From: an uncultured Actinomycetota bacterium
Lineage (GTDB): Bacteria > Actinomycetota > Actinomycetes > Propionibacteriales > Nocardioidaceae
Length of the DNA stretch: 64,000 nt
Assembly (NCBI GenBank): GCA_963755835.1
Contig: CAVWLC010000005.1
Location: forward strand, 1,524,910 to 1,588,909
Direction: 5' to 3'
This document shows, one piece after another, positions 1-64,000 of the stretch (within the stretch, counting starts at the first letter, position 1; the number at the start of each line of letters is the position of its first letter). The notes beneath the pieces were generated by a model, which did no database searches, was not told the origin of the DNA, and saw only the letters and a program-made list of their open reading frames with translations. Both the position numbers and the translations under genes were made by a program.

Positions 1-10
1 GCCGGCGCGG

Positions 11-1396
11 GTGTTCGGCGCGGTCGCGGTCGGGATGCCGGACCCGCGGACCGTGCAGGTCCAGCACCTGGACCCGGCCACCGGGAGCTACGACGTCCCG
101 ACCACGATCTATCACGCTCGGGGCCGGGTCACCTGCGGCGCGATCGAGGGGCGGGCCAGCTCGCCGACCGGGCCGGGTGTCGTGCTGCTGCTCGAGTGCG
201 ACAAGCCCTACTACGACGACCAGGCACCGGCGCACAGCGTCGCCGTGGTCTCCCGCGACGGCCGGAGCTGGAGCCATCGCACGCTGCCCGGCGAGGCCTT
301 CCGCGCCCCGGCCATCTCGCCATCCGCGACGTACGCCGCCTGGTTGACCGGGGCGAACGGCGAGTACGTCGAGTGGTCGGCGGCCGCCGGGTTCGGGACT
401 CCCCAGCAGTCGTCGTACCACTACGACCAGGGCCTGGAGACTCCCGTCGTCGACGACACCGGGACCGTGACGGTGATCGGTCCGGAGGCGTCCGCCGGAA
501 AGTGCGTCGTGGGCATCCACTCCCGGGCGCTGTCCGGCGCCCTGACCCACGCCACGCTGCCGATGGACCCGGGCTGCACCGAGGGCGACTTCGAGAACGT
601 CGACGCACTCAGCGTGCTCGGCGGCGGCACCGAGCGGGCCACCCAGTTCACGGTGGCTCGCAGTGCTGTCGGCGCGCCATGGGCGCTCACCAGGGTGGCA
701 CCGGCCGACGCACCCGGGCTGGTGCGATGGGGCTACAACCCGAAACGGATCCAGACCCACTTCCTCTACTCGACCCGACCGGGCTCGACGATCGTGGCCG
801 TCGGCAGCGAGGACCGGCACCACGTGATGGTCCAGGTCTTCGACGGGACCAGCTGGAGCTGGGGGCCGCAGACCGGGCTCTACGGTGCGAGCCGGAGGTG
901 CGACGAGGGGTACTTCGACCTGGCCCCGTCCGCGCTGTACGTCGACGTGCTCAAGTGCGGCATCGGCTACGTCGCGCTGGTGAGCGCGGACGGCGCGGGC
1001 TGGACGGTGCGCGACATCCACCGCAACCCGTTCTCGGTCAGCGATCTCGGCGCCGCGCTGCCCGGCCGTCGCGGCACCACCGTGGTGCGGAGCGACGGGG
1101 CGGTGCAGGAGTTTCCGGTGACGACCGGCAGCCCCTGCGACGTCGTCGCCGCCGGCCGGCCCGGCGAGGTGGTCCGCCTGCACGGCCGTCCTGGCGGCTG
1201 GCCGACCAAGGTCCAGGTCTCGACGGGCGGACGGTTCCACACCGTCTCCCACGCGCCACGCGTGGACGACGCCTGCCGCGGGGCCCTGGTCTACCCGACC
1301 TACGTGTCGCTCGACGGCCGGCACACGTCCCGGGTCGGTCAGCTCGTCCTGCGCGGCAGCACCTGGCGGTTCGTCTACCTGCGGCCCGACTCGTAG
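11..1396 (+). CDS. hypothetical protein, family not recognised; 5' end may lie outside the window
   Basis: 461-codon ORF with balanced, non-repetitive composition, unlike the Arg/Pro-rich shadow ORFs overlapping it. The frame is open back to base 2. Confidence 0.55.
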   Translation: MFGAVAVGMPDPRTVQVQHLDPATGSYDVPTTIYHARGRVTCGAIEGRASSPTGPGVVLLLECDKPYYDDQAPAHSVAVVSRDGRSWSHRTLPGEAFRAPAISPSATYAAWLTGANGEYVEWSAAAGFGTPQQSSYHYDQGLETPVVDDTGTVTVIGPEASAGKCVVGIHSRALSGALTHATLPMDPGCTEGDFENVDALSVLGGGTERATQFTVARSAVGAPWALTRVAPADAPGLVRWGYNPKRIQTHFLYSTRPGSTIVAVGSEDRHHVMVQVFDGTSWSWGPQTGLYGASRRCDEGYFDLAPSALYVDVLKCGIGYVALVSADGAGWTVRDIHRNPFSVSDLGAALPGRRGTTVVRSDGAVQEFPVTTGSPCDVVAAGRPGEVVRLHGRPGGWPTKVQVSTGGRFHTVSHAPRVDDACRGALVYPTYVSLDGRHTSRVGQLVLRGSTWRFVYLRPDS

Positions 1397-2136
1397 AGGC
1401 AGAGCGCGGCCGCGGTGGAGAGGTTGAGGCTCTCGGCCCGGCCGTGGATCGGGATCGCCACCCGGTGGTCGGCCAGCTGCGCGAGCTCCGGTGGCAGCCC
1501 CCGGGCCTCGTTGCCGAACAGCCATGCCGTGGGGCCGGTCAGGTCGGCGTCGTACAGCCCGACCTCGCCGGCACCGTCGGCGGCCAGGACCGTGAGCCCG
1601 GCCTCCCTCGCTGCCCCCACCGCGGTCTCGGCAGAGGGCTCCACTGCCACGGGTAGGTGGAAGGCGCTGCCGACGCTGGCCCGGATCGTCTTCGAGTTGT
1701 AGAGGTCGACCGAGCTGCCGGCCAGCACCACCGCGTCGGCGCCGGCCGCGTCGGCACAGCGGATCACGGTCCCGGCGTTGCCGGGGTCGCGGACGTCGGC
1801 ACAGATCGCCACCAGGCGAGCCCCGGCGAGTGCCTCGGCGACCGGCACGTCGACGAAGCGACAGAGCGCGACCACGCCCGCCGGGTTGACCGACTCCGAC
1901 AGCAGGTCGATGCCGCGACCCTCGACCACGGTCAGCCGGACGTCGTCGGGCAGCGCGCCGGGCTCGAGCCCGGGGCGGACGAAGACCTCCACCACGCAGC
2001 CGGCCTCGAGGGCGGCCTCGACGGCCTTGGGGCCGTCGGCAAGGAAGAGCCGCCGCTCGGTCCGGACCGAGCGGCGGCTGAGCTTCCTGATCTCCTTCAG
2101 GCGGGCGTTGCCCGCCGTGAGAGGTGGAGTGGTCAG
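1375..2136 (-). CDS. TrmH/SpoU-family RNA 2'-O-methyltransferase
   Basis: SpoU motifs are present ([49 protein letters not shown]), as is the N-terminal region [13 protein letters not shown]. The only start upstream of the conserved N-terminus is CTG at 2136, overlapping the rplT stop as CTGA. Confidence 0.85.
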
Positions 2137-2525
2137 GCGGAGGCCTCGGCCTTGGGCGCGTTGACGTCCTCCGGCAGGGCGGCCCTGGCCACCTCGACCA
2201 GCGCGTTGAACGCGGCGATGTCGTTGACGGCGAGGTCGGCCATGATCTTGCGGTCGACCTCGACGCCGGCCAGGCCGAGCCCCTGGATGAACCGGTTGTA
2301 GGTCATGCCCTGGGCGCGGGCAGCCGCGTTGATCCGCTGGATCCACAGGCGACGGAAGTTGCCCTTGTTCTTGCGGCGGTCGTTGTAGCTGTAGACCAGC
2401 GAATGGGTGACCTGCTCCTTGGCCTTGCGGTACAGGCGCGAGCGCTGGCCGCGGTAGCCGCTGGCGCGCTCGAGGGTGGTCCTGCGCTTCTTCTGGGCGT
2501 TCACTGCCCGCTTGACGCGTGCCAT
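2133..2525 (-). CDS. rplT: 50S ribosomal protein L20
   Basis: [39 protein letters not shown]... is a full-length L20 signature. GAGGAG Shine-Dalgarno (SD) sequence upstream. Confidence 0.97.
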
Positions 2526-2562
2526 GTCTTCTTGCTCCTCGTAATGGTCGGGTCAGGGCGGG

Positions 2563-2775
2563 CTAGAGGCCCAGCATCTTCTTGGCGCGCTTCACGTCGG
2601 CCTTCTCCAGCTCGACCATGCCCGCGTTGCGGCGGTGCTTCTTGCGGCTACCGGTGGTCGGGGCGGACGCGAACGCGGCACCGGACTTCCGGCCGGCCTG
2701 GAGCCGGCGGATCTTGCCGGTTCCGGTCACCTTGAACCGCTTGCTGGCACCCGAGTGGGTCTTGTTCTTGGGCAT
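2563..2775 (-). CDS. rpmI: 50S ribosomal protein L35
   Basis: MPKNKTHSGASKRFKVTGTGKIRR... begins at an internal ATG of the 97-aa ORF, preceded by GAGGAGAGAGAT. Confidence 0.93.
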   Translation of the reverse strand: MPKNKTHSGASKRFKVTGTGKIRRLQAGRKSGAAFASAPTTGSRKKHRRNAGMVELEKADVKRAKKMLGL

Positions 2776-2890
2776 ATCTCTCTCCTCGTACGTCGTACCT
2801 GCCGTCTGTACGGCGTGTGTGGTCTGTGTGTCGTGGCCTACTGGGCCCAGGGCCACTGGGCCCGGAGGTCTCGACAGAAGCGTTCGTGCC

Positions 2891-3583
2891 TCACGCTTCT
2901 ATCTCGGGATCCAGGTTCTCGGAGCGGCCGTGCTCCTTCTTCTGGGCCACCGGGCCGGCGGCACGCGCAGTCGCACGCTCCGCGGCCTCTTCGGCTGCCT
3001 CGGCGGCGCGGGAAGCCATGCGCTCCTCCTTGGCTGCCTGGGCCTCGACCTTGGCCTCGGCCTTCTTCTTGTGCGGACCCAGAACCATGATCATGTTGCG
3101 GCCGTCCTGCTTGGGGGCCGACTCCACGAAGCCGAGCTCCGTGACGTCCTCGGCCAGCCGCTGGAGCAGCCGGAACCCGAGCTCGGGGCGGTGCTGCTCG
3201 CGACCGCGGAACATGATCGTGATCTTGACCTTGTCGCCCGACTTGAGGAACCGCACGACGTGACCCTTCTTGGTCTCGTAGTCGTGCTGGTCGATCTTGG
3301 GACGAAGCTTCATCTCCTTGATGATCACGTTCGTCTGGTTCCGGCGGGCCTCACGGGCCTTCTGGGCGTTCTCGTACTTGAACTTCCCGTAGTCCATGAG
3401 CTTGCAGACCGGAGGCTTGCCCTGCGGCGCGATCTCGACGAGGTCGAGGTCGGCCTCCTGGGCGAGCTTGAGCGCCTGGTCCGTCGGCACGATGCCCACG
3501 GTCTCGCCATTGGGACCCACGAGGCGGACCTCGGGTACCCGGATCCGGTCGTTGATACGAAGCTCGGTGCTGATGTGTCCTCC
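2891..3583 (-). CDS. infC: translation initiation factor IF-3, non-canonical ATC start
   Basis: [24 protein letters not shown]...[11 protein letters not shown] is the IF-3 signature. No ATG/GTG lies at the conserved N-terminus. ATC at 3583-3581 sits 4 nt after AGGAGG. Confidence 0.9.
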
Positions 3584-3614
3584 TGTGTTTCGGTGACTGG
3601 GGTCGGAGGCCGCC

Positions 3615-3650
3615 GAAAATGAGAGAAGCCTCCGCGTCGCAAGCGGAGGC
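3615..3650 (-). terminator. intrinsic-terminator-like hairpin plus U-tract in the infC leader (possible attenuator)
   Basis: Minus-strand RNA reads GCCUCCGC-UUGCGAC-GCGGAGGC, followed by UUCUCUCAUUUUC. It lies about 30-65 nt upstream of the infC start. Confidence 0.45.
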
Positions 3651-3798
3651 CAGTCGTTGCTCGCCCGCGCATCCTTGTTCGGGACACGTGGCCGAGCCAC
3701 CAGGACCGGAACCCGACGACCTTGTCGTGCTGAGTGCTGCTGGGCGGTCGATGCGGGTGGGAGGCCAGGCAGCCCGGGGGCCGCTGTCTTCCGCTTGA

Positions 3799-3824
3799 GA
3801 TCCGTGCTCCTGGGAGCACAGATC
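3799..3824 (-). terminator. 12-bp hairpin just downstream of the SseB-like gene
   Basis: Arms GATCUGUGCUCC / GGAGCACGGAUC pair perfectly on the minus-strand RNA (one G-U). There is no U-tract. Confidence 0.3.
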
Positions 3825-3847
3825 GGTCAACGCTCGATGGTAACCGA

Positions 3848-4324
3848 CTATTCCGTTCCCGGCGAAACCGAGGCGGCGTACGGGACCGGCCCGGCGACGT
3901 CGATCAGCAGCGCCTCGGCGCCGTCCTGGAGCGCCGCCAACGCGGCCGTCGGGGCCGGGACCGGCACCGGTCTGGCGGCCGGGTCCCAGGACCGCATCGC
4001 GTCGAGGCCGGTGAACGCCAGCAGCGCCAGCCGCCCGTCCGCTCCCCTCATCAGCACGGTCGCCATCTCGGCCGACTTGTCACCGACCAGCCCGTCCGGC
4101 CCGGCCTCCAGGCCGGGTGCACGCTCCCCCAGCTCGGCGACCACCGGCACCAGCAGCCGGGCGCTCGGCAGGGCGGCCAGCACGTCGGGCTCCCGGCTCG
4201 GGTCCTCGGCGTACGCCGCCAGGGCCGCGGACAGGGCCGGGTCCGGCTCCCCCGCGTCGTCCGGGGCCCCGGCGCCCGCCAGCAGCCGGGCCCCGGTCCG
4301 GTCCTGCGTCTGGTCCTGGTCCAC
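3848..4324 (-). CDS. SseB-family protein
   Basis: Pattern ...ARLLVPVVAE...AEMATVLMRGADGRLALLAFTGLDAMRSWDPAARPVPV is typical of actinobacterial SseB-like proteins. GTG start. Confidence 0.7.
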   Translation of the reverse strand: MDQDQTQDRTGARLLAGAGAPDDAGEPDPALSAALAAYAEDPSREPDVLAALPSARLLVPVVAELGERAPGLEAGPDGLVGDKSAEMATVLMRGADGRLALLAFTGLDAMRSWDPAARPVPVPAPTAALAALQDGAEALLIDVAGPVPYAASVSPGTE

Positions 4325-4347
4325 GGTCGTAACCGTAGGCTTGCCGT

Positions 4348-4788
4348 GTGGACCAAGCCGCCTGGGGAGCTCTCACGCTCAGCCTCACGGTGCTGGGCGG
4401 GATCTACACCTGGTTCGCCTTCCGGAGCCGCGGCTTCGTGGCCGGGCTGCGGGGGGTCGGGTTCACGTTGATCCCGGTGGCACTGCTGCTCACCGACACG
4501 CTCCAGATGGTCACCCGGATCGGGAGCGCCATCGGCGACTGGGCCGTGGGGCTGGCGTTCAGCCCGGCCACGTGGCTCGGGGTCATCCTGGCCGGCGTCT
4601 CGGTGGTGTGCTTCGTGGTCGCCGGCTACGTCGCCAACCGCGGGACGGGCGCGGAGTCGGACGACGGGAAGCCGGCGCCCAAGGAGCTGTCGAAGAGCAA
4701 GGGCCGCAAGTCCGACCCGGTGCTCTCCGACATCGACCCCGAGCTGGCCGAGATCGAGGCCCTCCTGCGCAAGCGCGGGATCACGTGA
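4348..4788 (+). CDS. hypothetical integral membrane protein
   Basis: Three or four hydrophobic helices followed by a charged tail. The stop overlaps the next gene's start (GTGA). Confidence 0.65.
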   Translation: MDQAAWGALTLSLTVLGGIYTWFAFRSRGFVAGLRGVGFTLIPVALLLTDTLQMVTRIGSAIGDWAVGLAFSPATWLGVILAGVSVVCFVVAGYVANRGTGAESDDGKPAPKELSKSKGRKSDPVLSDIDPELAEIEALLRKRGIT

Positions 4789-6014
4789 CCTCCGCGTCTG
4801 GCCAGACTGTCGAGCGGAACCGGCTGTGGGCACGGCTCAACGACGCCATCGCCGCTCACGAGGAGACGCTGGCCACACCTGTGATGGTGGTGGACCTCGA
4901 CGCGTTCGACGCGAACGCCGACGACCTGGTCCGCCGGGCGGGGGGCGTGCCGATCCGGGTCGCCTCCAAGTCCGTGCGGGTGCCCGCCCTGCTGAGCAGG
5001 GTGCTCGCCCGTGACGGCTTCCACGGCGTGCTGGGCTTCACCCTGGCCGAGGCACTGTGGCTCGAGGAGCAGGGCATCACCGACGACATCGTGGTCGCCT
5101 ACCCGACCGTGGACCGGGGTGCGCTGGCCCGGCTGGTCGCCTCGCCCTCCGCGGCCGGGCACATCACGCTGATGGTCGACGACGTGGCGCACCTCGACCT
5201 GGTCGACTCCGTGCGCGCCTCGCACGCCGTGCCGGTCCGGGTGGCGATCGACGTGGACGCCGGGCTGCGGATGGGCGGCCAGCACGTCGGGCCCAAGCGA
5301 TCCCCGCTCTCCGACGCGGGGGACGTGCTCCGGCTGGCCGACGAGATCGAACGCCGGCACGGCTTCAGGCTGGTCGGCGCCATGACCTACGAGGGCCAGG
5401 TCGCCGGTGTCCAGGACGACGTACCGTCGCAGCGCGCGAAGTCGGCCGTCGTCCGCCGGATCAAGTCGCTCTCGACGACCCAGCTCGAGGTCCGGCGCCG
5501 TGAGGTGGCCGATGCGCTGACCGCCGCCGGCGTCGAGCTGGAGTTCTGGAACGCCGGCGGAACCGGCTCGGTCGAGACCACGGTGGCCGACCGGGTGGTG
5601 ACCGAGGTGGCCGCCGGCTCCGGGCTGCTGACGCCCACGCTGTTCGACCACTACCAGTCGTTCGACGCCCGACCGGCGGCGTTCTTCGGGCTGCCGGTGA
5701 CCCGCCGCCCGTCGCCCCGGGTCGCGACCGTGCACGGCGGCGGGCTGGTGGCCTCCGGGCCCATCGGCAAGGACCGGCTCCCGACTCCGTGGGCGCCGGC
5801 CGGGCTGCACCTGACCGGCCTCGAGGGGGCCGGCGAGGTGCAGACCCCGCTGACCGGCCACCCGGCCGCGCTGCTGTCGATCGGCGACCTGGTCTGGTTC
5901 CGGCACGCCAAGGCCGGTGAGCTGTTCGAGCACACCAACAACGTCCAGCTGCTCTCCGGCGCGCGGTTCACCGAGGAGGTCCTGACCTACCGTGGCCACG
6001 GCCTCGCTTTCTGA
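4785..6014 (+). CDS. PLP-dependent amino-acid deaminase/aldolase (alanine racemase N-terminal fold, DSD1-like)
   Basis: TPVMVVDLDAFDANADDLVRRAGGVPIRVASKSVR... plus a C-terminal D-serine-dehydratase-like region. Only the last 409 codons of the 785-aa ORF look coding. Confidence 0.8.
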   Translation: MTSASGQTVERNRLWARLNDAIAAHEETLATPVMVVDLDAFDANADDLVRRAGGVPIRVASKSVRVPALLSRVLARDGFHGVLGFTLAEALWLEEQGITDDIVVAYPTVDRGALARLVASPSAAGHITLMVDDVAHLDLVDSVRASHAVPVRVAIDVDAGLRMGGQHVGPKRSPLSDAGDVLRLADEIERRHGFRLVGAMTYEGQVAGVQDDVPSQRAKSAVVRRIKSLSTTQLEVRRREVADALTAAGVELEFWNAGGTGSVETTVADRVVTEVAAGSGLLTPTLFDHYQSFDARPAAFFGLPVTRRPSPRVATVHGGGLVASGPIGKDRLPTPWAPAGLHLTGLEGAGEVQTPLTGHPAALLSIGDLVWFRHAKAGELFEHTNNVQLLSGARFTEEVLTYRGHGLAF

Positions 6015-6543
6015 GTCCGTGCGGGAGATCGTGGCGCTGGCCGAGTCGCGGCCGCCCACCCTGGGCGCGGGCCGGCTGGTCGCGGTGGACGGGCCGGCGG
6101 GGTCCGGCAAGACCACCCTGGGCGCGGCGATCGCGGAGCTGACCGTGGCCCAGGTCGTGCACATGGACGACCTGATGGAGGGCTGGGGCGGCATGGCCGG
6201 CACCGGCGAGCAGCTCCGGTCGATCGTCGGGCCGCTGGTGGCCGGAACGGCGGGCAGCTACCGCCACTACAACTGGCACGAAGGACGGTTCGACGGGACC
6301 GTTCCGGTCCCGTCGGCGCCCTGGCTGGTGGTCGAGGGCGTCGGCGCCGGCAACCCGCTGATCGCCGCGCAGGTCACCGTGCTCGTCTGGGTGGAGGTCG
6401 ACGACGCGCTGAGGCTGCGTCGCGGGCTGGAGCGGGACGGGGCGGCCATGGCGGGCCACTGGCAGCAGTGGATGCAGGACGAGGTCGGGTTCTTCGCCGA
6501 GCAGCGCACCGCCGAGCGAGCCGACGTGGTGGTGCGCCCCTAG
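5992..6543 (+). CDS. P-loop NTPase, uridine-kinase-like
   Basis: Walker A motif VAVDGPAGSGKTTLG, and WLVVEGVGAG resembling Walker B. Confidence 0.7.
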   Translation: MATASLSESVREIVALAESRPPTLGAGRLVAVDGPAGSGKTTLGAAIAELTVAQVVHMDDLMEGWGGMAGTGEQLRSIVGPLVAGTAGSYRHYNWHEGRFDGTVPVPSAPWLVVEGVGAGNPLIAAQVTVLVWVEVDDALRLRRGLERDGAAMAGHWQQWMQDEVGFFAEQRTAERADVVVRP

Positions 6544-6551
6544 GGCGTGTC

Positions 6552-7364
6552 CTAGGCGACGTGGCCCCACGCAGCCACCAGCGTCGGCAGCACCAGGACC
6601 GCCCCGGCCGCCCGGACCTCGGCCCGGAGCCGGTCCTCGAAGGAGTCGAGGTCGAGTGCGGCGACGTCGGCGAGGCCGTACCGCTCCATCGCCGGGGCCA
6701 GGCTCTTGAGCGCCGCGGTGAGCATGGGCGGTCCGCTCACGTCGTCCGGGCCGGCGTACCCCTGAAGGCCGAGGACCTGCGCGTCGAGGGCACCGGCCTC
6801 CCGCAGGACGTCTCCCATCCGGGGGCCGATCGTCTGCGGCGTGCCGGCCGCGGCGAACGCGGCGCTCACGAGCTCCCGGCCCCGCTCGACGGTCGGCGTC
6901 GGTGGCGCCGACCGGATCGCGTCGGTGTCGTACTCGAGCGCCAGGTAGACGCCGCCCGGGCTCAGCGCGCCGAGCAGCCTCCGGATCGTGGCCACCCGGT
7001 CGGGGAGGTAGGAGTGCACCAGCCGGCCGACCACGGCGTCGACCGGCTCGGCCGGGACGTACGTCGCGACATCTGCGCTGACGAAGCGGACGTTGGCGAG
7101 GTTGCGGTCACGACACTTCCCCGCGGCGTACTCCAGGACGTCCGGCGACCGGTCGACGCCCAGGACCGAGCCGTCGAGGCCGACCACGTCGGCGACCAGC
7201 AGGGCCACCTCGCCGGTGCCGGTCCCGAGGTCGAGCACCCGCATTCCCGGCCCGATCCCGGCCACCAGCAGCGCCAGCCGCGTGGCTCGCTCCAGCACCT
7301 CCGCCTGGCTGTCGAGCCGGGCCAGCTCCTCGGCACGGTGGCCGAGCACGTACTCCTCTGCCAT
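6552..7364 (-). CDS. class I SAM-dependent methyltransferase
   Basis: Motif I VLDLGTGTGEVAL and post-I LGVDRSPDVL. Confidence 0.85.
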   Translation of the reverse strand: MAEEYVLGHRAEELARLDSQAEVLERATRLALLVAGIGPGMRVLDLGTGTGEVALLVADVVGLDGSVLGVDRSPDVLEYAAGKCRDRNLANVRFVSADVATYVPAEPVDAVVGRLVHSYLPDRVATIRRLLGALSPGGVYLALEYDTDAIRSAPPTPTVERGRELVSAAFAAAGTPQTIGPRMGDVLREAGALDAQVLGLQGYAGPDDVSGPPMLTAALKSLAPAMERYGLADVAALDLDSFEDRLRAEVRAAGAVLVLPTLVAAWGHVA

Positions 7365-7490
7365 GCCTTCGGATCATGCTCCTGACGGGCCACTCGGACC
7401 AGCACGTCGCTGGTCCGTGCCGCGCTCTCCCTGCGGAATGGCCTCCTCCGCGGTGTCGACCAGGCACCTGCGACCCGAGTTCCCGCTACG

Positions 7491-8414
7491 GTGGCGCGCG
7501 TGGTGGCACCGAGTGGCGAGCAGTACGAGATCTCCGGCAGCGGCTACCGCGCCGTGGTCACCGAGTGCGGTGCCGGGCTGCGGCTGCTGGAGCACGAGGG
7601 GCGGGCGCTGGTCGACGGGTACGCCGAGGAGCAGATGGCGTCGGCCTGCCGCGGCCAGCTGCTGATGCCGTGGCCGAACCGGATCCGGGACGGGAAGTAC
7701 GCCGTCGGCGAGCGGCAGCTCCAGCTGCCGCTGACCGAGCCGGCCCGGCACAACGCCTCGCACGGCCTGGTCCGCTGGGTCACGTGGAGCCTCGACGAGC
7801 ACACCGGCCGGTCCGTGGTGCTGCGGTACCGGCTGATGGCCCAGAGCGGCTATCCGTGGACGCTCGACCTGCAGGTGGTCTACGACCTCAGCGCGGACGG
7901 GCTGACGGTGACCCAGTCCGCCACCAACCTCGCCGCCGAGCCCGCGCCGTACGCCCAGGGCGCGCACCCGTACCTCACCGTCGGCGCCGGACCCTGCGAC
8001 GGCTGGGAGCTCACGCTGCCCGCTGCCACCCGGTCCCTGTCCGACCCGGAGCGGAAGCTGCCGACGGGTCGGGAGCCGGTCGACGGCACCGACTACGACT
8101 TCCGCGTGGCCCGCCCGGTGCGCGGCACCGTCATCGACTACGCCTTCACCGATCTGGCCCGGGACGACGCCGGGCACGCCACGGTCGAGCTGCGGGACCC
8201 CGCGTCCGGCGACGCCGTGGCGCTCTGGACCGATGCCGCGCACCCGTGGCTGATGGTCTTCACCGCCGAGGAGGACCCCGGTGGCGATCGCCGCGCCCTG
8301 GCCGTCGAGCCGATGACCGCCCAGGCCGACGCCTTCCGCTCCGGCGAGGACCTCCTCTGGCTGGACCCGGGCCAGGACTTCGCCGCCTCCTGGGGCATCC
8401 GCACCCTCGACTGA
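7491..8414 (+). CDS. aldose 1-epimerase family protein
   Basis: Strong family resemblance: GQLLMPWPNRIRDGKY, ARHNASHGLVRW, GAHPYL, AVEPMT. Confidence 0.85.
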   Translation: MARVVAPSGEQYEISGSGYRAVVTECGAGLRLLEHEGRALVDGYAEEQMASACRGQLLMPWPNRIRDGKYAVGERQLQLPLTEPARHNASHGLVRWVTWSLDEHTGRSVVLRYRLMAQSGYPWTLDLQVVYDLSADGLTVTQSATNLAAEPAPYAQGAHPYLTVGAGPCDGWELTLPAATRSLSDPERKLPTGREPVDGTDYDFRVARPVRGTVIDYAFTDLARDDAGHATVELRDPASGDAVALWTDAAHPWLMVFTAEEDPGGDRRALAVEPMTAQADAFRSGEDLLWLDPGQDFAASWGIRTLD

Positions 8415-8483
8415 CGTGGACCGCAGGTTCACGGTCCAGGCTGCCCGCAACGCCGGCGAGCAGCAGTGTCAACCTGCCACCGG

Positions 8484-8939
8484 TCACAGGGCGGAGGCGG
8501 CCTCGACGAGGGCCCGGAGCTCGCCGAGGGCGACCCGGGCGCGTCGGCCGTCGGAGCCCTGGATGCCCATCACCGAGGCGGTCTCGCCGTCGGCCAGGTC
8601 GAGGGTGACCCACGGCGCGCCCGGTGGCAGCCGGGCGGCGACGATCTGGGGCCACTCGAACTCGTGGCGGCGGAAGCCGTTCACCACCACCAGCCGGTCG
8701 GCGTACGCCACCGCGCGGGAGCGGATCAGTGCGAACATCAGGGCCAGGTACAGCAGCCCGAAGAAGATCAGGGTGCCCCGCTGGAGCCAGGTGAACCTGG
8801 CCTTCTCCTCGTCGTCGAAGCCGAACCACCCGGCCGCCACCACCGCGACGAGCGCGCAGGTGACCGCGACCCCGACCACGCGCGGCCCCAGCGGCCGCCA
8901 CGTGCGCGGCAGCGCAGGGAGCTCAGAGCCGGCAGGCAT
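8484..8939 (-). CDS. PH-domain-containing membrane protein
   Basis: Two N-terminal TM helices followed by a bacterial PH-like domain. Conserved position next to hisG in actinobacteria. Confidence 0.7.
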   Translation of the reverse strand: MPAGSELPALPRTWRPLGPRVVGVAVTCALVAVVAAGWFGFDDEEKARFTWLQRGTLIFFGLLYLALMFALIRSRAVAYADRLVVVNGFRRHEFEWPQIVAARLPPGAPWVTLDLADGETASVMGIQGSDGRRARVALGELRALVEAASAL

Positions 8940-9771
8940 GGATGTCGGTGAGCAGGATGCCCCGGGCTCCGATCTCGTAGAGCTCGTCCATCAGCCGCTG
9001 CGCACCGTCGCGCGGCACCATCGCGCGCACCGCCACCCAGCCCTCGCGATGGAGAGGTGCGATCGTCGGGCCCTCGATCCCCGGCGTGAGGGCCACAGCC
9101 GCGGCGACCCGCTCCTGCTCGATGTCGTAGTCCATCATCACGTAGGCCCGCGCGACCAGGACGCCCTCGACCCGCCGGCGGAAGATCTCGAACCCTGCAG
9201 GTACGTCGCCCGACCGGGTGACCAGCACCGCCTCGGACTCCAGGATGGTCTCGCCGAAGACCTCGAGCCCGGCCTGCCGCAGCGTGCTCCCGGTCTCGAC
9301 GACGTCCGCGACCACGTCGGCCACACCGAGCTGGATCGAGGTCTCGACGGCACCGTCGAGGCGGACCACCTCGGCCTCGATGCCGCGCTCCTGCAGGAAC
9401 GCGCTCACCACGCCGACGTACGACGTGGCGATCCGGGTCCCGGCCAGCTGCGACAGGTCGGTGAACCTCCCGGTCGGGCCGGCGAACCGGAACCGGCTCC
9501 GCCCGAAGCCCAGCGACAGAACCTCCTCGGCCTTGGCCCCCGAGTCGCGCAGGAGGTCACGACCGGTGACGCCGACGTCGAGGGTGCCCTCGCCGACGTA
9601 CAGCGCGATGTCGCGCGGGCGCAGGTAGAAGAACTCGACGTCGTTCTCGGCGTCGGTGAGGGTGAGCTGCTTGGCGTCGTCGCGCTGGCGGTAGCCGGAC
9701 TCGCGGAGGATCTCAGCAGCGGACTGGGCCAGGGACCCCTTGTTGGGGACGGCGATGCGGAGGAGCGGCAC
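8923..9771 (-). CDS. hisG: ATP phosphoribosyltransferase (long form)
   Basis: LRIAVPNKGSLAQSAAEILRESGY...FFYLRPRDIALYVGEGTLDVGVTGRDLL. GTG start 6 nt after AGGAG. Confidence 0.95.
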   Translation of the reverse strand: MPLLRIAVPNKGSLAQSAAEILRESGYRQRDDAKQLTLTDAENDVEFFYLRPRDIALYVGEGTLDVGVTGRDLLRDSGAKAEEVLSLGFGRSRFRFAGPTGRFTDLSQLAGTRIATSYVGVVSAFLQERGIEAEVVRLDGAVETSIQLGVADVVADVVETGSTLRQAGLEVFGETILESEAVLVTRSGDVPAGFEIFRRRVEGVLVARAYVMMDYDIEQERVAAAVALTPGIEGPTIAPLHREGWVAVRAMVPRDGAQRLMDELYEIGARGILLTDIHACRL

Positions 9772-9945
9772 GGAGGACTCCTGCTAGGGCGTGGTGGTCA
9801 AGTATGCGGCGTCGCGAGCGTCGCGAGGGACGTGCAATGGCGAGGCGGAGGAGCGAAGTCGTAGTTGGCCTCCTACGAGGGACGACAACGAAGCCAGTGC
9901 GCGTTCATCGCGGCGCGCAGCAGGCGCAGACTTGGTCACCGCGCC

Positions 9946-10209
9946 CTAGAGGTGTGCGTAGACGTCGTCGAGCTCGATGCCGGTGGCCAGCATGAGGACC
10001 TGTGCGTGGTAGAGCAGCTGGCTGATCTCCTCGGCCGCCCGCTCCCTGCCCTCGTGCTCGGCGGCCATCCACGACTCCGCGGCCTCCTCGACCAGCTTCT
10101 TGCCGATGGCGTGTACGCCGGCGTCGAGCTGGCGCACGGTGCCTGACCCGTCGGGACGGGTGCGGGCCTTCTCGGAGAGCTCCGTCCAGAGCTCCTCGAA
10201 CGTCTTCAC
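9946..10209 (-). CDS. hisE: phosphoribosyl-ATP pyrophosphatase
   Basis: [25 protein letters not shown]...[26 protein letters not shown] at 10209. Confidence 0.92.
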
Positions 10210-10283
10210 GACGAGCCAGCCTAGTTGCCCGCTCCGGATCAACTCGCTCGCCCGTCCGCCCGTGGACCGGTCAGGATGGGTGG

Positions 10284-10859
10284 GTGAGCCGCAGGATCGT
10301 CGACCTCGACTGGCCCGTGACCACCGAGCGGCTGACGCTCCGGCTCGCCGAGCAGCGCGACGCGCTCCCGACCTACGCCATCCGCACCCAGCCGGACGTG
10401 GCGCGCTGGCTCACCAACTACCCGCACGACCCGGACGAGTGGGAGGCGGGCTTCGGCGACCGGATCGCCAACACCCTGGTCGTCGAGCAGGACGGCACGC
10501 TCATCGGCGACCTCTACCTCCACGTCCAGGATCCCTGGTCGCAGGCCGAGGTGCGCGACCAGGCCGCCGGGACGCTGGCCGAGATCGGCTACGTCTTCGA
10601 CCCGGCGTACGCCGGCCGGGGCTACGCCACCGAAGCGGTCCGGGAGGAGCTGCGGATCTGCTTCGAGGACGTCGGCGTACGCCGGGTGATCGCGCAGTGC
10701 TTCGCCGACAACGAGGCCTCGTGGAAGCTCATGGAGCGCGTCGGCATGCGTCGCGAGCAGCACACCAAGCAGGACTCGTTGCACCGCGACGGCCAGTGGC
10801 TCGACGGGATGATGTACGCGCTGCTGGCCGACGAGTGGCGAGCGGCGCAGCCACGATGA
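10284..10859 (+). CDS. GNAT-family N-acetyltransferase (RimJ/RimL-like)
   Basis: [21 protein letters not shown]...[16 protein letters not shown]. Confidence 0.85.
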
Positions 10860-10899
10860 AGGCGTTCGCCGCCTCCCGAGAAGCCAGGCAGGGTGAGCC

Positions 10900-11376
10900 C
10901 TAGAAGTCGCTGAGCCCCCGCAGCGTCCGCGCGGTGGCCAGCGCGGCCGAGGTCGCTTCGTAGCCCTTGTCCTCGTCCGACCCCTCGAGACCGGCCCGGG
11001 CGAGAGCCTGCTGCTCGTCGTCACAGGTGAGTACGCCGAACCCGACGGCCACGGTGTGGTCGAGGGCGATCCTGGTCAGCCCGTCGGTGGCCGCGTTGCA
11101 GACGTAGTCGAAGTGCGGCGTGCCGCCGCGGATCACCACCCCCAGAGCGACCACGGCGTCGTACCCCTGCTGGGCCAGCGCGGAGGCGACGACCGGGAGC
11201 TCGAAGGTGCCGGGGACCCGCACGACCTCGGGCGCGACCTGGAAGTCGGCGCAGGCGCGGGAGGCACCGGCCAGCAGCCCGTCCATCACCCGGGTGTGCC
11301 AGCTCGCGGCCACCACCGCGACCCGCAGGCCGCTCGCGTCGAACGGCTCGACCGCCGCGGCTCCCTCGCCGGTCAC
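10900..11376 (-). CDS. ribH: 6,7-dimethyl-8-ribityllumazine synthase
   Basis: [13 protein letters not shown]...[15 protein letters not shown]. Confidence 0.95.
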
Positions 11377-12710
11377 GACGCTTCTCCGGGGTCCCCGCGG
11401 AAGTCCGCACCGACGGCGCGCAGCGCTCCCGCTGCGGAGCTCCGTGGGGTGGACGGGTGCGCCTCCTCGAGCGGAAGCTCGCCGAGGTCGGGCAGCACGT
11501 GGCCCATCCGGTCCCGCTTGGTGAGCAGGTAGGCGAGATTGTGGTCGTTGGGGTGCGGGGTGAGCGGGACCCGCTCAGCCACCGTGATGCCGTACTCCTC
11601 GAGGTTGGTGACCTTGTCGGGGTTGTTGGTCATCAGCCGGACCGTGCTCACGCCGAGGTCCTTGAGGATCTGGGTGGCCGCACCGTAGTGGCGCGCGTCG
11701 GCCGGGAGGCCGAGGTCGAGGTTGGCGTCGACCGTGTCGCGACCGCCGTCCTGCAGCTGGTAGGCCTGCAGCTTCGCGACCAGCCCGATCCCGCGACCCT
11801 CGTGGCCGCGCAGGTAGACCAGGACACCGCGACCCTCCTCGACGATCCGGTCCATCGCCTCGTTGAGCTGCGGGCCGCAGTCGCACCGGTCGCTGCCGAA
11901 GACGTCGCCGGTCAGGCACTCCGAGTGCACGCGCGTGAGGACCGGAGGCTCACCCGAGACGTCGCCGTACACCAGCGCCACGTGCTCGGAGTCGTCGACG
12001 GTGATCCGGTAGCCGTAGGCCGTGAAGTCACCGTGCCTGGTCGGCAGCCGCGTCTCGGCGACCCGGTTGACCAGCACCTCGTTGCGCCGCCGCCAGCGGA
12101 CCAGGTCCTCGATCGAGATCATCGCCAGCCCGTGCTCGTCGCAGAAGGCCCGCAGCTCGGGGGCGCGCTTCATGCTGCCGTCGTCGTTGACGACCTCGAC
12201 CAGCACGCCGGCCGGGGTGAGCCCGGCGAGCCGGGCCAGGTCGACCGCGGCCTCGGTGTGGCCGCGGCGCGCGAGCACACCGCCCTCCCGGTAGCGCAGC
12301 GGGAAGACGTGGCCGGGCCGGGTGATCTCCCACGGCTCGGTGGCCGAGTCCGCGAGCACCTTCACGGTGTGCGCGCGGTCGGCGGCCGAGATGCCGGTCG
12401 AGACGCCGTCGCGGGCGTCGACCGAGATCGTGTACGCGGTCCGCATCCTGTCCTTGTTGTGCGGCGTCATCAGTGGGATCTCCAGCCGGTCCAGCATGAT
12501 CCCGGGCATCGGCACGCAGATGACGCCGCTGCTGTAGCGGATCGTGAAGGCCATCAGCTCCGGCGTCGCCTTGCTGGCTGCGAAGATCAGGTCGCCCTCG
12601 TTCTCGCGGCTCTCGTCGTCGACGACCACGACCGCCTTCCCGGCGGCGATGTCGGCGACGGCACGCTCGACGGTGTCCATCCGGACTCCCACGTGCTGCG
12701 GTTCGGTCAT
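11373..12710 (-). CDS. ribBA: bifunctional 3,4-dihydroxy-2-butanone-4-phosphate synthase / GTP cyclohydrolase II
   Basis: [15 protein letters not shown]...[13 protein letters not shown] (DHBP synthase domain) and [22 protein letters not shown] (GTP cyclohydrolase II domain). Confidence 0.96.
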
Positions 12711-13321
12711 GACCCGTCCTTCCCAGTGATGTGGGTGGTTTGGAGCAGCTTCTCGACGTGCTTCGCGAGGACGTCGACCTCGAGGTTGACCCGGTCCCCG
12801 GGCCGGCGGCTGCCGAGCGTGGTGCGGGCGAGGGTCTCGGGGATCAGGCTGACGGTGAAGCCGTCGTCGCGGGCCTCGACCACCGTGAGGCTGACGCCGT
12901 CGACCGTGATGGAGCCCTTGTCGACGAGGTAGCGCGCGAGCCCGGTCGGCATGCTCACGTCGACGACCTCCCAGTGCTCACTAGGCGTGCGGCCGGCAAT
13001 GGTGCCGACGCCGTCCACGTGACCCTGCACGATGTGGCCGCCCAGCCGGGTGGTCGGGGTGACGGCGCGCTCGAGGTTCACCCGGTCGCCGGGGCGTACG
13101 CCGGCCAGGCTGGTCTTGTCGAGCGTCTCCTGCATGACGTCGGCGGTCCAGGTGTCGCCGTCGCGCTCGGCGACCGTCAGGCAGCAGCCGTTGACGGAGA
13201 TGGAGTCCCCGAGCCCCGCATCGACCAGCACGTGCTGGGCGTGGATGGTGAGCCGGATCGCGTCGCCCTGGTCCTCGACGCCGGCGACGGTGCCGAGCTC
13301 CTCGATGATCCCGGTGAACAT
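12707..13321 (-). CDS. ribE: riboflavin synthase
   Basis: [12 protein letters not shown]...[13 protein letters not shown]...[11 protein letters not shown]. Internal ATG at 13321. Confidence 0.95.
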
Positions 13322-13479
13322 CAGGTCATGTCTCCCAGCTCGTGGTGGATGCAGGCGTCGTCCAGGCGGGCGCTGGGTAGGCGCCGGCACGCGCGCAGAC
13401 CGGACGTCTTCGAAGGGACGGCAACGACGCCAGCGCGTGATCTGGGCGGCGTCCGGCGCCGCCAGGAACTGGGGGTCAT
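13321..13479 (-). CDS. candidate 52-codon small ORF bridging ribD and ribE (speculative)
   Basis: Its ATG overlaps the ribD stop (ATGA) and its TGA overlaps the ribE ATG (TGATG). The product MTPSSWRRRTPPRSRAG... is very basic, and it uses some rare codons. Confidence 0.3.
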   Translation of the reverse strand: MTPSSWRRRTPPRSRAGVVAVPSKTSGLRACRRLPSARLDDACIHHELGDMT

Positions 13480-14534
13480 GGCCTGAGATCTCCTCTGGTG
13501 GGGGTCATGGTGAAGCGGACGTTGGGCGGCTCGCCGTCGAGCCCGTCGAGCACGGTCACGTCGCTGACCACCGGACGCAGCGCGTCGGCGATGGTGCTGA
13601 TTCCCAGCTCGGCCACGGCGGACTGGCCGCTCCCCAGCAGCATCGGGGCGACGTAGGTGACGATCTCGTCGACCAGTCCGGCCCGCAGGAACGACGCTGC
13701 GAGGGTCGGACCGCCCTCGAGGAAGACGTGCTGGCGGTCCCGCTCGAACAGCGCCCTGAGCGCGGTCCCCGGGTCCCGGGTGCGCAGGCGCAGGGTCTCG
13801 GCCTGGTCGTCGAGGACGCGCCTGGTCGCGGGGAGGTCGCGCTCCCCCATGACGACGCGCAGCGGCTGCAGAGCACGCGGGAGGGGCTGGTCGTGCTCGT
13901 CGCGGACGGTCAGCTGGGGGTCGTCGACCTCGACCGTGCCGGTCCCGACCAGCATCACGTCGCACAACGCGCGCAGCCGGTGCGTGTCGAGCCGGGCGGC
14001 CCGGCTGGAGACCCAGCGGCTGGTGCCGTCGGCGGCGGCGCTGCGGCCGTCGAGAGTGGTGGCGAACTTCCAGGTCACGAAGGGCCGGCCGTGCTCGACC
14101 GCGAACGTCCAGACCCGGTTGAGGGCCCGGGCCTCGTCGCGCATCAGCCCCTGCTCGACGTCGACGCCCGCCTCGCGGAGCAGCGCTCCGCCACCGGCGG
14201 CGACCGGGTTCGGGTCGGCCTGCGCGAACACCACCCGGCGTACGCCGGCCTCCCGGAGGGCAACCGCGCACGGGCCGGTGCGGCCGGTGTGGGCGCAGGG
14301 CTCGAGGGTGACCACCGCGGTCGTGCCCCGGGCCCGCTTCCCCGCCCGGGCCAGCGCGTCGGCCTCGGCGTGCGGGCTGCCGGCCCCGCGGTGGTAGCCC
14401 TCGGCGACGGTCGCGCCCGTGTCGTCGAGCAGCACGCAGCCCACCCGCGGGTTGGGGCCGAGCGGTACGCCGGGCGTGGCCGCCAGCACGACGGCGCGCG
14501 CCATCGCGGCCTGCTCGGCTGGCGTGAAGCCCAT
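13476..14534 (-). CDS. ribD: bifunctional diaminohydroxyphosphoribosylaminopyrimidine deaminase / 5-amino-6-(5-phosphoribosylamino)uracil reductase
   Basis: NPRVGCVLL...HAEADAL...TLEPCAHTGRTGPC (deaminase) and KFATTLDGR (reductase). ATG at 14534. Confidence 0.95.
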   Translation of the reverse strand: MGFTPAEQAAMARAVVLAATPGVPLGPNPRVGCVLLDDTGATVAEGYHRGAGSPHAEADALARAGKRARGTTAVVTLEPCAHTGRTGPCAVALREAGVRRVVFAQADPNPVAAGGGALLREAGVDVEQGLMRDEARALNRVWTFAVEHGRPFVTWKFATTLDGRSAAADGTSRWVSSRAARLDTHRLRALCDVMLVGTGTVEVDDPQLTVRDEHDQPLPRALQPLRVVMGERDLPATRRVLDDQAETLRLRTRDPGTALRALFERDRQHVFLEGGPTLAASFLRAGLVDEIVTYVAPMLLGSGQSAVAELGISTIADALRPVVSDVTVLDGLDGEPPNVRFTMTPTRGDLRP

Positions 14535-14616
14535 CTCCGTTGCCCCTCGTGTCTCGCGCAGACGCGGACTCCGGGGCGACGGCTCGCACCAACACGGAAC
14601 GTGCGGTGCAACGCCT

Positions 14617-14780
14617 GCGTGCGCTTCCCATCCGGACTTTTGACCGTCGGTCCAGGAGTTCCACCTGGTCAACCGGTCACTGGCTGTGACCGGGTCGCGG
14701 ACTTCTGAGCGAAGCGAAGAAGCAGCCTCGGTCAGTCACCGCCGGTTCGGAATTTCACCGACCCCAGAGCACGCGAGCAA
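14617..14780 (-). promoter_or_regulatory. FMN riboswitch (RFN element) controlling the rib operon
   Basis: The minus strand carries the conserved blocks GGGGUCGGUGAAAUUCCGAACCGGCGGU, AGUCCGCGACCCG and GGUUGACCAGGUGGAACUCCUGGACCGACGGUCAAAAGUCCGGAUGGGAAG. P1 pairs GCGUGC with GCACGC. Confidence 0.92.
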
Positions 14781-14945
14781 TCTCTACTCGTCACGACGAG
14801 TTTGCCACACCGATCCAGTGAGAGCGCCCGTGATCCCGCCCACAGAGCGGTCGGGGGCCGGCCTCGACGGCCGATGGCAGGAAGTCGAGGCTGCCGGGCA
14901 GGGCCCGAGGTCGTGCCAGGTCACGAGACCGGCGAGGCTGGACCC

Positions 14946-15848
14946 ATGACCACCCGGCACAGCCTCCTCGCCGTGCTGACGGCGACGATCTGGGGCTTCA
15001 ACTTCGTGGTCATCCAGTGGGGGATGGCCGGCGTGCCGCCCCTGCTCTTCGTGGCCGTCCGCTTCTTCGTGGTGGCGGCGCCGGCCGTGCTGCTCCTGGT
15101 GCCCCGCCCACCGGTCGCGATGTGGAAGATCGCCGCGGTGGGCCTGTTCCTCAGCCTGGGCCAGTTCGCGTTCCTCTATGTCTCCATCGACGTGGGGATG
15201 CCGGCCGGGCTGGCCTCGCTCGTGCTCCAGAGCCAGGTCGTGCTGACCATCGTGGCCGCGGCGGTGGTGCTGCGGGAGCGGCCGACCCGGCCACAGGTCG
15301 CCGGCGTCGTGCTGGGCTCGGTCGGCCTCGTGGTCGTCGCCGCCGGGCGAGACGGTCACGTGCCGCTGCCCGCCCTCCTGCTGTGCCTCGCCGCGGCGTG
15401 CTCCTGGGCGGTCGGCAACGTGGTCGTGCGCGCGCTGAAGGTGCCCGGCGGGCTGTCCCTGACGGTGTGGTCGGCGCTCGTCGTACCGGTGCCGATGCTG
15501 CTCCTGGCCCTGCTGGTCGACGGTCCGGACGGTGTGTCGGCGGGGTTCTCGGCCTTCGGCTGGAAGGCGGTGGTCTCCACGGCCTACACCGCCGTGCTCG
15601 CCAGCTTCGTCGGGTACGGCGCCTGGAACTCGCTGCTGGCGCGCTACCCGTCGAGCCAGGTCGTGCCGTGGGTGCTGCTGGTCCCGCCGGTGGGGATCCT
15701 GAGCGCCTGGCTCTGCCTGGGCGAGACTCCGGGAGCGGCCGAGCTGGCCGGCGGCGCCGTGCTGGTCCTCGGCGTGCTCGTGGCACAGGGTCGACTGCGG
15801 CGCCGGCCGCGCAGCGGGGTCACCGACCCGGCCCTGGCTTCCAGGTAG
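14946..15848 (+). CDS. EamA/DMT-family transporter
   Basis: About ten TM helices and two EamA repeats. ATG at 14946 inside a longer ORF. Confidence 0.85.
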   Translation: MTTRHSLLAVLTATIWGFNFVVIQWGMAGVPPLLFVAVRFFVVAAPAVLLLVPRPPVAMWKIAAVGLFLSLGQFAFLYVSIDVGMPAGLASLVLQSQVVLTIVAAAVVLRERPTRPQVAGVVLGSVGLVVVAAGRDGHVPLPALLLCLAAACSWAVGNVVVRALKVPGGLSLTVWSALVVPVPMLLLALLVDGPDGVSAGFSAFGWKAVVSTAYTAVLASFVGYGAWNSLLARYPSSQVVPWVLLVPPVGILSAWLCLGETPGAAELAGGAVLVLGVLVAQGRLRRRPRSGVTDPALASR

Positions 15849-15863
15849 CTCCAGGTAGTTGGC

Positions 15864-16526
15864 CTAGGGCGCGGCCGCCTCCGCCCTGGCCCGCAGCTCG
15901 GCGACCATGCGGTCGGGGTCGTCGGCCGAGTAGACCGCCGAGCCGGCCACGAAGACGTCGGCGCCGGCCTCGGCGCAGCGCTCGATCGTCTCCAGCGAGA
16001 CGCCCCCGTCGACCTGGAGCCAGGTCTCGATCCCGTGCTTCTCGATCAGCCGGCGGGCGGCGCGGATCTTGGGCAGGCACAGGTCGAGGAACTTCTGGCC
16101 GCCGAACCCAGGCTCCACCGTCATCACCAGCAGCATGTCCAGCTCGGGCAGCAGCTCCTCGTAGGGCTCGACCGGCGTGGCCGGCTTGAGCGCCATGGCC
16201 GCACGCGCGCCCTTGGCCCGGATCTCCCGGGCCAACCGGACCGGTGCCCGGGCGGCCTCGACGTGGAAGGTGACCGAACCGCATCCCGCCTCGACGTACT
16301 CGATCGCGGTGCTGTCCGGGTCCTCGATCATCAGGTGCGCGTCGAGGGGGACGTCCGTGTGTCGGCTGAGCGACTCGAGCATGGTCGGTCCGAAGGTCAG
16401 GTTCGGCACGAAGTGGTTGTCCATCACGTCGACGTGCACCCAGTCCGCGCTGCCGATCCGCGCGACCTCGTCCCCCAGCCGAGCCAGGTCGGCGTTGAGG
16501 ATGCTCGGCGTGATCTGGATGCCCAC
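15864..16526 (-). CDS. rpe: ribulose-phosphate 3-epimerase
   Basis: [17 protein letters not shown]...[19 protein letters not shown]...[12 protein letters not shown]. Confidence 0.96.
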
Positions 16527-16544
16527 GCGCTCAGCCTAGGAGGC

Positions 16545-17105
16545 CTAGGGACCGAGCAGCCGCTGGGCGGTGACCTGGGCGGGGCAGCGGCTCTCGGGTC
16601 GCCCGCACGCGGCGAAGTCGCAGGTGCGGCACCACCAGGCCGCCGACTCCCCCGCCCAGCGGTTCTCGACCCTGCTCTCGACCTGCCCGGAGACCAACTT
16701 GTCGAGCAGCACCTCCAGGGTGTCGACCTCGGCCCGGGTCAGGCGGCTGGTGGCCTGGTGCAGCACCTCGGCCCGAGCCCGCCGGGCCTCCTGCGCGACC
16801 CGCCGGCCGCGGGCGGTCAGCCGGATCTCCACGCGCCGCCGGTCGTCTCCCGGGCGTCGTTGGGCCAGTCCCTCCCGCTCGAGCTGGGTGACCAGCCGTA
16901 CGGCGCCGGAGTGGGTCAGCCCGAGCACGTCGGCCAGGCGCCCGACGTGGGCGCCGCCCAGGAACTCCTCGAGCGCGAGGAGCGCGGTGGCTGCGCTCCC
17001 GGTCAGCCCGGACGCCCGCTCCAGCGCGGCGGTCGTCTCCTCGCCCAGGTTGAGCGCCAGCGCGGCCAGCAGGTTGTCCAGCCGGGGGTTTACGACGGCG
17101 GTCAT
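16545..17105 (-). CDS. MarR-family transcriptional regulator with Cys-rich C-terminal tail
   Basis: wHTH region VGRLADVLGLTHSGAVRLVTQLEREGLAQRRPG..DRRRVEIRLT. The tail is WWCRTCDFAACGRPESRC. Confidence 0.8.
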   Translation of the reverse strand: MTAVVNPRLDNLLAALALNLGEETTAALERASGLTGSAATALLALEEFLGGAHVGRLADVLGLTHSGAVRLVTQLEREGLAQRRPGDDRRRVEIRLTARGRRVAQEARRARAEVLHQATSRLTRAEVDTLEVLLDKLVSGQVESRVENRWAGESAAWWCRTCDFAACGRPESRCPAQVTAQRLLGP

Positions 17106-17112
17106 GTGGTTA

Positions 17113-17133
17113 TTGTATGAGTGAGTCATACAA
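17113..17133. promoter_or_regulatory. AT-rich inverted repeat, candidate MarR operator
   Basis: TTGTATGA-gtgag-TCATACAA lies in the 47-bp divergent spacer between the MarR and SRPBCC genes. Confidence 0.45.
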
Positions 17134-17152
17134 ATCCGAGGAGATGAGCAGG

Positions 17153-17584
17153 ATGGCCGGTTTCGAAGCCACCGCCCAGACCGACGTCGCCGCCCCGCCC
17201 GAGCGGGTGTGGGCCGCGCTGACCGACCCGGCACAGATCGCGACCTACATGCAGGGGTCGAAGGTCACCACGACCTGGGAGGTCGGGAGCCCGATCACCT
17301 GGGACGGCGAGTACGACGGCCGCGGCTACCAGGACAAGGGCGAGGTGCTCACCTACGACGAGCCCCGGGTCCTCTCGGTCACCCACTACAGCCCGATGAT
17401 GGGCCAGCCCGACGAGCCGGAGAACTACCACACGCTCGTCTACACCCTCACCCCCGACGGCGAGCGCACCCGCCTCGAGCTCACCCAGGACGGCAACGAG
17501 AGCCAGGAGCAGGCTGACCAGTTCAGCCAGAACTGGCAGGGCATGCTCGACGGGCTCAAGGCCCAGGTCGAGAACGGCGGCTGA
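17153..17584 (+). CDS. SRPBCC-family protein (AHSA1/START-like)
   Basis: ...PPERVWAALTDPAQIATYM...THYSP...HTLVYTLTPDGERTRLELTQDG.... ATG at 17153, 10 nt after GAGGAG. The start is uncertain, and 17117 or 17144 are alternatives. Confidence 0.75.
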   Translation: MAGFEATAQTDVAAPPERVWAALTDPAQIATYMQGSKVTTTWEVGSPITWDGEYDGRGYQDKGEVLTYDEPRVLSVTHYSPMMGQPDEPENYHTLVYTLTPDGERTRLELTQDGNESQEQADQFSQNWQGMLDGLKAQVENGG

Positions 17585-17632
17585 GGAGCGACGCCCCTCA
17601 CGGGCGAGCCACTGTGGAGGCGCCGCGAACGA

Positions 17633-17797
17633 TGGCTGAGGTGCGAGGCCGTTCACGGCCGAGCCTCGAAGCCTCCACAGCCGGGACACCGACCTGAGCC
17701 GGACCCAGCCCCGGGTCACCAGGCTTCGAGGCTCGTCGCTGACGCTCCTCGCACCTCAGCCACCGTGGCGGTGTCGGGAACGCGCACCTCAGCCACC
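17633..17797. repeat. family-A two-tier palindromic repeat (REP/MITE-like), expanded copy plus an extra terminal arm
   Basis: Outer arms TGGCTGAGGTGCGAGG / CCTCGCACCTCAGCCACC and inner arms GAGCCTCGAAGCC / GGCTTCGAGGCTC, with a 48-nt centre. A second CGCACCTCAGCCACC lies at 17783-17797. The element sits between convergent genes. Confidence 0.85.
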
Positions 17798-17803
17798 GTT
17801 GGC

Positions 17804-18787
17804 TCAGTCGGTCTCGGGCTCCTCGGGCGTCTCCTTGCCTTCGGCCTCGTCGCGCTCGGCCCACTCGAGCAGCGGACGGATGTCGTAGGCGTGCTCGTCG
17901 ATCTCCTCGTGCAGGTCACCGAGGCGGGCGAACCGGTCCGGAACCGTGAAGATCGTGAAGTCGTGCGGGTCGGCGTCGTCGACCTCGTCCCAGGTGATCG
18001 GGGTGGAGACGCGGGCGTCCGGCAGGCCGCGCACGGAGTACGCCGCCGCGATGGTGTGGTCGCGCGCGTTCTGGTTGTAGTCCACGAACAGCTTCCGCGG
18101 GTCGCGGTCCTTGCGCCACCAGGTGGTCGTCACGTCGTCTGGGGTCCGGCGCTCGATCTCACGGGCGAAGGCCAGGGCCGCACGGCGTACGTCCTTGAAG
18201 CCGTGGTCGGGGTGGATCCGGACGTAGACGTGCATGCCCTTGCCGCCCGAGGTCTTCGGGAAGCCGACCGCGCCCAGCTCGTCGAGCACCTCGTGGACGA
18301 CGTGGGCGACCCGCTGCACCGTGCCGTACGAGCACTCGTCGCCGGGGTCGAGGTCGATCCGCCACTCGTCGGGCTTCTCGGTGTCGGCTCGGCGGCTGTT
18401 CCAGGGGTGGAACTCGACCGTCGACATCTGCACTGCCCAGATCACCGAGCCGAGCTCGGTCACGCACAGCTCGTCGGCGGTGCGCCCCCAGCGCGGGAAG
18501 TAGAGCTGCACGGTCTCCACCCAGTCGGGCGCGCCCGCCGGCAGCCGCTTCTGGTGGACCTTCTTCTCGGCCAGCCCCTTGGGGAACCGGTGCAGCATGC
18601 AGGGCCGTTCGCGCAGCGCGTTGACGATCCCCGGCCCGACGGCGAGGTAGTACTCGACCAGGTCGAGCTTGGTCGCCCCGCTCGGTCTCGACGCGGTGGG
18701 AGGGAAGTAGACCCGGTCCGGGTTGCTGACCCGCACCACCCGGTTGTCGACCTCGATCTCCACCGAGGGCGACTGGGAGGCAGCCAT
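17804..18787 (-). CDS. stand-alone LigD-type polymerase/primase domain protein (non-homologous end joining, NHEJ)
   Basis: VEFHPW, FPKTSGGKGMHVYV and LFVDYNQNARDHTIAAAYSVR match AEP-primase/LigD-Pol motifs. The ATG overlaps the rsmB stop (ATGA). Confidence 0.85.
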   Translation of the reverse strand: MAASQSPSVEIEVDNRVVRVSNPDRVYFPPTASRPSGATKLDLVEYYLAVGPGIVNALRERPCMLHRFPKGLAEKKVHQKRLPAGAPDWVETVQLYFPRWGRTADELCVTELGSVIWAVQMSTVEFHPWNSRRADTEKPDEWRIDLDPGDECSYGTVQRVAHVVHEVLDELGAVGFPKTSGGKGMHVYVRIHPDHGFKDVRRAALAFAREIERRTPDDVTTTWWRKDRDPRKLFVDYNQNARDHTIAAAYSVRGLPDARVSTPITWDEVDDADPHDFTIFTVPDRFARLGDLHEEIDEHAYDIRPLLEWAERDEAEGKETPEEPETD

Positions 18788-20205
18788 CAGGGCACGCGCC
18801 GGAACAGCGCCAGGAACATCGCGTCGGTGCCGTGCCGGTGCGGCCAGAGCTGGATGGTGCCCGGCACCGGCCCCTCCGAGCGGGGTACGCCGGCGAACTG
18901 CGGTCCGAGGTCCGCCAGCTCGGCGTCGATCCGGGCGCCGTTGACCGAGGTCACCACGCTGGAGGTCTCGGAGAGGACCGGCGAGCAGGTCGAGTAGAGG
19001 ACCACTCCGCCGGGGCGAACCAGGTCGAGGGCCGCGCGGATCAGCTGCCGCTGCAGCATCACCAGCGTGAAGAGGTCGTCGGGCTTTCGCCGCCAGCGCG
19101 CCTCCGGCCGACGGCGGAGCGCACCCAGGCCGGTGCACGGCGCGTCGACCAGCACCCGGTCGAAGGCGCCGGCCCGGTACGGCGCCAGCGCGCCGTCCGC
19201 GGCGACCACACCCACCGCACCAGGCGCCAACGTGCCTCCGGTCGTGAGCGTGCGGCGGACCAGCCCGGCACGCGCGGGCAGCCGTTCGCTGGCCACCACC
19301 GCGGCACCGCGCTCGGAGGCCAGCCCCGCCAGCAGCCCGGCCTTGCCGCCGGGACCCGCGCACAGGTCGAGCCACAGCTCGTCGCGTCCCTCGATCGGTG
19401 CCTCGGCCAGGGCCACGGCCACCAGCTGCGAGCCCTCGTCCTGGACGGCGGCGCGCCTCTCGGCCACGGCTGGCACCGCCCCGGGGTCGCCGCCGTCCAG
19501 CAGGACGCCGTACGGCGAGTAAGGGGTCGGCTCCCCCGGCAGCTCCTCTCGGCTGGCCCGGCCCGGGCGGGCGACCAGGGTGACGCGCGGGTTCTCGTTG
19601 TCCGCGGCGAGCAGGTCGTGCAGCTCCTCCTGTCCGACCGCCTCCCGCAGCTCGTCGACCACCCACTCCGGGTGGCTGTAGGCGATGGCGGCGTACCGCG
19701 TCGGCGAGCGGCGCTCGTCCGGGGCGACCTTCTCGATCCACTCGTCGAGGTCGTGCTCGCTGACCGCGCGCAGCACGGCGTTGACGAAGTTGCCGGCGCC
19801 GGTGTTGACCCGGGCCCGGACCAGGTCGACGGTGGTGTTGATCGCGGCGTGGTCGGGCACCCGCATCGACACCAGCTGGTGGGTGCCGACCCGCAGCGCG
19901 TCGAGCACCCTGGCCTCGACCTTCGAGAGCGGTCGGTCGGTGCAGGCGGCCAGGATCGCGTCGTAGGTGCCGCGCCGGCGGATGGTCCCCGACGCCAGCT
20001 CGGTGGCGAACGCCGCGTCGCGGCCCTCCAGCTGGTAGTGGCGGATGGCGGCCGGGAGCACGAGGTTGGTGTAGGCCCGGTCGACGCGAACCGCCTTGAG
20101 CACGTCCAGGGCGGCGGCCCGGGCCGGGTCGAGCACGATCTTGCGGCCCGCGGACGCAGCGGCGGGGGGCGTGCCGCTCTGAGCCCGGGACCGGGGTTCA
20201 GCCAT
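18787..20205 (-). CDS. rsmB: 16S rRNA (cytosine-C5)-methyltransferase RsmB/Sun
   Basis: N-terminal NusB-like domain, then DLCAGPGGK, VLVDAPCTGLGALRRRPE and LYSTCS. Confidence 0.93.
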   Translation of the reverse strand: MAEPRSRAQSGTPPAAASAGRKIVLDPARAAALDVLKAVRVDRAYTNLVLPAAIRHYQLEGRDAAFATELASGTIRRRGTYDAILAACTDRPLSKVEARVLDALRVGTHQLVSMRVPDHAAINTTVDLVRARVNTGAGNFVNAVLRAVSEHDLDEWIEKVAPDERRSPTRYAAIAYSHPEWVVDELREAVGQEELHDLLAADNENPRVTLVARPGRASREELPGEPTPYSPYGVLLDGGDPGAVPAVAERRAAVQDEGSQLVAVALAEAPIEGRDELWLDLCAGPGGKAGLLAGLASERGAAVVASERLPARAGLVRRTLTTGGTLAPGAVGVVAADGALAPYRAGAFDRVLVDAPCTGLGALRRRPEARWRRKPDDLFTLVMLQRQLIRAALDLVRPGGVVLYSTCSPVLSETSSVVTSVNGARIDAELADLGPQFAGVPRSEGPVPGTIQLWPHRHGTDAMFLALFRRVP

Positions 20206-20635
20206 CGGCTGGTCCCGGCGTCAGGAACGCCTTCGCCAGGGACTTCGGCGCCTTGGTCAGCCAGGCGTCGGTGAGGATCTCGCTCAGCTCGTCACGGCTG
20301 ACCTCACCGAGCCGGCTCTGCTGCACCAGCACGGCGTTGTAGCCGTTGAAGTGGTCGATGGTGAAGAACGGCGAGCTGTCGTCCTCGACCAGGGCGCGCT
20401 TCTCGTTCTCGCTGGCCACCTGGATGACCAGCAGGTCGGTGTACCACTCGCCGGTCTCGGGGTCGACCGCGGTCCGGCCCGGCGGCCGGTGCATGACGAA
20501 CCCCTTGCCGCGCACCTTGTAGGTCAGGTTGTCACCCCAGGAGGTGCCGAGCTCGACCTCGGGCAGGCCCAAGCACAGCTCGTCGACGTCCTGGGGGGAC
20601 GCGGCCCTGGAGGGAGCCTTGGTCACGTCATCCAA
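20198..20635 (-). CDS. MmcQ/YjbR-family DNA-binding protein
   Basis: Family-typical pattern ...TSWGDNLTYKVRGKGFVMH...FFTIDHFNGYNAVLV. Confidence 0.7.
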   Translation of the reverse strand: MDDVTKAPSRAASPQDVDELCLGLPEVELGTSWGDNLTYKVRGKGFVMHRPPGRTAVDPETGEWYTDLLVIQVASENEKRALVEDDSSPFFTIDHFNGYNAVLVQQSRLGEVSRDELSEILTDAWLTKAPKSLAKAFLTPGPADG

Positions 20636-20637
20636 CG

Positions 20638-21585
20638 CTACTCGACCCGGGACACCCGATCGGGTCGATCGAAGTGCACCCCCGCCGGGAGCCGAAGCCC
20701 GCGGGCCCAGTCGGCGGCCGCCATCTGCCGGGCACCGAACGCCTTCACCTCACCGAGCCGCACGGCGGAGGTCGCGGTGCCGACGAGCACCTCGGCCTTG
20801 TCGACCCGCAGCGCGCCGGGCGGCAGCTGCTCGTCGGTGTGCGCCACCGGGCCGAGCTTGACCCGGGTGCCGTCGTACGTCGTCCAGGCGCCGGGCGCCG
20901 GCGTGCAGGCGCGAATGCGGCGGTCCACCGCCACGGCCGGCTCGGCCCAGTCCACGTGGGCGTCGTCGACGGTGATCTTGGGTGCGAGGCTGGTGCCCTC
21001 CGCCTGCTGCGGCCGGGCGTCGAGGCTGCCGTCCTCGATGCCGTCGAGGGTCGCGACGAGGAGCCCGGCTCCGCCCTCGGCCAGCCTGGCCAGCAGCTCT
21101 CCGGCGGTGTCGCTGGCGCGGATCGTCTCCGTCATCACGCCGTACGTCGGCCCCGCGTCCATCTCCTTGACGATCCGGAACGTGGTCGCGCCGGTCACCT
21201 CGTCGCCGGCCCAGATCGCGTGCTGGACCGGCGCCGCACCCCGCCACGCGGGCAGGCACGAGAAGTGGAGGTTGACCCAGCCGTGCCGGGGGATGTCCAG
21301 CGCGCTCTGGGGCAGCAGCGCGCCGTAGGCGACCACCGGGCAGCAGTCGGGGGCCAGCTCGCGCAGCGCGGCCTGGAACTCCGGGTCACGCGGGTGGTCG
21401 GGCTTGAGCACGGGTATGCCGAGCTCACCGGCCAGGTCGGCCACCGGGCTCGGCGTCAGCCTCCGGCCGCGCCCCGCCGGCGCGTCCGGCCGGGTCACGA
21501 CGCCGGCCAGCTCGTGGCGGGACCCCGCGATGGCCCGAAGGCTCGGTAGCGCCACCTCCGGCGTACCGGCGAAGACCAGCCTCAT
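20638..21585 (-). CDS. fmt: methionyl-tRNA formyltransferase
   Basis: [16 protein letters not shown]...[21 protein letters not shown]. Confidence 0.96.
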
Positions 21586-21604
21586 GAGCGACCCCCGCGG
21601 GGAG

Positions 21605-22147
21605 TCACAGGCCGAGCCCGCCGGTCGGGTGCGGCGAGACCTTGACCAGCGGCGTCTCGAGGCCGAACCACTCCGCCTCGCGGATCGCCTTCTTGGCCAC
21701 CTTGCGGGTCTCGTCGTCCAGCCGGTCGATGAACAGCACGCCGTCCAGGTGGTCGGTCTCGTGCTGGAGCGCCCGGGCCAGCAGCTCCGAGCCCTCGATC
21801 GTGACGGGTTCGCCGTGCATGTCGAACCCCTTGGCCACCACCGACATGGCCCGGTGGCAGTCGAAGGACAGGTCCGGGATGGACAGGCAGCCCTCCGGGC
21901 CGAACTGCTCCTCCTCGGACAGGTCGAGCACGGGGTTGACCAGGTGGCCCACGACGCCCTCCACGTTCCAGGTGAACACCCGCAGCCGCACGCCGATCTG
22001 CGGCGCCGCCAGCCCGGCGCCGGGTGCCTCGAGCATCGTGTCGGTGAGGTCCTCGACGAGCTTGCGCAGCTCCTTGTCGAAGTCGACGACCTCGACCGCG
22101 CGCTGGCGCAGCACCGGGTCGCCGAACAAGCGGATGGGCTGGATCAT
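21605..22147 (-). CDS. def: peptide deformylase
   Basis: [17 protein letters not shown] and HETDHLDG motifs. ATG at 22147. Confidence 0.95.
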
Positions 22148-22277
22148 TCCGGGGTCCCCTGCGAGCTGTGCGATGGAGGAGCGAAGCAGAGGAAGAGCAG
22201 AGCTCGCGGGGGTGAGATCACCGGCCAAGTGTTACAGGGTGGGCGCGTCGGGGCCGCACCCGCCGGCGCCGCCCACG

Positions 22278-24311
22278 TCAGAGCGTCGGCGGGTCGACCT
22301 GGATCCGGACGGCGTCGAGCTTGCGGGCCGAGCGGACCCGCTGCACCTCGCCCAGCGCCCGGGACAGCTCGGCCCCGTTCGGCCTCGGCACGCGTACGAC
22401 GGCCCGCGACTCGCCGTCGCCGAACGGCACCGGGCCGAGCAGCTCGAACCCGGTGGGCGGCGCGAGCAGCGTGAGCGCGTCGTCGACCGCGCCGGGCTCG
22501 CCGGTGACGGTCGCCAGCCGGGAGGCGGGCGGGAGATGCGCCTCCCGGCGCTCGGCCGCCTCGCGGGCGGCGAACCCGGACGGGTCCCAGCGGACCAGGG
22601 CCTGCACCGCCGGGTGGGCCGGGTCGCCGACCACGACCGCCCGCCCTCCAGGTCGGGCCAGACCGACGGCGTTCATCCACCGCCGCAGCGCCTCCTCGGC
22701 CGCGCGCAGATGGGCCACGCCGAGCGCCAGCCAGGTGTCGAGCAGGACGACGGCCGCGTAGCCACTCGCGGCCACCGGCTCCGCGCCCGGCGTCGCGACC
22801 ACGATCGCCGGCTCGTCGTCGACGGTGGCCAGCACCCGGTCCCCCCCGGAGCTCCGGACCACGGTGCCGGCGAACGACCGCCCCAGCTCCTCCGCGGTCC
22901 GGGCCTCCCCCACGACGGGCGCGCGCAGGCCGCGGTGGCCGCACTCCGGGCACACCCAGCCCTCATGGACCGTGCCGCACCAGCGGCAGACCGGCGGGGC
23001 CGTGGCCGAGCCCAGCGCGAGCGGCCCCGAGCACGCCCGGCAGCGGGCCGGGGTCCGGCAGCGCTCGCAGGCCAGCGCGGCGGCGTACCCGGCCCGCGGC
23101 GTCTGCACCAGCACCGGCCCGTCGGTCAGCGCGTCGCGGATCACCCGGTGCACCTCGGTGGGCACCCGGGTGGTCCGGGCCAGGGGGTCGCGGGCCAGGG
23201 CGTGCTCGTCGGCCCCGGCCACCGAGACGGTGAGCCGCGACCGCAGCGTCGGCCGCGAGGCCGTGAGCACGTGCGCCCACCCCGAGCGGACCAGCTGCTC
23301 GGCCTCGACGGTCGTCGCGAAGCCGCCCACCAGCGCAGCCGTCCCCTCTCGTTCGGCGCGCAGCAGCAGGGTCTCCCGGGCGTGGGGGTACGGCGCCCGG
23401 GGCTCGGCGTGCAGGTCGTCGCCGTCGTCCCAGATCACGACCAGGCCCAGCCCGTGCACAGGAGCGAACGCCGCGGCGCGGGTGCCGACGACCACCCGTC
23501 GCCGCCCGCGGGCGACCGCCAGGAAGTCGCGGTAGCGCCGAGCCGGGCCGGCGTCCGCGGTCAGGAGGACGTGCTGCTCGGCTCCGAGCACGGCGGTCAG
23601 GGCGGCGTCGACCCGGGCGACGTCCTTGCCGTCGGGCACGACGACCAGGGCGCCGCGCCCGCCTGCGACCGTGGCCGCCACCGCGTGTGCGACCAGCGCC
23701 GGCCAGTCGGCGCCCGGCGCGGCGCTCCAGACCGCGCGGGGCGTGCCGCCGGAGGCCAGGTGGCCGAGGTAGGCGGCGGCCGGGCCGTGGTCGGCCCAGG
23801 CCGCGTCGCCGGCCGCAGAGTCGTGGGCCGGCGGCGGGACCACCGGCACCGACTCCTTGGCCTCCGTCGCGGCGTGCCGGCCCGGCACGGCCAGCCGCAG
23901 CACGTCCGAGCGGGTGCCGGCGTACCGCTCGGCCACGTCGGCGGCCAGCGCCGCGATCGCCGGCAGCAGCACCGGCTCGGGGCTCACCACCCGGCGCAGC
24001 GGCGTCAGCGAGCCTCCGTGCTCGCTGGTCGCGGCGCGTTCGAGCACGAACCCGTCCACGTCGCGGCCGGCGAACCGCACCTTGACCCGGACACCCGGGC
24101 GGGCGTCGTCGGCCATCGACGCGGGCACGGCGTAGTCGAAGCTCCGGTCGAGGTGGGCGAGGGGTACGTCGACCAGCACGCGCGCCACCGGATCGACGTC
24201 GGCCACTGCCTCGGCCGCTGCCGGTCGCCGAGTGGGCCGCACGCGGGCGCGCGCGAGCCCCGGCAGCAGCTCCTGCTGCTCCCGGGGCTCGTCACGCGCG
24301 GGTGGGGGCAC
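22278..24311 (-). CDS. priA: primosomal protein N' (PriA)
   Basis: N-terminal VDVPLAHLDRSFDYAVP...VRVKVRFAGRDVDGFV, a Cys-rich zinc region (CERCRTPARCRACSGPL...CRWCG...CPECG) and a helicase-like core. The exact start is uncertain. Confidence 0.88.
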   Translation of the reverse strand: MPPPARDEPREQQELLPGLARARVRPTRRPAAAEAVADVDPVARVLVDVPLAHLDRSFDYAVPASMADDARPGVRVKVRFAGRDVDGFVLERAATSEHGGSLTPLRRVVSPEPVLLPAIAALAADVAERYAGTRSDVLRLAVPGRHAATEAKESVPVVPPPAHDSAAGDAAWADHGPAAAYLGHLASGGTPRAVWSAAPGADWPALVAHAVAATVAGGRGALVVVPDGKDVARVDAALTAVLGAEQHVLLTADAGPARRYRDFLAVARGRRRVVVGTRAAAFAPVHGLGLVVIWDDGDDLHAEPRAPYPHARETLLLRAEREGTAALVGGFATTVEAEQLVRSGWAHVLTASRPTLRSRLTVSVAGADEHALARDPLARTTRVPTEVHRVIRDALTDGPVLVQTPRAGYAAALACERCRTPARCRACSGPLALGSATAPPVCRWCGTVHEGWVCPECGHRGLRAPVVGEARTAEELGRSFAGTVVRSSGGDRVLATVDDEPAIVVATPGAEPVAASGYAAVVLLDTWLALGVAHLRAAEEALRRWMNAVGLARPGGRAVVVGDPAHPAVQALVRWDPSGFAAREAAERREAHLPPASRLATVTGEPGAVDDALTLLAPPTGFELLGPVPFGDGESRAVVRVPRPNGAELSRALGEVQRVRSARKLDAVRIQVDPPTL

Positions 24312-24351
24312 GGCGACATGGATACCAGCCGCCGCCCCCGAGGGGTGCGGG

Positions 24352-25545
<1,194 letters not shown>

Positions 25546-25620
25546 GGTGGTTGTCTCCTGGTTCGTTCCTGGTGCCGGCCACGCTAGTCGGTGTCTCGAA
25601 TGGCGGGACCGCTGTCTCAA

Positions 25621-25661
25621 CGCCGTCCCCGATTTCGCGTCACACGGGCGCGGGAACGGCG
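25621..25661 (-). terminator. long hairpin downstream of coaBC / in the metK leader
   Basis: Plus-strand arms CGCCGTCCCCG ... CGGGAACGGCG form 11 bp with one mismatch. An inner CGCG/CGCG stem is also present. There is no U-tract. Confidence 0.3.
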
Positions 25662-25668
25662 ATTCGGG

Positions 25669-26880
25669 TCAATCGTGCAGCCTCTTGGCCACTTCGTCCC
25701 AAATGACGTGCGCCAGCGCGGTCTTGGCGCCGCGCGGGACCTCGGTCGCCGAACCGTCGGCACCGAGCACGACGGCCTCGTTCTCCGGGCTGCCGAAGAC
25801 CGCTCCCCCACTCACGTCGTTGACCACGAGCAGGTCGCAGCCCTTGCGGGCCAGCTTGGCCCGCCCGAGCTCGAGCACCGTGGAGTGGTCGTCTCCGGTC
25901 TCGGCCGCGAAGCCCACGATCACCGCGCCGGGCCGGGCCCGGGTGGCGCTCAGCTCACGCAGGATGTCGGGGTTCTGGGTCAGCGCGATCTCGGGCGCGG
26001 AGCCGTCGTCGGCCTTCTTGATCTTGGCCCGGCTGACCGAGGTGGGCCGGAAGTCGGCCGGGGCCGCGGCCATGACCACGGCGTCGGCGGCGGCCGCGGC
26101 GGCCAGCACCTCGGTGCGGAGCTGCTCGGTGGTGTCGACCCGCACCACCTTGACGCCGGCCGGGTCGGGCAGGGCGGTGTTGGCGGCCACCAGGGTCACC
26201 TCGGCGCCGCGGGACGCCGCCGCGCGGGCCAGTGCGTAGCCCTGCAGGCCGGACGAGCGGTTGCCGAGGAAGCGCACCGGGTCGAGGTACTCACGGGTGC
26301 CGCCGGCCGACACGACCACGTGACGGCCGGCCAGGTCCAGCGTGCCGATGCCCCTCGCCAGGACGTCGACGCACACGTCGTAGATCTCGTCCGGATCGGG
26401 CAGCCGGCCCTTGCCGGAGTCGGCGCCGGTGAGCCGGCCCTCAGCCGGCTCGATGACCAGGCAGCCGCGCTCGCGCAGCGTGGCCACGTTGGCCCGGGTG
26501 GCGGCGTGCTCCCACATCTCGGTGTGCATCGCCGGGGCGAACACCACGGGGCAGCGCGCGGTCAGCAGCGTGTTGGTCAGCAGGTCGTCGGCCATGCCGT
26601 GCGCGGCCTTGGCCAGCAGGTCAGCGGTGGCCGGGGCCACCACGACCAGGTCGGCGGACTGCCCGATCCGGACGTGCGGGACCTCGTGGACGTTCTCCCA
26701 GACCTCGGTCGCCACCGGCCGTCCGGAGAGCGCGGCCCAGGTGGGCGCGCCGACGAAGTGCAGGGCCGCCGCGGTGGGTACGACGGTGACGTCGTGGCCG
26801 GACTCGGTGAACCGGCGCAGCAGCTCGGCGGCCTTGTAGGCCGCGATGCCCCCGGAGACCCCGAGGACGACGCGGCTCAG
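25669..26880 (-). CDS. coaBC: bifunctional phosphopantothenoylcysteine decarboxylase / phosphopantothenate-cysteine ligase
   Basis: The N-terminus LSRVVLGVSGGIAAYKAAELLR lies upstream of the first GTG in the ORF track. The CoaB motifs GGTREYLDPVRFLGNRSSG are present. Proposed CTG start at 26880, 6 nt after GGAG. Confidence 0.85.
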   Translation of the reverse strand: MSRVVLGVSGGIAAYKAAELLRRFTESGHDVTVVPTAAALHFVGAPTWAALSGRPVATEVWENVHEVPHVRIGQSADLVVVAPATADLLAKAAHGMADDLLTNTLLTARCPVVFAPAMHTEMWEHAATRANVATLRERGCLVIEPAEGRLTGADSGKGRLPDPDEIYDVCVDVLARGIGTLDLAGRHVVVSAGGTREYLDPVRFLGNRSSGLQGYALARAAASRGAEVTLVAANTALPDPAGVKVVRVDTTEQLRTEVLAAAAAADAVVMAAAPADFRPTSVSRAKIKKADDGSAPEIALTQNPDILRELSATRARPGAVIVGFAAETGDDHSTVLELGRAKLARKGCDLLVVNDVSGGAVFGSPENEAVVLGADGSATEVPRGAKTALAHVIWDEVAKRLHD

Positions 26881-26896
26881 CTTCAGCTCCGGTGCT

Positions 26897-27220
26897 TCAG
26901 GACTTGCCCGCGTCGGCGGCGGCGGCCTTGGCGGCGGCCTCCTCGGCTGCCAGCTCGGCCGGGTCGACGTCCTCGCAGGTCAGCAGGTCGTCGTTGATCT
27001 CGCGCAGCGCGATCGAGAGCGGCTTCTCCTGGACGTGGGTGTCCACGAGCGGGCCGACGTACTCCAGCAGGCCCTCGCCGAGCTGGGAGTAGTAGGCGTT
27101 GATCTGCCGGGCGCGCTTGGCGCTGTAGAGCACCAGCTTGTACTTGCTGTCGGTCTTGGTGAGCAGGTCGTCGATCGAGGGGTTGGTGACACCCTCGGCC
27201 TCGATGTGGGGGGCAGACAC
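26897..27220 (-). CDS. rpoZ: DNA-directed RNA polymerase subunit omega
   Basis: [38 protein letters not shown] at 27220. Confidence 0.92.
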
Positions 27221-27300
27221 GCGTGAGCCTCGCTGGCGGTCGGTGGTGGGCGGCGATCCGGTGGAACCGCGCCGCTCGGTGCAGACGCTGGGTCCAACCC

Positions 27301-27879
27301 TCAGTCCGCGGTGTCGAGCTCCATCAAGGCTACCAACTCCTCCGCGGCAGCGTGAACTTCGCGGTTGACGATGCTCACGTCGAACTCCGTCTGCGCGGCC
27401 AGCTCCTCGCGCGCCGTGGCCAGCCGGCGCTCCCGCTCGGCCTGGTCCTCGGTGCCGCGACCGACCAGCCTGCGGACCAGCTCTTCCCACGACGGCGGCT
27501 CCAGGAAGACGAACAGCGCCCCGGGCATCGTCTCCCGCACCTGCCGCGCGCCCTGGAGGTCGATCTCCAGCATGGCCGGGTGACCCGAGGCCAGCGCCAG
27601 GTCGACGGGCTGGCGCGGGGTGCCGTAGCGGTTCTGGCCGTGGACCACGGCCCACTCGAGCAGGTCCTCGCCGGCGATCATCCGGTCGAACTCCTCGTCG
27701 GAGACGAACCAGTAGTGGACGCCGTTCACCTCGCCCGGCCGCGGAGTCCGCGTGGTGGCGGACACCGAGATCCAGACCTCGGGGTGGTGCTCCCGGATGT
27801 CGGCCGCGACGCTGCCCTTGCCGACGGCGGTCGGTCCGGCGAGCACGATCAGACGGCGCCGGCGCTCGGGCTCGGTCAG
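27301..27879 (-). CDS. gmk: guanylate kinase
   Basis: [15 protein letters not shown]...[23 protein letters not shown] at 27879 overlaps the mihF stop (CTGA), 8 nt after AAGGAG. An alternative GTG at 27846 would truncate strand beta-1. Confidence 0.85.
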
Positions 27880-28190
27880 GAGCCGAACTCCTTCTCGAGC
27901 GCGGCCACCTGCTTGGTGCCGAGCCCGCGGACCCGACGGCTCTCGGCGATGCCGAGCCGCTCCATCGTCTGGCGGGCCCGGACCTTGCCCAGGCCCGGCA
28001 TCGACTGCAGCAGGTCGACGACCCGCATCTTGCCGATGACCTCGTTGCGCTGGCCCTCGGCGAGCACCTCTGAGATCGAGGCGCCGGCGTTCTTGAGCCG
28101 GTTCTTCACCTCGGCACGTTCCCGTCGGGACGCTGCGGCCTTCTCGAGGGCCGCCTTTCGCTGTTCGGGAGTGAGCGGGGGCAGAGCCAC
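27876..28190 (-). CDS. mihF: integration host factor MihF
   Basis: [32 protein letters not shown]...[13 protein letters not shown]. Confidence 0.93.
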
Positions 28191-28237
28191 GGTTGCGGGG
28201 TCCTTCGATGCTCGAAACGGGAGGGAGCGTGCTGCTC

Positions 28238-28267
28238 AACATAGTCAGGTACCTGCGCGCGCGGCAA
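28238..28267 (-). promoter_or_regulatory. candidate sigma-A-type promoter for mihF
   Basis: The minus strand reads TTGCCG-N18-TATGTT, about 47 nt upstream of the GTG start. Confidence 0.35.
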
Positions 28268-28306
28268 TCGGCCCCCGGCGACGTGGCTCGTCGAAGGGGT
28301 CGCAGG

Positions 28307-28792
28307 TCAGCCGACCTCCAACGGCGTACCGCACACGTCCTTGGCCTCCTGCTCGACGGCGTTGAACGCCGCATTCGTGGCCTCGCTCCCCAGCCCGGCG
28401 GCGGCCTGGTCGATGGCGTCCTTGTCGGCCTGGCTGAGCCCCGCCGGAGGGTGGTCGCGGTCGTACGTCGCCGGGTCTACCCCGGCGTGAGTCAGCGCGT
28501 CCTGCAGCCCCTCCAGCGCGTCGACGACGGTCTTCCAGTCCTCGTGGATGTCGTCGGGTGAGTCGTCGGCGAGGTCACGGAAGATCGGCAACGCCTTCAG
28601 CAGCGCGTCCGGTGACCCGTCCCCGAGGACCTCGCCGAGCTTCTGCTGGTGGTCCTTGACCGCGTCGCAGTACTTGTCCTGCTGGTCCTTGCAGCCGGTC
28701 ACCGCCAGCGCCATCACCGACACCACGACCAGCGCCCGCGCCGCGTGCCGGACCGGGCGGCGGTGAGCAGGCAACCCCATGGGCCTCAGCAT
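28307..28792 (-). CDS. hypothetical lipoprotein
   Basis: Signal peptide with lipobox LAVTGC, followed by an acidic helical domain. Confidence 0.7.
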
Positions 28793-28846
28793 GACCGACC
28801 ACAGGTTGCCGGCTGACCGCTGACCCGCCCGTACAGAACCGGCGGG

Positions 28847-29670
28847 TCAGCCGCGCAGGGCGTGGAGCTCGCCGTTGAGCCGCAGCGCCTCGTCGCGCAT
28901 CGCCTCGACCGACGGGCCCTTTCGCAGCAGCTCGCGCGACGAGCTCGCGGTGACCGCCCTGACCGAGGAGCCGAAGATCCGCCGCAGATCGGCCACCGTC
29001 CCGCCCTGGGCGCCGAAGCCGGGTGCCAGGATCGGCCCGTTGAAGGCGAAGTCGAGGGCACTCTCGCCGATCGTCGCGCCGACCACCGCTCCGAACGAGC
29101 CGAGGGGCTCCTCCCACGCGTTGAGCTGTCGCAGGTGGTCGAGGATCCGGCCGGCCACGAGCGAACCGTCCTCGGTGCGAGCGTGCTGCACCTCCGGCCC
29201 CTCCTTGTTGGAGGTCAGCGCCAGCACGAACAGCCCGGCGTCGTGCTTGCGAGCCGTGTCGACCATCGGGTCGAGGGAGCCGAACCCGAGGTACGGCGAG
29301 GCGGTGATCGCGTCCGCCGCGAGCGGCGAGCCCGGGTCGAGGTAGGCGTCGGCGTAGGCCTGCGTGGTCGAGCCGATGTCACCGCGCTTCACGTCCAGCA
29401 GCACCAGCGCGCCGGCTGCCCGTGACTCCTCGAGGACACGCTCGAGCACGGCGATCCCGCGGCTGCCGAACCGCTCGTAGAACGCCGACTGCGGCTTCAC
29501 GACGGCGACGTACGGCGCCAGCCCCTCGACCGCCGTCAGCGCGAAGCGCTCCAGCCCCGCCACGTCGTCGTCCAGCCCCCACTCGTGCAGGAGCGCAGCG
29601 TGCGGGTCGATGCCGGCACACAGCGCCCCGCGGTCGTCCAGGGCGGCTGCGAAGCGAGTGCCGAAAGTGG

Positions 29671-29674
<4 letters not shown>
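28847..29674 (-). CDS. pyrF: orotidine-5'-phosphate decarboxylase (type 2)
   Basis: LCAGIDPH...VKPQSAFYE...[12 protein letters not shown]...APGFGAQGG. The ATG overlaps the pyrD stop (ATGA). Confidence 0.93.
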
Positions 29675-30766
<1,092 letters not shown>

Positions 30767-30767
30767 C

Positions 30768-34097
<3,330 letters not shown>

Positions 34098-34098
<1 letters not shown>

Positions 34099-35339
34099 CA
34101 GTCGGTCTCTCCGCTCGGAGGGGCTTCGGTGTCGGTGGCTGAGGTGCGAGGCCGGCGACGGCCGAGCCTCGAAGCCTGCTGCGGGGCTTCGAGGCTCGTC
34201 GCTGGCGCTCCTCGCACCTCAGCCACCGGAGCCATCAGCTCCACGAACCGGTCGAACAGGTACGCCGCGTCGTGCGGCCCGGCGGCCGCCTCGGGGTGGT
34301 ACTGGACCGAGAAGGCCTTGAGGCTTCCGTCCCCGTCCCGCAGCTCCAGCCCCTCGACCACGTCGTCGTTGAGGCAGACGTGGCTGACCGTGGCCACGCC
34401 GTACGGCGTCGGAGTGGGGGCGTCGAGCGGTGCGTCCACCGCGAACCCGTGGTTGTGGGCGGTCACCTCGACCTTGCCGGTGGTGCGGTCCATGACCGGC
34501 TGGTTGATGCCGCGGTGGCCGTACTTCAGCTTGTAGGTGTCGAAGCCCAGGGCCCGGCCGAACAGCTGGTTGCCGAAGCAGATGCCGAAGTAGGGGATCC
34601 CGTCGGCCAGCGCGCCCTGGAGCAGCTCCACCTGCGAGGTCGTGGCAGCCGGGTCGCCGGGGCCGTTGCTGTAGAACAGCCCGTCCGCGCCGACCGCCCG
34701 CACGTCGTCGAGGCCGGCGGTGGCGGGCAGCACGTGCACCTCGATGCCGCGCTCGGCCATCCGGTGTGGGGTCATCGACTTGATGCCCAGGTCGAGCGCG
34801 GCCACGGTGAGCCGCTTCACGCCGATGGCCGGGACGACGTACGTCTCTCCGGTCGACACCTCGCCGGCCAGCTCTGCCCCGGCCATGCCGTCCTGCTGGC
34901 GCACCCGCCCGAGCAGCACGAACGGATCGCCCTCGGTCGAGGAGATACCGACGCGCATGGCGCCGCGCTCGCGCAGGTGCCGGGTGAGCGCCCGGGTGTC
35001 GATGCCCGAGATGCCGACCACGCCCTGCTCGCGCAGCTCGTCGTCCAGGCTGCGGCGGGAGCGCCAGCTGGACGGGACCCGGGCGGGGTCACGGACGACG
35101 TACCCGGCCACCCAGATCTTCCGCGACTCGGGGTCCTCGTCGTTCATGCCGGTGTTGCCGATGTGCGGCGCGGTCATGACCACGACCTGGCGGTGGTAGG
35201 ACGGGTCGGTCAGCGTCTCCTGGTAGCCGGTCATGCCGGTGTTGAAGACCGCCTCGCCGAACGTCTCACCCTCGGCGCCGTACGCCTCGCCGTGGAAGGT
35301 GCGGCCGTCCTCGAGGACCAGGATCGCGGGGGCAGGCAT
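34098..35339 (-). CDS. carA: carbamoyl-phosphate synthase small subunit with a repeat-derived C-terminal extension
   Basis: [16 protein letters not shown]...GICFGNQL...HNHGF. The stop overlaps the carB ATG (ATGA). The last ~45 codons read through the family-A palindrome. Confidence 0.93.
34134..34227. repeat. family-A two-tier palindromic repeat, compact copy, inside the carA coding sequence
   Basis: 18/18 complementary outer arms, 13/13 complementary inner arms, 12-nt bulges on both sides and an 8-nt apex. Confidence 0.9.
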
Positions 35340-35352
35340 CGGCGGGCCCTAC

Positions 35353-35392
35353 TCCTTCTCCGCCTCACGGGACGGTGGTTAAAGGATGTCGG
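35353..35392 (-). promoter_or_regulatory. PyrR-binding RNA element in the carA leader
   Basis: Minus-strand RNA reads CGACAUCCUUUAACCACCGUCCCGUGAGGCGGAGAAGGAG. It has the UCCUUUAA / GUCC-GAGAGGC-like loop / GAGAAGG layout of PyrR binding loops and is near-identical to the copy at 42033-42073. Confidence 0.75.
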
Positions 35393-35464
35393 TCACCCGG
35401 GACCTTACCAGCGGCCCGCCGGCCTCCGAGACCTCGTCTCGCGGCGCGTTCCTGCGGTGGCTCC

Positions 35465-36220
35465 TCAGAGCACGGCGTCCAGGAACGCCTTGGTCTCGGG
35501 GTTCCGCGGCGTCCCGATGATCTCTGCGGGTGGCCCCTCCTCGAGGATCCGGCCCTCGTGGAAGAACGCCATCCGGTCGGCCACCTCGCGCGCGAAGCCC
35601 ATCTCGTGGGTGACCACCAGCATCGTCATGTGCAGCTCGGTGGAGAGCGTCTTCATGACCGAGAGCACCTCGCCGGTGAGCTCGGGGTCGAGCGCGGAGG
35701 TCGGCTCGTCGAAGAGCATCACGTCCGGCTCCATCGCCAGCGCCCGGGCGATCGCCACGCGCTGCTGCTGGCCGCCGGAGAGCCGGATGGGGTGCTCGCC
35801 GGCCTTGTCGGCGAGACCGACCCGGTCGAGGAGCTCCTTGGCCCGCTTGGTGACCTCGGCGGTGCTCTGCCCCGCGCAACGGGGCGCGCACAGGACGTTG
35901 TCGAGCACCGTCATGTTGGGGAAGAGGTTGAACTGCTGGAAGACCATCCCGACGTGCAGCCGGAGCTGGCGGATCTGCTCGCGCTTGCGCCGGGTTCGGT
36001 AACCGCCCTGCAGCCGGATCCCGGAGACCTCGATCGAGCCTTCGGTCGGGTCCTCGATGAAGTTCACACAGCGCAGCACCGTCGACTTGCCGGAGCCGGA
36101 CCGCCCGAAGATCACCACCACCTCCCCGCGCTGGATCTCCATGTCGACGCCGCGCACCACCTCCAGGTGGCCGAAGCTCTTGTGCAGGCCGTCGATGCGG
36201 ACCACCACGTCGGCGCTCAC
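35465..36220 (-). CDS. amino-acid ABC transporter ATP-binding protein
   Basis: [38 protein letters not shown] overlaps the permease stop (GTGA). Confidence 0.93.
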
Positions 36221-37134
36221 CCGGGCCCGCCCCCACCGTGCGGCTGGCCCTGCTGGCCCGCGGCCTGCATGGCCCGGGCCACGTGCGTGCGGTCGTAGCC
36301 GCGCCCGATCCGCTTCTCGAGCCGGGACTGGAAGAACGTGAACAGCACCGTGAGCCCCCAGTAGACGAGGGCCACGGCGACGTAGGCCTCCAGGTTCTTG
36401 AAGTCGTGCTTCCCGACCAGCTGGGCGCGGCGGAAGATCTCCGCGCTGGCGGCGGTGACGCCCAGGAACGAGACCAGCGCGGTGTCCTTCATCATCGCGA
36501 TGAACTCGTTGCCGGTCGGCGGGATGATCACCCGGAAGGCCTGCGGCAGCACCACCTTGCGCATCTTCTGGCCGTAGGTCATGCCGAGCGCGTCCGCCGC
36601 CTCGCCCTGGCCGCCGGCCACGGACTGGATGCCGGCCCGGAAGATCTCGGTCATGTAGGCGCCGTAGTTCAGCCCGAGCGCGATCGTCCCGGCGGTGGCC
36701 GCGTCGAGGACCAGCGCCTGGTCGAAGCCGTCGGGAAGCCATTGGTACTCGAGCCCGAGGTTGCGGCCCACCGGCGGCAGGGCCAGGTAGAGGAGATACA
36801 TCTGGACGATCAGCGGGGTGCCGCGGAAGAACGAGACGTAGAACCCGGCCACGCCGTACGCCACCGGGTTGCGCGAGAGGCGGGCGAGGGCACCGAGCAG
36901 GGCGAGCACGATGGCCAGCACGATGCCGCTGACGGCGATCACCATCGTGTAGCGCAGCCCGCCCAGGATGTAGCGGAAGTTGTCGCGGATCCACTGGGTG
37001 TCGAACTGGGCCGCGTTGCCGAGGAACGCGAGCACGGCGAACAGCACCACCCAGACGGCCGCGACCTTCAGCCGGAACGGCACGCGGGCGGAGGCGAGCT
37101 GGACCCGCTCCCAGGTGTCACTCACGGATGTCAC
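36217..37134 (-). CDS. amino-acid ABC transporter permease (HisM/GlnP-like)
   Basis: The EAA-type loop [25 protein letters not shown] and multiple TM helices. Confidence 0.9.
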
Positions 37135-37159
37135 TCATGGGGCCTCCATGCCGGCCGCC

Positions 37160-38074
37160 TCACTGCTGGGTGGTCAGGTCCGTGCCGTACCACTTCTCCG
37201 ACAGCGAGGTCAGCGTGCCGTCCGCGTGCATCTCACCGACGATCTTGTCGACCGCCTCGAACAGGCTCTCCGACGACGGGTCGGAGCTCTTGTCGAAACC
37301 GACGGAGAGCGGCTCGTAGAAGACCGGGTCGCCCACGATCTTCACCGGGTTGCCCGCGTCGATGTAGCCCTGCGCGGTCGTCACCGAGGTGATCACGGCG
37401 TCCACGCGGCCGTTGACCAGGTCCTGGAGCGCGGTGGTGTCGGTGTCGTAGCCGGAGACCTCGGCGTCGTCGATGACGAAGTCGAAGGTGTAGCCGTCGA
37501 TGGCCAGCTCCTTGTTGAGGTACTGCTCGTAGGTGCAGCCGCTGCAGACCCCGATCTTCTTGCCGTCCAGGTCGGTGCTGAGGTCGGTGACGTCGTCGTT
37601 GTCCGCCGACACCACGACGACCGCCGGCGTGTAGTTGTAGGGCTGGGTGAAGTCGAGGACCTTCTGCCGGTCGTTGGTCGGCGTCATGGAGCCGACGGTC
37701 GTGTCCCAGCGGCCGTTCCAGCTCCCGGCGGTGATCACGTCCCACGCGGGGGTCTCCCACGCCACGTCGACGCCCAGCCGCTTGGCGATCTCGGTCGCGA
37801 CGTCGATGTCGAAGCCTTCGTACTTCCCGGTCTGCTCGTTCAGCGAGGACTGGGGCGGGTACGCCGGGTCCGTCGACACCGTGAGCTTGCCCGAGTCACA
37901 GACCTTCTTGAGGAGGTCGGTGGTGTCCCCCGCGCACACGCCCTCCCCCGTCGCCGCGGCGGGCTGGTCGCTACTGCCGCTGTCCTTTGCCGAGCTGTCG
38001 CTGTCGCCCCCACAGGCCGAGAGCACCGCGACGAGCAGGGCCACGAGGGCCACGAGGAGAGAACGGATGCGCAT
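37160..38074 (-). CDS. amino-acid ABC transporter substrate-binding lipoprotein
   Basis: Signal peptide with lipobox VLSAC, then a family-3 SBP pattern (GFDIDVATEIAKRLG...). ATG at 38074. Confidence 0.88.
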   Translation of the reverse strand: MRIRSLLVALVALLVAVLSACGGDSDSSAKDSGSSDQPAAATGEGVCAGDTTDLLKKVCDSGKLTVSTDPAYPPQSSLNEQTGKYEGFDIDVATEIAKRLGVDVAWETPAWDVITAGSWNGRWDTTVGSMTPTNDRQKVLDFTQPYNYTPAVVVVSADNDDVTDLSTDLDGKKIGVCSGCTYEQYLNKELAIDGYTFDFVIDDAEVSGYDTDTTALQDLVNGRVDAVITSVTTAQGYIDAGNPVKIVGDPVFYEPLSVGFDKSSDPSSESLFEAVDKIVGEMHADGTLTSLSEKWYGTDLTTQQ

Positions 38075-38124
38075 GCGCGGACTATGCACCCCCCGGGAAG
38101 CGACGTCCAGTACTGAGCCGCGAG

Positions 38125-39147
38125 TCAGTAGGAGGCCGACCCGGACCCGGGCAGCCGCTCGTCGATAGCACGCGCAACCTCCCAGGAGCCGTTGGTGGTG
38201 TTGCCGAGCACCGACCAGGTGATCGCTCCGGCCAGGTGGTGGGACACGAACGACGCACCCGTGTCCGACCCGGTCAGGTAGACGGTCTCGCCCTCGAGCC
38301 AGAAGCCGAGCCCGTACGCGCGCCCCCGGTCGTCGCTGCGGACCCGCCGCATCTCGGCCCAGGTCCCCGGCGTCACGACGAGACCGTCGTCCAGGGCCTG
38401 CCACAGCGCACTCAGGTCGGCCGCGGTGGTGAAGATGCCACCGTCGCCGCCGCCCACGACCGGCAGGTGGAGCACGTTCGTGCGCAGCTCGTCGGCGTGC
38501 CCCTCGGGGTGGAGGTAGCCCAGGGCGGCGTCGCCGGGCAGCGCGTCCGAGCGCAGGTACGCCGTCCGGGTGAGGCCGGCCCGGTCGATGACGTGACGCC
38601 GGACGAGGTCGTGGAACCGAACGCCCGCGGCCCGCTCGGCGAGCAGCGCGAGCACGACGTACCCGCCGTTGCAGTAGGCGAAGTCGGAGCCGGGAGCGAA
38701 CGCCTGCGCGAAGCCGTCGAGCACCGCGAGGTAGGACTCGGCGGTGTCGAGCTGGTGCACCGGCACCGCGACCAGGTGCTGGTCCAGGTCATGCCCCTCG
38801 CTGCTCTCGTCGAGGTAGTCGCCGATCCCGGACCGGTGGGCCAGCAGCTGTTCGACCGTCACCGCGTCGTCGACGAGCGGCAGGTCGTCGCCGAGCAGCT
38901 CGCGGGCGGGCGTCTCGAGAGCCAGCACCCCGTCCTCGACGAGGCGCATGACGGTCAGCGCCGTGAACCCCTTGGCACCGCTGGCAACCGCCACCCGCGT
39001 GTCCTCGGTGAAGGGCACGCGGTGGGCGCGGTCGGCGAGCCCGTAGGTCCGCAGAAGTGGCTCCTCGCCGGGCCGGTCGACCCGCACGACCCCGGAGAAG
39101 TCACTGGCCTCGGCCACCTCGCCCAAGGCGGCCGCGAGATCGGTCAC
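38125..39147 (-). CDS. serine hydrolase (beta-lactamase/DD-peptidase family)
   Basis: S-x-x-K motif ASGAKGFTA and LLAHRSGIGDY. GTG overlaps the pyrC stop (GTGA). Confidence 0.85.
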   Translation of the reverse strand: MTDLAAALGEVAEASDFSGVVRVDRPGEEPLLRTYGLADRAHRVPFTEDTRVAVASGAKGFTALTVMRLVEDGVLALETPARELLGDDLPLVDDAVTVEQLLAHRSGIGDYLDESSEGHDLDQHLVAVPVHQLDTAESYLAVLDGFAQAFAPGSDFAYCNGGYVVLALLAERAAGVRFHDLVRRHVIDRAGLTRTAYLRSDALPGDAALGYLHPEGHADELRTNVLHLPVVGGGDGGIFTTAADLSALWQALDDGLVVTPGTWAEMRRVRSDDRGRAYGLGFWLEGETVYLTGSDTGASFVSHHLAGAITWSVLGNTTNGSWEVARAIDERLPGSGSASY

Positions 39148-40427
39148 TGCAGCTTGGCGTCCAGGACCGTGGCCCGGCCCCGCAGGAACGTCGCCACCAC
39201 CTGGCCCGGCAGCTCCATCCCGGCGTACGGCGTGTTGCGGCTCAGCGACGCCGACTCGCTGGCGTCGACCACCCGGCGTACGGACGGGTCGTAGAGCACC
39301 AGGTTGGCGGGCTGGCCCGCCTCCACGGGGTGACCGTGGTCGTGGACCCGGCCGATCCGGGCCGGCGCGTAGGACATCCGGTCAGCCACGCCCGCCCAGT
39401 CGAGCAGGCCGGAGTCGACCATCGTCTCCTGCACGATCGACAGCGCGGTCTCCAGGCCGAGCATCCCGAACGCCGCGGCGGCCCACTCGCAGTCCTTGTC
39501 CTCGTGCGGGTGCGGCGCGTGGTCCGTGGCCACCACGTCGATCGTCCCGTCCGCCAGCCCCTCGCGGAGCGCCTCGACGTCCGCGGTGGAGCGCAGCGGC
39601 GGGTTCACCTTGTAGAGAGGGTCATAGGTCGCGGCCAGGTCGTCGGTCAGGAGCAGGTGGTGCGGGCAGACCTCGGCGGTGACGTTCCACCCCTTCGACT
39701 TCGCCCAGCGGATGATCTCCACCGAGCCGGCCGTCGACACGTGACAGACGTGCAGCCGGGAGCCGACGTGCGCGGCCAGCAGGCAGTCGCGGGCGATGAT
39801 CGCCTCCTCGGCCACCGCCGGCCAGCCGGCCAGGCCGAGCCGGCCGGAGAGCTCGCCCTCGTTCATCTGGGCGTCCTCGGTCAGCCGCGGCTCCTGTGAG
39901 TGCTGGGCGATCACCCCGTCGAAGGCCTTGACGTACTCCAGCGCCCGGCGCATCAGCACCGCGTCGCTCACGCACCTGCCGTCGTCGGAGAAGACCCGCA
40001 CCTTGGCCGCGGAGTCGGCCATCGCCCCGAGCTCGGCCAGCCGCTCACCGTTGAGGCCCACCGTCACGGCACCGACCGGGCGGACATCGCAGTGGCCGGC
40101 CTCGCGGCCCAGCCGCCAGACCTGCTCCACGACGCCCGCGGTGTCGGCCACGGGCTCGGTGTTGGCCATCGCGTGCACCGCGGTGAAGCCGCCGCGCGCC
40201 GCGGCCGACGTACCGCTCTCGACGGTCTCGGCGTCCTCGCGGCCCGGCTCGCGCAGGTGCGTGTGCAGGTCGACCAGGCCGGGCAGCGCCACCAGCCCCT
40301 CGGCGTCGACGACCTCCGCGCCCTTCGCGCTCAGCCCGGCTCCCACCTCGGCGACGACGCCGTCCTCGAGCAGCAGGTCCGTGGGCGCGCCGCCCAGAAC
40401 GGCTGCGCCCCTGATCAGGTAGCTCAC
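39144..40427 (-). CDS. pyrC: dihydroorotase
   Basis: [33 protein letters not shown]. Confidence 0.95.
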
Positions 40428-41437
40428 TCTTCTTCCTCCCGCTCGGGTGGTCCCTGAGGAACCCGCCCTTCTGGCGGAGCCTCGTCGGCCGGCGTCTCGA
40501 AGGGCTCGGACCCGCCCAGCAGCAGGTAGAGCACGGCCATGCGCACGGCGACGCCGTTCGTGACCTGCTCGACGATCACCGAGCGGGCCGAGTCGGCCAC
40601 ATCAGCGGTGATCTCCATGCCGCGGACCATCGGCCCCGGGTGCATGACGATCGTGTGGTCCTGGAGGGTCGCCATCCGGCGGGCGTCGAGGCCGTAGCGG
40701 CGGCTGTACTCGCGCGGGGTCGGGAAGAAGCCGCCGTTCATCCGCTCTCGCTGGACCCGCAGCATCATCACGGCGTCCGCCTTGGGGAGCACCCCGTCGA
40801 GGTCGTACGACGTCTCGACCGGCCACGTCTCGACCCCGACCGGCAGCAGTGTCGGCGGCGCCACGAGCGTCACCTCGACGCCCAGCGTGCGCAGCAGCAG
40901 CGCGTTGGACCGAGCCACCCGGCTGTGCAGGACGTCGCCGACGATCGCGACCCGGCGCCCCTCGAGACCACCCGGCCTCGACTCTCCGAGGTGGCGCCAC
41001 ATCGTGAACGCGTCCAGCAGCGCCTGGGTGGGGTGCTCGTGGGTGCCGTCGCCGGCGTTGACCACGCTGGAGCGGACCCAGCCGGAGTGGGCGAGCCGGT
41101 GCGGGGCACCGCTGGCGCCGTGCCGGACCACCACCGCGTCGGCACCCATCGCCTCCAGGGTGAGCGCGGTGTCCTTGAGGCTCTCGCCCTTGCTGAGGCT
41201 CGAGCCCTTGGCGGCGAAGTTGATGACGTCCGCGCTGAGCCGCTTGGCGGCGGCCTCGAACGAGATCCGGGTGCGGGTGGAGTCCTCGAAGAACAGGTTG
41301 ACCACGGTGCGGCCGCGCAGCGCGGGCAGCTTCTTGATCGGCCGGTCGGCCAGCGACCGCATCTCCTCGGCGGTGTTGAGGACGAGCTCCGCGTCGTCCC
41401 GGGTCAGGTCGGCGGCGCTGAGCAGGTGTCGCTTCAT
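40424..41437 (-). CDS. pyrB: aspartate carbamoyltransferase catalytic subunit
   Basis: [25 protein letters not shown]. Confidence 0.95.
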
Positions 41438-42018
41438 TGCTGGGTCTCCTCGATCGTGACCTCGTCGGCGCCGTCGATCTCCGCGACCCGCAGCCGGACC
41501 CGCTCGACCAGGGAGGTCGGAAGGTTCTTGCCGACGAAGTCGGCCCGGATCGGCAGCTCGCGGTGGCCGCGGTCGACGAGCACGGCCAGTCGTACGGCGC
41601 TGGGCCGGCCGACGTCGTTGAGCGCGTCCAGCGCCGACCTGATCGTCCGGCCGCTGAACAGCACGTCGTCGACGAGGACGACGACCTTGCCGTCGACCCC
41701 GCCGGGTGGGATCTCGGTCGGCAGCAGCGCCCGGGCCGGCTTGAGCCGGAGGTCGTCGCGGTACATCGTCACGTCGAGCGAGCCGACCGGGACGTCGTAC
41801 GCCTCGACGGCGGCGATCCGCTCCGCGATCCGGTGCGCCAGGGGTACGCCGCGGCTGGGGATGCCGAGCAGGACGAGATCCATGGCGCCGCGGTTGCGTT
41901 CGAGGATCTCGTGCGAGATGCGGGTCAGGGCCCGCGCGATGTCACGGTCGTCGAGGACCGTCCGTCCCGTCCGGAGTGGGGACTCTCCCTGCTGTGCAGG
42001 CTGGGGCTGAGCACACAT
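41434..42018 (-). CDS. pyrR: bifunctional pyrimidine operon regulator / uracil phosphoribosyltransferase PyrR
   Basis: [13 protein letters not shown]...[18 protein letters not shown]...[20 protein letters not shown]. Confidence 0.95.
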
Positions 42019-42032
42019 GTGTGGCCCGTGAC

Positions 42033-42073
42033 CTCCTTCTCCGCCTCACGGGACGGCTCGTTAAAGGATGTCG
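42033..42073 (-). promoter_or_regulatory. PyrR-binding RNA element in the pyrR leader
   Basis: Minus-strand RNA reads CGACAUCCUUUAACGAGCCGUCCCGUGAGGCGGAGAAGGAG, 14 nt upstream of the pyrR ATG. A TATGGT hexamer lies 11 nt upstream of the element. Confidence 0.78.
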
Positions 42074-42150
42074 ATCGGGCGTCACCATACCCCGGCGCAT
42101 CGGTGTCGCAGCATCCCGTGCGCGGGGTGTCCTGGGTCGTGGACGACGGA

Positions 42151-42314
42151 TCAGCCGACGAGGCGGTCGCTGATCGCGCTGGTGGCCAGCACGAGCAGGA
42201 CGATCGCGGCGGCAGCCAGCAGGGCCGCCACGGCGCTGACCTGCGGACGTCCGGCGGCGTCGAGCGAGCTGCGCTTGTGGGCGGGCTTGTGCGCAGTGGG
42301 TACGTCGTGGGCCA
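42151..42314 (-). CDS. small hypothetical membrane protein (54 aa)
   Basis: ATG 7 nt after GGGGAGG, high GC3, and one C-terminal TM helix (VSAVAALLAAAAIVLLVLA). Confidence 0.5.
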
Positions 42315-42435
42315 TGAGGGCCTCCCCAGGGGTCAGGGGGGATCGTTTGGGACCTGACACCAGTGCACCCCCAGAGCCCCGACCGCACCATGGCCCGGAA
42401 TGGCCATCCGGCATGATCAGCTCGGGCTGGCCCGT

Positions 42436-43527
42436 TCAGGTGGCCAGGTGCGGCGCGGCCCGGCCCGCGACCAGGGGCAGGTCGAGGTAGGTCTTGATGC
42501 CCGGCTCGGCGGCCACGACGTACGGGATCGCGTTCACGCAGTGGTTGGCGGTCGAGACGATGCCGGGGTTGCGGACCAGCCCGGCCTCGACGGTCTCGGG
42601 CTGCAGCCCCTTGAAGGTGAGCTTCACGCTCGGGTCGCCGGTGATCTCGACCTCGAACCGCTCGCCCTCCGGGCCGAAGCTCCAGTCCGGGTCGAGGTGC
42701 TCCTCGCCCATCAGCCAGTTCACGGTGGCGGTGACGACCGGTACGCCGTCCACGAGCGCCCGCCAGTGGAACCGTCGGGCCGCGACCAGCCCCGGCTCGA
42801 TCACGCCGATCGGGGAGTCGATCGGAGCGGTGGCCACGGCCACCTCCTGGACCGTCTCGATGTGCGGGTCGGCGGCGAAGCCCAGCTCGGCCACGACCAT
42901 CCGCACCGAGGACCGGAAGCCGCCGCCCAGCAGCGCGGCCATCGGGCTGGCCAGTGCCTCCTCCGGCGTACCGCCGAAAGCCATCACGTGCCGGATCACG
43001 TCCGGCGCGCCGTAGGTCCGGATGTCGGAGAACTCCTCGGCGCGAACGTGCGTGACCCGGGCGCTCACGCCCGACACCATGAGCGGGAACCGCTCGGTGA
43101 TCCCGCCGGGGTGGATGCCGGTGCCGTGCAGCGTGGACCGGCCCTCGACGCAGGCCGCCTCGATCGCCGTGACCTTGGCCGGGTCGGGGTAGATCCAGCC
43201 GACCGGGGTGACCACGTTCTTGCCGGAGCGAAGCAGCGCCACGACCTCGTCGTCGTTCGGCACCAGCGGGCTGTACACCACGCAGTCCGCGTCGAGGGCC
43301 AGGATGTCCTCCTGGCTGCTCGTCGCCACGACCCCGACCGGCCCGGTGCCGAGGAGCTCGCCGACGTCCTTCCCGTCCTTGCCCGCCGAGTGCACCCAGC
43401 ACCCGGCCAGCTCGAGGTCGGGATGGCTCAGCACTCCCTCGATCGCCGCCTTGCCGACCCCGCCGGTGGCCCACTGCACGACTTTGATCGGGGTCTTCGT
43501 TGTCTGCCTGGGCGCCTGCAGCGGCAT
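42436..43527 (-). CDS. NAD(P)-binding dihydrodipicolinate-reductase-like / amine dehydrogenase family protein
   Basis: Rossmann N-terminus IKVVQWATGGVGKAAI. ATG at 43527, 10 nt after GGAGGG. A GTG at 43554 is an alternative start. Confidence 0.75.
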   Translation of the reverse strand: MPLQAPRQTTKTPIKVVQWATGGVGKAAIEGVLSHPDLELAGCWVHSAGKDGKDVGELLGTGPVGVVATSSQEDILALDADCVVYSPLVPNDDEVVALLRSGKNVVTPVGWIYPDPAKVTAIEAACVEGRSTLHGTGIHPGGITERFPLMVSGVSARVTHVRAEEFSDIRTYGAPDVIRHVMAFGGTPEEALASPMAALLGGGFRSSVRMVVAELGFAADPHIETVQEVAVATAPIDSPIGVIEPGLVAARRFHWRALVDGVPVVTATVNWLMGEEHLDPDWSFGPEGERFEVEITGDPSVKLTFKGLQPETVEAGLVRNPGIVSTANHCVNAIPYVVAAEPGIKTYLDLPLVAGRAAPHLAT

Positions 43528-43597
43528 CCTTTGTCGACCCTCCGCACTCGTCACCCCGGCGATTCAGCCAACCGGGTTGACGCGTGTCAAGTGGGAG

Positions 43598-44611
43598 TCA
43601 GTCGTCGGAGATGTCCAGGAGGACCTTGCCGACGGCGCCGGCCTCCACCGCATCGTGGGCAGCGGGGGCCTCCCCGAGAGGAAAATGGTGGAGCGGGAGG
43701 CCGGCGTCCTCGCCGACCCGGAGCGCGCCGGCGCGGACCGCGGCGGAGACGTCCTCGACCGCGGCTCGGGTCAGCCGGTCGTCGAGCGTGTAGAGGATCA
43801 GGTACTGGTAGCGCAGGTTCTTCGAGAACGTCGGCCGCAGCTGGACGGTGTACTCGTCGCCGCCGTTGTTGGCGTAGATCGCGACGGTGCCGTGCACCTT
43901 GGTCACCGCCACGTCGAGCTCGTTGTTCTGGGCCGGGGCCACCTCCACCACCAGGTCCACGCCGTCCGGCGCCACCGCGTGGATGGCCGCCTCGGCGTCG
44001 TCGTCGCGATAGTCCACCGCGTGGTGCGCGCCCGCCGCCGTGGCCAGCTCGGCCTTCTCGGGGCTGCTCACGGTGGTGACCACGGTGGCACCGGCCCACC
44101 GGGCCAGCTGGATCGCGGCGTTCCCGACCGCGCCCGCACCGCCGGCCACCAGGACGGTCATCCCGGACATCGAACCCGGCTCCAGCCGGGACGGCCCGAA
44201 CTCGCTCGAGGTCAGGGCGCGGTGGGCGGTGACGCCCGGTACGCCGAGCGAGGCACCCAGGTCGTACGACGCCTCGTCCGGGAGCGGTACGACGTGCGAG
44301 GCGGCCTGCACCGTGTACTCGGCCGCCGTACCGTGCGCCTTCTCCCGCTGGGCGAGCAGGACCCAGACCCGGTCGCCGACGGACAGGCCGTCCACGCCGT
44401 CGCCCAGCGCGTCCACGACGCCGGCCCCGTCCTGGCCAGGGGTGATCTCCGGCGCCGGCATCGGTTGCTGGCGCCGCTTCCAGTCGGTCGGGTTCACCCC
44501 CGACCGCACCAGCCGGACCCGCACCTCGCCCGGGCCGGGCTCGGGCAGGTCACGGTCGACGAGCTTCATGACCGAGGACGGACCGGGCTCGCTGAACACG
44601 ACGGCGCGCAT
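43598..44611 (-). CDS. NADPH:quinone oxidoreductase (zinc-type MDR family)
   Basis: MRAVVFSEPG...GEVRVRLVRSGVNPTD...VLVAGGAGAVGNAAIQLA. Confidence 0.88.
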   Translation of the reverse strand: MRAVVFSEPGPSSVMKLVDRDLPEPGPGEVRVRLVRSGVNPTDWKRRQQPMPAPEITPGQDGAGVVDALGDGVDGLSVGDRVWVLLAQREKAHGTAAEYTVQAASHVVPLPDEASYDLGASLGVPGVTAHRALTSSEFGPSRLEPGSMSGMTVLVAGGAGAVGNAAIQLARWAGATVVTTVSSPEKAELATAAGAHHAVDYRDDDAEAAIHAVAPDGVDLVVEVAPAQNNELDVAVTKVHGTVAIYANNGGDEYTVQLRPTFSKNLRYQYLILYTLDDRLTRAAVEDVSAAVRAGALRVGEDAGLPLHHFPLGEAPAAHDAVEAGAVGKVLLDISDD

Positions 44612-44683
44612 GGGCGCAAGGTACCCGCGCGGGTCGAGGAGACGCCTCGGCAGAGTGAAGAGCGGGTGGAGGTGGAGCCTGAG

Positions 44684-46012
44684 TCAGAACGCCGAGGCCA
44701 TGCCCGCGCAGGCGCGGAACCAGCTCATCCGGGTGGCGTGCGAGAGATCGCCGTACGGCAGCACCGAGCCGGCCACCAGCGCCGGGTCGTAGGGGACGCG
44801 GTAGACGCCCCTGGTCCGCTGCTGGTAGATGTCGACCAGGTCGGCGGCCAGCTTGCGGTCCACCGTCGCCGAGGGGTCCGAGAGCACGGTGACGGTCTTG
44901 TACTTCAGGTTCTGGTAGCCGGCGTCCTGCAGGGCGTCGAGCATCCACAGCCCGCTGTAGCCGGTGTCCTCGCGCACCGTCGAGGTGACGACGAGCAGAT
45001 CCGCGGCGTCCGCGGCGGCCAGCCAGTTCTCGGCCCGCATGTTGTTGCCGGTGTCGACGAGGATCACCCGGTAGAACCGCATCAGCAGCTGGTGGACGGA
45101 GTTGAAGTCGTCGGCGTGGATCTGGCCGGTGACGTTCGCGCTCTCATCGGAGGCGAGCACGTCGAAGTGCGCGTCGCCCTGGGACCGGACGTAGGACCCC
45201 AGGTCCCCGATCCGGGACTGCGAGACGTCGGCGAACTTGCCCATGTCGGCCAGCAGCTCTTTGGTGGTCTTGTGGTGCACGCTGCGGGCGCCCCGGATGC
45301 CGAGCGTGCCCCGGGTCTCGTTGTTGTCCCAGGCGACCACGCCGCCACCGCGGACGGTGCCGAAGGTGTAGCCGGCGGCCAGCACACCTGTGGTCTTCGC
45401 GGCGCCCCCCTTGGGGTTGATGAACGCGATCGTGACCGGGCCGTCGAAGTCCTTCTGGATCAGTGCGCGGTCCTGGGTGTACACCCGCTCGGCGGCGTTC
45501 ATCCGGGGCCTGATCGTCCCGCCGCTCCAGCGGCGCAGGCGGCCGCGCCAGCCCCAGGTGGCGGGGCCGGGCTCGGCGGCGTCGGCGCGGCGCTCGAGGA
45601 AGTCGGTGGCGGTCATGAACCGGCGTGGCTCGGCCGGCTGCTCGACAGCCGAGGGCGGAGCCACGGGCGGCGGTCCGGACGGGGGCGGTCCCTGCGGCGG
45701 GCCACCGGCCGGGCGCAGCGGCGGCGGGGGCGGCGGGCCGTTCGCCGGGCGGCTGGTCGGGCCGCCGGGCCGGCCGGACGGCGGCTGCGCGGCCGGCGTG
45801 ACCCAGCGGATCGGCGACACCGGCGGGGACGGCGGGGACGACGACTCGGGCAGCCGCGGCCGGACCACGGTGTGGTCGAGGTCCGGCAGCTGCGCGGTGT
45901 GCGGGTCGGAGCCGTTCCTCGCGTCCTCGGCCGCGGCGTAGGACGCCAGCTCCTCCGGCGTGTACAGCCGATCGCTCGTCTCGTCGGACAGATGGTCCTT
46001 GGGCTGCGACAT
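44684..46012 (-). CDS. MinD/ParA-family ATPase with a long proline-rich N-terminal region
   Basis: Deviant Walker A IAFINPKGGAAKTT and Walker B ILVDTGN. Residues ~50-130 are Pro-rich (GPPPPPPLRPAGGPPQGPPPSGPPPVAPP). Confidence 0.8.
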   Translation of the reverse strand: MSQPKDHLSDETSDRLYTPEELASYAAAEDARNGSDPHTAQLPDLDHTVVRPRLPESSSPPSPPVSPIRWVTPAAQPPSGRPGGPTSRPANGPPPPPPLRPAGGPPQGPPPSGPPPVAPPSAVEQPAEPRRFMTATDFLERRADAAEPGPATWGWRGRLRRWSGGTIRPRMNAAERVYTQDRALIQKDFDGPVTIAFINPKGGAAKTTGVLAAGYTFGTVRGGGVVAWDNNETRGTLGIRGARSVHHKTTKELLADMGKFADVSQSRIGDLGSYVRSQGDAHFDVLASDESANVTGQIHADDFNSVHQLLMRFYRVILVDTGNNMRAENWLAAADAADLLVVTSTVREDTGYSGLWMLDALQDAGYQNLKYKTVTVLSDPSATVDRKLAADLVDIYQQRTRGVYRVPYDPALVAGSVLPYGDLSHATRMSWFRACAGMASAF

Positions 46013-46134
46013 GGCTCCTCCTCGCGGCCGCCTCGACCGGCCCTACGCGGTCCATACCCGAGGCGTGCGCAGCTCACACGTTACGAGAACTCGTCTGTTC
46101 CGTCGCCCCCGGGGCGCGTGGGGGACGATCGGGG

Positions 46135-47512
46135 TCACTCCAGCCGGTTGAGGGCCGCCTCGATGGTGCGGTGGAACGTCGGGTAGGCGTAGTGCATCGT
46201 GCGCAGCCGTTCGACCGGCACCTCGCCGTGCACCGCGGTGACCAGCAAGCCGATGACCTCGCCGCCGTACGGCGCCAGCGACGGTGGCGCCCACCAGCAC
46301 CCCACGGTCAGCGTCCGCGACCACCTTGACGACGCCTTTGGTGCCCGGGCCGTGCAGCCAGCCCCGGGCGGACCTCTCGATCTGCGCGAGTCCGACCCGG
46401 ACGTCCAGCCCCTGCTCCCGGGCGCGCTGCTCGGTGAGCCCGACCGAGGCCAGCTCGGGGTCGGTGAAGATCACCATCGAGACCGCGCGGTAGTCGGCCG
46501 GCGGCCCGTCCCGGCCGAGGATGTCGGCCACTGCCCCGGCGGCCTGGTAGCGCGAGACGTGCGTGAACGCCCCGTGGCCGGTGATGTCGCCGACCGCCCA
46601 CAGCTGTTCGCCGGCCCGGAGGTGCTCGTCGGTGTCGATCGTGGCTGCGTCCGGATCGAGCCCGACGGTCTCGAGGCCGATGTCGTCGAGGTTGTTGTGG
46701 CGGCCGGCGGCCAGCAGCAGCTGGTCGGCCTCGAGGACCTCCCCCGCCACGCGCACGTGGAACCGGCCGTCGTGGTCGACCCGCTCCACCTCGAGCCCGG
46801 TCCGGACGTCGAGACCCTCCGCCCGCAGCACCTCGGTCAGCGCCGCACTCGCCTCCGGCTCGCTCTGGGCCGCGACCCGGTCGGCCGCCTCCAGCAGCGT
46901 CACCCGGGCGCCGAACCGGGCGAACGCCTGCGCCAGCTCGAGCCCGTTGGGACCCGCGCCGACTACGACCAGCCGGTCCGGGACCTCCGTGACCGCCACC
47001 GCCTCGCGGTTGGTCCAGTACGGCGTCCCGGCCAGCCCGTCGATCGGCAGCCGTAGCGGCTCGGTCCCCGTGTTGAGCAGCACCCCGCGCTTCGCCCGGA
47101 CCACGGTGGTGGCGCCGGACCGCTCGACCCGGACCACTCCTGGACCGTCGAGCCGCCCGTGCCCGCGGACGATCCGTACGCCGGCGTGCTGGAGCGGCTC
47201 CACGTGGTGGGTGTCGGTCCAGCCGTGGTTGGCCTCGCGGATGCGGGCCGCGACCAGCGACCAGTCGCGGTCGATGGTCGTGGGCCCGGCCAGCCGGTCG
47301 GCCCGGTGCACCTCGGCGACGAGATCTGCGGGCCGGACCATCAGCTTGGACGGTGTGCAGCCCCAGAACGGGCACTCGCCGCCGACCAGCGCCTGGTCGA
47401 CCCCGACGACGTCCAGGCCGGCCTCGGCCAGCTTGCGGGCGGCGTACTCACCGCCCGGGCCCAGCCCGAGCACCACCACGTCGCAGTCGGTGGTCGTCCC
47501 GTCACCGCTCAT
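46135..47512 (-). pseudogene. pyridine nucleotide-disulfide oxidoreductase (class I flavoprotein) with a 1-nt insertion at about 46273
   Basis: DVVVLGLGPGGE...GGECPFWGCTPSK is intact. After ...VLVGATVAG the frame is lost. One base later the other frame reads PYGGEVIGLLVTAVHGEVPVERLRTMHYAYPTFHRTIEAALNRLE-stop, collinear with the paralogue at 49730-51133. Confidence 0.8.
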
Positions 47513-47577
47513 GGCGCCACCCAACCATCCGCCGCAAGGGAGGGCGCCGGCGGCGAGATCCCTGACACGATGGGCGG

Positions 47578-48444
47578 GTGCCCGACCTGCGCCTGTCCGA
47601 GCTGCGCCGCTACCCGGTCAAGTCCTGTCGCGGGCAGCAGCTCGAGACCGCAGTGGTCGAGCCGTGGGGGCTGGCCGGCGACCGGCGGTGGATGCTGGTC
47701 GACGACGCCGGCGAGACCGTCACCGCTCGCGAGCACAAGGAGCTGCTCCTGATCCAGCCGCGGCTCCGGGCCGACGGCGGGCTCGAGGCGAGCGCGCCCC
47801 CGGACAGCGACCTCGGCGATCTCGTCGTGCCGCCACCCGAAGGCGGGCGCGTGACGGGCGTGACCGTGTTCGGGCGGGCACCGTTCGGTGCGACCGAGGC
47901 CGGCGGCGAGGCCGACGCGTGGTTCACCAAGGTGCTCGGCGAGCCGGTCCGCCTTGTCTTCGCCGACGACCCGAACCGGCGCCAGGCCAACCCGGAGTTC
48001 GCCGGCCCGGGGGTGCCGATGCACTTCGGCGACGGCTACCCGCTGCTGCTCACCACCGAGGCGTCGCTGACGGCGCTCAACGAGCTCATCGCCGCCGGGC
48101 CCCGAGCCGACGAGGGACCATTGCCCATGGTGCGCTTCCGGCCCAACCTCGTGGTCGCCGGCGGGGTGCCGTGGGCCGAGGACGGCTGGCGCCGGATCCG
48201 GGTCGGTCCGGCGGAGTTCCGCGTGGTCAAGGGGTGCGACCGCTGCGCCATCCCGACCACCGACGACCAGACCGCGGTCCGCCGCAAGGAGCCGACCTAC
48301 ACCCTGGCCCAGCACCGCCGCTGGGACGGCGCGGTGTGGTTCGGCATGAACCTGGTGCCGGTCACGCCCGGCGCCACCCTGCACGTGGGGGACGAGGTGG
48401 AGCTGGTCGACGCCCGGCCCGCTCCTGACGGACCGCCGAGGTAG
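47578..48444 (+). CDS. MOSC domain-containing protein
   Basis: LRRYPVKSCRG (N-terminal beta-barrel), and FRPNLVV...VKGCDRCAIPT (MOSC with conserved Cys). Confidence 0.88.
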   Translation: MPDLRLSELRRYPVKSCRGQQLETAVVEPWGLAGDRRWMLVDDAGETVTAREHKELLLIQPRLRADGGLEASAPPDSDLGDLVVPPPEGGRVTGVTVFGRAPFGATEAGGEADAWFTKVLGEPVRLVFADDPNRRQANPEFAGPGVPMHFGDGYPLLLTTEASLTALNELIAAGPRADEGPLPMVRFRPNLVVAGGVPWAEDGWRRIRVGPAEFRVVKGCDRCAIPTTDDQTAVRRKEPTYTLAQHRRWDGAVWFGMNLVPVTPGATLHVGDEVELVDARPAPDGPPR

Positions 48445-48447
48445 CCG

Positions 48448-48849
48448 ATGAGCATCGACATCGCAGACCAGCTCGCCGCCGCGATCCGAAGCCGGGACGC
48501 GGACCGGCTCGCCGCACTGTTCGCCGACGACTACGACAGCCGCCAGCCGGCGCACCCCGACCGTGCGTTCCGCGGCCGTGAGCAGGTGCGGACCAACTGG
48601 ACCGCGATCTTCTCCGGCGTCCCGGACTTCACTGCCGAGCTGCTGAGCGCGACCCGCGACGGCGACACGGTCTCCACGGAGTGGGCGTGGCACGGCACTC
48701 GCGCCTCCGGTGAGCCGCTCGAGATGGCGGGCGTGATGGTGCTCGGCCTCCGGGAGGGCCTGATCTCCTGGGCCCGGCTCTACGTGGAGGACGTCGACAG
48801 CGGCGCCGGGATCGACGCGGTGGTCAAGCACATGTCCGGCGGCTCCTGA
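48448..48849 (+). CDS. nuclear transport factor 2 / SnoaL-like family protein
   Basis: About 130 aa with an NTF2-like pattern (LAALFADDYDSRQP...TEWAWHGT...). Confidence 0.7.
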   Translation: MSIDIADQLAAAIRSRDADRLAALFADDYDSRQPAHPDRAFRGREQVRTNWTAIFSGVPDFTAELLSATRDGDTVSTEWAWHGTRASGEPLEMAGVMVLGLREGLISWARLYVEDVDSGAGIDAVVKHMSGGS

Positions 48850-48857
48850 CGGGCCGT

Positions 48858-49682
48858 TCAGTCGTTGAAGTGCCGGGCGCGGGCGAAGCAGAACAGCCCG
48901 TAGCAGGCGAGCCCGATCGCGATGAGGACCAGCAGGAACGGGCCGAACGGCTGCTGCAGCACCTTGTGCAGGGCCTGGTCGAGGCCGCCCGACTTCTTGG
49001 CCTCGTGCGTGAGCCCGGCGTACAGGAACAGCGCGCCCACGATGCCGAAGGTGATGCCCTTCGCGGTGTAGCCGACCTTGCCGAACCAGATGTACGCCTT
49101 CCCGGTCTCGCCGCTCTTGCCCTCCGCGTTGATGTGCTTGGCGAACTTCTCGGTGTAGGCCCGCTGGACCAGGTAGGCACCGATTCCCATGATCGCGATG
49201 CCGACCGCGCACACGATGGCCTGGCCGCCCGGCCAGTCCATCACCTTCGCCGTCGTCGAGTCGGAGCCGTTCTTGCCCGACGAGCTCGAACCGGTGGCGA
49301 TGTGAACGGCGCTGACGCCGATCACCACGTAGACGACCGCCTTGCCGGCAGACGTCACGCGCTTGCGGACCTTGGTGAACCCTTCCTCGTCCCGGTGGCC
49401 GAACAGCGCCTCGAGCGCCTGCCAGACCGCGAGCAGCAGCATGCCGAACGCCACCGCCCAGACGAGGAACTCTCCGAAGGGCTGCTGCTTGAGCTGCTGG
49501 AGCGCCCCCTGGGAGTCCGCCGAGCTCGAGTTGTCACCGAACGCCAGCTGGATCGCGATCCACGCGATCAGCAGGTGGACGACGCCGTAGGTGACCAGGC
49601 CGATCCGGGCCGCGCGATCGACCCAGTCGCTCTGGTGCACCTCACGTCCGGCCGACTCAGCCTGGGTGGTGATGCTGGTCAT
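48858..49682 (-). CDS. DUF1206 domain-containing membrane protein
   Basis: Triplicated repeat of the type RIGLVTYGVVHLLIAWIAI / GKAVVYVVIGVSAVHIA / GYTAKGITFGIVGALFLYA. Confidence 0.8.
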   Translation of the reverse strand: MTSITTQAESAGREVHQSDWVDRAARIGLVTYGVVHLLIAWIAIQLAFGDNSSSADSQGALQQLKQQPFGEFLVWAVAFGMLLLAVWQALEALFGHRDEEGFTKVRKRVTSAGKAVVYVVIGVSAVHIATGSSSSGKNGSDSTTAKVMDWPGGQAIVCAVGIAIMGIGAYLVQRAYTEKFAKHINAEGKSGETGKAYIWFGKVGYTAKGITFGIVGALFLYAGLTHEAKKSGGLDQALHKVLQQPFGPFLLVLIAIGLACYGLFCFARARHFND

Positions 49683-49729
49683 GGTGGTCCTCCCTCTCCA
49701 CCATGTCCGATACCCCGCGAGTGGCTGGG

Positions 49730-51133
49730 TCAGTCGCCACCCAGGTCAGCGAGGGCGGACTCGATGGCCCGGTGGAAGGTCGGGTAGGCGTAGATCATCG
49801 AGCGCAGCGTGTCCACCGGTACGCCGGCGTGGACGGCCACGACGAAGAAGCCGATGATCTCGCCACCGGACGGTCCGACCACGGTTGCGCCGACGACCAC
49901 CCCGCGGTCGGCGTCCTCGACCACCTTGATCACCCCGCGGGCACCCGGGCCGTGCGTGAAGCCGCGCGTCGACTCCTCGAGCTTGGTGGTGCCGACGCGC
50001 ACCGTGAGTCCCGCGTCCCGGGCCTGTTGCTCGGTCAGCCCGACGCCGGCCACCTCGGGGTCGGTGAAGGTGACGTGCGGGACCGCGTGGTACGCCGCCG
50101 GGGGGCCGTCCTCGCCGAGGATGTCGCGACGCGCGATGGCGTACTGGTACATCGACATGTGCGTGAACGCGCCGTGTCCGGTGGCATCGCCGATCACCCA
50201 CAGGCCGTCGCCGGCCCGCATCCGGCCGTCCACCGGCACGGAGCGGGCGGTGGGGTCGAGACCGACGGTCTCGAGGCCGATGTCGTCGTGGTTGGGCAGC
50301 CGGCCGGCCGCGACGAGCACCTTGTCGGCCGTCAGCTGCTCGCCGTTGTCCAGGGTGAGGTCGAACCGCCCGTCGGCGTACGACGCCTTGACGAGGTCGG
50401 AGCCGGTGACCACCCGGATCCCTTCGTGTGCGAACGTCTCGGCGATCAGGGCGGCCGCCTCCGGCTCGTTGGCGGGCAGGATCCGCTCCCCGTGCTGGAT
50501 GACGGTGACCCGGACGCCGAACCGGGCGAAGACCTGCGCCAGCTCGCAGCCGATCGGTCCGCCACCGACCACCACCAGCGAGCCGGGCAGCTCGGTGACC
50601 TGCACGGCGTCGCGGTTGGTCCAGAACGGCGTGTCCGCGAGCCCCTCGACCGGTGGGGTCGCGGGACGGGTGCCGGGGTTGAGGACGACCCCTCTGCCGG
50701 CCTCGTAGATCGTCGGGTCGGAGCCGTCGAGTGGTGTCACCGAGACCTGGGGGTGGCCGTCCGGGGACCGCCCGGCCAGCCGGGCCACGCCGTGCAACAC
50801 GGTCGCGCCGGCCTTCTCGAGTCGCTCCACGGCGACCCGGTCGTCCCAGTGGTCGGTGGCCTGCACCGAGACCCGCTCGGCCACCGGGGCCCAGCTGGAC
50901 CGGATGGTGACGTCGCCGGACAGCTCGGCGGCCCGGCCGGCCTCGGCGACCAGATCGGCCGCGCGCACCATCATCTTGGTCGGTACGCAGCCGAAGTAGG
51001 GGCACTCACCACCCACCAGGCGTCTGTCGACCGCCACGACCTTCAGGCCGGCCTTCGCGACGGCCGTCGCCAGCGCCTCACCTCCCGGCCCGAGTCCCGC
51101 CACCACCAGGTCCACCTGCTGCGCCTCCGCCAT
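49730..51133 (-). CDS. pyridine nucleotide-disulfide oxidoreductase (class I flavoprotein), intact paralogue
   Basis: DLVVAGLGPGGE...GGECPYFGCVPTK...YAYPTFHRAIESAL. ATG at 51133. Confidence 0.88.
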   Translation of the reverse strand: MAEAQQVDLVVAGLGPGGEALATAVAKAGLKVVAVDRRLVGGECPYFGCVPTKMMVRAADLVAEAGRAAELSGDVTIRSSWAPVAERVSVQATDHWDDRVAVERLEKAGATVLHGVARLAGRSPDGHPQVSVTPLDGSDPTIYEAGRGVVLNPGTRPATPPVEGLADTPFWTNRDAVQVTELPGSLVVVGGGPIGCELAQVFARFGVRVTVIQHGERILPANEPEAAALIAETFAHEGIRVVTGSDLVKASYADGRFDLTLDNGEQLTADKVLVAAGRLPNHDDIGLETVGLDPTARSVPVDGRMRAGDGLWVIGDATGHGAFTHMSMYQYAIARRDILGEDGPPAAYHAVPHVTFTDPEVAGVGLTEQQARDAGLTVRVGTTKLEESTRGFTHGPGARGVIKVVEDADRGVVVGATVVGPSGGEIIGFFVVAVHAGVPVDTLRSMIYAYPTFHRAIESALADLGGD

Positions 51134-51157
51134 GGGCCCAGCCTGCCGCACCCCAGG

Positions 51158-51279
51158 GTCGTTGAGGAGGGCCCAGGCACGGTGGTTGAGGAGGTTGCGC
51201 AGCAACCGTCTCGAAACCCCTGGCCCTGACCCCGCGTCCGGGGTTTCGAGACGGGCGCAGAGCGCCCTCCCCAACCACC
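51158..51279. repeat. family-B two-tier palindromic repeat
   Basis: Outer arms GGTGGTTGAGGAGG / CCTCCCCAACCACC pair 13/14. Inner arms CCGTCTCGAAACCCC / GGGGTTTCGAGACGG pair 15/15. The 11-nt side bulges are each self-complementary. A partial extra left arm lies at 51158-51170. Confidence 0.85.
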
Positions 51280-51286
51280 GGAGAGA

Positions 51287-51694
51287 TCAGACCAGCGAGG
51301 GCTTGTTGCGCAGCACCGCGCCGAGGATCCCGTTGACGAACTGCGGCGACTCGTCGGTGGACAGGTCCCCCACCAGCGCCAGGGCCTCACTGACCGCGAC
51401 GGCGTCGGGGACGTCGTCGACGTACAGCAGCTCGTAGATCCCCAGCCTCAGCACGTTGCGGTCGACGGCCGGCATCCGGCCCAGGGTCCAGCCCTGGGAG
51501 TACTCCGCCAGCACCTCGTCGATGCGCGGCTGGTGGTCGACCACGCCGCGGACGAGGTCCGCGGTGTACTCGTTGGTCGGGCCATCACCCTCCTCGATGG
51601 CGCGGTCGAGGGCCTCGACGGCCGGCTCACCGCGCAGCTCGGAGGCGTAGAGCAGGTCGAGGGCGCGCTTGCGGGCCTTGGAACGGGCTGCCAC
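51287..51694 (-). CDS. nusB: transcription antitermination factor NusB
   Basis: ARKRALDLLYASELRG...VDRNVLRLGIYELLY...FVNGILG. Confidence 0.94.
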   Translation of the reverse strand: MAARSKARKRALDLLYASELRGEPAVEALDRAIEEGDGPTNEYTADLVRGVVDHQPRIDEVLAEYSQGWTLGRMPAVDRNVLRLGIYELLYVDDVPDAVAVSEALALVGDLSTDESPQFVNGILGAVLRNKPSLV

Positions 51695-51701
51695 GGCCGT
51701 G

Positions 51702-52265
51702 CTACGACGTCACTCGGCCGAGATAGGAGCCGTCCCTGGTGTCGACCTTGATCTTCTCGCCCGTGGTGATGAACAGCGGCACGGAGACGTTCGCGCCGGT
51801 CTCGACGGTGGCCGGCTTGGTGCCCCCGGTCGAGCGGTCGCCCTGCAGCCCCGGCTCGGTGTAGGTGACCTCGAGCTCGACCGCGGCCGGGAGCTCGATG
51901 TAGAGCACGCGGCCGTCGTTGCTGGCCACGATGGCCTCCTGGTTCTCCAGGAGGTAGCTGGACGCGTCGCCCACGATGTCCGGCGCGACCTCGACCTGGT
52001 CGTAGGTGCCGGTGTCCATGAAGACGTACGACGTTCCGTCGTTGTAGAGGTACTGCATCGTCCGCTTGTCGACGTTGGCCACCTCGACCTTCACGTCGGC
52101 GTTGAAGGTCTTGTCGACGGTCTTGCCGGACTCGACGTTCTTGAGCTTGGAGCGGACGACCGCGCCACCCTTGCCGGGCTTGTGGTGCTGGAACCAGATG
52201 ACCTGCCAGAGCTGGCCGTCGAGGTTGAGCACCATGCCGTTCTTCAGGTCGTTCGTCGTTGCCAT
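51702..52265 (-). CDS. efp: elongation factor P
   Basis: [40 protein letters not shown]. Confidence 0.96.
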
Positions 52266-52441
52266 GTCGCTGCGCTCAGCCTTCGCGTCGAGTTGTCAAA
52301 GGACGGTGTCGTCCGGGGGGTCGGCCAGGGGTTCACCCAAGGGTCGGTCGCCGTGGACCAGCGGACGAGTCTAGCCAGTGCGCTGCCGTTTCTCCGACTC
52401 GGCAGTGGCGCCTGCTGTCCACCTGGGCTTGACTGTCGCGC

Positions 52442-53503
52442 GTGGACGGGGACCTGGACCGGGTGCATGCGCTCGTGCTCGACCCACGGAGGTTCGGCAC
52501 CGTCGCGGAGCGGGACACCTACCTCACCAACCTCGAGTCGAGGTACCTGGACATCGAGACCTCGATGAACAGGCTGATGGCCCTGCCGAGCTGGGATGAC
52601 CGCTCCTCCGGCTGGGTCGACGACCAGCTCACGCTGACCACGGCCGTCGTCCACCAGGTCGGCACGCTGCGGGGTGAGTACGACGACGCGCGGTCCTGGG
52701 GCGACGATGCCCTGGCCCGCGGACGGCACGGCTCGGCGCTGCGGCGGGCCGACCTGATGCTGCACCTCTGCGAGCTCTACCGGGTCACCGGGCGTTTCGA
52801 CCGGGCCGCCGAGCTGGTCCGCGACGCCACCGAGCTGCTGCACCTCGGCGAGCTCTCGGAGGAGGACGTGGACGCGCTCGCGCCGGTCACCTGCCACGCC
52901 TTCTTCTGCCTGGGCGCGCTCGCCTACTGGGACGGCCGTCCCGAGGAGGCCCGGCCGTTGCTGCAGCACGCCCTGACCCACGGTGGCGACTCCATCCCGC
53001 ACCTCTGGTCGCTGGTCAACCACGCGCTGATGGTCACCGATGCCGGCGACCACGATGCCGCTCTGGCGTTCGAGGAGGCGGCCATCGAGATGGCGGACCG
53101 GATGGGCGACGGCCTCGCCGTCACCGCCGTCCGCAACAACCGGGCGTGCACGCTGCGGAACCTCGGCCGCTTCCAGGAGGCCTACGACGAGTTCGCCATG
53201 CTCCTGCCCGGAATCCTCGCCGACGACATCCCGGACGCCGTGCTCACCAGCTGCGAGGACTTCGCCTGCGTCCTGTTCGACATGGGCCGCGAGCGCGACG
53301 GCGCCCTGCTGGTCGGCGCGGCCGACGCCGAGCGCGAGGCCGTGGGCGTACCCCGCATGCCCCTCCAGGAGGCGGCGGTCGCCCCCTCGATCGAGGCCGG
53401 GAGGCAACGGCTGGGCGACGACTGGGAGCCGCTGCTCCAGCGCGGAGCGGAGCTCGGTGTCCTGGCCGCGGTGGCGACGGCGCTGCGGGCGCGAGAAGGC
53501 TGA
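52442..53503 (+). CDS. TPR-like helical-repeat protein (orphan, no DNA-binding domain seen)
   Basis: All-helical repeats resemble the TPR modules of LAL/AfsR-type regulators. The start is uncertain. Confidence 0.55.
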   Translation: MDGDLDRVHALVLDPRRFGTVAERDTYLTNLESRYLDIETSMNRLMALPSWDDRSSGWVDDQLTLTTAVVHQVGTLRGEYDDARSWGDDALARGRHGSALRRADLMLHLCELYRVTGRFDRAAELVRDATELLHLGELSEEDVDALAPVTCHAFFCLGALAYWDGRPEEARPLLQHALTHGGDSIPHLWSLVNHALMVTDAGDHDAALAFEEAAIEMADRMGDGLAVTAVRNNRACTLRNLGRFQEAYDEFAMLLPGILADDIPDAVLTSCEDFACVLFDMGRERDGALLVGAADAEREAVGVPRMPLQEAAVAPSIEAGRQRLGDDWEPLLQRGAELGVLAAVATALRAREG

Positions 53504-53572
53504 ACCTGCTGCGCCGACGCCGGCTGCCGGTGCACACTCCTCGACAACTCGCACGAAACGGGGAGGACACCC

Positions 53573-53839
53573 ATGCGACGCTTCTCGACCGCGCTGGCCG
53601 GTTCGGCACTGCTCGTCGCCGCCACCGCGCTGGCCGCGCCGGCGCAGGCCAAGCCGGCCAAGCACTTCCAGAACTGCGATGCGATGCACAAGGTCTACCC
53701 GCACGGTGTCGGCAAGCCCGGCGCCAAGGACAAGACCTCGGGCACGCCGGTGACGTCGTTCAAGCGCAGCACGCCGCTGTACAACGCCAACACCGCCAGC
53801 GATCGCGACAAGGACGGGATCGCCTGCGAGGCGCAGTGA
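53573..53839 (+). CDS. secreted Excalibur calcium-binding domain protein
   Basis: Signal peptide ...ALAAPAQA, and a C-terminal DRDKDGIACE motif. Confidence 0.85.
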   Translation: MRRFSTALAGSALLVAATALAAPAQAKPAKHFQNCDAMHKVYPHGVGKPGAKDKTSGTPVTSFKRSTPLYNANTASDRDKDGIACEAQ

Positions 53840-53852
53840 GCCCCCCGCGGGG

Positions 53853-54617
53853 TCACTTCAGCTCGTAGACCACCACCACGGTCGCGGTCAGGTCCTCCTG
53901 TCCCGCCTGGATCGGCACCGGACTGGCGGCCGAAGCCGCCTGGTCGTAGGCGCCGCGGGACAGGTCGGTGGCATCCGGCTGGTCCGCGGTCTCACTGATC
54001 CGGACGATGTCACCGAGCTCGCGGCCGGCGTCCCCGGCGTACTCCTCGGCCTTGGCCTGCGCCTGCTGCACCGCATCGCTGCGGGCCGGCTCGAGGGCAC
54101 CGTCCGGGTCGGCGACCTGGAGCCGGAGCCCGTCGAGCCGCACCCCGGTGCCGCCCGCGCCCAGGGCGGCGGTGACGACGTCACTGCCCTTGGCGAGGTC
54201 GTCGACGGTGACCGTGATGCTGTGGCTGACCCGGTAGCCCTGCAGGGTCGGCGGCTGGCCCTTCTGGTGCCGGCCGTACTGCGGGTAGGTCGACACGTCC
54301 GTCGTCTGCACGTCCTTCTCGGCCACCCCGGCCGCCTTCAGGGTGTCCACGACGGACTGCATGGCGCTGTTCGCGTCGTCGAGGGCCTGGGTGAGGCCGG
54401 GCCGCAGCACGCTGACGCTCAGGTCGAAGGCGAGCTGGTCCGGTACCACGGAGACGTGGCCGACGCCGCTGACGGTGATCGTGCGCGTCGCGTCCGACGT
54501 CTCGGCGCTGGCGGGCGAGGGACCCGCGTTCCCCACGAGGTACGCGGCCACCAGGCCGAGGCCGACCAGCCCCGTCACCAGCAGTCCACGGACGCTGAGC
54601 GTCACCTTCCTGTCCAT
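53853..54617 (-). CDS. SIMPL (DUF541) domain-containing protein
   Basis: N-terminal TM/signal, then ITVSGVGHVSVVPDQLAFDLSV...GYRVSHSITVTV...A(Q)AKAEEYA. Confidence 0.82.
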   Translation of the reverse strand: MDRKVTLSVRGLLVTGLVGLGLVAAYLVGNAGPSPASAETSDATRTITVSGVGHVSVVPDQLAFDLSVSVLRPGLTQALDDANSAMQSVVDTLKAAGVAEKDVQTTDVSTYPQYGRHQKGQPPTLQGYRVSHSITVTVDDLAKGSDVVTAALGAGGTGVRLDGLRLQVADPDGALEPARSDAVQQAQAKAEEYAGDAGRELGDIVRISETADQPDATDLSRGAYDQAASAASPVPIQAGQEDLTATVVVVYELK

Positions 54618-54678
54618 CGCACACCTCCGGGCGCCGTCCGATCGTGTCGATCGGACGTGCGTCAGGTCGCACCGGTTC

Positions 54679-55107
54679 CTACCGGGCCAGGTGTTGCAGG
54701 GCCATCCGGTAGCCGTCGATGCCGTGGCCGGCGACGACCGCGACCGCGTGCGGGGTGACCACGGAGGTGTGCCGGAACTCCTCGGGCCGCTGCTCCGGGT
54801 CGGAGATGTGCACCTCGACCAGCGGTGCCGTCAGCTGGGCGCAGGCGTCGAAGAGTGCCCAGGAGTAGTGCGTCCACGCGGCCGCGTTGAGCACGACGGG
54901 GGTCTCGTCGTCGGCCGCGGCATTGAGCCAGTCGAGCAGCTCGCCCTCGTGGTTGGTCTGGCGGACCTCCACCTCAAGCCCGAGAGGGCGGCCCCAGTCG
55001 ACGCAGAGCCCGGCGAGCTCCTCGAGGGTGGTCGAGCCGTAGATCTCCGGCTGCCGGCGGCCGAGCCGACCCAGGTTGGGACCGTTGAGGACCAGGACCC
55101 GGGTCAT
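54679..55107 (-). CDS. aroQ: type II 3-dehydroquinate dehydratase
   Basis: VLVLNGPNLGRLGRRQPEIYG...NAAAWTHYS...VEVHISD. The ATG overlaps the aroB stop (ATGA). Confidence 0.95.
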   Translation of the reverse strand: MTRVLVLNGPNLGRLGRRQPEIYGSTTLEELAGLCVDWGRPLGLEVEVRQTNHEGELLDWLNAAADDETPVVLNAAAWTHYSWALFDACAQLTAPLVEVHISDPEQRPEEFRHTSVVTPHAVAVVAGHGIDGYRMALQHLAR

Positions 55108-56159
55108 CGCAGCACCTCGTACGCCGATCGCAGCAGCTCCTCCGACGGGCCGCTCAGGACCGCGGGCCGGGCCAGCCCGTCGAGGACGACGAACCGCAGG
55201 GTGTCGCCGCGCGTCTTCTTGTCGACCCGCATCACCGCCAGCAGGTCGTCGAAGGGCGCGCCCTGCCAGCTCGTGGGCAGCCCGACCGAGGCGAGCACGG
55301 TCCCGTGCCGGGCCGCGGTGTCGTCGTCCAGGCGCCCGGCGAGCCGGGCCAGCTCGGCGACGTACACCATCCCGACCGAGACCGCCTCGCCGTGCCGCAC
55401 GGAGAAGTCGGTGATCCGCTCGATCGCGTGCGCCAGCGTGTGGCCGTAGTTGAGCGCCTCCCGGCCCGGGTGTCCTGCGGTGCCGCCGGTCTCGCGCAGG
55501 TCGCCGGCGACCACCTCGGCCTTGACCCGCACCGAGCGCTCCACGAGCTCCGCGAGCACGTCGGACGCCGGGTCGAGCGCGGCGGCCGGGTCCTTCTCGA
55601 CCAGGCCGAGGATCTCCGGGTCGGCGATGAATCCGCACTTGACCACCTCGCCCAGGGCGCTGACCAGCTCAGCGGCCGGCAGCGTCTCGAGGAACGACAG
55701 GTCGCAGAGCACGCCGGCGGGCTCGTAGAAGGAGCCGACGAGGTTCTTGCCGGCCGCGGTGTCGATGCCGGTCTTGCCGCCCACCGCGGCGTCGACCATG
55801 CCGAGCAGCGACGTCGGCACGTGCACGACGCGGACGCCGCGCAGCCAGGTCGCGGCCACGAAGCCCCCGACGTCGGTGGTCGCTCCGCCGCCGAGGGTGA
55901 CCACGACGTCGGAGCGGGTGAAGCCGGCGGCGCCGAGCCGCTCCCAGCAGTCGGCGACCACCGCCGCGGTCTTGGCCGCCTCGCCGTCCGGGACCTCGAG
56001 GTCGAGCACGTCGTAGCCGGGCAGGTCGAGCGACCGGCCCGGCGCGTGGACCAGCGCGACCCGGCGTACGTCGCCCAGAAGCGCGGGCAGCCGGTCGACC
56101 ACGCCCCGCCCGACCTCCACGTCGTACGGCGCCGGAGTCGCTACGTGAACCGTCGTCAT
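55104..56159 (-). CDS. aroB: 3-dehydroquinate synthase
   Basis: GGGATTDVGGFVAATWLRGV...PTSLLGMVDAAVGGKTGI...LNYGHTLAHA. Confidence 0.95.
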   Translation of the reverse strand: MTTVHVATPAPYDVEVGRGVVDRLPALLGDVRRVALVHAPGRSLDLPGYDVLDLEVPDGEAAKTAAVVADCWERLGAAGFTRSDVVVTLGGGATTDVGGFVAATWLRGVRVVHVPTSLLGMVDAAVGGKTGIDTAAGKNLVGSFYEPAGVLCDLSFLETLPAAELVSALGEVVKCGFIADPEILGLVEKDPAAALDPASDVLAELVERSVRVKAEVVAGDLRETGGTAGHPGREALNYGHTLAHAIERITDFSVRHGEAVSVGMVYVAELARLAGRLDDDTAARHGTVLASVGLPTSWQGAPFDDLLAVMRVDKKTRGDTLRFVVLDGLARPAVLSGPSEELLRSAYEVLR

Positions 56160-56656
56160 GCCAGTGCCTCCACGATCTCGGCCGCCACCTCGTCGGCGGT
56201 GCGCCCGTCGGTGTCGACGACCAGCGTGGCCACGGACTCGTAGATCGGGGTGCGTTCGTCGAGCAGTGTCTTGATCCGTCCCCTCACGTTGCCGAGCAGC
56301 AGCGGCCGCGCGCTGCCGAGCCCGACCCGCTTCACCGCGTCGGAGAGGCCCACGCGCAGGAAGACGACGGAGTGGCCGGTCAGGAGCTCACGGGTGGCCG
56401 GGTCGAGCACCGCTCCCCCGCCGAGCGCGAGCACCCCGTCATGAGTGGCCAGCGCCTCGGCCACCGCCTTGCGCTCGAGGTCGCGGAAGTGGGCCTCCCC
56501 CGACTCCACGAAGATGTCGGAGATGGTCCGCCCCTCGAGCCTCTCGACGTCGGCGTCGGTGTCGCGCGCCTCGACGTCCCAGGCCCGGGCCAGCAGCGCA
56601 CCGACGGTGGTCTTGCCGGCGCCCATCGGCCCGACCAGCACCACTGGAGGGGTCAC
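56156..56656 (-). CDS. aroK: shikimate kinase
   Basis: [15 protein letters not shown]...DTD...LALGGGAV. Confidence 0.94.
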
Positions 56657-57831
56657 CTGAACCTCAGCGTGTCGAGGTACGACTCGGCGTTGCGCCGGGT
56701 CTCCTGCACCGAGTCGCCACCGAACTTCTCCAGCACCGCATCGGCCAGCACCAGCGCCACCATCGCCTCGGCCACGATGCCCGCGGCCGGTACGGCGCAG
56801 ACGTCGGAGCGCTGGTGGTGGGCGGTGGTGGCCTCGCCGGTGGCCACGTCCACCGTGCGGAGCGCGCGGGGAACGGTGGCGATCGGCTTCATCGCGGCCC
56901 GTACCCGCAGCACCTCGCCGGTGGTCATGCCGCCCTCGGTGCCGCCGGAGCGGCCGCTGACCCGGCGGATCCCGGCCTCGGTCGGCACCATCTCGTCGTG
57001 CGCCTCCGAGCCCGGCGTGGCCGCCAGCGCGAAGCCGTCACCGACCTCGACCCCCTTGATGGCCTGGATGCCCATGAGTGCACCGGCCAGCCGGGAGTCG
57101 AGCCGGCGGTCCCAGTGCACGTGCGAGCCGAGACCGGGTGGCAGGCCGTGCACGACCACCTCGACCACACCGCCGAGGGTGTCACCCTCCTCGTGGGCCA
57201 GGTCGATCCGCTCGACCATCTGCTTGCTGGTGTCGGGGTCGAGGCACCGCACCGGGTCGTCGTCGAGGCGGGAGACGTCGTCCGGCTCGGGCCAGAGCCC
57301 GTCGGGCGCGCGTACGCCGCCGAGCTCGATGACGTGGGAGACGACCCGGGCCCCCACCGCCTGCTGGAGGAAGTTGGTGGCCACCTGCCCGAGCGCGACC
57401 CGCGCCGCCGTCTCGCGGGCGGAAGCGCGCTCCAGGATCGGGCGGGCCTCGTCGAAGGCGTACTTCTGCATGCCCACGAGATCGGCGTGGCCGGGCCGGG
57501 GGCGAGTGAGCGGCGCGTTTCGCGCGGACCCCTCGAGCTCCACCGGGTCGACGGCGTCGGCCGACATCACCTTCTCCCACTTGGGCCACTCGGTGTTGCC
57601 GATCTGGATCGCGACGGGGCCGCCCTGGGTCTCACCGTGGCGTACGCCGCCCAGGAGCGTCACCTCGTCCTGCTCGAACTTCATCCGGGCGCCGCGTCCG
57701 TAGCCCAGCCGGCGCCGCGCCAGCGCCTCGCGGATGTCGTCGGAGGACACCCGCACGTGGGCGGGCAGCCCCTCGAGGATGGCGACGAGGGACGGGCCGT
57801 GCGACTCCCCCGCGGTCAGCCAGCGCAACAT
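56653..57831 (-). CDS. aroC: chorismate synthase
   Basis: [23 protein letters not shown]...GRSGGTEGG... Confidence 0.96.
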
Positions 57832-57924
57832 GTTCTTCCGGGGTCCCCGCGGAAGCGTGCCGCTTCCGCGCGGAGCGCGCCCGGTGCGCGCTTTCGTGGG
57901 GTGGACAACATGGGAAAGATTGTG

Positions 57925-58647
57925 TCAGCCGTAGAGGGCGGTGATGAGCGGCTGTCCGGCAACGACGCCCACCAGGGCACCAACCAGCATGAACGGACCG
58001 AACGGGTAGTCCCGCCGCCGGGTCACCAGCGACAGCAGCCCTCCGCCCACGCCACCGAGGATCAGGCCGGCTCCGATGCCGACCCACAGCTCGGACCAGC
58101 CCAACCAGCCCAGGGCCAGCCCGAGCACCCCGGAGAGGCGGACGTCGCCGTAGCCGAGGCCGCGGGGGTAGATGAACCAGAGCACGAAGAACATCCCGCC
58201 GTAGACCAGCCAGCCCAGCGCGGTGCGCTCCAGGTCGTGGAAGTCCCGGTCACCGAGGAGAAACGCCAGCAGGACCGTCACGACCGTCACGGCGTACGCC
58301 GGTGCGATCAGCCGGGTGGGCAGCAGCCTGGTCCGCCAGTCGATGACCGCCAGGGCAACCCCCACGGGCACCAGCGGCAGCACCACGAGCAGCGACACGT
58401 GCCAGCCGAGCACCAGCCCGATCGCCGCGGCGCTCACGCCGGCGGTCAGCGTCGTCGTCCAGATCAGCCCGGGGCGTGCCGCGATGTCGGCGTACAGCTC
58501 CTTGGGCTCCTCGGGCTCGCCGTCCTTCTCCTCCGGGTCCGGCTCATCCGGCTCGGGCACCCACGCGATGAGTCGCGGCACCAGGACACCCGCGACCAGC
58601 CCCGCGACACCGGCGGCGACCGCCGTCACGGGGTAGAGGTCGGTCAC
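57925..58647 (-). CDS. A24-family prepilin peptidase
   Basis: Polytopic membrane protein with GYGDVRL and GPFML motifs. GTG overlaps the aroE stop (GTGA). Confidence 0.85.
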   Translation of the reverse strand: MTDLYPVTAVAAGVAGLVAGVLVPRLIAWVPEPDEPDPEEKDGEPEEPKELYADIAARPGLIWTTTLTAGVSAAAIGLVLGWHVSLLVVLPLVPVGVALAVIDWRTRLLPTRLIAPAYAVTVVTVLLAFLLGDRDFHDLERTALGWLVYGGMFFVLWFIYPRGLGYGDVRLSGVLGLALGWLGWSELWVGIGAGLILGGVGGGLLSLVTRRRDYPFGPFMLVGALVGVVAGQPLITALYG

Positions 58648-59483
58648 CTCGACAACCTCGAGGCGAGCTCCTCGTCGGCCGCGCGCCGCATCGCTCCCGC
58701 GGGCACGTCGTGGCGGCCGGTCATCGCCACCACCTGGTTGATGGCCTGCGCGACCAGCAGGTCGAGGCCGCTCAGCACGGTGCGGCCGGCACGTTCGGCC
58801 GCCGCGGCCAGGGGCGTGGGCCAGGGGTCGTAGACGGCGTCGAAGACGACCGGGAGCTCGGCCACGGCGGCCAGCAGCTCCGGGACCTGGGCCGAGGTCG
58901 GCACCGTGGAGACCAGTACGTCGCCCGTGAGGCTCTCAGCCTCCCCTTCGACCACGGCCAGCGTGCGCAGCTCGACCTCCGGGGCCGACCGGTGGACGGC
59001 CAGCGCGTGCACCGTGTCGGCGGCCCGCTCCGGGTCGCGGACGACGAGGGTGGCGTGCCGCAGCCCGCGCTCGGCCAGGGCGAGCAGCAGGGACGTGGCC
59101 GTCGCGCCGCCGCCGAGCACCACCGCCCTCTCCAGCGGCACGTCGTGCTCACCCAGCACCATCAGCGCCCCGGTCACGTCGGTGTTGAGACCGTGCCTGG
59201 TGCCGTCCGGCTCGAGGAGCACGGTGTTGCAGGCCCCCGTGGCCGACACCCACTCGTCGTGCGACGACAGGAGCGGCAGCGCCTCGCGCTTGAGCGGCAT
59301 GGTCAGCGACAGCCCACGCCACTCGGCCGGGTCCAGCCCGTCCACGAACGCCGCCAGACCGCCGGCCGGGACCTGCACGGCGTCGTACCGCCAGTCCTCG
59401 AGGCCCAGGTCGCGATAGGCCGCCCGGTGGATCACCGGGGACAGGGAGTGGTCGACCGGGTCGCCGAGGACCGCGCACCTCAT
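58644..59483 (-). CDS. aroE: shikimate dehydrogenase
   Basis: AVLGDPVDHSLSPVIHRAAY...LSLTMPLK...NTD...VLGGGATA. Confidence 0.93.
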   Translation of the reverse strand: MRCAVLGDPVDHSLSPVIHRAAYRDLGLEDWRYDAVQVPAGGLAAFVDGLDPAEWRGLSLTMPLKREALPLLSSHDEWVSATGACNTVLLEPDGTRHGLNTDVTGALMVLGEHDVPLERAVVLGGGATATSLLLALAERGLRHATLVVRDPERAADTVHALAVHRSAPEVELRTLAVVEGEAESLTGDVLVSTVPTSAQVPELLAAVAELPVVFDAVYDPWPTPLAAAAERAGRTVLSGLDLLVAQAINQVVAMTGRHDVPAGAMRRAADEELASRLSR

Positions 59484-59490
59484 GACGGCG

Positions 59491-60648
59491 TCAGCACGCG
59501 TCCGAGGTCTCGCAGTACGTCGCGAGCTCCTGCTTGTACTCGAGGAACGTGTTGTAGTCGTCGGTGAACTTGGTCTCGCCGGTCTTGAGGTTCACCGTGA
59601 CGTACCAGAGCCACGGCCCGTCCGCGGGGTGCAGCGCGGCCTGGATCGAGTCGTCGCCCGGCGACCCGATCGGGCCCGGCGGCAGCCCCGGGTTCTTGCG
59701 GGTGTTGTACGGCGAGTCGACGTCGAGGTCCTCCTGGGTCAGCGCGACGCCCAGGTCATCACGTCCGAGGGCGTAGTTGACCGTGGCATCGATCTCCAGC
59801 AGACCGTTGGTCGTGCCGTTGTCCGGGTTCTCCAGCCGGTTGTAGATGACCCGCGAGATCTTGGTGCGGTACTTCCCGCGTCCTTCTGCCTCGATCAGGC
59901 TCGCGATCGTCATGATCTCGTGCGGCGTGTAGCCGAGGGCCTGGGCGCCGGCCTCGAGGTCGTTCTGCTGGGCGGCCTGCTGCCAACGCACCACCATGTC
60001 ATGGAGCATGTCGGCCGGCTTCTCGTCCGGGCCGAAGGAGTAGGTCGCCGGGAACAGGTACCCCTCCGCGTTGCCCTTGGCGTCCGCGGGCAGGCCGAGC
60101 GCCTGCGGGTCCTTGAGCGCGGCCTCGAACTCCTCCTTCTTGAACCCCGTCTCCTTGACCAGCCGGGCCACGATCTGGTCGACCGTGAACCCCTCGGGGA
60201 TGGCCACTGACGTGGTCACGATGTTGCCGGGGTCCACCAGGACGGCGACCACGTCGGACGCCTTCATCTGCTTCTTGAGCGGGTAGTAGCCCGCCTGGAT
60301 CGAGCTCGACTGCGCGTTGCCGTTGGCGGCGTCGATGAACGCCTCGACCGACGCGACGATGTCCGCCGACTTCAGCCCCCGGCCCATCTCGGCGATGCTG
60401 TCGCCCGGCTTGACCTCGAAGGTGACGTCCGCGCCGCCCGGCCCCGGGTAGTCGTCGGCCGAGCTGAACTGGTCCTTGACCTTGCCGATCCCGGTGGTCA
60501 CGCCCCAGTAGCCGGCGCCCACGAGCACGGCGAGGATCACCAGTGCGATCAGGCAGCCGGGGCCGCGCCGACGCTGCCTCTGCGCCCGGCGCCCTCCGGC
60601 CGGCGTCGCGGGCTGCTGACCCCTGAGGAGGTCGTCCATGTCGGTCAT
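59491..60648 (-). CDS. mltG: endolytic murein transglycosylase MltG (YceG)
   Basis: N-terminal TM helix, then AEGYLFPATY...ASLIEAE...SPYNTRKNPGLPPGPIGSPG. ATG at 60648. Confidence 0.92.
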   Translation of the reverse strand: MTDMDDLLRGQQPATPAGGRRAQRQRRRGPGCLIALVILAVLVGAGYWGVTTGIGKVKDQFSSADDYPGPGGADVTFEVKPGDSIAEMGRGLKSADIVASVEAFIDAANGNAQSSSIQAGYYPLKKQMKASDVVAVLVDPGNIVTTSVAIPEGFTVDQIVARLVKETGFKKEEFEAALKDPQALGLPADAKGNAEGYLFPATYSFGPDEKPADMLHDMVVRWQQAAQQNDLEAGAQALGYTPHEIMTIASLIEAEGRGKYRTKISRVIYNRLENPDNGTTNGLLEIDATVNYALGRDDLGVALTQEDLDVDSPYNTRKNPGLPPGPIGSPGDDSIQAALHPADGPWLWYVTVNLKTGETKFTDDYNTFLEYKQELATYCETSDAC

Positions 60649-60650
60649 GG

Positions 60651-61127
60651 TCAGTCTCTCTCCTCGATGATCTCTCCGGGCGCGGTGCCGCTTGCCCTCT
60701 CGGTGTCCAGCGCGTGCTGCAAGATCACCACCGCGGCGGCCTGGTCGACCACCGCACGACGTCTCGCCCCCGAACGCCCCCGGTCGCGCAGCATAGCCTC
60801 CGCGCTCACCGTGGTGAGCCTCTCGTCGGCCAGCCGCACCGGGACCGGGGCGATCGTCCGGGCCAGGCTCCCGGCCCACTCGCGCACCTTCGCCGCGGCC
60901 GGCCCCTCCCCTCCGGACAGCGACCTGGGCAGGCCGACGACGACCTCCAGCACCCGCTCCGGGTCGCCGTCCTGCTCCACCGAGAGCAGCTCGGCGATCC
61001 GCGCCAGGTCGCCCCGGCCGCGCTGCACGGTCTCGACCGGGGTCGCCAGCACCCCGGACGGGTCGGACCGAGCCACCCCGATCCGCGCGTCCCCGGGGTC
61101 CAGACCCAGCCGTACGCCGTGCCTCAC
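60651..61127 (-). CDS. ruvX: Holliday junction resolvase-like RuvX (YqgF)
   Basis: LGLDPGDARIGVARSD...VVGLPRSLSG...DERLTT. Confidence 0.92.
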   Translation of the reverse strand: MRHGVRLGLDPGDARIGVARSDPSGVLATPVETVQRGRGDLARIAELLSVEQDGDPERVLEVVVGLPRSLSGGEGPAAAKVREWAGSLARTIAPVPVRLADERLTTVSAEAMLRDRGRSGARRRAVVDQAAAVVILQHALDTERASGTAPGEIIEERD

Positions 61128-61233
61128 CGCGTCCTCCCGCCCGCCGCCGACCTGGGAGGATGTGTCGCCCGATGCCGAGCCGTCGTTGCTCGTGAGGAGT
61201 AACGACGGGTCGGCGTGGCCAGATGACCGTGGC

Positions 61234-63942
61234 TCAGGAGGCGGCCTTCCCGACCTCGGAGCGGACCAGCACCAAAGCCTCGTCGATGCGGGAGGCGTCG
61301 CTGCCGCCGCCCTGGGCGACGTCGTCCTTGCCGCCGCCCTTGCCGCCCAGCAGGGGACCGATGGCGCGGACCAGGTCGTTCGCGCTCACCCCACGGCCCC
61401 GGCCCTCGTCGTTGACGGCCGCGACCACCGAGACCTTGCCGTCGGCGTCGCCGATGACCACGACCACCCCGGGCTGGCCCGCAGGCAGCCGGCCGCGGAC
61501 GTCGAGCGCCAGCGTGCGCACGTCGCCCCCGGCCGCCCCTGGCGCCCGGGTGGCGACCAGCGCCACCCCGCCGACCTGCTCAGCGCCGGCCGCCAGCTCG
61601 CCGGCCCGCGCGAGCAGCTGTCCCACCCGGACCTTCTCGAGCTCCTTCTCGGCCGCGCGCAGCTTCTCGACGATGTCGTTGACCCGCTCCGGCAGCTCCT
61701 CCGGCCGCGCTTTCAGCGCCTCGGAGAGCTGGTTGACCAGGACGTGCTCGCGGGCCAGGAACCGGTAGGCATCGGCGCCGACGAGCGCCTCCACCCGGCG
61801 TACGCCGGACCCGATCGAGGACTCGTGCAGCAGCTTGATCACGCCGAGCTTGCCGGAGCTGCCGGCGTGGGTGCCGCCGCACAGCTCGCGCGCCCAGTCG
61901 CCGACCGAGACCACGCGGACCTCGTCGCCGTACTTCTCGCCGAACAGCGCCATCGCCCCGGACCTGACCGCCTCGGCCTGGCTCATGATCTCTGCCTGCA
62001 CCGCCAGGTCGTCGAGGATCACGTCGTTGACCCGGGCCTCGACGTCGGCCATCACCGACTCGGGCACCGCGCCCGCCGCTGAGAAGTCGAACCGGAACCG
62101 GCCCGGCGCGTTCTCCGACCCGGCCTGCGTGGCCGTCTCCCCGAGCGCCTCGCGGAACGCCTTGTGCACCATGTGCGTGGCGGTGTGGGCGCGGGAGATC
62201 GACATCCGGCGCGCCAGGTCCACCTCGGAGTGCGCCTCGAGCCCCGGGGTGACCTCGCCGTTGAGCACGGTCGCCCGGTGCACGATCAGCCCGGTGATCG
62301 GCGACTGCACGTCGTCGACCCGCAGCCGCGCCCCGTTGGAGAGCTCGATGATCCCCTGGTCGGCGAGCTGGCCGCCGCCCTCGGCGTAGAACGGCGTCCG
62401 GTCGAGGACCAGCTCCACCTCGTCGCCCTCGCGGACCGAGTCGACCACGCCGTCGGCCGTGACCAGCGCGCTGACCGCGCCGTCGGTGACCGTCTCGGCG
62501 TACCCGGTGAACTGCACCGGCGCGCCCATCGAGTCGGCCACCGCGCGGTAGGCCGTGGCGTCGCGGTGCGCACCCTTCTTGGCCCGCGCGTCGTCCTTCG
62601 CCCGCTGCCGCTGCTCGTTCATCAGCCGGCGGAAGCCGACCTCGTCGACGTTGAGCCCCTGCTCGGCAGCCATCTCGAGGGTCAGGTCGATCGGGAAGCC
62701 GTAGGTGTCGTGCAGCGCGAACGCCCGGTCGCCGGACAGCTCGCTGCCGCCGGCCTGCTTCACCTCCGCGGCCGCCGTGTCGAAGATGGCGGTGCCGGCC
62801 CGCAGCGTCTGCCGGAACGCGTCCTCCTCCGCGAACGCCACGGTCGAGATCCGCGGCCAGTCGCGGTGCAGCCCCTCGTAGGTCTCGCCCATCTTGTCGC
62901 GGCTGACCGGCAGCAGCTCCGGCAGCACCGGGTCCTCGCACCCGAGCAGCCGCATCGAGCGGATCGCGCGCCGCACCAGCCGGCGCAGCACATAGCCGCG
63001 GCCCTCGTTGCCCGGCGTGACGCCGTCACCGATCAGCATCAGCGAGCTGCGGATGTGGTCGGCCACGACCCGGAACCGGACGTCGTCCTCGTGGTTCGTG
63101 CCGTAGACCCGCCCGGTCAGCTCCTGGGCCTTCTCGATGACCGGGAACATCACGTCGATCTCGTACAGGTTCTCCACGCCCTGCAAGAGGAAGGCCACGC
63201 GCTCCAACCCCATGCCGGTGTCGATGTTCTTCTTCGGCAACGGGCCGGCGACGTCGAAGTCGTCCTTGGCGCGTACGGCGCTGAGCTCCTCCTGCATGAA
63301 GACCAGGTTCCAGAGCTCCAGCAGCCGGTCCTCGAGCTTGCTGGGCATGTCCGGGCCCAGCAGCGTCGGGTCGAAGTCCGGGCCGTGCTCGCTGCCCCGG
63401 TCGTAGAGGATCTCCGAGGCCGGGCCGCCCGGGCCGGGGACCCCCATCGACCAGTAGTTGTCCTTCTTGCCCAGCCGCAGGATCCGCTCCTCGGGCAGGC
63501 CGGAGATCTTCTTCCAGAGCTCGAGCGCCTCGGTGTCGTCGACGTAGACGCTCGGGTAGAGACGGCTCTCCTCGAGCCCCCAGCCGCCCTGGTCGCGGGG
63601 CTTGGTGACCAGCTCCCAGGCGAGCTCGATGGCGCCCTCCTTGAAGTAGTCGCCGAAGGAGAAGTTGCCGCACATCTCGAAGAAGGTGCCGTGGCGTGTC
63701 GTCCTGCCGACGTCCTCGATGTCCGGCGTACGGATGCACTTCTGCACGCTGGTGGCGCGGGGGTAGGGCGGTGTCTCGTCGCCCAGGAAGTAGGGCTTGA
63801 ACGGCACCATGCCGGCGTTCACGAACAGCAGCGTGGGGTCGTCGAGCAGCAGCGAGGCGGACGGTACGACGGTGTGGGCACCCCAGCGCGTGTCGTTCTC
63901 GAAGTGCGCGACGAAGTTCCGTCGGATGTCGGCGGTGTCCAT
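61234..63942 (-). CDS. alaS: alanine--tRNA ligase
   Basis: FVNAGMVPFKPYF...QKCIR...HGTFFEMCGNFSFGDYFK, an editing domain with HTATH...CGGTH, and a C-terminal DHHA1-like region. Confidence 0.97.
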   Translation of the reverse strand: MDTADIRRNFVAHFENDTRWGAHTVVPSASLLLDDPTLLFVNAGMVPFKPYFLGDETPPYPRATSVQKCIRTPDIEDVGRTTRHGTFFEMCGNFSFGDYFKEGAIELAWELVTKPRDQGGWGLEESRLYPSVYVDDTEALELWKKISGLPEERILRLGKKDNYWSMGVPGPGGPASEILYDRGSEHGPDFDPTLLGPDMPSKLEDRLLELWNLVFMQEELSAVRAKDDFDVAGPLPKKNIDTGMGLERVAFLLQGVENLYEIDVMFPVIEKAQELTGRVYGTNHEDDVRFRVVADHIRSSLMLIGDGVTPGNEGRGYVLRRLVRRAIRSMRLLGCEDPVLPELLPVSRDKMGETYEGLHRDWPRISTVAFAEEDAFRQTLRAGTAIFDTAAAEVKQAGGSELSGDRAFALHDTYGFPIDLTLEMAAEQGLNVDEVGFRRLMNEQRQRAKDDARAKKGAHRDATAYRAVADSMGAPVQFTGYAETVTDGAVSALVTADGVVDSVREGDEVELVLDRTPFYAEGGGQLADQGIIELSNGARLRVDDVQSPITGLIVHRATVLNGEVTPGLEAHSEVDLARRMSISRAHTATHMVHKAFREALGETATQAGSENAPGRFRFDFSAAGAVPESVMADVEARVNDVILDDLAVQAEIMSQAEAVRSGAMALFGEKYGDEVRVVSVGDWARELCGGTHAGSSGKLGVIKLLHESSIGSGVRRVEALVGADAYRFLAREHVLVNQLSEALKARPEELPERVNDIVEKLRAAEKELEKVRVGQLLARAGELAAGAEQVGGVALVATRAPGAAGGDVRTLALDVRGRLPAGQPGVVVVIGDADGKVSVVAAVNDEGRGRGVSANDLVRAIGPLLGGKGGGKDDVAQGGGSDASRIDEALVLVRSEVGKAAS

Positions 63943-64000
63943 CAGCTCGTACCCTCCTCTTCCTGTCTCGTCGGTGTCGATGTGGTCAGCTCTGCCGTGC

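Follow-up and report, generated by a model that had tools for sequence, protein, structure and literature searches.

Does carA, in the pyrimidine gene cluster of this window (by which we mean the whole stretch of 64,000 nucleotides analysed here), head a second transcription unit with a PyrR-controlled leader of its own? In Mycobacterium smegmatis, the PyrR-binding loop overlaps the ribosome-binding site without a terminator, and the genes form a pyrR-pyrB-pyrC-...-carA-carB-pyrF cluster. There, PyrR reportedly represses translation through the operator in the pyrR leader (Fields & Switzer 2007, J Bacteriol 189:6236). The first-pass annotation of the window proposed that this leader, together with a -10-like hexamer, had been duplicated in front of carA. 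The features on which our answer rests are collected in the table below.

Features of the pyrR-carA region, with positions in the window
Feature	Position	Strand	Basis and remarks
carA	34098..35339	-	TIGR01368, 424 bits; first gene of unit 2
X30 RNA contig	35256-35395		Illumina adapter at both ends; adapter at 35394/35395
carA Shine-Dalgarno GAAGGAG	35352..35358	-	Lower-stem 3' arm of hairpin 2, last G outside; sequence reading
PyrR-binding hairpin 2 (predicted)	35353..35386	-	Before carA; RF00515 28.5 bits; found by covariance model R1
X27 RNA contig	end at 35379		Depth 66.7 versus about 3 for the upstream ABC-transporter genes
X21 RNA contig	end at 35381		
X25 RNA contig	end at 35384		
X24 RNA contig	end at 35385		
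X38 RNA contig	end at 35394		
carA unit transcription start (inferred), G35394	35394..35395	-	35395 ambiguous; A may be adapter
carA extended -10, TGgTAAGGT	35402..35410 (hexamer 35407-35402)	-	Sequence; conservation
Cargo between pyrC and second leader	35465..39147	-	Hydrolase, amino-acid ABC binding protein, permease, ATPase; NCBIfam
Serine hydrolase, beta-lactamase fold	39147-38125	-	NCBIfam; GTG overlaps pyrC stop
pyrC	40427-39144	-	After pyrB
pyrB	41437-40424	-	After pyrR
pyrR	41434..42018	-	NF003547, 287 bits versus cut-off 230
PyrR-binding hairpin 1 (predicted)	42034..42068	-	Before pyrR; RF00515 25.9 bits; R1 69.6 bits
pyrR -10 hexamer TATGGT	42084..42089	-	Sequence; TAnnnT at 37/39 pyrR sites

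Read as mRNA (minus strand), the leader of carA is GACAUCCUUUAAC-CA-CCGUCCCGUGAGGCGGAGAAGGAG (35390-35352) and that of pyrR is GACAUCCUUUAAC-GAG-CCGUCCCGUGAGGCGGAGAAGGAG (42072-42030). Blocks of 13 and 24 nt are the same in both, and the linker measures 3 nt versus 4 nt. Both the repeat and its linkers were correctly described in the first-pass annotation, which placed the two copies to within 1-2 nt. An exact 24-mer repeat in 64 kb has a chance expectation of about 1e-5. Across the 5.35-Mb genome, a motif pattern comprising the loop and the 3' arm matched two places only, the carA and pyrR leaders, and a reversed control pattern gave 0 matches. A single pyrR copy was found by a genome-wide profile search.

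The Rfam alignment of hairpin 2, the one before carA, pairs U35386-U35381 with G35358-A35353 in the lower stem (UCCUUU/GAAGGA), followed by an A-rich 5' bulge (35380-35376), a 5-bp upper stem (C35375-C35371 with G35364-G35360, CCGUC/GGCGG) and the hexaloop CCGUGA (35370-35365). The upper stem had previously been read as 3 bp closing a 10-nt loop, a minor difference. The lower stem has GAAGGA (35358-35353) as its 3' arm and no terminator follows, which is the mycobacterial-type layout, and the pyrR Shine-Dalgarno likewise lies within the 3' arm of hairpin 1. The claim that the Shine-Dalgarno is held within the stem therefore stands for both leaders, and it extends to all 75 of the 75 sites compared. 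Among the 25 sites on which our covariance model was built, 96% of the paired cells are occupied by pairs, and the pair that closes the upper stem shows C-G/U-A covariation. The free-energy test gave a stability equal to that of shuffled sequence (z = 0.05), as expected of a protein-stabilised fold, and adds no support.

The room between hairpin and start codon is only 12-14 nt in both leaders. The block GGAGAAGGAG, annotated as 13-14 nt before both ATGs, is indeed 14 nt from that of pyrR (42018) and is 12 nt from that of carA (35339). A 12-nt gap between Shine-Dalgarno and ATG is rather long. A carA start codon further upstream is ruled out by an in-frame TAG at 35351-35349. Between the Shine-Dalgarno and the carA ATG, position 35344 carries G>T in all four DNA runs and several RNA runs, so the environmental strain differs from the window by one leader base.

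Searches with RF00515 at E-value thresholds aligned both leaders, from 35334 to 35389 and from 42013 to 42071, and at E<=10 these were the only matches in the genome. Neither reached the gathering threshold of the family (54 bits); the resemblance to PyrR binding loops that the first-pass annotation pointed out is borne out by sub-threshold alignments of both sites. The scores are low because the terminator part of the model is absent from both leaders: of its 115 positions, the Firmicute antiterminator/terminator half is deleted in the alignments (32 and 34 positions), and positions 1-45, which represent the binding loop, have posterior probabilities close to 1 in both alignments. Only two of 14 control genomes passed the RF00515 cut-off, with Corynebacterium glutamicum listed among the weaker matches only; low scores are therefore expected of actinobacterial sites. 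Both sites have the binding-loop consensus (a CCUUU/AAGG lower stem, an A-rich 5' bulge, and the upper stem with loop GUCCnGnGAGGC), and both lie in the 5' leaders of pyrimidine genes in a genome that encodes PyrR. We found no terminator-like site of the kind used in Bacillus-type attenuation in 35200-35700 or 41900-42400. Other sub-threshold Rfam matches in 34800-42600 (AS1890, COG3860, miRNA and snoRNA families) fall in coding sequence with E-values of 0.3-5.7 and were set aside as chance. The sole Rfam match above its gathering score in the window is a full-length FMN riboswitch (RF00050, 14615-14776, minus strand, 86.8 bits).

Upstream of each leader lies a hexamer of the TAnnnT type, TAAGGT before carA and TATGGT before pyrR, both at the positions annotated previously, 11 nt before the GACAUCC block and 15 nt before the hairpin. 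Among relatives, TAnnnT is present at 36 of 36 carA sites, 34 of them with the extended TGn, and at 31 of the 36 it stands 14-17 nt before the hairpin; at pyrR sites the extended TGn is found in 26 of 39. Sequence upstream of the carA hexamer is not conserved among relatives. Actinobacterial and mycobacterial start sites have (T)ANNNT at -13 to -6 and do not need a -35 element, and processed RNA ends in mycobacteria favour C and lack ANNNT (10.1101/423392). A sigma-70 consensus scan, which needs a -35 hexamer and is ill-suited to Actinobacteria, returned no promoters and no terminators.

We compared these positions with RNA contigs assembled from soil and plant metatranscriptomes of near-identical strains (0-4 mismatches per contig), in which a primary start and a processed end look alike. 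Six contigs, from six runs of at least four studies, have an end between 35379 and 35395, and not one extends past 35395, in line with the start upstream of carA that the proposed duplication implied. In 11 runs, no RNA coverage of 35396-35550 was found at >=95-97% identity. DNA contigs of the same study pass through 35395 unbroken, indicating that the RNA contig ends are not assembly artefacts. Relative to G35394, TAAGGT occupies -13 to -8, so that a SigA-type (T)ANNNT, a purine at +1 and an RNA 5' end coincide there. Contigs with a pyrR-type leader end at the equivalent of 42076 with the adapter directly joined (X42, X30); as at carA, the end is a G that lies 8 nt past the hexamer. One low-depth contig from a relative (X24 record 5, depth 2.2) continues through its own -10, which suggests that some read-through or DNA carry-over occurs. 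RNA contigs of other community members (X30, X38, X41-X43) share only the conserved core of the leader, beyond which they diverge, and have 5' ends at the equivalent of 42072-42076, so a start 8-9 nt before the hairpin appears to be conserved across organisms.

The second leader lies in a 125-nt spacer (35464-35340) that separates carA from four cargo genes located after pyrC, and the genes that follow it are carA-carB-pyrD-pyrF. The cargo of the window was found elsewhere only in its closest relative (G035, ATPase 80% identical). In other genomes (loci L033-L075), the cargo at the pyrC-carA junction is unrelated and species-variable and ranges from 0 to about 17 kb. It includes opposite-strand genes confirmed with Pfam, namely an M4 peptidase, a class IV aminotransferase and a LuxR-type regulator; the GC3-based gene caller, which under-calls (1/4 in the window), was used only to flag opposite-strand cargo, of which these three genes were confirmed. 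Just past the ATPase stop, a small hairpin without a U-tract (GAGAC-GAG-GUCUC, 35428-35440, minus strand) might act as a weak or factor-dependent terminator for the cargo genes. Each of carB and pyrD is apparently split by a 1-nt frameshift (32649-32660 and 30010-30016): the ORF at 31024-34098 covers CarB residues 1-483 only, with the remainder in the ORF at 30768-32633. Near-identical Illumina metagenome DNA contigs have one base fewer at 32649/32651 and at 30012. Intact copies of both genes therefore exist, the shifts are probably assembly indels, and a reading of the unit as decaying is unwarranted.

In the same loci, PyrB and PyrC fall into two classes of identity to the window (about 60-65% and about 77-94%), each containing one-site and two-site genomes; in these genomes CarA is about 72-94% identical and the N-terminus of CarB about 76-97%. 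The two classes could represent two deep lineages or a replacement of the pyrR-pyrB-pyrC block by transfer.

To assess the distribution of the sites, we used the covariance model R1, which has 42 positions and was built on 25 sites. Nearly all Actinomycetes have exactly one R1 site per genome, located before pyrR wherever the neighbouring genes were read. Outside the family of the window, 236 of 237 Actinomycetes genomes have at most one site. In a genome of another family (G279), a second match was left uncounted, as it is a 22-nt partial hit at a contig edge (27.8 bits). Two matches were found in 23 of 201 genomes of the window's family, and in about 25 of the 32 genomes of its genus with a sufficiently contiguous assembly. 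In two-site relatives, the second site is directly before carA in every case (35/35; 19 + 12 + 3 + 1), and the first directly before pyrR in 34 of the 35, the carA site alone being visible in the remaining one. The two sites lie 2.86 to 20.4 kb apart. Three pattern matches (L004, L011 and L031) were dismissed as chance, since they lie inside coding sequence and lack the UCCUUUAA arm.

The strongest pattern, absent from the first-pass annotation, is the association with the split of the operon. In all seven genus members in which pyrC abuts carA, the second site is absent, even at E<=1, and across the 43 genomes examined the second module is present precisely where the operon is split. In four genomes, pyrC is followed by a bare spacer of about 120 nt that contains the second site together with its -10.

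We then considered the age of the second leader. When positions -8 to +16 around the core are compared, likeness between the second sites of different genomes is 80%, against only 74% between a second site and the first site of its own genome; the between-genome likeness is the higher one in 29 of 31 genomes. Second sites also have marks of their own: cgAACA, a GAUCC linker and GGAGGUACGGCGUGCC. This likeness and these marks suggest that the second site is an orthologous element that arose once or rarely in Nocardioidaceae. The blocks common to the two copies of the window are the invariant core of every aligned family site, so their near-identity here is no sign of recent copying. The consensus upstream parts, ctgcTAGGGTcgc...gatcgaca and ctggTAGGGTcgg...gctcgaaca, resemble each other, which fits an original copy of about 75 nt including the -10 element. 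The earlier proposal that the promoter-proximal part was duplicated along with the leader thus agrees with the -10 conserved at all carA sites; what does not hold is its placement as an event in this genome. Judged by these alignments, the second leader is an old module confined to Nocardioidaceae and orthologous across Nocardioides and sister genera.

We estimate at about 80% the probability that the carA spacer is a complete module, an old leader copy with its own promoter and a start near G35394, through which PyrR with UMP/UTP represses carA translation. The extended -10 would drive transcription from about G35394, giving a 55-nt carA leader of which nt 9-42 would fold as the PyrR-binding hairpin. 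At high UMP/UTP, the single PyrR of the cell would bind and stabilise this hairpin, which would then block the ribosome-binding site and repress carA translation, and coupling or polarity would repress carB-pyrD-pyrF along with it. The same PyrR would act on the pyrR-pyrB-pyrC leader; since one PyrR serves both leaders, both halves of the split operon would come under one signal. The hairpin has no terminator behind it, which points to translational control rather than attenuation. We observed the match in sequence and structure, the genomic placement, the conservation, the RNA 5' ends and the single pyrR gene, and we infer PyrR binding, its nucleotide dependence and translational repression at the carA leader. 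The carA-carB-pyrD-pyrF genes are most likely a separately transcribed, PyrR-controlled unit. As for its origin, the module most likely arose long ago, within Nocardioidaceae, as a copy of the promoter and leader of pyrR, and it made the carA block transcriptionally autonomous.

If carA were instead expressed by read-through from the pyrR promoter, the second hairpin would be an intercistronic translational operator and 35394 a processing site. The window would allow this, as all genes from pyrR to carA share one strand, the start of the hydrolase overlaps the pyrC stop and no canonical terminator precedes the carA leader, but several relatives have opposite-strand genes between pyrC and carA. 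The four relatives with the site in a short spacer after pyrC would suit read-through too, as would the relative whose RNA contig continues through its -10 and the parallel of the internal binding loops of the Bacillus pyr operon. On the other hand, the extended -10 is conserved at a fixed distance in 34-36 of 36 sites, the upstream stretch lacks RNA coverage in all 11 runs, and the RNA 5' end is a G, 8 nt past the hexamer, whereas processed ends in mycobacteria favour C without ANNNT. We regard read-through as improbable.

Two further readings concern the role of the copy. The PyrR-bound hairpin might act mainly on mRNA stability or through Rho-dependent polarity, given that it begins 9 nt from the 5' end, a position at which bound protein could shield the transcript from 5'-end-dependent decay, and that blocked translation often brings Rho termination; occlusion of the ribosome-binding site is nevertheless the simplest reading of a Shine-Dalgarno that lies inside the stem at every site, and a primary effect on stability or polarity seems to us slightly less probable still than read-through. 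The least credible reading takes the second copy for a recent and perhaps neutral product of duplication or gene conversion, with no regulatory role. The 13-nt and 24-nt blocks identical in both leaders would invite it, but these belong to the core shared by all family sites, and a second site, invariably placed before carA, has been kept in at least 35 other genomes of several genera. We rejected a recent duplication or gene conversion on the between-genome comparison, in which second sites are nearer to each other than to their own first site, and the flanks are not those of independent insertions. A PyrR-controlled module with its own promoter remains the reading we prefer.

This kind of control has known counterparts. 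The pyrR leader of M. smegmatis, another high-GC actinobacterial host, is the direct counterpart of the first site here. Mycobacteria have at most one PyrR site, heading the operon where this was read, whereas here a second copy with a promoter heads carA.

The pyr operon of Bacillus subtilis is described as having binding loops BL1-BL3, some of them between genes (RF00515; Turnbough & Switzer 2008, as cited in PMC6524683). It resembles the present case in having several sites for one pathway with the same consensus, UCCUUU..AA..GUCCnGnGAGGC..AAGGA, and differs in that these operate as an antiterminator/terminator switch in one transcript, whereas the present leaders lack a terminator and sequester the Shine-Dalgarno, and the second of them has its own promoter. 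Multi-operon PyrR regulons are known from Lactococcus (pyrRPB-carA, carB, pyrKDbF) and Streptococcus pneumoniae (PMC6212727, PMC6296669). In lactic acid bacteria and streptococci, as here, separate units of the pathway, including carA/carB, each have a PyrR site, but these are Firmicute attenuators in units dispersed over the genome, and not a split actinobacterial operon. In the literature available for searching, we found no actinobacterium described as having a second PyrR leader, with a promoter, in front of carA. The mechanism itself is not new; the carA leader adds a new case to a known kind of control.

The duplicated promoter-plus-operator module may also have been the enabling step of operon fission, a suggestion to which we give a little less than even odds. 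The junction would have been freed from co-transcription and then have become a landing site for cargo, with both halves under one PyrR signal and the bare spacers as an intermediate stage. If true, this would be a documented stepwise case of splitting a regulated operon without loss of regulation.

For genome annotation, the finding means that RF00515 misses both leaders, which a small covariance model detects cleanly. The PyrR control known in Actinobacteria involves one operator, which heads the pyr operon. In Nocardioides and its relatives, the whole module (-10, start site, hairpin and Shine-Dalgarno) appears to have been copied internally, so that the pathway would run as two units, most likely both controlled by PyrR. 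This is relevant to regulon reconstruction in soil Actinobacteria and, for operon evolution, offers a case in which fission through the duplication of a regulatory region can be tested.
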